NCBI GenBank assembly: GCA_037446635.1
Contig: JBBIIG010000050.1
Coordinates: 1-30,502, forward strand
Source of the DNA: a bacterium
GTDB taxonomy: Bacteria > Zhuqueibacterota > Zhuqueibacteria > Oceanimicrobiales > Oceanimicrobiaceae
DNA length: 30,502 nt
Direction of reading: 5' to 3'
A program made the position numbers and the translations under genes. The notes under the pieces were generated by a model. That model ran no database searches and was not told the DNA's origin. It worked only from the letters and a program-made list of their open reading frames with translations. Every line of letters starts with the position of its first letter. Within the stretch, counting starts at the first letter, position 1. Positions 1-30,502 of the stretch are shown here, piece after piece.

Positions 1-1
1 G

Positions 2-226
2 GGCTTTGTGCAAAAAAATTCCCAAAAAAAATGGTCTTATTACGGAACGGTGGTGGCCATGACCTTAGGCGCGGGGGTGATCATTTTCGCATTGTGGAAA
101 GGTCTGGGGTTGGAGTACGAGCAATGCTATTACATCACGGTGCTGTCGTTTTTGCTGATGCATTATTTGCACGACCACGTGCTGTTTACCGATACGGAAG
201 TTTTGCAACCGGCGTCTGCCCGCTAA
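2..226 (+). CDS. C-terminal part of an integral membrane protein (runs off the window start)
   Basis: Frame open from the window edge to TAA at 226; two hydrophobic segments and a HYLHDH motif. Confidence 0.6.
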   Translation, partial: GFVQKNSQKKWSYYGTVVAMTLGAGVIIFALWKGLGLEYEQCYYITVLSFLLMHYLHDHVLFTDTEVLQPASAR

Positions 227-263
227 ATTGATGCAGTTTGAAACCTTCAATTACATTTTGAAA

Positions 264-466
264 TGAACCGTGCCGGGCGAGCCGAGTTGACCAATCGGAA
301 TCGAAAGCCTCTAAGTAACTATAAAAAAAAGAATTCGGCCCGCGTCCCTAAGACTGTCTTAGAAATGGCACAGTTGTTGGAAACATCAAAATCTCACACA
401 ACCGAGCAATATTACACCTGTTCGGTAACTCCCCTAACCCCGAAGGTGTAATGGCTCGGTTTTTTA
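264..466 (+). ncRNA. Candidate structured small RNA (family not recognised)
   Basis: Weak promoter TTGATG(228-233)-N18-TACATT(252-257); nested pairings 267-275/367-375 and 277-288/332-343, palindrome 348-362, then long hairpin 401-460 plus T-run. Confidence 0.25.
401..465 (+). terminator. Long hairpin followed by T-tract
   Basis: ACCGAGC..ATTACACCT..TTCGG pairs with CCGA.AGGTGTAAT.GCTCGGT, followed by TTTTT. Confidence 0.5.
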
Positions 467-480
467 TTTAGGTAAAATCG

Positions 481-513
481 AAAAGCCGCTGTAAGTAATG
501 CAGCGGCTTTTTT
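481..513. terminator. Bidirectional intrinsic terminator
   Basis: AAAAGCCGCTG-N9-CAGCGGCTTTTTT between convergent genes. Confidence 0.8.
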
Positions 514-527
514 ATTTTGACCAATGA

Positions 528-800
528 TTACCTTCTCATCACCAAGTAAAGTCCAAAGAAAACCAGCGCCAGCGGCAGCAGTGGTCCGAGTACAAACAGC
601 GGCGCCAACACCACAGTCAGTACGCCGGCCACCAACGCAAACGGTAGAAGTGTAACCACCAGCAAAACGGCCAACAGCGCGCCCACAATCTGGAGCGGAA
701 TCGTCAACACAAAAATGCCGGCCTTAAAAATCACCGCCAACAATTTGAAGAATAATAAAAACGCGCCCAGCAACAAAAGAATGACCGCAAGTTCCACCAT
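528..800 (-). CDS. Small hydrophobic membrane protein
   Basis: 90 aa, almost wholly hydrophobic; RBS AGGAG upstream of ATG. Confidence 0.75.
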   Translation of the reverse strand: MVELAVILLLLGAFLLFFKLLAVIFKAGIFVLTIPLQIVGALLAVLLVVTLLPFALVAGVLTVVLAPLFVLGPLLPLALVFFGLYLVMRR

Positions 801-882
801 GTTACGCTCCTATTTTTTGTTCAATATTCCCGCGGGAATCGTTCAGTTTTTTAAAAATAATTTTTGCTCCATCAAAGTTGTG

Positions 883-910
883 TTGAAAATCTAAAAAGTT
901 TTTGTACATT
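883..910 (+). promoter_or_regulatory. Putative sigma70 promoter
   Basis: TTGAAA-N16-TACATT upstream of the 933 ORF. Confidence 0.4.
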
Positions 911-932
911 TGAAAATTAACGAGGGTTTCAA

Positions 933-1040
933 ATGAAAGTTTTGTCAGTCGCCAAGCTGGAGCGCATTTTGAAGGAGTATTCCAAGATCAGAGAGAAACT
1001 TTTAATTTCAAACAGTGAACAAAGAGACCATCATTCATGA
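933..1040 (+). CDS. 35-aa leader ORF coupled to the PLP enzyme gene
   Basis: GAGGG RBS, MKVLSVAKLERILKEYSKIREKLLISNSEQRDHHS*, ATGA stop/start overlap at 1037-1040. Confidence 0.4.
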   Translation: MKVLSVAKLERILKEYSKIREKLLISNSEQRDHHS

Positions 1041-2500
1041 TCGATTTACAAATCAACGAAACCCAACTGCAGCGCGCCCTCCAACGCGCCCGCGAGCGCA
1101 ACATCATCATCCCCACTTTTGATGAAATGATTCACCCCGAGCACATTGCCGGTGATATCAAAAACAAACTAAAGAACGTCGGTCTCTGGGAAGTTAATCC
1201 CCTCAATCTCTTTCGCATCACCTGGAAGAACGAGCCGAAGGAAAAGGGCGGTCAGTTTGGCGGCGTCAATTTTTTGGAAATGCCGCCGGCGCTCACCGGC
1301 GTGCGCGCGCGCATTTTCGGATTGGTGGGGAAATGGTTCCCGACTGGCGCGCACAAAGTCGGTGCCAGCTTCGCGTGTCTCGTGCCGCGATTGGTTACGG
1401 GACAATTCGATCCAACGAAACACAAAGCGGTGTGGCCGTCCACCGGCAACTACTGCCGCGGCGGGGCGTACAACTCGGCGCTGCTGGCGTGCGAGTCGGT
1501 GGCCATTTTGCCGGAGGGCATGAGCCGCGAGCGCTTCGAGTGGCTGAAAACCGTGGCCGGCGAGATCATCGCCACGCCGGGGTCGGAGTCCAACGTCAAA
1601 GAGATTTACGACAAATGTTGGGAGCTGCGCCGCACCCGCGACGACGTCATCATTTTCAATCAGTTTGATGAGTTTGGAAATTACCTCTGGCACTACCACG
1701 TCACCGGTCGCGCCATCGAAGAAGTGTTGCGAAACGAGTTGAAAGACGGCCAGCGTTTTGCAGGCGTCGTCAGCTCAACTGGTTCCGCCGGCACCATTGC
1801 CTGCGGCGATTACCTCAAACAAAAATTTTCTGACAGCAAAATCGCCGCCGCTGAGGCGCTGCAATGTCCGACGCTGCTGATGAACGGCTTCGGCGCCCAC
1901 CGCATCGAGGGCATTGGCGACAAGCACGTGCCGTGGATTCACAACGTCCGCAACACCGACCTGGTCATCGCCGTTGATGATGAATTTTGCATCAACTTGA
2001 TTCGTCTTTTTAATGAACCGGTTGGTCAGGAATTTCTCGCGAGTCTCGGCGTGTTAAATTCCCATTTGAAGAACTTGCCGCTGTTAGGCATCTCCGGGGT
2101 TAGCAATCTGATTGCCGCCATTAAATTTGCCAAATACTACGAGCTCACCGAGCGCGACGCTGTGTTCACCATTTTTACCGATTCGATGGAGTTGTACCGC
2201 AGCCGCATTGAGGAGCTGCGCAGCGAATTTGGCAAGTATTCCCACGACGACGCCATCAAAGATTATCACCGCTATTTGATGGGCATCACCGCCGATCACC
2301 TGCTGGAGCTTTCTTATCTCGACCGCAAACGCGTCCACAATTTGAAATATTTTACCTGGGTTGAGCAGCAGGGGAAAACAGTGGAGGAGTTGAACGAGCA
2401 GTGGTACGAGTACCCGGAGTACTGGACCGTGATTCAAAAGCAAGTCGGTGAGATCGATGCTTTGATTCAAGAGTTTAATGCTAAAGTGGCCATTTCGTAA
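1037..2500 (+). CDS. PLP-dependent enzyme, fold type II (cysteine synthase/threonine synthase-like)
   Basis: PTGAHK (PLP lysine), STGNY, STGSAGT and HRIEGIG motifs. Confidence 0.85.
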   Translation: MIDLQINETQLQRALQRARERNIIIPTFDEMIHPEHIAGDIKNKLKNVGLWEVNPLNLFRITWKNEPKEKGGQFGGVNFLEMPPALTGVRARIFGLVGKWFPTGAHKVGASFACLVPRLVTGQFDPTKHKAVWPSTGNYCRGGAYNSALLACESVAILPEGMSRERFEWLKTVAGEIIATPGSESNVKEIYDKCWELRRTRDDVIIFNQFDEFGNYLWHYHVTGRAIEEVLRNELKDGQRFAGVVSSTGSAGTIACGDYLKQKFSDSKIAAAEALQCPTLLMNGFGAHRIEGIGDKHVPWIHNVRNTDLVIAVDDEFCINLIRLFNEPVGQEFLASLGVLNSHLKNLPLLGISGVSNLIAAIKFAKYYELTERDAVFTIFTDSMELYRSRIEELRSEFGKYSHDDAIKDYHRYLMGITADHLLELSYLDRKRVHNLKYFTWVEQQGKTVEELNEQWYEYPEYWTVIQKQVGEIDALIQEFNAKVAIS

Positions 2501-2522
2501 ACTAATTTCACGGGAGAACAAC

Positions 2523-2765
2523 ATGCACGAAATTTTGAAACGCGCCAAAGCAGTTGAATCGGATTTAATTCAGTTTTTATGCGATGTGGTCAAGCTTCCC
2601 CTCGGCAGCGGCAAAGAAGGGCCGGTGATCGAGCGCATCAAAAAGGAGATGGAGAAAATAGGTTACGACGAAGTGAAAGTGGATCCCCTCGGTAATCTCT
2701 TCGGTCGCCTGGGCAGCGGGCCGCGGGTGCTGGCCATCGATGGCATCTTAATAATGATCAGGTGA
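2523..2765 (+). pseudogene. ygeY: Truncated 5' copy of the YgeY-family hydrolase
   Basis: 74 codons match 5861-6082 (19 mismatches in 222 nt by my count); homology stops at IDG just before the first metal-ligand His. Confidence 0.9.
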
Positions 2766-2788
2766 TAAAGAAGGAGCGAGGACTCCTT
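2741..2788 (+). repeat. Direct repeat copy 1 (partner 3274-3322)
   Basis: Core AATGATCAGGTGATAAAGAAGG identical in both copies, flanks similar. Confidence 0.85.
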
Positions 2789-2808
2789 GGCAAAAAGCGT
2801 CCCCCTAG

Positions 2809-2906
2809 GTCGGCTGCAACGACTGGTTGGGCGGATACAGATACAACTGCCTCCGTCATTCGTTTGGTGATCACCTCCCATCGCCTAACCTGCAACACCA
2901 CTTGCA
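2809..2906. other. Two attC-like half sites
   Basis: GTCGGCTGCAACGACTG-GTTGGGC (GTTRRRY at 2826-2832) and GCCTAAC (RYYYAAC at 2883-2889). Confidence 0.35.
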
Positions 2907-2907
2907 C

Positions 2908-2970
2908 CAATGTTGCGAAAGTTGGCAAGTCGTTCACGAATTCTGTCCGCTAATTTTCGCTGTAAGCCAT
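2908..2970 (-). pseudogene. TfoX N-terminal-domain gene remnant
   Basis: Reads MAYSE(K)LADRIRERLANFRNI if one missing A is restored, then breaks off. Confidence 0.55.
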
Positions 2971-2978
2971 GATCAAAT

Positions 2979-3132
2979 TTATTTTTTTTCAGCGTATAAT
3001 TTAAGGCCAGCAATAAATTTTTTGATGCCATTGTCAGATTGCTTACGAATCACCAACGCATCCAAGATTTTGCCAAACCAACCAAACTTTATTTGGTGCA
3101 TTAATAACAATTTCGTTGTGTAATGTGGTCAT
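2979..3132 (-). pseudogene. SRPBCC-family gene with a large internal deletion
   Basis: GAGGAG RBS; N-terminus MTTLHNEIVINAP..KVW joined out of frame to C-terminus FGKILDALVIRKQSDNGIKKFIAGLKLYAEKK*. Confidence 0.6.
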
Positions 3133-3180
3133 TATAAGTCACTCCTCAATTACATTTTTCTAATAGGGTTTGCTAGAAGC

Positions 3181-3198
3181 TCCAACTATATAGTTGGA
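3181..3198. promoter_or_regulatory. Perfect 18-bp palindrome, operator-like
   Basis: TCCAACTAT-ATAGTTGGA, ~50 bp upstream of the SRPBCC remnant. Confidence 0.5.
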
Positions 3199-3273
3199 TA
3201 ACGAACGAGAAACTTCTTTTGCCTCAGCAAAAAAGGACACAATACCTTAAATACCCACCATTGTTATATGTGT

Positions 3274-3322
3274 TGGCCATCTTCAGAATGATCAGGTGAT
3301 AAAGAAGGGGCAAGAACCCCTT
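3274..3322 (+). repeat. Direct repeat copy 2 (partner 2741-2788)
   Basis: TGGCCATCTTCAGAATGATCAGGTGATAAAGAAGGGGCAAGAACCCCTT. Confidence 0.85.
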
Positions 3323-3330
3323 CTTTATCA
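3297..3330 (-). terminator. 14-bp stem hairpin after the SRPBCC gene
   Basis: TGATAAAGAAGGGG-CAAGAA-CCCCTTCTTTATCA. Confidence 0.6.
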
Positions 3331-3358
3331 TCGCTGATAGTTTGGTACAACGGGACAA

Positions 3359-3787
3359 CTACGCGGCATGCAATTTTTCAAGACCGCTTATGCCTTCTGA
3401 ATAAATGCCCTTCAGCATGGCGATCATTTCAGCCTCATTTGCTTCTTCAACTTCGAACATGGCTGACCATTCCACCTGCGATTCATTGCCCTGGTTGATG
3501 GCAATCACCTTCATGGTGCCCAGAAGGTTTTTGATCGGCATAGGCGGCTCCGGGATGGAATATCGGAAAATTCTATTTTCCTGGTCAATTGTCTCGATGC
3601 GCTCATGTAGCGTGGCTCCATCAGCAGTCGTACAGATCCGTTTTGCTCCTGCACCGCTTCCTTCAACTCGGCAGGTCTTAATCATTGAAAGCCATTTGTC
3701 AACCCCGCCAATCGCACTGATGGTTTTCCAGACTGCTTCAGCAGGGGCGTTGATTTGCTTGAAGACTTTTACTGATGCATTTTTCAT
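3359..3787 (-). CDS. SRPBCC (polyketide cyclase 2/Bet v1-like) family protein
   Basis: INAPAEAVWKTI..VDKW, GAGAKR, ERIETID, C-terminal helix YSEGISGL. Confidence 0.85.
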   Translation of the reverse strand: MKNASVKVFKQINAPAEAVWKTISAIGGVDKWLSMIKTCRVEGSGAGAKRICTTADGATLHERIETIDQENRIFRYSIPEPPMPIKNLLGTMKVIAINQGNESQVEWSAMFEVEEANEAEMIAMLKGIYSEGISGLEKLHAA

Positions 3788-3814
3788 GATCTATTCCTTT
3801 CAGTAAAGTTGCAA

Positions 3815-3847
3815 AGATGCGACGCACTTCTGAAGTGCGTCGCATCT
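3815..3847. repeat. REP-like perfect inverted repeat
   Basis: AGATGCGACGCACTTC-T-GAAGTGCGTCGCATCT (16-bp arms). Confidence 0.85.
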
Positions 3848-3872
3848 CGTTTCTACAGCTCGAGTTCATTGG

Positions 3873-4688
3873 TTAGCGAGCCCCTTCCTCGAAGTTCACG
3901 CGGTTGTGATTCACCACCATTCGCAACAAAGCCTCATCCCGCGTCGGCAGCAATTTTCGAAGCTCTTCATCTTTGAGGAACTTCTGGAAGGCTTCGGTGC
4001 TTGGCCACTGGTTCAGGCCAATCACCTGCGGATTGAGGTCGCCGCGATAGACATTGACCGGGACAAAACCAGCCAGCCGGCGCACGCCGTATTTCATCGC
4101 AATGGGAAATGCCTGGCCGAAGTACTGACTCAATTGTTCCTGCTTGCCAGGCTTAATCCATAATGCCGAGAACTCGACTAGATCGCCTTGCTTGAGTGTG
4201 ACGACAGCCGGCTGCTGAACCTGCGCATGCGTCACCACCAGTTTGTCCAGCGCCTCATCTCGCAGCGGGATCAGTTTTTTTTCCGTGGGATCGTTGATGA
4301 ACTTGTTGAACGTCTCGAGGCTCGGCCATTCGTTCACAAAAAACATCATCGGCTTGAAATCTCCGGCATAAGAGCTTTCCGGAGTAAAATTGATTACTGG
4401 CTGAACTCCGTACTTCATGGCAATGGGAAACGCCTGGTTGAAATATTCACCCAATTGTTTTTCCATGCCAGGTTTAACCCAGAGTGCGGCAAACTCATAG
4501 ATCTTGTCCTGTTTAAACTCAATCATTTTGCCATCCAGCGTCTTCTCCTTCGTTGTCGCGGATGAAGCAACCATCTTATTTTGGCCGTGATTCGAGTTGG
4601 TTTTCGTTTGGGCCAAAAGAGCCGAGAAAAAAACAAAAAACAACGGTAGCGCGGCCAACGCGGTGAATATGAATTTGCGTTTGTACAT
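3873..4688 (-). CDS. Exported protein with two tandem DUF1330-like dimeric alpha-beta barrel domains
   Basis: Signal peptide; internal repeat EFAALWVKPG..YFNQAFPIAMKYGV..EWPS / EFSALWIKPG..YFGQAFPIAMKYGV..QWPS. Confidence 0.7.
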   Translation of the reverse strand: MYKRKFIFTALAALPLFFVFFSALLAQTKTNSNHGQNKMVASSATTKEKTLDGKMIEFKQDKIYEFAALWVKPGMEKQLGEYFNQAFPIAMKYGVQPVINFTPESSYAGDFKPMMFFVNEWPSLETFNKFINDPTEKKLIPLRDEALDKLVVTHAQVQQPAVVTLKQGDLVEFSALWIKPGKQEQLSQYFGQAFPIAMKYGVRRLAGFVPVNVYRGDLNPQVIGLNQWPSTEAFQKFLKDEELRKLLPTRDEALLRMVVNHNRVNFEEGAR

Positions 4689-4772
4689 ATGGGACTCCTT
4701 TGTTGAATTTATGATTTTAGGCTTCTGTATAATGATTTAAAGTCGTCTATTGCAGAAAAAGCGTGATGAAAC

Positions 4773-4849
4773 GGGGCTGTCCAAAAGTATGAAATTGTCA
4801 TTGCCTGCCTGCGCAGGCAGGCAATGACAGATACCTCTTTGGACCGCTC
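4773..4849. repeat. Nested palindromic element
   Basis: Perfect 34-bp palindrome TGTCATTGCCTGCCTGC-GCAGGCAGGCAATGACA (4796-4829) inside imperfect outer arms GGGGCTGTCCAAAAGTAT / ATACCTCTTTGGACCGCTCC. Confidence 0.8.
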
Positions 4850-5002
4850 CCTTGCTTTCCCCGTTGGAGGAGAGGCATCGGAAGCAACCAAACATAACCA
4901 CTTTTCAGTACACGGCATTTCTATATCGTTGTTACTGCCGGTAATCGATAAGACTTCATTTCGTGGCTGCGATACGTTAATTTGTTTCCTGTTGATATGA
5001 AT

Positions 5003-5020
5003 TAGTTGAGTGCTCATCTA
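5003..5020. promoter_or_regulatory. Putative TetR operator 2
   Basis: TAGTTGAGTGCTCATCTA, near-palindrome, 14/18 identical to 5702-5719. Confidence 0.6.
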
Positions 5021-5066
5021 TTTATAAAAAAAAATTTAATTTTTCAAATAAAGAAATTACAAGGCA

Positions 5067-5669
5067 TCATTTAAGATTTATCAGATTGAGTGCATACGGG
5101 GAAAGTTCGCGGATAATCTCGGCACTGTTCTGAGCTCTGGCAAGTATTGCCAAGCCTTCATAATAGGCTACCAGCGCCTGTGCCATTGCAGGAATTTTGT
5201 TCTTCTTTACATTAAGGATTCCGGTCGAAACGGCATCTGCTAATGCTTTCTCAAAATAAGAAGCGATGCTGGAGAAAATTGTCTGCAAGCGACGTCGAAT
5301 AACTTCATCCTCCTCGCCCAATTCGCCTACAAAACTGCCAAAGGCGCATCCGAGGACCAGCTTCCCTTCTTTTTGACGCTCTGAATGAAAGGCGTAAACT
5401 CTGTCGAACATTTTTTTTATCCGTTCCAATGGGGGAATTTCTGAGTGAAAGGAGGGTTCGAGAATTAACTCTTTCGCCTGGCTCCAGTGAAAATCCATTG
5501 CGGCCAGGGCTAAGTCGCGTTTAGACGGAAAAAAATAATAGAAGCTGCCAGGTTTAACGCCAGCCTTTTTGCAAATTTCATTGACACCGACCGAATGGTA
5601 GCTGTCTTCCCAGATTAACTGGAGAGCCGTTTCAATCAGGTGTTGTTTCGCTTCGCTTGTTCGCCCCAT
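5067..5669 (-). CDS. TetR/AcrR-family transcriptional regulator
   Basis: HTH VNEICKKAGVKPGSFYYFFPSK; GC motif in the C-terminal domain as in NemR-like members. Confidence 0.93.
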   Translation of the reverse strand: MGRTSEAKQHLIETALQLIWEDSYHSVGVNEICKKAGVKPGSFYYFFPSKRDLALAAMDFHWSQAKELILEPSFHSEIPPLERIKKMFDRVYAFHSERQKEGKLVLGCAFGSFVGELGEEDEVIRRRLQTIFSSIASYFEKALADAVSTGILNVKKNKIPAMAQALVAYYEGLAILARAQNSAEIIRELSPYALNLINLK

Positions 5670-5701
5670 AAAACTTTTGCTGTGAAGTAGCGATAAATTA
5701 A

Positions 5702-5748
5702 TAGTTGAGTAACCAACTACAATTTAGCATAATTTTCAACAGTGTCAA
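5702..5748 (-). promoter_or_regulatory. tetR promoter with operator 1
   Basis: Minus strand TTGACA(5743-5748)-N16-TAAATT(5721-5726) with TGn extension; near-palindrome TAGTTGAGTAACCAACTA (5702-5719) just downstream of the -10. Confidence 0.65.
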
Positions 5749-5803
5749 GCTTTTTTTTAAGCAAGAAACTAATTGGCAGGTGCTGCTGCAAATCGTTTCG
5801 TTG

Positions 5804-5831
5804 TTGATTTATTCATCGCGATTTTTAAATT
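5804..5831 (+). promoter_or_regulatory. Putative promoter of intact ygeY
   Basis: TTGATT-N16-TAAATT ~30 bp before the start. Confidence 0.4.
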
Positions 5832-5860
5832 AAGCGACGATTACTTTAAAGGAGAACAAC

Positions 5861-7042
5861 ATGCACGAAGTTTTAAAACGAGCCAAAGCAGTTGAATCGG
5901 ATTTAATTCAGTTTTTACGCGACGTGGTTAAACTTCCCCTGGGCAGCGGCAAAGAAGCTCCGGTGATCGAGCGCATCAAACAAGAGATGGAAAGAATCGG
6001 TTACGATGAAGTGAAAGTGGATCCCCTCGGCAATCTCTTCGGTCGCCTGGGCAGCGGGCCGCGGGTGCTGGCCATTGACGGCCACTGCGACGTGGTGGAC
6101 ATCGGCAACCGCGACAACTGGACCGTCGATCCCACCGGCGGCGAAATCATCGACGGCAATTTGTTTGGCCGCGGCGCCTGCGATCAAAAGGGCGGGCTCA
6201 CCTGCGCAGTCTATGCCGGCAAAGTTCTCAAAGAAATTGGTGTGCCGAAAGATGTGACCGTTTGGGTAGTGGCCTCGGTGATGGAGGAGGACGCCGATGG
6301 TATGTGCTGGAAGTACATCATCGAGGAAGACAAATTCAAACCAGAAGCCGTGATGATCACCGAGCCGACGAATTTGAATATTTACCGCGGCCAGCGCGGT
6401 CGGCTGGAGATGAAAGTGCGCACCGACGGCGTTTCCAGCCACGGCTCGGCGCCAGAGCGCGGCGTCAACGCCATTTATAAAATGTCGCCGATTATCAAAG
6501 AGATCGAAGAACTGCATCTGCGTTTGAAGCCCGACGCTTTTTTGGGAAAAGGCAGTGTCACCGTCACCGACATTCGCTCCACTTCACCGTCGCTGTGTGC
6601 GGTGGCGGACTCCTGCACCATCCACCTCGATCGCCGTTTGACCGCCGGCGAAACCATCGAGTCGGCGCTGGCGGAAATTCAGAATTTGCCGTCGTTCAAA
6701 AAAGCCGAGGCCAAAGCCTGGGTGCCGGAGTATTCTGTTCCCAGTTACACTGGTCTCAACTACGGCATGCGATCTTATTTTCCCACCTGGGTTTTAGAGG
6801 AAAAACACACGCTTTTGAAGAGCGCGGTCAAAAGTTACCTGAACCTGTTTGGCGCGCAGCCGAAGGTGGACAAGTGGACGTTCTCCACCAACGGCGTTGG
6901 CATTATGGGGATGTTCGGCATCCCCACCTTTGGATTTGGCCCCGGCGACGAGGCGCAGGCGCACGCTCCCAACGAGCGCATCCCGGTGGATCATCTCCAC
7001 AAAGCCGTGGCATTTTACTCCGAGTTTGTGCGCAATTTTTGA
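5861..7042 (+). CDS. ygeY: YgeY-family M20 metallohydrolase
   Basis: DGHCDVV, GRGACDQKGG, EED, EPT, GQRGR, HGSAPERG, WTFSTNG, HAPNE motifs. Confidence 0.88.
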   Translation: MHEVLKRAKAVESDLIQFLRDVVKLPLGSGKEAPVIERIKQEMERIGYDEVKVDPLGNLFGRLGSGPRVLAIDGHCDVVDIGNRDNWTVDPTGGEIIDGNLFGRGACDQKGGLTCAVYAGKVLKEIGVPKDVTVWVVASVMEEDADGMCWKYIIEEDKFKPEAVMITEPTNLNIYRGQRGRLEMKVRTDGVSSHGSAPERGVNAIYKMSPIIKEIEELHLRLKPDAFLGKGSVTVTDIRSTSPSLCAVADSCTIHLDRRLTAGETIESALAEIQNLPSFKKAEAKAWVPEYSVPSYTGLNYGMRSYFPTWVLEEKHTLLKSAVKSYLNLFGAQPKVDKWTFSTNGVGIMGMFGIPTFGFGPGDEAQAHAPNERIPVDHLHKAVAFYSEFVRNF

Positions 7043-7076
7043 GAAGTAAGCTTAAAGCTCCCTACCACCTCAGAGC

Positions 7077-7415
7077 ATGATGATGAATCTCAAACAATTA
7101 TGGAAAGAAACCGACGACTTTGTGCGCTCTCATGAAACGCAAATCGCCGAAAAGTACCTTCATTTTCTCCGCGAAGTAGCCAAACACTACCTTTCAAAAG
7201 GCCAGCGCGTTTTCTTTCGCGAGAACCGGGTTGTGCATTATGGCGAGGGTGGATTCGGATCGTTAATTGTTGAAACCGAAGATGATGAGCAGGCGATGTT
7301 TGGTGACTATATTCTTGAAATTCGATTTACGCCCAAATTGGAGAAAGAGGATCTCATCGGCGCCATTGAAATTACCGAAGCCAGCCTTTCCGACATCAAA
7401 TATGAAATTAACTGA
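7077..7415 (+). CDS. Hypothetical protein
   Basis: 112-aa ORF co-oriented between ygeY and dgkA; no motif recognised. Confidence 0.7.
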   Translation: MMMNLKQLWKETDDFVRSHETQIAEKYLHFLREVAKHYLSKGQRVFFRENRVVHYGEGGFGSLIVETEDDEQAMFGDYILEIRFTPKLEKEDLIGAIEITEASLSDIKYEIN

Positions 7416-7475
7416 TCCACAATTCAACTTTAATAAACCTAAAAGGGTTTAGTAAAGGTTTGAACTAAGGTACGA

Positions 7476-7826
7476 ATGATCATTCGCCTTCAAAGTTTTA
7501 AATTCGCCTTTCGGGGTTTATTTGCTCTTCTCAAAACTCAGCCCAACGCCCGGGTTCATTTGCTGGCAACCATCGCCGTTATTATCGCTGGCGTTTTATT
7601 GCACATTTCCGCCGCCGAATGGTGTTGGCTGGTTTTGGCGATGGTGGCGGTGTGGGTCGCCGAGGCCCTCAACACTGCCATCGAGCAATTGGCCGACGTT
7701 GTTTCCCCGAATTTCCATCCTGCGATTGCCAGGGCCAAAGACCTGGCGGCCGCCGGTGTGCTGCTCGCGGCTTTGGGTGCGGTCGTGATTGGCGCTCTGG
7801 TTTTGGGCCGCCACCTTCTTCACTGA
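7476..7826 (+). CDS. dgkA: Prokaryotic diacylglycerol/undecaprenol kinase family
   Basis: SFKFAFRG, EALNTAIEQLAD, AKDLAAAGVL; 3 TM segments. Confidence 0.9.
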   Translation: MIIRLQSFKFAFRGLFALLKTQPNARVHLLATIAVIIAGVLLHISAAEWCWLVLAMVAVWVAEALNTAIEQLADVVSPNFHPAIARAKDLAAAGVLLAALGAVVIGALVLGRHLLH

Positions 7827-7860
7827 GTCCGCAATTTAAATTTTAATTGGGACTTTTCTC

Positions 7861-7888
7861 TTGACTTTTAAGCCGACGCGATTATATT
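7861..7888 (+). promoter_or_regulatory. Putative sigma70 promoter
   Basis: TTGACT-N16-TATATT, ~320 bp upstream of the protease gene. Confidence 0.4.
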
Positions 7889-8208
7889 AGCTTTTTAGCT
7901 TTTGGTTTTTTCAGTACCTGTGTGAAAAAAATCAATTAAAATTCTGTTATTAGGGAATGAAAACAGTCTTGCCAAAGGTTTTCACCATCAAATCTTTAAG
8001 CCGTTTCCCTCGTTCGCGTAATTCAGCTTAAAATTGTTCGTGATGATTTCCTGACCGTGTGGGGCTAACACACGAGTGTGACTTCTATTTATTCATACTT
8101 TTGAAAAGGGAATTCTTAAAATCAGAAAGGAGTTCAAAATAAAAATTTTGAATTCCCGCCGGTCTCACATTATTCATTCCTTTTACTTTAATGGCGAAGG
8201 AGGTTGTT

Positions 8209-9168
8209 ATGAAGAGAAGTACCTTATTGCTGGTGTTCTCGATGATGCTTTTGTTGCTGTTCGCTTGTGCAAAAGAAGAGCCGGTGGCGCCGGTGGCGAC
8301 CCAGCAGGAACGAGCCCCCTCGTTGGCTAAACAGGGTGATCCCGCAGTGTTGGCGAAAATGGATGAAATTAATGCGCAGTTGGCTGCTATGGGTTTGAAC
8401 CTGTTTGTGAATGAGATTGAGTTTTTCACTATTGGCGAAGGCAGACCCAGCAACCGCATTTTGCAGCAACCTTTCCGCTGGGTGCCCAATGACCCGCGTA
8501 GGCTTGCCGACGGCGATAACCTCACCTATTTGGTGGATAAAAGCGATGGCAAAACCGCCAGCGGCTTGAACAATAGTGACACCGAGCCGGCCATTGATCG
8601 AGCGCTTACTACTTGGGACGATGAGGTTACTTGTGCGGGCGGACAGAAGTTGGATATCATAAAGCGCGCCGACACGGGTCAAGATCCGGACATCTTCGAT
8701 TCCTTCTTTGGTTTTGGCACCTTTGGCAATCCATTCATTGCAGACATTGTGAACGCGGGCTGGCTGCCAAGGGCGTTCTTCGAAGCGGTCGGCGGTCCGG
8801 GTGGCGGCCGCGGAATTCTGGCTTTTTCGGTTACCTTTATATTTTTAACCGGCCCCGGAGGACCACCCTCGGATATCAACGGCGATAATTATCTGGACAC
8901 AGCCTTGAATGAAGTGTATTATAATGACAACTTTGGTGATCCCGGTGGCGACCGCGCGGGTAATCCCTGGGGCATCAATGTTCCACTACCCGGCATCGAT
9001 GTTGAAACTGTGGCGCTACACGAAAACGGCCACAGCTTTGGAATTGGTCACTTCGGTCCGCCGCCGGCCGCAGTAATGAATCCGGTATATGCAGGAATCC
9101 GGCAGGATCTTTTAAGCACTGACAAAGCGGCGTATTGTATAAATTATAGCTCTTGGCCGAATCCGTAA
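8209..9168 (+). CDS. Matrixin-like metzincin lipoprotein
   Basis: AGGAGG RBS favours ATG 8209; lipobox LFAC; HENGHSFGIGH zinc motif; Met-turn AVMNP. Confidence 0.85.
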   Translation: MKRSTLLLVFSMMLLLLFACAKEEPVAPVATQQERAPSLAKQGDPAVLAKMDEINAQLAAMGLNLFVNEIEFFTIGEGRPSNRILQQPFRWVPNDPRRLADGDNLTYLVDKSDGKTASGLNNSDTEPAIDRALTTWDDEVTCAGGQKLDIIKRADTGQDPDIFDSFFGFGTFGNPFIADIVNAGWLPRAFFEAVGGPGGGRGILAFSVTFIFLTGPGGPPSDINGDNYLDTALNEVYYNDNFGDPGGDRAGNPWGINVPLPGIDVETVALHENGHSFGIGHFGPPPAAVMNPVYAGIRQDLLSTDKAAYCINYSSWPNP

Positions 9169-9190
9169 GTCAGATTTTAGTTTTGAGAAC

Positions 9191-9219
9191 AAAAGGGTAT
9201 TCATTTGAATACCCTTTTT
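9191..9219. terminator. Bidirectional terminator
   Basis: AAAAGGGTATTCA-TT-TGAATACCCTTTTT between convergent genes. Confidence 0.8.
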
Positions 9220-9255
9220 AATTTGCGATAGGACGGTGAGACAATTCCCAACCCA

Positions 9256-10641
9256 CTACGGCAGCTTGATGGTGAAGAGCTGGCCATTTTCCTCGAAGCA
9301 AATTCGTCCGCCGGAAGGGGATACGGAAAAATCTTGGGCAGTAAGTGGGAAGCTGTTCACGAGCGCCGGCTGGTTCAAATCTCTCAGCCAGAGGGTTTCG
9401 TTTTTGAGTAAAATGATGCGCGCGTCTTGGGTTACGGCAAAGCGCAGGATGTCGGAAGAGAAATGGCCGGCGCGATCGTCGTCCGCTATCTTTTTGCTTT
9501 TGCCGGAATTCAAGTCCACCGCAAAAAGCTCGGCGGAAGCCGAGTAGATCAAATAATTGGAAAACAGTTCCACCTGCTGGCAATGGTTTACCAGAGGACC
9601 CTCGTGCAAAATTTTTCTCTTCTTTTCGACGGGATGGTAGCGCCAGATTTCATACGAAAATTTACCCGGGCGCGGTTTGCCGTAGGACGACAGAAATAAA
9701 AACTCCTGATCATTTCGCCAGCCAGCGGACCAATTCACCCCCTCCCCGCGCGTCGGCTCCAAAATTTTGGCCAGACCGCTTACCTCATTTTCATTCTCCA
9801 CTTCATTCAGCGCCAGGATAAAAACGTCCTGAATCAAATCGTTGTCATCACTTAAGTAAATCGCGTCGAAGGAAATAAATTGTTCGCTGGGCGACCAGCG
9901 CAGGTTGGCGATTTTAAAGGCGAAGCGATCTTGTTCCAGCAGTTTGCGGATGCCGGCCCCGTTTTTATTGATTAAATACAAATTCTCCGCGATCTCCCAC
10001 CGCTGGTTGACTTCTTCGGCTACAAAAGCCACGGCTTTTCCAGAGGGCGACCAGGCGAAAATGGGCAGCACCTGGCGCTGCTTGTTGCTTTCGATGATTC
10101 TCGACACCGCGCCGCCGGCGGTGCCGATGGTGTAGATGCCGTTTTTGCTGGCGTCAAAGAAGGCAATTTCGCGGCCGGTGGGCGACCACCGCGGGTGGCG
10201 GACGTCGCCTTCAAAAGTGAGCTGCTTGCGCTGAAAGCTGTCCGGAATCTCTGTGATTAGAGTGGAGTCTGCCGGCAGCGCCGCACTTTCCTCCACCACC
10301 ACAAACGCATCGCCATAGCCCAGCGCTTTCACCCGCTGGACGATCTGGCTTGCTGCTTGCTCATTGACAAATGGCCCAACGCGCACACGGTAGAGCGGCG
10401 GCTGGGTTTTTTCCGCGGCGCTCAAATAGGCCGGCAAACTCGAATTGGCGAGGCGGCCCAAAAGCGACTCCGCTTTTTCTTTTTCCGAAAAGGCGCCCAA
10501 CTGCACGCTCCAACCGCTGAGTTGGGGAGCGGTTGCCAGCGAATCCGGATTAGCAGCGGAAGTGGTTTGCGCGGAATCGTTTTGGCCGTCGCAACCACAC
10601 AGAAGGCCGGCCATCAAAATAGCAGGAAGGATTTGTTTCAT
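9256..10641 (-). CDS. Lipoprotein with SPOR domain and TolB-like beta-propeller
   Basis: Start MKQILP with lipobox LCGC; VQLGAF..YRVRVGPF; repeated WSPxG motifs. Confidence 0.8.
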   Translation of the reverse strand: MKQILPAILMAGLLCGCDGQNDSAQTTSAANPDSLATAPQLSGWSVQLGAFSEKEKAESLLGRLANSSLPAYLSAAEKTQPPLYRVRVGPFVNEQAASQIVQRVKALGYGDAFVVVEESAALPADSTLITEIPDSFQRKQLTFEGDVRHPRWSPTGREIAFFDASKNGIYTIGTAGGAVSRIIESNKQRQVLPIFAWSPSGKAVAFVAEEVNQRWEIAENLYLINKNGAGIRKLLEQDRFAFKIANLRWSPSEQFISFDAIYLSDDNDLIQDVFILALNEVENENEVSGLAKILEPTRGEGVNWSAGWRNDQEFLFLSSYGKPRPGKFSYEIWRYHPVEKKRKILHEGPLVNHCQQVELFSNYLIYSASAELFAVDLNSGKSKKIADDDRAGHFSSDILRFAVTQDARIILLKNETLWLRDLNQPALVNSFPLTAQDFSVSPSGGRICFEENGQLFTIKLP

Positions 10642-10875
10642 AAAGTATGAGAGAAAAAAATTGTTACCTACTATACTTTTGATCTCAATTATTGGTTTCG
10701 CCGGCAAATTAAAAGCTCAAATCTCAGGCAGAGGCGCGAAGTCGCAAAGGCTTTTAAGAACGGAGTGCCCGTCCGGCAGGCGGGCAAAACTGAAGTTTTG
10801 CACTCCGGTTCTATAAAATTTGCCGGGCTTTCAGCTTGATTTTACCTAACGATTTCTCTATATTCACCGACTAAC

Positions 10876-10966
10876 TTAACCGCAAGGTTTGCCGTGAAAA
10901 GGCCAAGAGCGCAAGGGAAATTTTGTTAGCGAACTTTGTGCTTAACTTTGCGTTCATAGCGGTTAA
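10876..10966. repeat. Imperfect palindromic element
   Basis: TTAACCGC..GCGCAAG..CTTTGCG..GCGGTTAA. Confidence 0.5.
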
Positions 10967-10990
10967 AAAATTTGCAATAGAGAGTTTAAT

Positions 10991-12229
10991 ATGTCAGAAA
11001 AACGCACCGAGCACGCCGATCTCTCGGCTTTGCGCATTGACCGCGAAAACGATTCCCCGGAGAATCGCGCCGGCTTGAAAAATAAATTCATTCTGGCGGC
11101 AGTCATTCTGGCGCTGGCGGTCGCGGCAGCGTACTTCACTTTTTCAAAGATGAAAGCCGCGCCGGTGGTGAGCGTCGCTGAGGCGACAATGGTTTCGCCC
11201 TCGCTCGCCGACGCCGTTTTAACTGCCAGCGGTTACGTGGTGGCCCAGCGCCAGGCCGCCATCGCTTCCAAGGGCACGGGGCGATTGGAATATTTAGGCG
11301 TTGAAGAAGGCGACGTCGTCAAAAAAGGTCAAATCATCGCTCGCCTGGAGCACACCGACGTGGATGCGGCGTTGAATCAGGCGCGCGCGAACTCGGAAAT
11401 GGCGGAGGCCGCGCTGAAGCAGAACGAAGCACAGTTGAAAGAATCGGAGCTGCATTTCAATCGTCAAAAAGATTTGTTGGCGAAGGGCTTGATCTCCGAC
11501 GCCGAATTCGATATCGCCGACGCCCGTTATCATAACGATCTGGCGGCGGTAAATTGGGCCAAGGCGCAGGTGGAGTTGGCGAAGGCCGCGGTGGTTGCCG
11601 CGGAAGTCAACGTCGAGAATACCAACATTCGCGCGCCGTTCGACGGCACCGTACTCACCAAGAACGCCGACATCGGCGAGATGGTAGCGCCGTTCGCGGC
11701 TTCCTCCAATTCGCGCGGCGCGGTGGTCACCATCGCCGACATGACCTCGCTGGAAGTGGAGGCCGACGTTTCCGAATCCAACATTCACAAAGTGCAGCCG
11801 GGCCAATCCTGCGAAATTATCCTCGATGCTTTTCCCGGCGATCGCTATCCGGGTTACGTGCACAAAATCGTGCCCACCGCCGATCGCGCCAAAGCCACGG
11901 TGCTCACCAAAATCCGCTTCAAACAGATCGATGAAAAAGTGCTGCCGGAGATGAGCGCCAAAGTAAATTTTCTGACCCGGCCACTGGAGGAAACCAACGG
12001 CTCGCTGCGGCCTTTCACCGGCGTTTTGAAAGCGGCCGTCGTCCAAAGAGAAAGCGGGTCGGTGGTATTTGTGGTAAAAAATGATGTCGTGGTGGAGACG
12101 CCCGTCGCCGTTGGCAGGGAATTAGGCGGTTATGTTGAAATCGTAAACGGGCTGAGCGCCGGCGAGCGGGTGGTTTTGAATCCCAGCGCTGATTTGAAAT
12201 CGGGCGCGCGGATTAAGTTAGCAAAATAA
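10991..12229 (+). CDS. Efflux periplasmic adaptor (MacA/HlyD family)
   Basis: N-terminal TM, VEEGDVVKKGQ lipoyl half, coiled coil, IRAPFDGTV, EADVSE, LPEMSA. Confidence 0.92.
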   Translation: MSEKRTEHADLSALRIDRENDSPENRAGLKNKFILAAVILALAVAAAYFTFSKMKAAPVVSVAEATMVSPSLADAVLTASGYVVAQRQAAIASKGTGRLEYLGVEEGDVVKKGQIIARLEHTDVDAALNQARANSEMAEAALKQNEAQLKESELHFNRQKDLLAKGLISDAEFDIADARYHNDLAAVNWAKAQVELAKAAVVAAEVNVENTNIRAPFDGTVLTKNADIGEMVAPFAASSNSRGAVVTIADMTSLEVEADVSESNIHKVQPGQSCEIILDAFPGDRYPGYVHKIVPTADRAKATVLTKIRFKQIDEKVLPEMSAKVNFLTRPLEETNGSLRPFTGVLKAAVVQRESGSVVFVVKNDVVVETPVAVGRELGGYVEIVNGLSAGERVVLNPSADLKSGARIKLAK

Positions 12230-12282
12230 TTTTAGGCTGATCGAATGAAATTGAAACACCGAAGGACACCGTGGATTCGGTG

Positions 12283-13056
12283 TCATTCAGTGTTTAATAT
12301 TTTTATTTCTTGTAAAGCGGAGCCGCTTTTTGCGGAAATGAAACTAAAAACTTCCTGCCACACTTTCTCCTTTTCAAAATCCACGGTAATGATGTGATAC
12401 GATTCCGTCAAATCCACCTTGCGTTTGTCTGTAGAAGACACCAGGCTAAAAATCATTTCTGAATTTGAAAAGGGGATGGTGTGATCCTTTCGCGAGTGGA
12501 TGATCAAAATCGGCTGGGCCACGTTTGGAAGTTCACCCCGCACGTGATCGATCAATTGAAAAAGCTGATCCACGGCGTAATAGGGATAGCGCCGATAACT
12601 TCCCAAGCGCGGGCGAGTGGAGATATCGTGCACGTCTTCGCCGCCTTTTTTATGGCGAAATTTTTTGATTTTTTTGAGCGCCCGCACTGCGGCTTTTTTC
12701 CACGCCGGGAATTGCGCCGGCGCGGATAGCGCAATTACCCCGCGAATGGCTGGCGTGTTTGCTGCCAAATGCAGCGCCAGCGCCCCGCCCATCGACAGCC
12801 CGCAGACGAAGACTTCTTCACACGCCGCCTGCAATTCTCGATACGCCGCTTCTACCGCCCCGATCCAATCGCGCCAACTGTAGTTGAACATATCCGCGGA
12901 ATGAGTGGCGTGCCCGGGCAGCGTGGGAATCGACACCGTGAGATTTTTTTGGGCAAGCCACTGGCCCAACTCCAGCAGCTCATTGGGGCTGCCGGTGAAG
13001 CCGTGAATCATCAAGCAGCCCACCGGGCCATTTTGATAAAAGTAATTTTGCGGCAT
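12283..13056 (-). CDS. Alpha/beta-hydrolase carboxylesterase (YvaK/Est30-like)
   Basis: HGFTG, GLSMGG nucleophile elbow, DHTI, SYH. Confidence 0.9.
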   Translation of the reverse strand: MPQNYFYQNGPVGCLMIHGFTGSPNELLELGQWLAQKNLTVSIPTLPGHATHSADMFNYSWRDWIGAVEAAYRELQAACEEVFVCGLSMGGALALHLAANTPAIRGVIALSAPAQFPAWKKAAVRALKKIKKFRHKKGGEDVHDISTRPRLGSYRRYPYYAVDQLFQLIDHVRGELPNVAQPILIIHSRKDHTIPFSNSEMIFSLVSSTDKRKVDLTESYHIITVDFEKEKVWQEVFSFISAKSGSALQEIKILNTE

Positions 13057-13369
13057 CTATCTCAACCAATTGTTGTTTTTGCACAACCCAAAAACGATAG
13101 ACCAGCCAGCCGCCCGAAATCAGCGCGGCGACCGTCGTCCACAAAAGCGCGGTGCGCAGTTGAGAATAAGCCAGCGTCCGCGCCAGAACGAGGCCAACGA
13201 CGATGGCGATCACGAAACCACCCAGGCCGTAGCCCAGCGCGATGGCCGGACCGGCGAGTCCGCTGTCTTTTGGCGCTAACTGCGCGCCGATCATCGTCCC
13301 GATGAATAACCCTAAAAATGCCAACAAAAAGACGAAAAAGAAACCGGGTATGATTTTGGATTTGGTCAT
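12980..13369 (-). CDS. Hypothetical 3-TM membrane protein
   Basis: Three hydrophobic helices with DSGLAGPA loop; 77-nt 3' overlap with the esterase gene. Confidence 0.65.
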   Translation of the reverse strand: MTKSKIIPGFFFVFLLAFLGLFIGTMIGAQLAPKDSGLAGPAIALGYGLGGFVIAIVVGLVLARTLAYSQLRTALLWTTVAALISGGWLVYRFWVVQKQQLVEIDAAKLLLSKWPGGLLDDSRLHRQPQ

Positions 13370-13426
13370 TCAATTCTTGATCGTGTTTTGTGTGTTCGCT
13401 ATTTTAGAAACAAAAACGGAGCGCTT

Positions 13427-13633
13427 ATGCAATTTGGTTACGTTAAAAAATGGGAAGTCGGCAAAGGCTACGGCTTCATTGTTTCCGATGACGACGAGGA
13501 GTTGTTCGTGCACTCCAGCGATCTGGATCCTTCCATAAAAGAGAGACGCCTGCGCGAAGGCCAGCGAGTTAAATTCGACGTGAAGCCCGACATGAAGGGC
13601 GATAAGGCGGTGCGGGTCAAAATAGTAAAATAG
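13427..13633 (+). CDS. Cold-shock domain protein
   Basis: GYVKKW, KGYGFI (RNP1), LFVH (RNP2); GGAG RBS before ATG 13427. Confidence 0.92.
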   Translation: MQFGYVKKWEVGKGYGFIVSDDDEELFVHSSDLDPSIKERRLREGQRVKFDVKPDMKGDKAVRVKIVK

Positions 13634-13656
13634 CATCGCGTGCATCGCGGGAGTGT

Positions 13657-13725
13657 AAAAATCAGTGCGAAGGACGTATTCTTACACTCTTATCTCAAAA
13701 GCAAAAAATACGCTGCGCTGATTTT
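13657..13725. terminator. Imperfect stem-loop between convergent genes
   Basis: AAAATCAGTGC..CGTATT / AATACG..GCGCTGATTTT. Confidence 0.4.
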
Positions 13726-13743
13726 GGCTCCAGTCGGTTACTT

Positions 13744-14169
13744 CTAAAGTGGCCAATCTCTGAGGATGCGTTCGGTTTCTTCGGAGTGGCCGCTTTCGTC
13801 CCGCACCATGTCTTCCAATTGCACGGCCATGCCTTTGTCTCCGAATTCTTCCGCTTCTTGTGCCCGTTTTGTGTAATCTTGAGTCGCTTGCCGTTCCGCG
13901 GCTAAAACGGCTTCCAACATCTCGCGATTGGTTTTCGCCGCCGGCACCGGGCGCGGCTTCGTCGTCGGCTCGCCGCCGAGCGCCACGATTTTATTGGCGA
14001 GATATTGTGCGTGCAGTTGCTCGTCGGCGACTTCCGCGAGGAAAAATTGCGCCAACTGCGGACGATACGGCCCGGTGGCTTTGGCCGCGTAGGTGATGTA
14101 CTGGATGATGGCGCCCAGCTCGCCGGCGAGGTCTTCGTTCAGGTGGTCGATCAGGGTTTTCTTGTCCAT
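13744..14169 (-). CDS. Ferritin-like (bacterioferritin/Dps superfamily) protein
   Basis: ELGAIIQY, DEQLH, ERQA..Y, DESGH di-iron pattern. Confidence 0.88.
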   Translation of the reverse strand: MDKKTLIDHLNEDLAGELGAIIQYITYAAKATGPYRPQLAQFFLAEVADEQLHAQYLANKIVALGGEPTTKPRPVPAAKTNREMLEAVLAAERQATQDYTKRAQEAEEFGDKGMAVQLEDMVRDESGHSEETERILRDWPL

Positions 14170-14249
14170 TGTGTTCTCCTTTCGTCATTGGCATGTCATT
14201 CAGGAGGAATCTTTTCAGAGTTTAAGCAAAAAAAGTATCCTTTGACTCG

Positions 14250-14337
14250 TATTGTAAAAAATTGTCAGCCCCGTAGGGAACGCATACTATGCGTTCCCGA
14301 CATTTTCGTTGCTGAAGTTGATTTTACAATAGTCTTG
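14250..14337. repeat. MITE/REP-like element copy 1
   Basis: GTAGGGAACGCATA-C-TATGCGTTCCCGAC (14273-14301) between TATTGTAAAA and TTTTACAATAGTCTTG. Confidence 0.75.
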
Positions 14338-14356
14338 CTCCTGAATGACTTCAAAC

Positions 14357-17300
14357 CTAAACCACAACAATCCGCTTTTCTACCTCCGGATAAATTTTAT
14401 CAATCTCTTTTTGAATGGCAAGGGTTTTGGCGATAGCTGTCACGATGCCGGAGTAATGCCGGATATCAGCCAAAGCCAGCGCCCGGCCTTTGCGATCCTT
14501 CAGCCATTTATCACACACCTGGTAGCCGCCGATGTGATATTCCCAGATTTGCTTTTCAACTTTTTCAAAGTGCTGATCGCGGTTGATATAAACGCGCCGG
14601 CGCTCGGCGTCGAATTGCGGCTTGTCAACTTTGCCTGATCCTGTGCCCTGTAATTTCAGCGGTGCTCGATCCAACTCTTTAGATTGAAGCAAATGCAGCC
14701 CCACCAATCGCTGGCCGAGTTTTGACATCTTCTGAAATAGTTTGTACTCGGAAGTAAACGGCACGCGCGGAAAATCGATTCGCAAAAATTCAGCGTACTG
14801 ATTCCGATAAATGTTGGAGTAGAGAACGGCGTAGATGTAGCAGAAGATTTCTTCAGGCGTGGGTTGCTTGCGATAGGCTTTTTTTAATGATTCGAGCAGC
14901 GCTGGATTCAAATTGGGTTTTTTGGTGCGATAGGGTTCAGCGGGTTCGAAGACGATCATCATGGTGCTGTTGGCGCCGCGATTCGGCTTGGGTTGCTCGG
15001 CATAAATGTAAAGTGGAAAATTCACATTGCCGCCGCGATAGAATAGATTCAAATCTGTCATACAATCCGAGCAAAACACGATGTTCCAGGGTTTCTCCAA
15101 GCCAACCACCTGGCCAGCCCGGCCAACACATAAAGCCAAATTTGTTTTCAGCATGTGTTGCATCACTTCTCTGCGAGTCCGCTCAACCAACTGATCATGA
15201 TAACAAATCCATTGCGCATCAAAGGGCCGATATAAAATTTTGTGAATGGATTTCCCCCAGTTCTCATCTTCCCGGAGTTTTTCGCGAGCGGTTTTTAGTT
15301 TCCAGTTGGATTTGTCTTTCAAGTTGAATGTCCGCCGAATCATTTCATCGGGAATGGATTCATCGCAAAACATGCGGATGCGGCGTTTGAGCGCTTTGGG
15401 ATCGGGATCGATTACCAAGCTGTCCCGCGAGGTTACGACGCCCACGCTGTTCACCGGAAAAATCTCGTTAATTTTCAGCGATCGTTCATATAACTTCAAA
15501 CCGCGTTCGTCCCGCGGAATGAAAAGATAAAACTCCGATTTCGGTTTCAGCTTCTGCCACTCGGTGTTTTTGATCTCGTGTTTTTCAAGCCACTCATATT
15601 TCTGTTCTCGCAGACCCCACAGATCGGCGTGAAAGACTTGACATTTCTTTTTGGGTTTCTTTTTTGGCTTTTCTTCCTTTGGAACAAAAATGTTTAACTG
15701 CGGCGAGGGACGAAACATCGGATGCGGCTTTTCTTTTTCTTTCATTTTTACGAACAGAGCAATTGCCACGCCCTGCTGAATATCAAACACATTCTCATCC
15801 TTCGAGCCATCGGGACATTTTTCTTTTTTCAAACTGTTGCCGTGCAAATCGAGCACGTAAATTTCGTCGAAGCTGTTCATCAGCGATTGCCGCATGCCGC
15901 GGAAGGTGGGATTGTCGAGATAGCTGTGGTTGGTGATGAAGCCCAGCACACCCTCGCCGGCCTGATCGATCTTCCACTGCGCGAAGCGGATGAACTTCAC
16001 GTAGTCGTCCTGCAGCCACTTGGGATTTTTCTCGCCCAGCGGCTGGCCATCGACGCGGTAGTAGCCCTCGTCTTTGTCGCCGTTCGGGAGCGTGTAGCCT
16101 TTTTTCAGGGAATCGTCCATCCACGGACTGGGATTGGCGGAGTGGCCGGAATAAGGCGGATTGCCGAGGATCACCAAAATCGGCTGTTCCTTTTTCACGC
16201 GGCCCGCCAGATGCGATTCCTCTGAAAGCGACGCCATGCCCGGCAGCTCGGTTTGCGCCAGCTCCTCCATCTCGAGGGTGTTGGTGAGATAGAGCTTGAT
16301 GCGCTCATCGGGCCGAAGTTGGTAGCCCATTTCGTCCAACAAAAACGCCATCTTCAAATGGCCGATGGCATACGGCGCCATCATCAATTCGAAGGCATAG
16401 AAATTTTGCAGAACGTGTTCTCTGATGAACGTCTCTTTTGCGCCCGCGCCACGCTGCGCGACAAATTCATCCGCCGCTAAACTTGCGGCTTGTGCCAGAA
16501 ACGTCAGCGTGCCGGCCGCCGGATCCAAAACCGTCACTGCATCGCTGGCGAGTCCATCCCGGCGATTAAATTTTTCTTTGAGAATGTGATGCAGCGCGCG
16601 CACGATGTACGACACCACCGGCTCCGGGGTGTAGTAGACGCCGCGCTTTTCGCGGGTGGCGGGATCGTATTCCGCGAGAAAGGTTTCATAAAAATGGATG
16701 ATGGGATCGCGGCCTTTGCCCTCGCGATAGAAATCGTGCAGCAGCTGATTGACATCGGTGACTGCCAGCACTTCGGTGAGGTCGTCGATGATCCACTCCA
16801 TTGGCGGCGGCACGTCCTCCAGCGAGATGAACCGAAACAGGTCGCGCAAAATGCCAATGGTGCGCGGGATATGATCGTAAGCCAATTTGCGATTGAAGCC
16901 GTTTTTGGCGCGGGTGCGGGCGGCGAACAGGCCGTAAGTGAGCGTTTGCGAATACAAATCCGCGAAGTCTTCTTTCGACAGCCCGGCGATGAGATATTGT
17001 TGAAAGGCTTCATAAAATCCGTGAATGAAGCCACGAGCGTTTTCCTTCTCTTTGAGTTCCTCCGCTACCACCTGATCTTTCAAAAAGCGCGTGCGCTTCG
17101 CCAGCTCAACCGCGAGCGTTTGCGCACTGTAAACGCGCGGCAGGGAAAACGCAAAAAAAGTTTCGAGCAATTTGAGAAACGCGGCTTCATTTTCCACCGG
17201 CGGGACGGCGCCGAGTTTTTGAATGACAAACGGCCGGGCGATGGCGACTTTGTCAATCAACTCGCCGTTGCGATAGAGCCGAAACTCAAAGAAATTGGTG

Positions 17301-17605
17301 AGGATCAAATTGGGAAACGTGTGGCGATAGCGCAGCACCTGTTCGGAATCTTCGATGCCATTGAGATCGCCGATGGTCGGCGATTTAGCTTCGATGTATC
17401 CGGTGATGTGTTGCAGACCATCCCACACGCGGAAGTCAGGATTGCCGGCCTCGGTTTTTTTGGGCAGCGTGGTAATCCGCACATTTTTCCCGGTTGAATC
17501 AGCGAACTCCTTCAATACCTCGGCGAGGAGAGGATAGAAACTCTCTTCGCGGGCGTCGCCGCGGCTGGCTAATTCATGAATTTTTGTGAGATAGGATGTC
17601 AACAT
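14357..17605 (-). CDS. Single-chain restriction-modification enzyme: PD-(D/E)xK nuclease, N6-adenine MTase, Type ISP-like specificity domain; no helicase
   Basis: PDF..YIEAK; GVYYTP; LDPAAGT; GNPPY; DDYVKF; YRPFD; IDFPRVP; IGGYQV..KWLKDRK. The longer start at 17689 lies in a REP. Confidence 0.88.
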   Translation of the reverse strand: MLTSYLTKIHELASRGDAREESFYPLLAEVLKEFADSTGKNVRITTLPKKTEAGNPDFRVWDGLQHITGYIEAKSPTIGDLNGIEDSEQVLRYRHTFPNLILTNFFEFRLYRNGELIDKVAIARPFVIQKLGAVPPVENEAAFLKLLETFFAFSLPRVYSAQTLAVELAKRTRFLKDQVVAEELKEKENARGFIHGFYEAFQQYLIAGLSKEDFADLYSQTLTYGLFAARTRAKNGFNRKLAYDHIPRTIGILRDLFRFISLEDVPPPMEWIIDDLTEVLAVTDVNQLLHDFYREGKGRDPIIHFYETFLAEYDPATREKRGVYYTPEPVVSYIVRALHHILKEKFNRRDGLASDAVTVLDPAAGTLTFLAQAASLAADEFVAQRGAGAKETFIREHVLQNFYAFELMMAPYAIGHLKMAFLLDEMGYQLRPDERIKLYLTNTLEMEELAQTELPGMASLSEESHLAGRVKKEQPILVILGNPPYSGHSANPSPWMDDSLKKGYTLPNGDKDEGYYRVDGQPLGEKNPKWLQDDYVKFIRFAQWKIDQAGEGVLGFITNHSYLDNPTFRGMRQSLMNSFDEIYVLDLHGNSLKKEKCPDGSKDENVFDIQQGVAIALFVKMKEKEKPHPMFRPSPQLNIFVPKEEKPKKKPKKKCQVFHADLWGLREQKYEWLEKHEIKNTEWQKLKPKSEFYLFIPRDERGLKLYERSLKINEIFPVNSVGVVTSRDSLVIDPDPKALKRRIRMFCDESIPDEMIRRTFNLKDKSNWKLKTAREKLREDENWGKSIHKILYRPFDAQWICYHDQLVERTRREVMQHMLKTNLALCVGRAGQVVGLEKPWNIVFCSDCMTDLNLFYRGGNVNFPLYIYAEQPKPNRGANSTMMIVFEPAEPYRTKKPNLNPALLESLKKAYRKQPTPEEIFCYIYAVLYSNIYRNQYAEFLRIDFPRVPFTSEYKLFQKMSKLGQRLVGLHLLQSKELDRAPLKLQGTGSGKVDKPQFDAERRRVYINRDQHFEKVEKQIWEYHIGGYQVCDKWLKDRKGRALALADIRHYSGIVTAIAKTLAIQKEIDKIYPEVEKRIVVV

Positions 17606-17647
17606 GGTCGCTGCTGAATTTAGCAGAGTTTTTGAGAAAAGCAATAA

Positions 17648-17725
17648 ACCCTTCCCCCAATTCCGCTCTTTGGAATGTTCCTCCTCCATTTTCGCTTTTT
17701 GAAAATGGGGGAGGCTAGGAGGGGG
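17648..17725. repeat. C-rich/G-rich REP-like hairpin
   Basis: CCTCCTCCATTTTC-N7-GAAAATGGGGGAGG-CTAGGAGGGGG; same style as 25545-25580. Confidence 0.65.
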
Positions 17726-17733
17726 TCGCGCGA

Positions 17734-17800
17734 GTAGAACTCGGATTATTGGAAATTATCGGATTGCAAATCCGATGACTTCTGGCAATCCGTGTTCTAC
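17734..17800. repeat. GTAG-type nested REP hairpin
   Basis: GTAGAACTCGGATT..ATCGGATT-GCA-AATCCGAT..AATCCGTGTTCTAC. Confidence 0.75.
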
Positions 17801-17913
17801 ACTGGCAGTTTTCCTAGCCGGTTTTTCGGCATCTTCTACCTCTAAACTTAGGCTTGCTTTGAATCTATATTTTAGCTAACTTTTCGCCATTAAAAAACCG
17901 GAGAATAAGTTTA

Positions 17914-19623
17914 ATGAAAACGGCCATTTCGAGTGACGTTCTTTTTTCGATTGCGGTGGTCTTCCTTTTTGCCGTCAACGTGTTTGCGCAAAAAGCCGAT
18001 TTGGTTTTTAAGAATGGCGTGGTTTACACAGTGGACGAGCGATTGCCGAAAGCGCAGGCCGTGGCGGTGGCGGACGGGAAAATTCTGGCGGTGGGCAGCG
18101 ACGCCGAAATTCAGAGATTAGCGGACAATGAAACGCAGGTGATCGATCTGCAGGGCAAAACGATGGTTCCCGGCTTCATCGATAGCCACTATCACTTCAT
18201 AGGCGTGGGGCAGCGCGAATATTATCTCAATCTCGACGGTGTGAAATTGCTGGAGGAATTTTTAGAAAAAGTGAACACTGACGTGGCGAAGAAAGCGAAA
18301 GACGAGTGGATCGTCGGCCGCGGTTGGATGGAAGAAGACTGGCCCACGAAAGAATTCCCGACCCGCTACGTTCTCGACAATGTTGCGCCACAAAATCCGG
18401 CGATATTGCGCCGCGCTGACGGCCACGCCGCGGTAGTGAACTCACTGGCCCTGAAAATCGCCAGTATCGATAAGAGTACCGCTGATCCGCAGGGCGGGAA
18501 AATTCTACGGGATGCCAACGGCGAGGCTACGGGCATGTTAATTGACAAAGCGATGAACCTCGTCACTCAGCACGTTCCGTCCGACAGCACGCCGGCCATG
18601 ATACGCAAATACTCGCAAAAAGCCGAGCAAGTGGCGCTGCGCTATGGCATCACCGAAGTGCATGACATGGGATCGACCTGGCCGATCGCGGATGTCTGGA
18701 AAGAGATGTACAAAAATGATGAATTGAAGATCCGATTGTACACCTACATCCGCGGGCCGGGAGAGGATGCCGACCGCTTGTTGAACGAAGGCCCGCAAAT
18801 CGGATTGTTTGACCATCGCTTCACGGTGCGCGGCATCAAAATTACCGCCGATGGCGCGCTGGGTTCGCGCGGCGCCGCGCTGCTGGAGCCGTACAGCGAC
18901 GCCGAAACTTCCGGATTGTTGATTTACAAAGACGAGCAAATTTATCCCACTATCAAACGCGCATTGGCGAATGGAATCCAAATGGCGGTGCACGCCATCG
19001 GCGACCAAGCCAATCGCACGGTGCTGGATTTGTTCGAGCGCGCGATGAAGGAAGTACCGCCCGAAAAGCAATCCCATACGCCCCCGCGTTTCCGCATCGA
19101 GCATGCGCAAATTGTACATTGGAACGATTTGTCACGCTTCGCGAAGTTGGGTGTGATTCCCAGCATGCAGCCGAGTCACGCCATCGGCGATTTGCATTTT
19201 GCGGTGCGGCGACTTGGGCTTGAACGAATGACGGAAGCGTACGCGTGGCGCACGTTCATCGATTCCGGCTGCATCATCCCCGGCGGCTCAGATGCGCCGG
19301 TGGAAGAGGGCAACCCGCTGATTGAATTTTATGCCGCTGTGGTTCGCAAAGATACCACCGGCTTTTCAGCTGAAGGTTGGCACCCGGAGTTAAAAATGAC
19401 CCGTGAGGAGGCGCTGAAGTCGCTGACCATCTGGGGTGCGCACGCGGCGTTTGAAGAGGAGATGAAAGGCTCGATCGTGCCGGGCAAGTTCGCCGATCTC
19501 GTGGTGCTGGATCGCGATCTGATGACCGAGCCAGAAGAGCGGTTGTTTGACATCAAAGTGCTGATGACGGTGATTGGGGGTGAGGTGGTGTTTCAGCGGG
19601 AGAGTCAAATTACGGGTAAATAA
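17914..19623 (+). CDS. Exported amidohydrolase family 3 (YtcJ-like)
   Basis: Signal peptide; PGFIDSHYH, DGH, DGALGSRGA, HAIGD, RIEHAQ, GSDAPVE, PGKFADLVVL. Confidence 0.92.
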   Translation: MKTAISSDVLFSIAVVFLFAVNVFAQKADLVFKNGVVYTVDERLPKAQAVAVADGKILAVGSDAEIQRLADNETQVIDLQGKTMVPGFIDSHYHFIGVGQREYYLNLDGVKLLEEFLEKVNTDVAKKAKDEWIVGRGWMEEDWPTKEFPTRYVLDNVAPQNPAILRRADGHAAVVNSLALKIASIDKSTADPQGGKILRDANGEATGMLIDKAMNLVTQHVPSDSTPAMIRKYSQKAEQVALRYGITEVHDMGSTWPIADVWKEMYKNDELKIRLYTYIRGPGEDADRLLNEGPQIGLFDHRFTVRGIKITADGALGSRGAALLEPYSDAETSGLLIYKDEQIYPTIKRALANGIQMAVHAIGDQANRTVLDLFERAMKEVPPEKQSHTPPRFRIEHAQIVHWNDLSRFAKLGVIPSMQPSHAIGDLHFAVRRLGLERMTEAYAWRTFIDSGCIIPGGSDAPVEEGNPLIEFYAAVVRKDTTGFSAEGWHPELKMTREEALKSLTIWGAHAAFEEEMKGSIVPGKFADLVVLDRDLMTEPEERLFDIKVLMTVIGGEVVFQRESQITGK

Positions 19624-19663
19624 AAGGGAGGCTGTGTTACTTTGACAATTGGAGGGAGGAAAC

Positions 19664-20248
19664 ATGGAGATTTGGGAAGTCGATAAACTCATTTTGTTTT
19701 TGGTCTTTTTCGTTCCGGGATTTGTATCGTTAAAAGTTTATGATTTGTTGATACCGGGTGAACAAAGAGATTTTTCGAAATCTTTATTTGAAGTTATTGC
19801 GTACAGCGCCTTAAATTATGCTGTGCTATCATGGTTGATTGTTTGGATATATTCTGAAAACTTTTATCAGACACACAGAGTATGGTTTTTTGTATTTGTG
19901 GTTCTTATTATGTTTGCATTTCCTACTGCTTGGCCTGTTTTTTATACTCAATTATGGAAATGGAAGTCCATTTCAAAATTTATTATTCATCCATTTAAGA
20001 AGCCATGGGACTATGTGTTCAGTAAGGGAGAGCCCTATTGGGTTATTATTCATTTGAAGAATGGCAGGAAAATTGGAGGAAAATTTGATTCGAAATCCTT
20101 TGCATCATCTTTTCCGGCAGAGGAACAGATTTACTTGGAAGAAGTCTGGGAGTTGGATGAGAAAGAGAAATTCAGAAAACCTATATTAAGGTCTGCGGGA
20201 ATGATTGTATTTTCCAATGAAATTTTAGCGATTGAGTTATTTAGATAA
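19664..20248 (+). CDS. DUF6338-like membrane protein (3 TM plus C-terminal beta domain)
   Basis: GGAGG RBS; FFVPGF..PWDYVF..WVIIHLKNG..IGG..ASS..QIYLEEVW pattern recalled for DUF6338; AT-rich. Confidence 0.7.
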   Translation: MEIWEVDKLILFLVFFVPGFVSLKVYDLLIPGEQRDFSKSLFEVIAYSALNYAVLSWLIVWIYSENFYQTHRVWFFVFVVLIMFAFPTAWPVFYTQLWKWKSISKFIIHPFKKPWDYVFSKGEPYWVIIHLKNGRKIGGKFDSKSFASSFPAEEQIYLEEVWELDEKEKFRKPILRSAGMIVFSNEILAIELFR

Positions 20249-20263
20249 TAATTGGAGGTCAAA

Positions 20264-20440
20264 ATGTCAGATAACAAAAACAAATCAGAAAAGGAGTTTC
20301 TCAGCATTGAGAGAAAAAAAGTATATGGGGGTTACCAACCTACTAAGGGTCATTTGGATTCTTCAAATCCACCGCAAGGAGGTTCAGGTTTACCTTCAAA
20401 ATCAACTAGCACTAAAAGCAAGACTGACAAGAAGGATTGA
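20264..20440 (+). CDS. 58-aa disordered peptide with GYQP..PPQGGSG motif
   Basis: GGAGG RBS; 15 nt after the previous stop; TGATG overlap with the ispG start. Confidence 0.65.
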   Translation: MSDNKNKSEKEFLSIERKKVYGGYQPTKGHLDSSNPPQGGSGLPSKSTSTKSKTDKKD

Positions 20441-22557
20441 TGCACAACTCAAAGAATTATTATAATCTACTCACCTACCGTCGCCGCAAAACCCGTGTGG
20501 TTTACGTCGGCGAGGTCGGCGTGGGCGGCGATAATCCCATCCGCGTGCAGTCCATGACCATTGCGGACACGATGGACACCGCGGCCACGGTGAAAGAGAT
20601 CGTGCAACTCGTGGAAGCCGGCTGCGAGATCGTGCGGGTCACCGCGCCCTCGATTCATGAGGCCGAGAACCTCAAAAACATCAAAGCGGAGCTAAATCGA
20701 CTCGGCGTGAAAGTGCCGCTGGTGGCGGATATTCACTTCACGCCCAACGCCGCGCTGATTGCCGCCGAGTACGTCGAAAAAGTGCGTATCAATCCCGGCA
20801 ACTACGCCGACAAAAAGAAATTCGAGCAGCGCGAATACACCGACGACGAATACCAGCGCGAGCTCGAGCGCATCGAAGAGCGCTTCAAGCCGCTGGTGTT
20901 GAAATGCAAAGCCCTGGGCCGCGCCATGCGCATCGGCACCAATCATGGTTCGCTTTCCGACCGCATCATGAATCGCTACGGCGACACTCCCGAAGGCATG
21001 GTAGAATCGGCGCTGGAGTTTGTGCGCATCTGCCAGAAGTACGATTATCACGATCTCATCCTCTCCATGAAATCCTCCAATCCGCAGGTGGCGATTCAAG
21101 CGTATCGCCTGCTGGCGGCACGCATGGATGAACTTGGCATGGATTATCCATTTCATCTCGGTGTCACCGAAGCTGGCGATGGCGAGGAGGGCCGCATCAA
21201 ATCGGCGGTGGGCATCGGCTCGCTGCTGGAGGACGGCATCGGCGATACCATTCGAGTCTCGCTAACGGAAGATTCGGTTTACGAAGTGCCAGTGGCGTTT
21301 CAGTTGGTGAAAAAGTTTAATGAGCTGAATCGAGTAGATTCCCGCCTAAAACATGCGGGAATGACAGAGCGCAACGGCGCGTTGTTAAAGTTGCCGGATC
21401 CGTTTACTTACAACCGCCGCGATACCATCGAATGCGATCTGGTTAATCACCGCATTGGCAAAGGACACGTGCCGCGCGTGGAGCTGACTCTAAAAAGTGA
21501 TTTTCACTTGCAAGAAGATCAAGCTATCGAAGAAGTCGCGACGATGTTGGGCAATAGCAGCAACGGCCGGCTTGTGCTCTTGGGTCAGGCATCGAAAAAT
21601 GGCGAGTTGAGATGCGAGACGGTGCATGTCCATCCGCGCACGCCGGATGAATTGCGTCGTCTGTCAGATTTCCAATCGACATGGTTGGAACGGGGTGATT
21701 GGGTACCGCTGGCGGTCGATGTCAGCTCACTGATTCCAATGGTGAAAAATGTGTCCATGTTGGCCGACCGTTTGGTTTTGAATTATGAGAGCGACACGTC
21801 CGCCGACACGGTTGCGCGCGTGGTGCAAGCGGCTGGTTACAATGGCCGGCCCATGGAATGGCGAATTCAACTTCATCCCGCGGGAAGCCGAGGGGTGTGG
21901 CAATTCAACGAAAATTTTCTTTCGAATGCCATCGGGAAAATTTTGGATCACTGCGCCAAAGCCGATTACTGGAACATTCTTTTTTCGTTGTCCAACAAGC
22001 CGGAGTTTACTGCGATCGTACGACCCTATCGTTTTCTCGCCGGCCGCCTCGATGCCCTCGGCGCGAATTTGCCGATTCTGCTGCGCTACTCTTCAAATGC
22101 CTCATGGGATGAAGTTCTCCTCGACGCTTCCGCGCAATTAGGCGCGCTGCTCTGCGACGGCATCGGCGATGCCATTCACATCGAGGCCGATGCGCCGCCA
22201 AAAGATTTGCTGCGACTGAGCTACAACATTTTGCAGGCCACGCGCCAGCGCATTTCGAAGACGGAATTCATCTCGTGTCCCTCCTGCGGGCGGACACTGT
22301 TCAATTTGCAGACCACCACCGAGCGCATCAAATCCAAAACCAGCCATCTCAAAGGGGTGAAGATCGCCATCATGGGCTGCATTGTTAACGGGCCGGGCGA
22401 GATGGCTGACGCTGATTTTGGCTACGTGGGCGCGGGTCCGAAAAAGGTAAACCTGTTCGTGGGCAAAGAATGCGTCGTGCGAAACATCCCTGAAGACGAA
22501 GCCGATGCACGGTTGATCGAATTGATCAAGTCGCACGGAAAATGGGTGGAGCCGTGA
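20440..22557 (+). CDS. ispG: HMB-PP synthase, long three-domain form
   Basis: IRVQSMT, PLVADIHF, RINPGN, RIGTNHGS, HLGVTEAG, GDTIRVSL, SCPSCGR, GCIVNGPGE. Confidence 0.97.
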   Translation: MHNSKNYYNLLTYRRRKTRVVYVGEVGVGGDNPIRVQSMTIADTMDTAATVKEIVQLVEAGCEIVRVTAPSIHEAENLKNIKAELNRLGVKVPLVADIHFTPNAALIAAEYVEKVRINPGNYADKKKFEQREYTDDEYQRELERIEERFKPLVLKCKALGRAMRIGTNHGSLSDRIMNRYGDTPEGMVESALEFVRICQKYDYHDLILSMKSSNPQVAIQAYRLLAARMDELGMDYPFHLGVTEAGDGEEGRIKSAVGIGSLLEDGIGDTIRVSLTEDSVYEVPVAFQLVKKFNELNRVDSRLKHAGMTERNGALLKLPDPFTYNRRDTIECDLVNHRIGKGHVPRVELTLKSDFHLQEDQAIEEVATMLGNSSNGRLVLLGQASKNGELRCETVHVHPRTPDELRRLSDFQSTWLERGDWVPLAVDVSSLIPMVKNVSMLADRLVLNYESDTSADTVARVVQAAGYNGRPMEWRIQLHPAGSRGVWQFNENFLSNAIGKILDHCAKADYWNILFSLSNKPEFTAIVRPYRFLAGRLDALGANLPILLRYSSNASWDEVLLDASAQLGALLCDGIGDAIHIEADAPPKDLLRLSYNILQATRQRISKTEFISCPSCGRTLFNLQTTTERIKSKTSHLKGVKIAIMGCIVNGPGEMADADFGYVGAGPKKVNLFVGKECVVRNIPEDEADARLIELIKSHGKWVEP
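21335..21365. repeat. REP-like hairpin inside ispG
   Basis: TAG-ATTCCCGC-CTAAAACAT-GCGGGAAT-GAC, encoding DSRLKHAGMT. Confidence 0.65.
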
Positions 22558-22587
22558 TCCTCTGAAGATGGAAGATAGACACTAAGT

Positions 22588-22622
22588 TGGCAGACGGCAA
22601 GTGGCAAATGGCAGATGGAAAA
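22588..22622. repeat. Degenerate 7-nt tandem repeat
   Basis: TGGCAGA CGGCAAG TGGCAAA TGGCAGA TGGAAAA. Confidence 0.6.
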
Positions 22623-22639
22623 AACGGATTATATTATAA

Positions 22640-22739
22640 CAAGGCTATTGTAAAATTGTTAGATGCGTAGGGAACGCATAGTATGCGTTCCCTACATCGT
22701 GGTTGAATACGTGCTTTTGTGATTTTTACAACAGTCTTG
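22640..22739. repeat. MITE/REP-like element copy 2
   Basis: Ends CAAGGCTATTGTAAAA / TTTTACAACAGTCTTG (14/16 inverted match); core GTAGGGAACGCATA-G-TATGCGTTCCCTAC (22667-22695). Confidence 0.8.
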
Positions 22740-22787
22740 TTATTCTCCTTACCTTTTTTGACCTCAGAGCCTCCAAGCAAGTCAATA

Positions 22788-22822
22788 TCTATTCTCAATC
22801 TTCTATCATTTATCCTCTATCT
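22788..22822. repeat. Degenerate 7-nt tandem repeat
   Basis: TCTATTC TCAATCT TCTATCA TTTATCC TCTATCT. Confidence 0.55.
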
Positions 22823-22989
22823 TCTTCTTGGGATAACAGCCTCAACTCCCTTCCCTTCGCCACGGCCTGCGTGCGGCTGTGAACCTCCAATTTGCCATAA
22901 ATATTGTTGATGTGCCGCTTCACGGTGCTGGTGGCGAGAAAGAGCTTGCGGCCAATGCGCTCGTTGGAAAGACCTTCGCTACTCGTCAT
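22810..22989 (-). pseudogene. LuxR-type HTH fragment (MalT-like C-terminus), 59 aa
   Basis: Hand translation MTSSEGLSNERIGRKLFLATSTVKRHINNIYGKLEVHSRTQAVAKGRELRLL..; first LuxR helix missing. Confidence 0.75.
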
Positions 22990-23007
22990 ATCATCCTGGG
23001 GGTTAAT

Positions 23008-23310
23008 TTACACCGCCGCGTAAACCTGAACCTCTTTTTCCAATCGATTTTTGAGGCGCTCTTTTTCAACTTTCAGATCGAATCTTGCTTGCAGATTGAC
23101 CCAAAACCGTTCTGAAAGTCCGAAATATTTTGAAAGTCGCAGCGCAGTATCCGGGGTGATGGCGCGTTTGCCCTGAACTATTTCATTAATTCTTCTCGCG
23201 GGCACATTGATGTCTTTTGCCAATCTGTATTGACTGATGCCCATCGGCTTCAGAAATTCTTCGAGTAAAATTTCTCCGGGATGAATGGGATCAAGTTTGT
23301 CATTGGCCAT
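23008..23310 (-). CDS. higA: HigA-family antitoxin (orphan)
   Basis: PIHPGEILLEEFL, RINEIVQGKRAITPDTALRL, FWVNLQ. Confidence 0.93.
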   Translation of the reverse strand: MANDKLDPIHPGEILLEEFLKPMGISQYRLAKDINVPARRINEIVQGKRAITPDTALRLSKYFGLSERFWVNLQARFDLKVEKERLKNRLEKEVQVYAAV

Positions 23311-23319
23311 AATTTCATC

Positions 23320-23462
23320 CCGAGTCTTTCATATCCTGCAAGATCATTTTGCTGAGTATTCAAAAGACTCCGCGCCACGAGTTCCGTGAATGGTGCCAAA
23401 TTCCCCTCGTCCGACAACGCCAGCGTTTCCAAATAGGCGCGCCTCTGTTCCATTTTTATAAA
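23320..23462 (-). pseudogene. Fic-family C-terminal remnant
   Basis: IKMEQRRAYLETLALSDEGNLAPFTELVARSL resembles the helices after the Fic motif; no HPFxxGNGR. Confidence 0.55.
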
Positions 23463-23515
23463 ATTATCGTCCGCATTGCAAGCGAAAGTATCTCCATAGA
23501 CAACTGTTACAAAAA

Positions 23516-23890
23516 TCATTTTATCTCCGCAATTAGCGCTGGCTGGACGCGCATTTTTTTTGCGCCAGAAATGGTCACCGCGCCGGCTTTGGCGCGCCGC
23601 GGCTTACGGACGTTGCGGGCCGGACAGTACGACACCGTCACGTTGCGGCCATGACGCATTTTGGAAAACCATGCCGCCAACGCAGCGGCTTCTTTCAAAC
23701 TATTTTTGTCCGGCTCGAGGCCCGCTTCCCCGCAGCGCAGAATCACGTGGCTGCCGGGCGCGCCGCTAATGTGCAGCCAGATGTCGTTCTGGTGCGCGAT
23801 TCTGAAAGTCAACTCGTCGTTGCTGTCATCGTCCTGGCCCACGAGCAGGTCGAGGCCGCTGGAACTGCGGAAGGTTTTTATTTTCGCCAC
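23516..23890 (-). CDS. NFACT RNA-binding domain (DUF814) protein
   Basis: LVGQ..NDELT, DIWLH..PGSHVIL, AAALAAWFSK, VRKP..KAGAV. Confidence 0.9.
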   Translation of the reverse strand: MAKIKTFRSSSGLDLLVGQDDDSNDELTFRIAHQNDIWLHISGAPGSHVILRCGEAGLEPDKNSLKEAAALAAWFSKMRHGRNVTVSYCPARNVRKPRRAKAGAVTISGAKKMRVQPALIAEIK

Positions 23891-23943
23891 TTTGTTTTAA
23901 AACCACGAATTGAAGCAAATTGTTGACGCCATGCTAAACCAAC

Positions 23944-24049
23944 GAGATTGCTTCGACTCGCTAAGCAACGCGAGTCTCGCCTGCCCGCCAGAGGCCTTCC
24001 GCCGAAGCGGATCCGCCAAGCGGACAGGCAGGCGGGCCGAAGCAGTCCC
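23944..24049. repeat. Composite nested palindromic element
   Basis: Outer GAGATTGCTTCG / CGAAGCAGTCCC; inner GCCTGCC..GGCAGGC enclosing TCCGC-N-GCGGA hairpins. Confidence 0.7.
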
Positions 24050-24096
24050 AACGAATAAGCAACTCAATTGAAAATTTGAGATTTGCATTTTGGGAT

Positions 24097-24666
24097 TTAT
24101 TTCGATTGCATCCGTTTTTGCACGCCGTTTGTGTGATGCAGATTGTGATACAACGTGAACATCAGCATCTCACGCACCGTCAGCTTGCCCAGCGCTGGGT
24201 GCGGCAGCAGGTAGCGGTCGAGATCGCTTTCGCTCCAACTGCCGAGGGCCGCGATAATGGCCTTTTCCAATTTAATCCAGGTTTTGATAATTTTTGTGCG
24301 CTCGGCGTGCGCTTCGTCTTCGGTGTACGGCTTTTCCGTGAATTCCGGAGCATATTTGCCGGCTTGCAGACCACGCCGCAATTCCTGCTGGTACTGTTTC
24401 TCGATCTGCCCAAATCGTTGAGATGGCCGGCGCGACATTCCGAAACGGATGAGCAAAAAAAGTTTCGGCGCCCGCAGCGCTTTCAAAATTGGGCGGTTGG
24501 ATTTGATGAGATGGCGAAGATGGTCCGCCGCCGACCAACTGTTGTTGGGGCGCTCAAACAGATCATCCAACGTTAGCGCTTTGAAGGTGTTGGTCACGTG
24601 CTCCGCGACTTTTTGCAGCGCCGGTATCAACGTCCGTTTGGTATAAGGATCATCCAATTCGAGCAT
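24097..24666 (-). CDS. DinB-family protein
   Basis: WSAADHLRHL, HPALGKLT, HNLHH. Confidence 0.88.
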   Translation of the reverse strand: MLELDDPYTKRTLIPALQKVAEHVTNTFKALTLDDLFERPNNSWSAADHLRHLIKSNRPILKALRAPKLFLLIRFGMSRRPSQRFGQIEKQYQQELRRGLQAGKYAPEFTEKPYTEDEAHAERTKIIKTWIKLEKAIIAALGSWSESDLDRYLLPHPALGKLTVREMLMFTLYHNLHHTNGVQKRMQSK

Positions 24667-24796
24667 AGAGCCTCCCGTGATGAATCAACGAATTGTTCAA
24701 CTGCACCCTCGCCATCGACTCAGAATCAGAAACAATCCCTTCGCAGCAGCCACTCCGCTGGCTCAGATCGAGAAACTCCTTGGCGCAATTTTTGAC

Positions 24797-25471
24797 TTAA
24801 TTATTTTTTTGAAATAGATTTTCCAGTTCGTCCGATTCGACGATTCGCACCGGCTCGTCCGCTGTGTCGGCGAGATGAGCCATGCACCACGCCACCTTCC
24901 TGGCTTCGATGGCGCGATACTTTCGCAGCGGGCCGATCAACAAGAAATTCATGGCCGGCACGATTTTGCTCGCCAGCGATTCCGCCCAGCGCCGCTCCGG
25001 GCGCTCGCCCAAAAGCAGCGACGGCCGCACGATGATCAGCCGCTCGAAATCCAGCGCTTTCAACTCTTCCTCCAGCGCGCCTTTGGTGCGCAAATAAAAA
25101 TTGGGAGACTTCGGATGCGCGCCGAGCGACGTGATGATGAGAAACCGCTCGGCGCCGGCGGCTTTCGCCAACCGTGCGGCTGCCAGCGGGTACGTGTGAT
25201 CGACTTTGATAAAATTTTCGCGGCTGCCGGCTTTTTTGATGGTGGTGCCCAGGCAGCAGAAAACGTCTTCCGCTTGAAAAAGTTTTTGCCGGCCATTCAA
25301 TTGCTCGAAGTCGAGCACCGCCTGCTGGAGTTTTGGGTGTTCGATGTTGATTGATTTTCGGCCCACCGCGGTGACGCGATCGTAGCGTTCATCGGCAAGT
25401 AAGAATTGCAGCAAATGGCCGCCGGTTAAACCGCTGGCGCCGAGCAGCAGCGCGCGCTTTTTCGGAGACAA
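24797..25471 (-). CDS. NAD(P)-binding oxidoreductase (YraR/TIP30-like)
   Basis: GASGLTG, CCLGTTIKKAGS, YLRTKG, RPSLLLG. Confidence 0.9.
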   Translation of the reverse strand: MSPKKRALLLGASGLTGGHLLQFLLADERYDRVTAVGRKSINIEHPKLQQAVLDFEQLNGRQKLFQAEDVFCCLGTTIKKAGSRENFIKVDHTYPLAAARLAKAAGAERFLIITSLGAHPKSPNFYLRTKGALEEELKALDFERLIIVRPSLLLGERPERRWAESLASKIVPAMNFLLIGPLRKYRAIEARKVAWCMAHLADTADEPVRIVESDELENLFQKNN

Positions 25472-25544
25472 GATTTATTTCCTTTCGGCGTGTGCGGCAT
25501 ATAATAATTAAAACAACATTTTTGCGCAAGTTTTTTTCTTTAAT

Positions 25545-25580
25545 CCCCTCCCCTTGGCAAGGGGAGGGTTAGGGTGGGGT
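25545..25580. repeat. C-rich/G-rich REP-like hairpin
   Basis: CCCTCCCCTTG-G-CAAGGGGAGGG-TTAGGGTGGGG. Confidence 0.75.
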
Positions 25581-25692
25581 TGGCCAATTCCCCCTTACGA
25601 AGATTCCAACCCTCGCAAAGGTGTGATCAAAACCCTTGAACCCCGGCGATATTTTGTGTACTTTGCAGCCGTCAATTCCAGAGGAGAGAGAG

Positions 25693-26868
25693 ATGGTCCC
25701 CGAGCTTCGCAAAACTTACAACGCCCAATTCACTCACGAAAAATATCATCATTTTCTAAAAGAGCTGGACGCCGCAGTCGGGATGAAAATCGATTTTCGA
25801 GTGTGCGAAACGCCGGTTTTCCTCTCCAGAGATTTGCTGCTGGAGATGCAAACCGCCGCGGCGGAAATCATTAGACAACTCAATACCCCAACTTATTTTC
25901 GTGAGTCGCTGCGCGCCGTGCCGGAGCGCTATCGCGTGCCGAATGAAGATTCGCACCCGCTGTTTCTCGCCATCGATTTTGCCATCACTCGCAGCGAACA
26001 CGGCAAGTTGACGCCGAAACTCATCGAGCTGCAGGGGTTTCCCTCGCTCTACGGATTTCAAATCGTGCTGTCGCAAACCTTTCAGCGGCTGTTCGATTTG
26101 CAGCGTCTGAATTTTCTGCTCAGCGGCCTGACACGCGATCGCTACATCACGATTTTAAAACGAGCGCTGCTGGGAAATCACGATCCCGAAAACGTCATCC
26201 TCATGGAAATTCAACCGCAGACGCAAAAGACCGCGCCGGATTTTTATTGCACTGAAAAATTCACCGGCGTGAAAGCGGTGTGCATCACGTCGTTGAAAAA
26301 ACGCGGCCGCAAGTTGTACTATCGCAAAGACGGCAAAGAGATTCCGGTGCAGCGCATTTACAATCGCGTAATCGTCGATGAGTTCGTGAAGAAAAACATC
26401 GCCATCGATTTTGATTTCCGCGACGATCTGGACGTGGAGTGGGCAGGGCACCCCAACTGGTATTTCCGCATCAGCAAGTTTTCGATTCCGTTCTTGCAGC
26501 ACCCCAATGTGCCGCGCGCGTTTTTTTTGAATGAAGTGGAATCGTATCCGGCCGATTTGCACAACTTCGTCCTCAAGCCGCTGTTCTCGTTTGCCGGCAG
26601 CGGCGTGAAAGTGGAAATCACCGCCGCCGATCTCGATGCGATTCCGGAGCCCGAGCGCAGCAATTATTTATTGCAGGAAAAGATCGATTACACGCCGGTG
26701 ATCGAGACGCCCAACGAACCCAGCAAAGTCGAAGTGCGGATGATGTTCATCTGGCCGGACGAGCCGCTGGCGGTTACGACTTTGGCTCGCCTCAGCAAAG
26801 GAAAAATGATGGGCGTGGATTACAACAAAAACAAAGATTGGGTGGGAGCGTCGTGCTGCTTGTTTTAA
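25693..26868 (+). CDS. Circularly permuted ATP-grasp-like protein
   Basis: GAGGAG RBS; IDF..KLIELQ, VLKP..FAGSGV, LLQEKI, EVRM; substrate unknown. Confidence 0.6.
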   Translation: MVPELRKTYNAQFTHEKYHHFLKELDAAVGMKIDFRVCETPVFLSRDLLLEMQTAAAEIIRQLNTPTYFRESLRAVPERYRVPNEDSHPLFLAIDFAITRSEHGKLTPKLIELQGFPSLYGFQIVLSQTFQRLFDLQRLNFLLSGLTRDRYITILKRALLGNHDPENVILMEIQPQTQKTAPDFYCTEKFTGVKAVCITSLKKRGRKLYYRKDGKEIPVQRIYNRVIVDEFVKKNIAIDFDFRDDLDVEWAGHPNWYFRISKFSIPFLQHPNVPRAFFLNEVESYPADLHNFVLKPLFSFAGSGVKVEITAADLDAIPEPERSNYLLQEKIDYTPVIETPNEPSKVEVRMMFIWPDEPLAVTTLARLSKGKMMGVDYNKNKDWVGASCCLF

Positions 26869-26881
26869 GCAAAGTCCTTCC

Positions 26882-27018
26882 CTAGCAGGTTGCTGAAAAA
26901 CTTTAAGTTCGTCCCTCGACTCCGCTCGGGATGAAGTATTTAGGCTGAACTTTTCATGGTGAGCGAAGTCGAACCATGAAGTTTGCTGCAAGAAATCAGT
27001 TTTTCAGTAACCTGCTAG
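26882..27018. mobile_element. MITE with terminal inverted repeats, flanked by CTAG
   Basis: CTAG-CAGGTTGCTGAAAAACT..AGTTTTTCAGTAACCTG-CTAG (1 mismatch); internal REP-like motifs CCCTCGACTCCGCTCGGG and CATGGTGAGCGAAGTCGAACCATG. Confidence 0.75.
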
Positions 27019-29138
27019 GGATTGGAATTAAAACTATGCAGTACCAACATTTTTTTCACAGCCGTAAATTTATCCGCCTTTAGCCGGTACAAATAAACGC
27101 CGCTGGCCACACGCCGGCCGGATTCATCTTCTCCATCCCAAATAATTTTGTGCCGGCCGGCTGCTTGCGGTCCCCGCACCAACGTGGCCACCTTTTGCCC
27201 CCGCAAATTGAAGATACTGATTTCAACTTCTGCAGCTCGTGACAGTCGGTATTCTATCACGGTTTGGAAGTTATCCGCGAGAGCGGATCCGCTTTTCCGC
27301 GAAGCGGATCCGTTCCGGAGCGGAAACGGGTTGGGATAATTCTGCGCAAGCTCGAAAGCAGAGGGCAGCGGCGAGGGTGGACTCGCCGCCACGTCGGTTA
27401 GGAAGTCTCCCTCCAAAAAGATCGGTTCGTAGCCCAATTGAATGGTGAGCAGACCGTTCTGAGTCGGAATTATCTTCACCTCCGGTTCCGTGTTTACGGT
27501 GTCGGTGATGATGGGCGTCAATAATAATTCGGCGGCATTATTTTTAGTTTTGAGGGTGATGGTTTCGCCGGTAGCAACACGATAATTCAAATCCGGCGGC
27601 GCGTCGCCGGTTTCGCTCCAGAGAATGTAAACCGGCCCGCGCCTCGGGCGATCGAATTCATAGACCCGCGTGCGCGGATTGTCACTCACCTTGATTTCTG
27701 CAGCGGTGGTGAAATCGTTCAGCTTTTCGACTAACAATTTGAGGGTGTAAAATTGCGGCTTCTCGAAGTAGTTCTGTTCACGGGTGCCGAGGAGATTGAG
27801 CCAACCACCCGGCCAGCCGCGTGTGTGGGGAAGCAGGCTGCGCGGCACATCGTTGGTGCCGGAGAACGAAACCCGTTCCGCGCCCTCGCCAAAAGCCGAC
27901 GCAAAGGATTTCACCAGCCGCCGGGCGCCCGTGGCATAGTACCAGTCCAGCGCCGCTTGATCATCCTGATTTAATTTCTGATGAAGCGTGGCGTAAGGAT
28001 CGATCCCTGGAAAAAGAGAGTTGGGGAAATCGCCGTTGATTCTTTTGACCCAGTCCGTGCCGGCAAACGGATTGGCTGGCGCATTGAATTGCGCCAAACC
28101 GGGAATGCCGGGTAGCGGCGCCAAATAGCCCTGGGCGAAAAGATTCGCCCACATGTCATCGACGTAGATGGGCTTGTTGCCGGCGTGGGCACGGATAAAA
28201 GCAAACTCCTGATCAATCACCCGCCAAGTGAAATGGGGATGCCAGCCGATGTAGTCGCATTCGATGCCGTCGGCGTCGTTGCCAAAGCTGTCGAGCATTT
28301 TTTTGAGACTGTCCCAGCCTGCCGTGTAGGTGCCGCCTTTATAGTTTTCCCCGCTCAGACGCTTGCGGATGATACTGTTGGGATCGTTAGGATCGAACTC
28401 CGGCCAATCCGGAAAATCGGCGTACAGGTCCCACAACAGCGCGCCGCTGGAGACGACTCTGGAGTTGCCCGTGGGATCGGCCTCGCGAATGGCCTGGTAA
28501 GTGATTCGATGCAGCCGCAGGAGATTATCGATGGTGTCAAACCAGAAGGGCCCCGCTTCATCATCGCCCGTGCCCTTCATACCGAATTTGATTTCGCCTT
28601 GCTGGATGTAGAATTGAATGGGTTTATCTAAATCCGGCATATCGTCATTTCCATCCTTATCATAACGCTCGACGACGGCTTTGATATAATTTATCCAGTC
28701 AGATTCGAATGCGGGTTCGGGGGCGCAGTTGTGGTACGCCACGATGTCCGGGAATGGATCAGGCAGGTCCGTGGTATCCGGCTGGCAGTCGGGCTTGCTG
28801 GGAAAAGCCCACGGCGCGTCGCAGCGCAGATACCAGGTAAAGGAAAAGCCGAAGCGCTGAAACAGTCTGACAATGGCATCGGTGGTGGCGAAGTCGATGG
28901 TATCCGAAGCGCTCTTTTGCATGGCGGCCCAACTGCCCTGACCATTCACATTGATCCCACCTCCTGGGGTGTCCAGCTTTTCCAATCTGCCAAGAAGTTG
29001 CTCGAGTACGGGGTCGCTCCATCCTAACAGCGTGCCCTCGTTCCATTCCAATCCAAACCGCCAGTCAACCTGAGCGTGGGCAGGGGGCGCGGCGGCCAAC
29101 ATAGTGACCAAAAGCATGAAAAATAGAAATCTTTTCAT
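27015..29138 (-). CDS. Secreted clan GH-A-like TIM-barrel protein with C-terminal FlgD-Ig/secretion tail
   Basis: Signal peptide; YIKAVVERYD, TYQAIREADP, DYIGWHPH, KPIYV; tail LAQNYPNPF..IFNLRGQKV..WDGED..ASGVYLYRL. Confidence 0.7.
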   Translation of the reverse strand: MKRFLFFMLLVTMLAAAPPAHAQVDWRFGLEWNEGTLLGWSDPVLEQLLGRLEKLDTPGGGINVNGQGSWAAMQKSASDTIDFATTDAIVRLFQRFGFSFTWYLRCDAPWAFPSKPDCQPDTTDLPDPFPDIVAYHNCAPEPAFESDWINYIKAVVERYDKDGNDDMPDLDKPIQFYIQQGEIKFGMKGTGDDEAGPFWFDTIDNLLRLHRITYQAIREADPTGNSRVVSSGALLWDLYADFPDWPEFDPNDPNSIIRKRLSGENYKGGTYTAGWDSLKKMLDSFGNDADGIECDYIGWHPHFTWRVIDQEFAFIRAHAGNKPIYVDDMWANLFAQGYLAPLPGIPGLAQFNAPANPFAGTDWVKRINGDFPNSLFPGIDPYATLHQKLNQDDQAALDWYYATGARRLVKSFASAFGEGAERVSFSGTNDVPRSLLPHTRGWPGGWLNLLGTREQNYFEKPQFYTLKLLVEKLNDFTTAAEIKVSDNPRTRVYEFDRPRRGPVYILWSETGDAPPDLNYRVATGETITLKTKNNAAELLLTPIITDTVNTEPEVKIIPTQNGLLTIQLGYEPIFLEGDFLTDVAASPPSPLPSAFELAQNYPNPFPLRNGSASRKSGSALADNFQTVIEYRLSRAAEVEISIFNLRGQKVATLVRGPQAAGRHKIIWDGEDESGRRVASGVYLYRLKADKFTAVKKMLVLHSFNSNP
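27273..27324. repeat. Three tandem TCCG..CGGA hairpins inserted in-frame
   Basis: Encodes PLRNGSASRKSGSALAD between NPF and N of the tail motif. Confidence 0.75.
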
Positions 29139-29153
29139 GGCACCTTCCTCCTA

Positions 29154-29186
29154 AACCTTCCGAAGGTTTCAAACCTTCGGAAGGTT
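29154..29186. repeat. REP-like perfect inverted repeat
   Basis: AACCTTCCGAAGGTTT-C-AAACCTTCGGAAGGTT. Confidence 0.85.
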
Positions 29187-29218
29187 ATTATGCCTGAGCA
29201 ACCATTTGGCGCGGCAAG

Positions 29219-29440
29219 TCAATTGGAACTGGCAACGGACGTTTTCCCGCTCCGGCTGGCCAGCCAAAACCCGCATACACTCATAGCACCAGCAAATACA
29301 AACGCAACGTAGGACATCCAGCTCTGCACCGCGAATGGGCCAATTTGAAATGTCCAGGCATTTATCGCGCGCAGCAGATGCAACAACGCCACCCCCGCGA
29401 ATACGACTGCGGAGACGATGAAATAAAGTCGATCTCTCAT
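29219..29440 (-). CDS. Small 2-TM membrane protein
   Basis: GGAGG RBS favours ATG 29440; VALLHLLR motif. Confidence 0.75.
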   Translation of the reverse strand: MRDRLYFIVSAVVFAGVALLHLLRAINAWTFQIGPFAVQSWMSYVAFVFAGAMSVCGFWLASRSGKTSVASSN

Positions 29441-29517
29441 TTTTAGTCCCTCCATTTTTAATTCGTAGAGTGAGAAACGTAAGGCATAAGAGCGAAGACG
29501 CTCTGCGTGCAACGCTC
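29435..29517. repeat. Diverged leader repeat copy 1 (partner 30241-30320)
   Basis: TCTCATTTT..CCTCCAT..TTTTA..GAG.GA.AA.CGTA..GC.TAAGAGCGAAG in both copies. Confidence 0.65.
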
Positions 29518-29565
29518 TAACAATTTCAGGATTGCCGAAGCCGAGAAACCCCTACAGGTTTTCGC

Positions 29566-30246
29566 TTATCTGCCAAAAACGATTCCGAAGGAGAGAGAGA
29601 ATTCAGGGCTGCTGTAGTTTGTCTCTGCCCCAATGCGATTGTCAAAATCCGTCACCAGACGATAGCCTGCCGCTAATCCAATCACAAATAACTTACCCAG
29701 CGAAACATCGAAACCCACCGCGAGACGCGACCCCAGGGCGGTTTCGGAGATGGTTTCCGTCCCCGTGATCGCGCCGGTTCTAACATTCGAGGCAAAGCCA
29801 AAGTATGGGCCGACGGACGCCGAGAGATAGGGTCTCACCGCATTGCTGGCGCTCATTCTAAAGGGCTGGTATTTTAATCCGAACAGCAGCGGGATGACGG
29901 CCGCCGATTCGACGAGCGTGTTGGCGCCGTTAACGGAAGTCGCGGCGTCGGCGTCTGTAACCCCGACGCTGAGGTGGAATGCCAAATTGTTTTCGAACCA
30001 GTAGGAATAATCCAGAGAACCGATAAAGCCATTGGCGCTGCTTTTGGTGGTTACGTCGCCGCTGGAGAGTTCGTTTGTGTTGCTCATTTCACTGAGTAGG
30101 CCAAAGGTAAGTTCAACGGCATGTTTGCCGCGCAGCTTCTTTTCGGGATTGGACAGGGTTTGTCCCACAATAGAAATTGGAATGGCGAGCAGTAGTAGTG
30201 TGAGTACTATTTTGAATAAGGAAATAAAAAAAATTTTGTATCTCAT
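29566..30246 (-). CDS. Outer-membrane beta-barrel protein (8-strand OmpW/OmpA-like)
   Basis: Signal peptide; alternating strands, VRPYLSASVG, terminal FSLSFGIVF. Confidence 0.8.
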   Translation of the reverse strand: MRYKIFFISLFKIVLTLLLLAIPISIVGQTLSNPEKKLRGKHAVELTFGLLSEMSNTNELSSGDVTTKSSANGFIGSLDYSYWFENNLAFHLSVGVTDADAATSVNGANTLVESAAVIPLLFGLKYQPFRMSASNAVRPYLSASVGPYFGFASNVRTGAITGTETISETALGSRLAVGFDVSLGKLFVIGLAAGYRLVTDFDNRIGAETNYSSPEFSLSFGIVFGR

Positions 30247-30320
30247 TTTACGCCTCCATCTTTTAGTTGGTGGAGCGAAAAGCGTAGAGCGTAAGAGCGA
30301 AGCCCGTTCGCACTACGTTC
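30241..30320. repeat. Diverged leader repeat copy 2
   Basis: Aligns with 29435-29517 including RBS and ATGAGA start. Confidence 0.65.
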
Positions 30321-30395
30321 ATCCTTTTTGCTGTTGTTTGAACCGCAAATTAGTTTCACCTCCCTTCACTTGCATTGCGTTCTTGAGGTCGCGAT

Positions 30396-30500
30396 TCACT
30401 TCCCGTGCAAAACAATAGTAATCTGCGGAAAATCCAGCCGGTACCCGACAATAAACACCTCGCGGCCATCAGTCCACACATCCTCGTATTGCACGTCTGG
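30396..30500 (-). CDS. C-terminal end of a beta-rich protein (runs off the window)
   Basis: Hand translation PDVQYEDVWTDGREVFIVGYRLDFPQITIVLHGK*. Confidence 0.6.
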   Translation of the reverse strand, partial: PDVQYEDVWTDGREVFIVGYRLDFPQITIVLHGK

Positions 30501-30502
30501 AA

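Follow-up and report, generated by a model that had tools for sequence, protein, structure and literature searches.

An accessory two-gene cassette of DUF6338 and a small cognate peptide whose core recurs on phage proteins

The cassette and its predicted membrane protein

The window, meaning the whole 30,502-nucleotide stretch of bacterial DNA that was analysed, carries a pair of small genes between two host genes, all on the forward strand. The flanking genes are given as context: an amidohydrolase gene upstream (17914..19623; Pfam Amidohydro_3, E 8e-104), outside the cassette, and ispG/gcpE downstream (20440..22557; Pfam GcpE, E 7e-134). ORF1 (19664..20248) opens with an ATG at 19664 behind a GGAGG ribosome-binding site (19655..19659) and encodes a DUF6338 protein of 194 aa, with three predicted transmembrane (TM) helices followed by a domain modelled as an Sm/LSm fold. 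ORF2 (20264..20440), with its own GGAGG site at 20254..20258 and an ATG at 20264, encodes a cognate 58-aa peptide rich in proline, glycine, lysine and serine, whose TGA shares one base with the ispG ATG. Residues 23-44 of this peptide (20330..20395) form a portable core, GYQP-x9-PPxGGSG-(V/L)P, which is also present on phage proteins without DUF6338.

GC content is 0.356 across 19624-20440, against 0.55 in each flanking gene and 0.525 genome-wide, and only 7 of 5622 genome windows of cassette length are equally low. A sequence-only reading of this locus had described an AT-rich insert of about 0.8 kb between GC-richer genes, two ORFs each with a GGAGG site, and a second protein of 58 aa containing GGYQP...NPPQGGSG; base composition, the positions of the ORFs and their sites, and translation bear out all three. 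DUF6338 was the single match in the source genome in a profile search, and a script search found the peptide motif nowhere else in that genome. A scan for promoters and terminators yielded nothing above chance.

The same reading had called ORF1 DUF6338-like, and the HMM check places it in Pfam DUF6338 (PF19865) with E 6e-41 over residues 4-192, covering positions 3-199 of the 205 in the model at 140.7 bits, well above the gathering cut-off of 26.5. Homologues at E 1e-5 or better numbered 485 among 564 candidates. An AF2 model built from 28 sequences (mean pLDDT 77, pTM 0.51) contains long helices at 6-29, 41-62 and 72-99, in line with the three TM helices proposed earlier, and a beta barrel at residues 114-193 (20003..20242). 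The best Foldseek rows for this barrel were nearly all Sm, LSm, SmAP or Hfq chains at a probability of about 0.7-1.0, with weak E-values of 0.02-0.4 and none below 0.001. VIA alignment of residues 112-194, a comparison that covered chiefly the barrel and barely included the TM part, gave Z 7.0-7.8 and rmsd 2.4-3.2 Å across 65-73 residues; all 50 rows were Sm-fold chains or complexes, a Z below 8 being a value that can mean a common arrangement. In the predicted model the N-terminal helix and bent five-stranded barrel superpose on Sm chains, and we model the C-terminal domain of ORF1 as an Sm/LSm fold, as had been suggested from its letters.

Conserved residues of the domain are W115, D116, F119, W126, G139, S145, S148, P151, Q155, Y157, E159, W162, G179 and E191. 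S145, S148, P151, Q155 and Y157, each at least 93% conserved, lie in a loop that is longer than in Sm proteins. In RNA-binding Sm, LSm and Hfq proteins, the Arg-Gly of the Sm2 motif binds uridine. This pair is absent from DUF6338, where position 183 is L, M, S or F in 93 of 107 rows and Arg is not among its six commonest residues. Because the Arg-Gly is missing and the longer loop is so highly conserved, we infer that the loop is a candidate site for a ligand other than RNA. The spread of positive charge in 107 sequences (Lys+Arg: N-terminus 0.9, loop 1 2.2, loop 2 0.8, after TM3 4.2) points to an N-out/C-in topology, which would probably place the barrel in the cytoplasm. By analogy with its fold family, DUF6338 may also form a ring. 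A complex prediction with two DUF6338 copies and peptide residues 10-50, each with its own alignment, scored 0.25 against a mark of 0.32, a comparison for which controls were not folded and which speaks neither for nor against a complex.

The residues that are invariant in DUF6338 include no obvious catalytic motif, the DUF6338 profile matched no PDB sequence, and NCBIfam contained zero matches for ORF1 or ORF2. Atlas returned DUF6338 and unnamed clusters only for ORF1 and sub-threshold matches for the peptide. In PADLOC 2.0, with a library dated 2023, neither protein matched any system HMM (0 families at E 0.1).

Distribution, neighbourhood and pairing of the two genes

The paired cassette is seen across bacteria and in some archaea, and the Pfam cut-off was passed in 5 of 167 genomes of the source phylum. 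Fifteen relatives share the same ispG type. Six of them have the amidohydrolase upstream without DUF6338, and in two of these (G052 and G067) it abuts ispG directly; two others hold different small cargo in the gap, one carries an intact cassette, one a cassette remnant with other cargo, and in the other five the amidohydrolase is missing within 1.5 kb. The cassette belongs to the accessory genome, and varied cargo is inserted at the amidohydrolase-ispG junction. DUF6338 cassettes also occur at 44 IMG/VR loci and on 17 plasmids. Many cassettes interrupt housekeeping operons.

Enrichment in defence islands had been proposed as a check, and immediate neighbours are indeed enriched in defence genes. 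The sample comprised the nearest ORF on each side at 75 of 80 genome loci (five were dropped by the ORF caller), and the control comprised ORFs 30-55 kb away on 34 of the same contigs, which represent ordinary chromosomal sites and not other accessory genes. PADLOC matches at E 1e-15 were found for 26 of 139 neighbours against 6 of 134 distant ORFs (p 2.6e-4), leaving 113 of the 139 neighbours without one. Restriction to the same genomes retained the enrichment (11 of 61 neighbours, p 0.004), and removal of housekeeping cross-matches by eye left 22 versus 1 defence matches. These neighbours include restriction-modification genes, PglX, ThsB, a retron RT, AbiD, PifA and several PDC candidates. 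An enrichment of this kind could also be seen around any mobile cassette of high AT content.

No fixed third gene accompanies the pair, as no neighbour family appeared in more than five loci among 785 ORFs. Likewise, neither those ORFs nor a Pfam scan of the 139 immediate neighbours contained a recurring modifying enzyme, protease or exporter.

The earlier statement that DUF6338 genes are often followed by such peptides proved well founded. The pairing set contained 95 loci that are not all independent (the genome scan supplied 80, viral sequences 12 and the phylum search 2, and the source locus completes the set), after one truncated locus, two duplicates and four loci without a profile match had been left out. 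A strict motif, G[YH][QKS]P, was present in the downstream ORF at 74 of the 95 loci compared with 3 of 672 other gene ends, and a loose motif, [GS][YHW]x[PA], at 89 of 95 compared with 54 of 672. Across 124 loci, 104 had an intact DUF6338 gene with the peptide, 10 were intact but missed by the pattern, and 1 lay at a contig edge. A peptide could be recognised by eye in nine of the ten that were missed, so that only L190 lacks a recognisable one among 114 intact DUF6338 genes. Broken DUF6338 genes were accompanied by an intact peptide at eight of the 124 loci and by none at one, breaks being easier to detect in the longer DUF6338 ORF than in the peptide gene.

Every synonymous codon is used among 101 copies of GYQP, and third positions are free in both GYQP and PPxGGSG. 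The peptide is therefore conserved as a protein and not as an RNA. On the same ground a type III, ToxIN-like RNA antitoxin was ruled out, and no RNA holder is listed at the locus. Cognate peptides carry one to four repeats, prophage cassettes often hold two or three peptide genes, and inspection by eye revealed no N-terminal hydrophobic signal on the peptides. Their tails are of two types, PPxGGSG or a terminal PP(P)KKP-like end, and in hosts of different phyla the tail still goes with the clade of DUF6338 (10 changes against a mean of 32 when shuffled; 83 sequences, midpoint root). Such congruence is a sign of shared descent only. Five distant DUF6338 copies depart from this plan, with a different Pro-rich peptide downstream in three, a candidate upstream in one and none in the remaining one.

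Expression of comparable peptides has been recorded in Pseudomonas stutzeri ATCC 14405, where a DUF6338 operon includes SEP1/SEP5/SEP2 (PMC10433244). In the portion of that study available to us, the three Pro-rich peptides behind the DUF6338 gene were represented by 44-114 PSMs without infection, and the DUF6338 protein itself was undetected in a proteomic analysis outside which membranes fell (PMC10433244).

The peptide core on phage proteins

A reciprocal search with a DNA pattern for GYQP-x9-PPxGGSG was made in metagenomes and IMG/VR. The metagenomes contained at least 119 loci. Among the matches listed, 46 had DUF6338 upstream, 63 did not and 10 were too short to tell, in a sample where the flank was 300 bases or less at 39 of the loci listed and at least 450 at 36 of the listed loci without DUF6338. 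None of the 18 core matches in IMG/VR had DUF6338 within 4 kb or within the whole record, only 2 of these records being at least 90% complete. For the PPPKKP-type core, DUF6338 was missing within 2 kb in 7 of 27 matches and in 9 of 16 viral matches. Three metagenome matches (L200, L212 and L270) were judged by eye to be chance; they were excluded from the PHROG scan described below and retained in the DUF6338 and repeat tallies, the core-profile test and the flank clustering.

Positions that the pattern leaves free also resemble those of the cognate peptides. Scored at the ten positions outside the pattern against a profile built from 23 genome-borne cognate cores, 32 of 45 distinct cores exceed the 95th percentile of shuffles. 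The 72 loci without DUF6338 that were clustered fall into 43 flank clusters, 32 of which hold the canonical core, giving about 32 independent contexts. On phage proteins, which are small, the core stands as a single copy, and some of these genes have their own ribosome-binding site. A second repeat was present in 25 of 46 cognate copies versus 1 of 63 copies without DUF6338, among the metagenome matches listed.

PHROG matches occurred among the neighbours of 24 of 34 metagenome loci without DUF6338, with head or packaging families at 9, and some of the other matching neighbours, methyltransferases for example, are not confined to phages. Of 23 viral loci, 13 adjoin or sit in lysis, terminase, portal or head genes, a count drawn from 71 of 128 ORFs scanned. 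Among 121 small terminases, 5 contain the core in a variable linker and another 9 show a partial PPxGG. Terminase-borne cores fit the cognate profile poorly; given this and the partial motifs, some of the copies may have arisen by convergence in linkers rich in Pro and Gly. A second phage family, identified through its non-motif part, has the core in 5 of 16 members, although the call of the start codon may explain some short members. Phage proteins carry the core as an optional graft. Providencia phage PSTCR8lys encodes a 47-aa version with the motif (QPB12501.1) ahead of its terminase genes, and Escherichia phage APC_JM3.2 has a related 23-aa ORF without it.

Whole cassettes of the GGSG type are nearly absent from the viral sets, where only L013 and the degenerate L189 were found, yet GGSG cores are present in phages. 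In one phylum that has DUF6338, a scan of 401 genomes found neither the core pattern nor its reversed control; cassette and core copies are accordingly both rare per genome. A tandem pattern, GYQPxxxGYQP, was also tried on viral contigs: 12 of 25 matches were DUF-linked, and the other 13, mostly Gln/Pro-rich repeats in long proteins, were set aside as chance.

Candidate functions and relation to known systems

The sequence-only reading had proposed an oligomeric membrane pore or sensor controlled by its peptide, as an undescribed toxin-antitoxin, anti-phage or signalling pair. Those parts that concern DUF6338 identity, a predicted Sm-like fold, a conserved cognate peptide and a mobile, defence-associated context stand, and the toxin-antitoxin and anti-phage branch gains a new argument in the phage-borne copies of the core. 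Less speaks for the signalling branch: a hydrophobic signal could not be seen by eye at the N-termini of the peptides, and the cassette is not accompanied by any exporter or protease gene. In its layout, an operon of two genes one of which encodes a small cognate protein, the cassette matches a type II toxin-antitoxin pair. Since dozens of unrelated phage genes carry the core without DUF6338, the cassette is likely to be an anti-phage suicide system silenced by its peptide, and the phage-borne cores are likely antitoxin mimics. A toxin restrained by a peptide antitoxin that phages imitate would also explain most simply why the cassette is self-contained, why the partner is abundant and cytoplasmic, why the neighbours include defence genes and why phages have captured the core repeatedly.

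Under this proposal, the Sm domains of DUF6338 would oligomerise into a ring in the membrane, and the oligomer would damage that membrane. Excess peptide, often with two to four GYxP repeats or two to three gene copies, would bind several subunits and keep the protein off. Infection would deplete the peptide through host shut-off or proteolysis and so lead to abortive infection, and phages that supply one minimal core, mostly from late operons, could hold DUF6338 off until lysis. We give about an even chance to the reading of the cassette as an abortive-infection module that resembles a type II toxin-antitoxin system and whose antitoxin is widely mimicked by phages. More tentatively, and with the balance somewhat against it, the cassette could be an undescribed immune system, with an Sm ring anchored in the membrane that recognises repeats of a peptide and not of RNA. 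Phages would then counter it by an equally undescribed means, a portable antitoxin tag of about 20 residues that they graft onto the ends or linkers of proteins unrelated to one another and mostly late, small terminases among them, and the type of tag would correspond to the DUF6338 clade.

Abundance of the core in phage late regions without DUF6338 would also be expected if phages and the cassette both used it as a linear motif to bind a third partner encoded by the host, such as a protease, chaperone or translation factor, and DUF6338 guarded or buffered this interaction without being its target. This is unlikely given that peptide type tracks the DUF6338 clade and not the host phylum, that the cassette occurs in archaea and in very different bacteria, and that distant DUF6338 subfamilies have different Pro-rich peptides. 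In a rather improbable alternative, DUF6338 is a receptor or channel that the peptide gates as an activating or modulating ligand, and it serves in signalling or in conflict between phages (superinfection exclusion, lysis timing or communication). Multivalent repeats would suit a ring receptor, prophages often carry the cassette as an AT-rich insertion, and phage copies of the core lie close to lysis genes. An activator produced constitutively beside its effector, as the P. stutzeri proteomics would imply, should however fire in uninfected cells; no exporter or processing protease co-occurs, and secretion is unlikely for copies inside terminase or methyltransferase proteins.

Cassettes land inside housekeeping operons, including upstream of ispG beside other small cargo, whole cassettes are carried by prophages, and a broken DUF6338 gene with an intact peptide was found at eight loci, all of which would suit a selfish addiction module without a true part in defence, whose phage copies are relics of decayed prophage cassettes fused by chance to adjacent genes. 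Relics of that kind fit poorly with copies that are trimmed to one in-frame core, occur in about 32 contexts and in some cases have a ribosome-binding site of their own, or with GGSG cores in phages where whole cassettes of that type are nearly absent, and we regard this explanation as quite improbable. It seems highly improbable that the peptide gives rise to a RiPP or microcin from repeated cores in its precursor, with DUF6338 responsible for processing, export or immunity: no modifying enzyme, protease or transporter recurs nearby, the invariant DUF6338 residues show no catalytic motif, and the available part of the P. stutzeri report gives its peptides at 98-100% coverage as plain sequences (PMC10433244).

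If the toxin-antitoxin reading with phage mimics is true, a widespread domain of unknown function would acquire a role, a disordered peptide would be seen to gate a membrane effector built on a repurposed Sm fold, and anti-defence would take the form of a short transplantable motif that gene-level homology searches overlook. Should the defence reading fail, the phage motif would stay an unexplained conserved element of late operons. The proposal is cheap to test, as the cassette consists of two small genes and PSTCR8lys is a cultured phage that already carries a version of the motif.

The cassette belongs to the DUF6338 family and matches no described system. Its predicted barrel (residues 114-193) resembles Sm, LSm, SmAP and Hfq proteins, N-terminal helix included; DUF6338 differs from them by the three TM helices that precede the barrel, by a conserved loop (SFASSxP) of greater length and by the lack of the Sm2 Arg-Gly. 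MscS channels likewise combine three TM helices with an Sm-like beta domain. The predicted order of parts in DUF6338, three TM helices and then a cytoplasmic Sm-like domain, is the same, whereas the C-terminal cage domain of MscS is missing and a peptide partner is present. MscS was not among the Foldseek or VIA matches listed, and hhalign of DUF6338 with one MscS sequence, from the source genome, gave a probability of 0.1%.

The literature searched, from which most subscription papers and preprint supplements were excepted, mentioned DUF6338 only in PMC10433244 and held nothing on its fold, function or phage copies. The P. stutzeri operon described there resembles the cassette in that a 194-aa DUF6338 protein is followed by Pro-rich small proteins detected by MS, but its three peptides are without GYQP and are called not conserved beyond the species, and the available part of the paper gives no fold, function or phage link (PMC10433244). 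In its action the cassette would most likely resemble a type II toxin-antitoxin abortive-infection module. From what the available parts of the sources describe, the nearest parallels are phage phiTE, whose pseudo-ToxI is an antitoxin mimic against ToxIN (PMC3475682), and phage T4, whose Dmd counters RnlA/LsoA (PMC10286901). The logic proposed for the cassette is alike, in that a repeat-bearing antitoxin would restrain an abortive-infection toxin and phages would carry mimics of it. Compared with ToxIN, the repeats are of peptide and not RNA, and the presumed toxin is a membrane protein and not an RNase. Compared with pseudo-ToxI and Dmd, the putative mimic is no dedicated gene but a motif of about 20 residues carried on many unrelated phage proteins.

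Genes around the cassette in the window and in relatives

Some 2 kb upstream of the DUF6338 gene and the GYQP-type peptide gene, which together form the cassette, the window encodes a 1110-aa Type ISP / IIG restriction-modification fusion (14357-17689, - strand). Three other ORFs of the window, all on the + strand, gave no match in Pfam or PADLOC: 7077-7415 (112 aa), 23349-23654 (101 aa) and 25636-26868 (410 aa).

The gap between the amidohydrolase gene and ispG, where the cassette resides in the window, is occupied in two relatives (L148:2372-3060 and L158:386-1065) by another small gene pair, which encodes a 140-aa HNH-like protein with a weak match to IscB and a 90-aa partner. At a further locus, L151, the same gap carries a different small ORF that appears HicB-like by eye and has no match in NCBIfam.

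Phage and viral representatives

In P2/Mu-like tail-gene regions (L007-L012), DUF6338 is inserted against the flanking genes, and the peptide ORFs are arrayed, up to 3-4. On a viral contig (L006:3866-4311), DUF6338 is reduced to a frameshifted Sm half preceded by an unrelated N-terminus, and no peptide lies beside it; this remnant could represent either decay or a decoy. A family of tiny ORFs, left unannotated in several genomes, precedes the small terminase gene in enterobacterial temperate phages (L357:1997-2137, - strand; L399:2501-2644; L401:1501-1572). Some members carry the motif tail and others are without it.

Cassette surroundings in other genomes

The tractable archaeon Haloferax volcanii encodes a DUF6338 protein that scores above the cut-off. 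At L084 the cassette interrupts a housekeeping operon, between a succinate dehydrogenase/fumarate reductase flavoprotein gene and an iron-sulfur gene. At L046:3873-6749, two ThsB-like TIR genes, one of which is confirmed by PADLOC, and a 358-aa ORF are followed immediately by the cassette, as if all of these genes formed a single operon.
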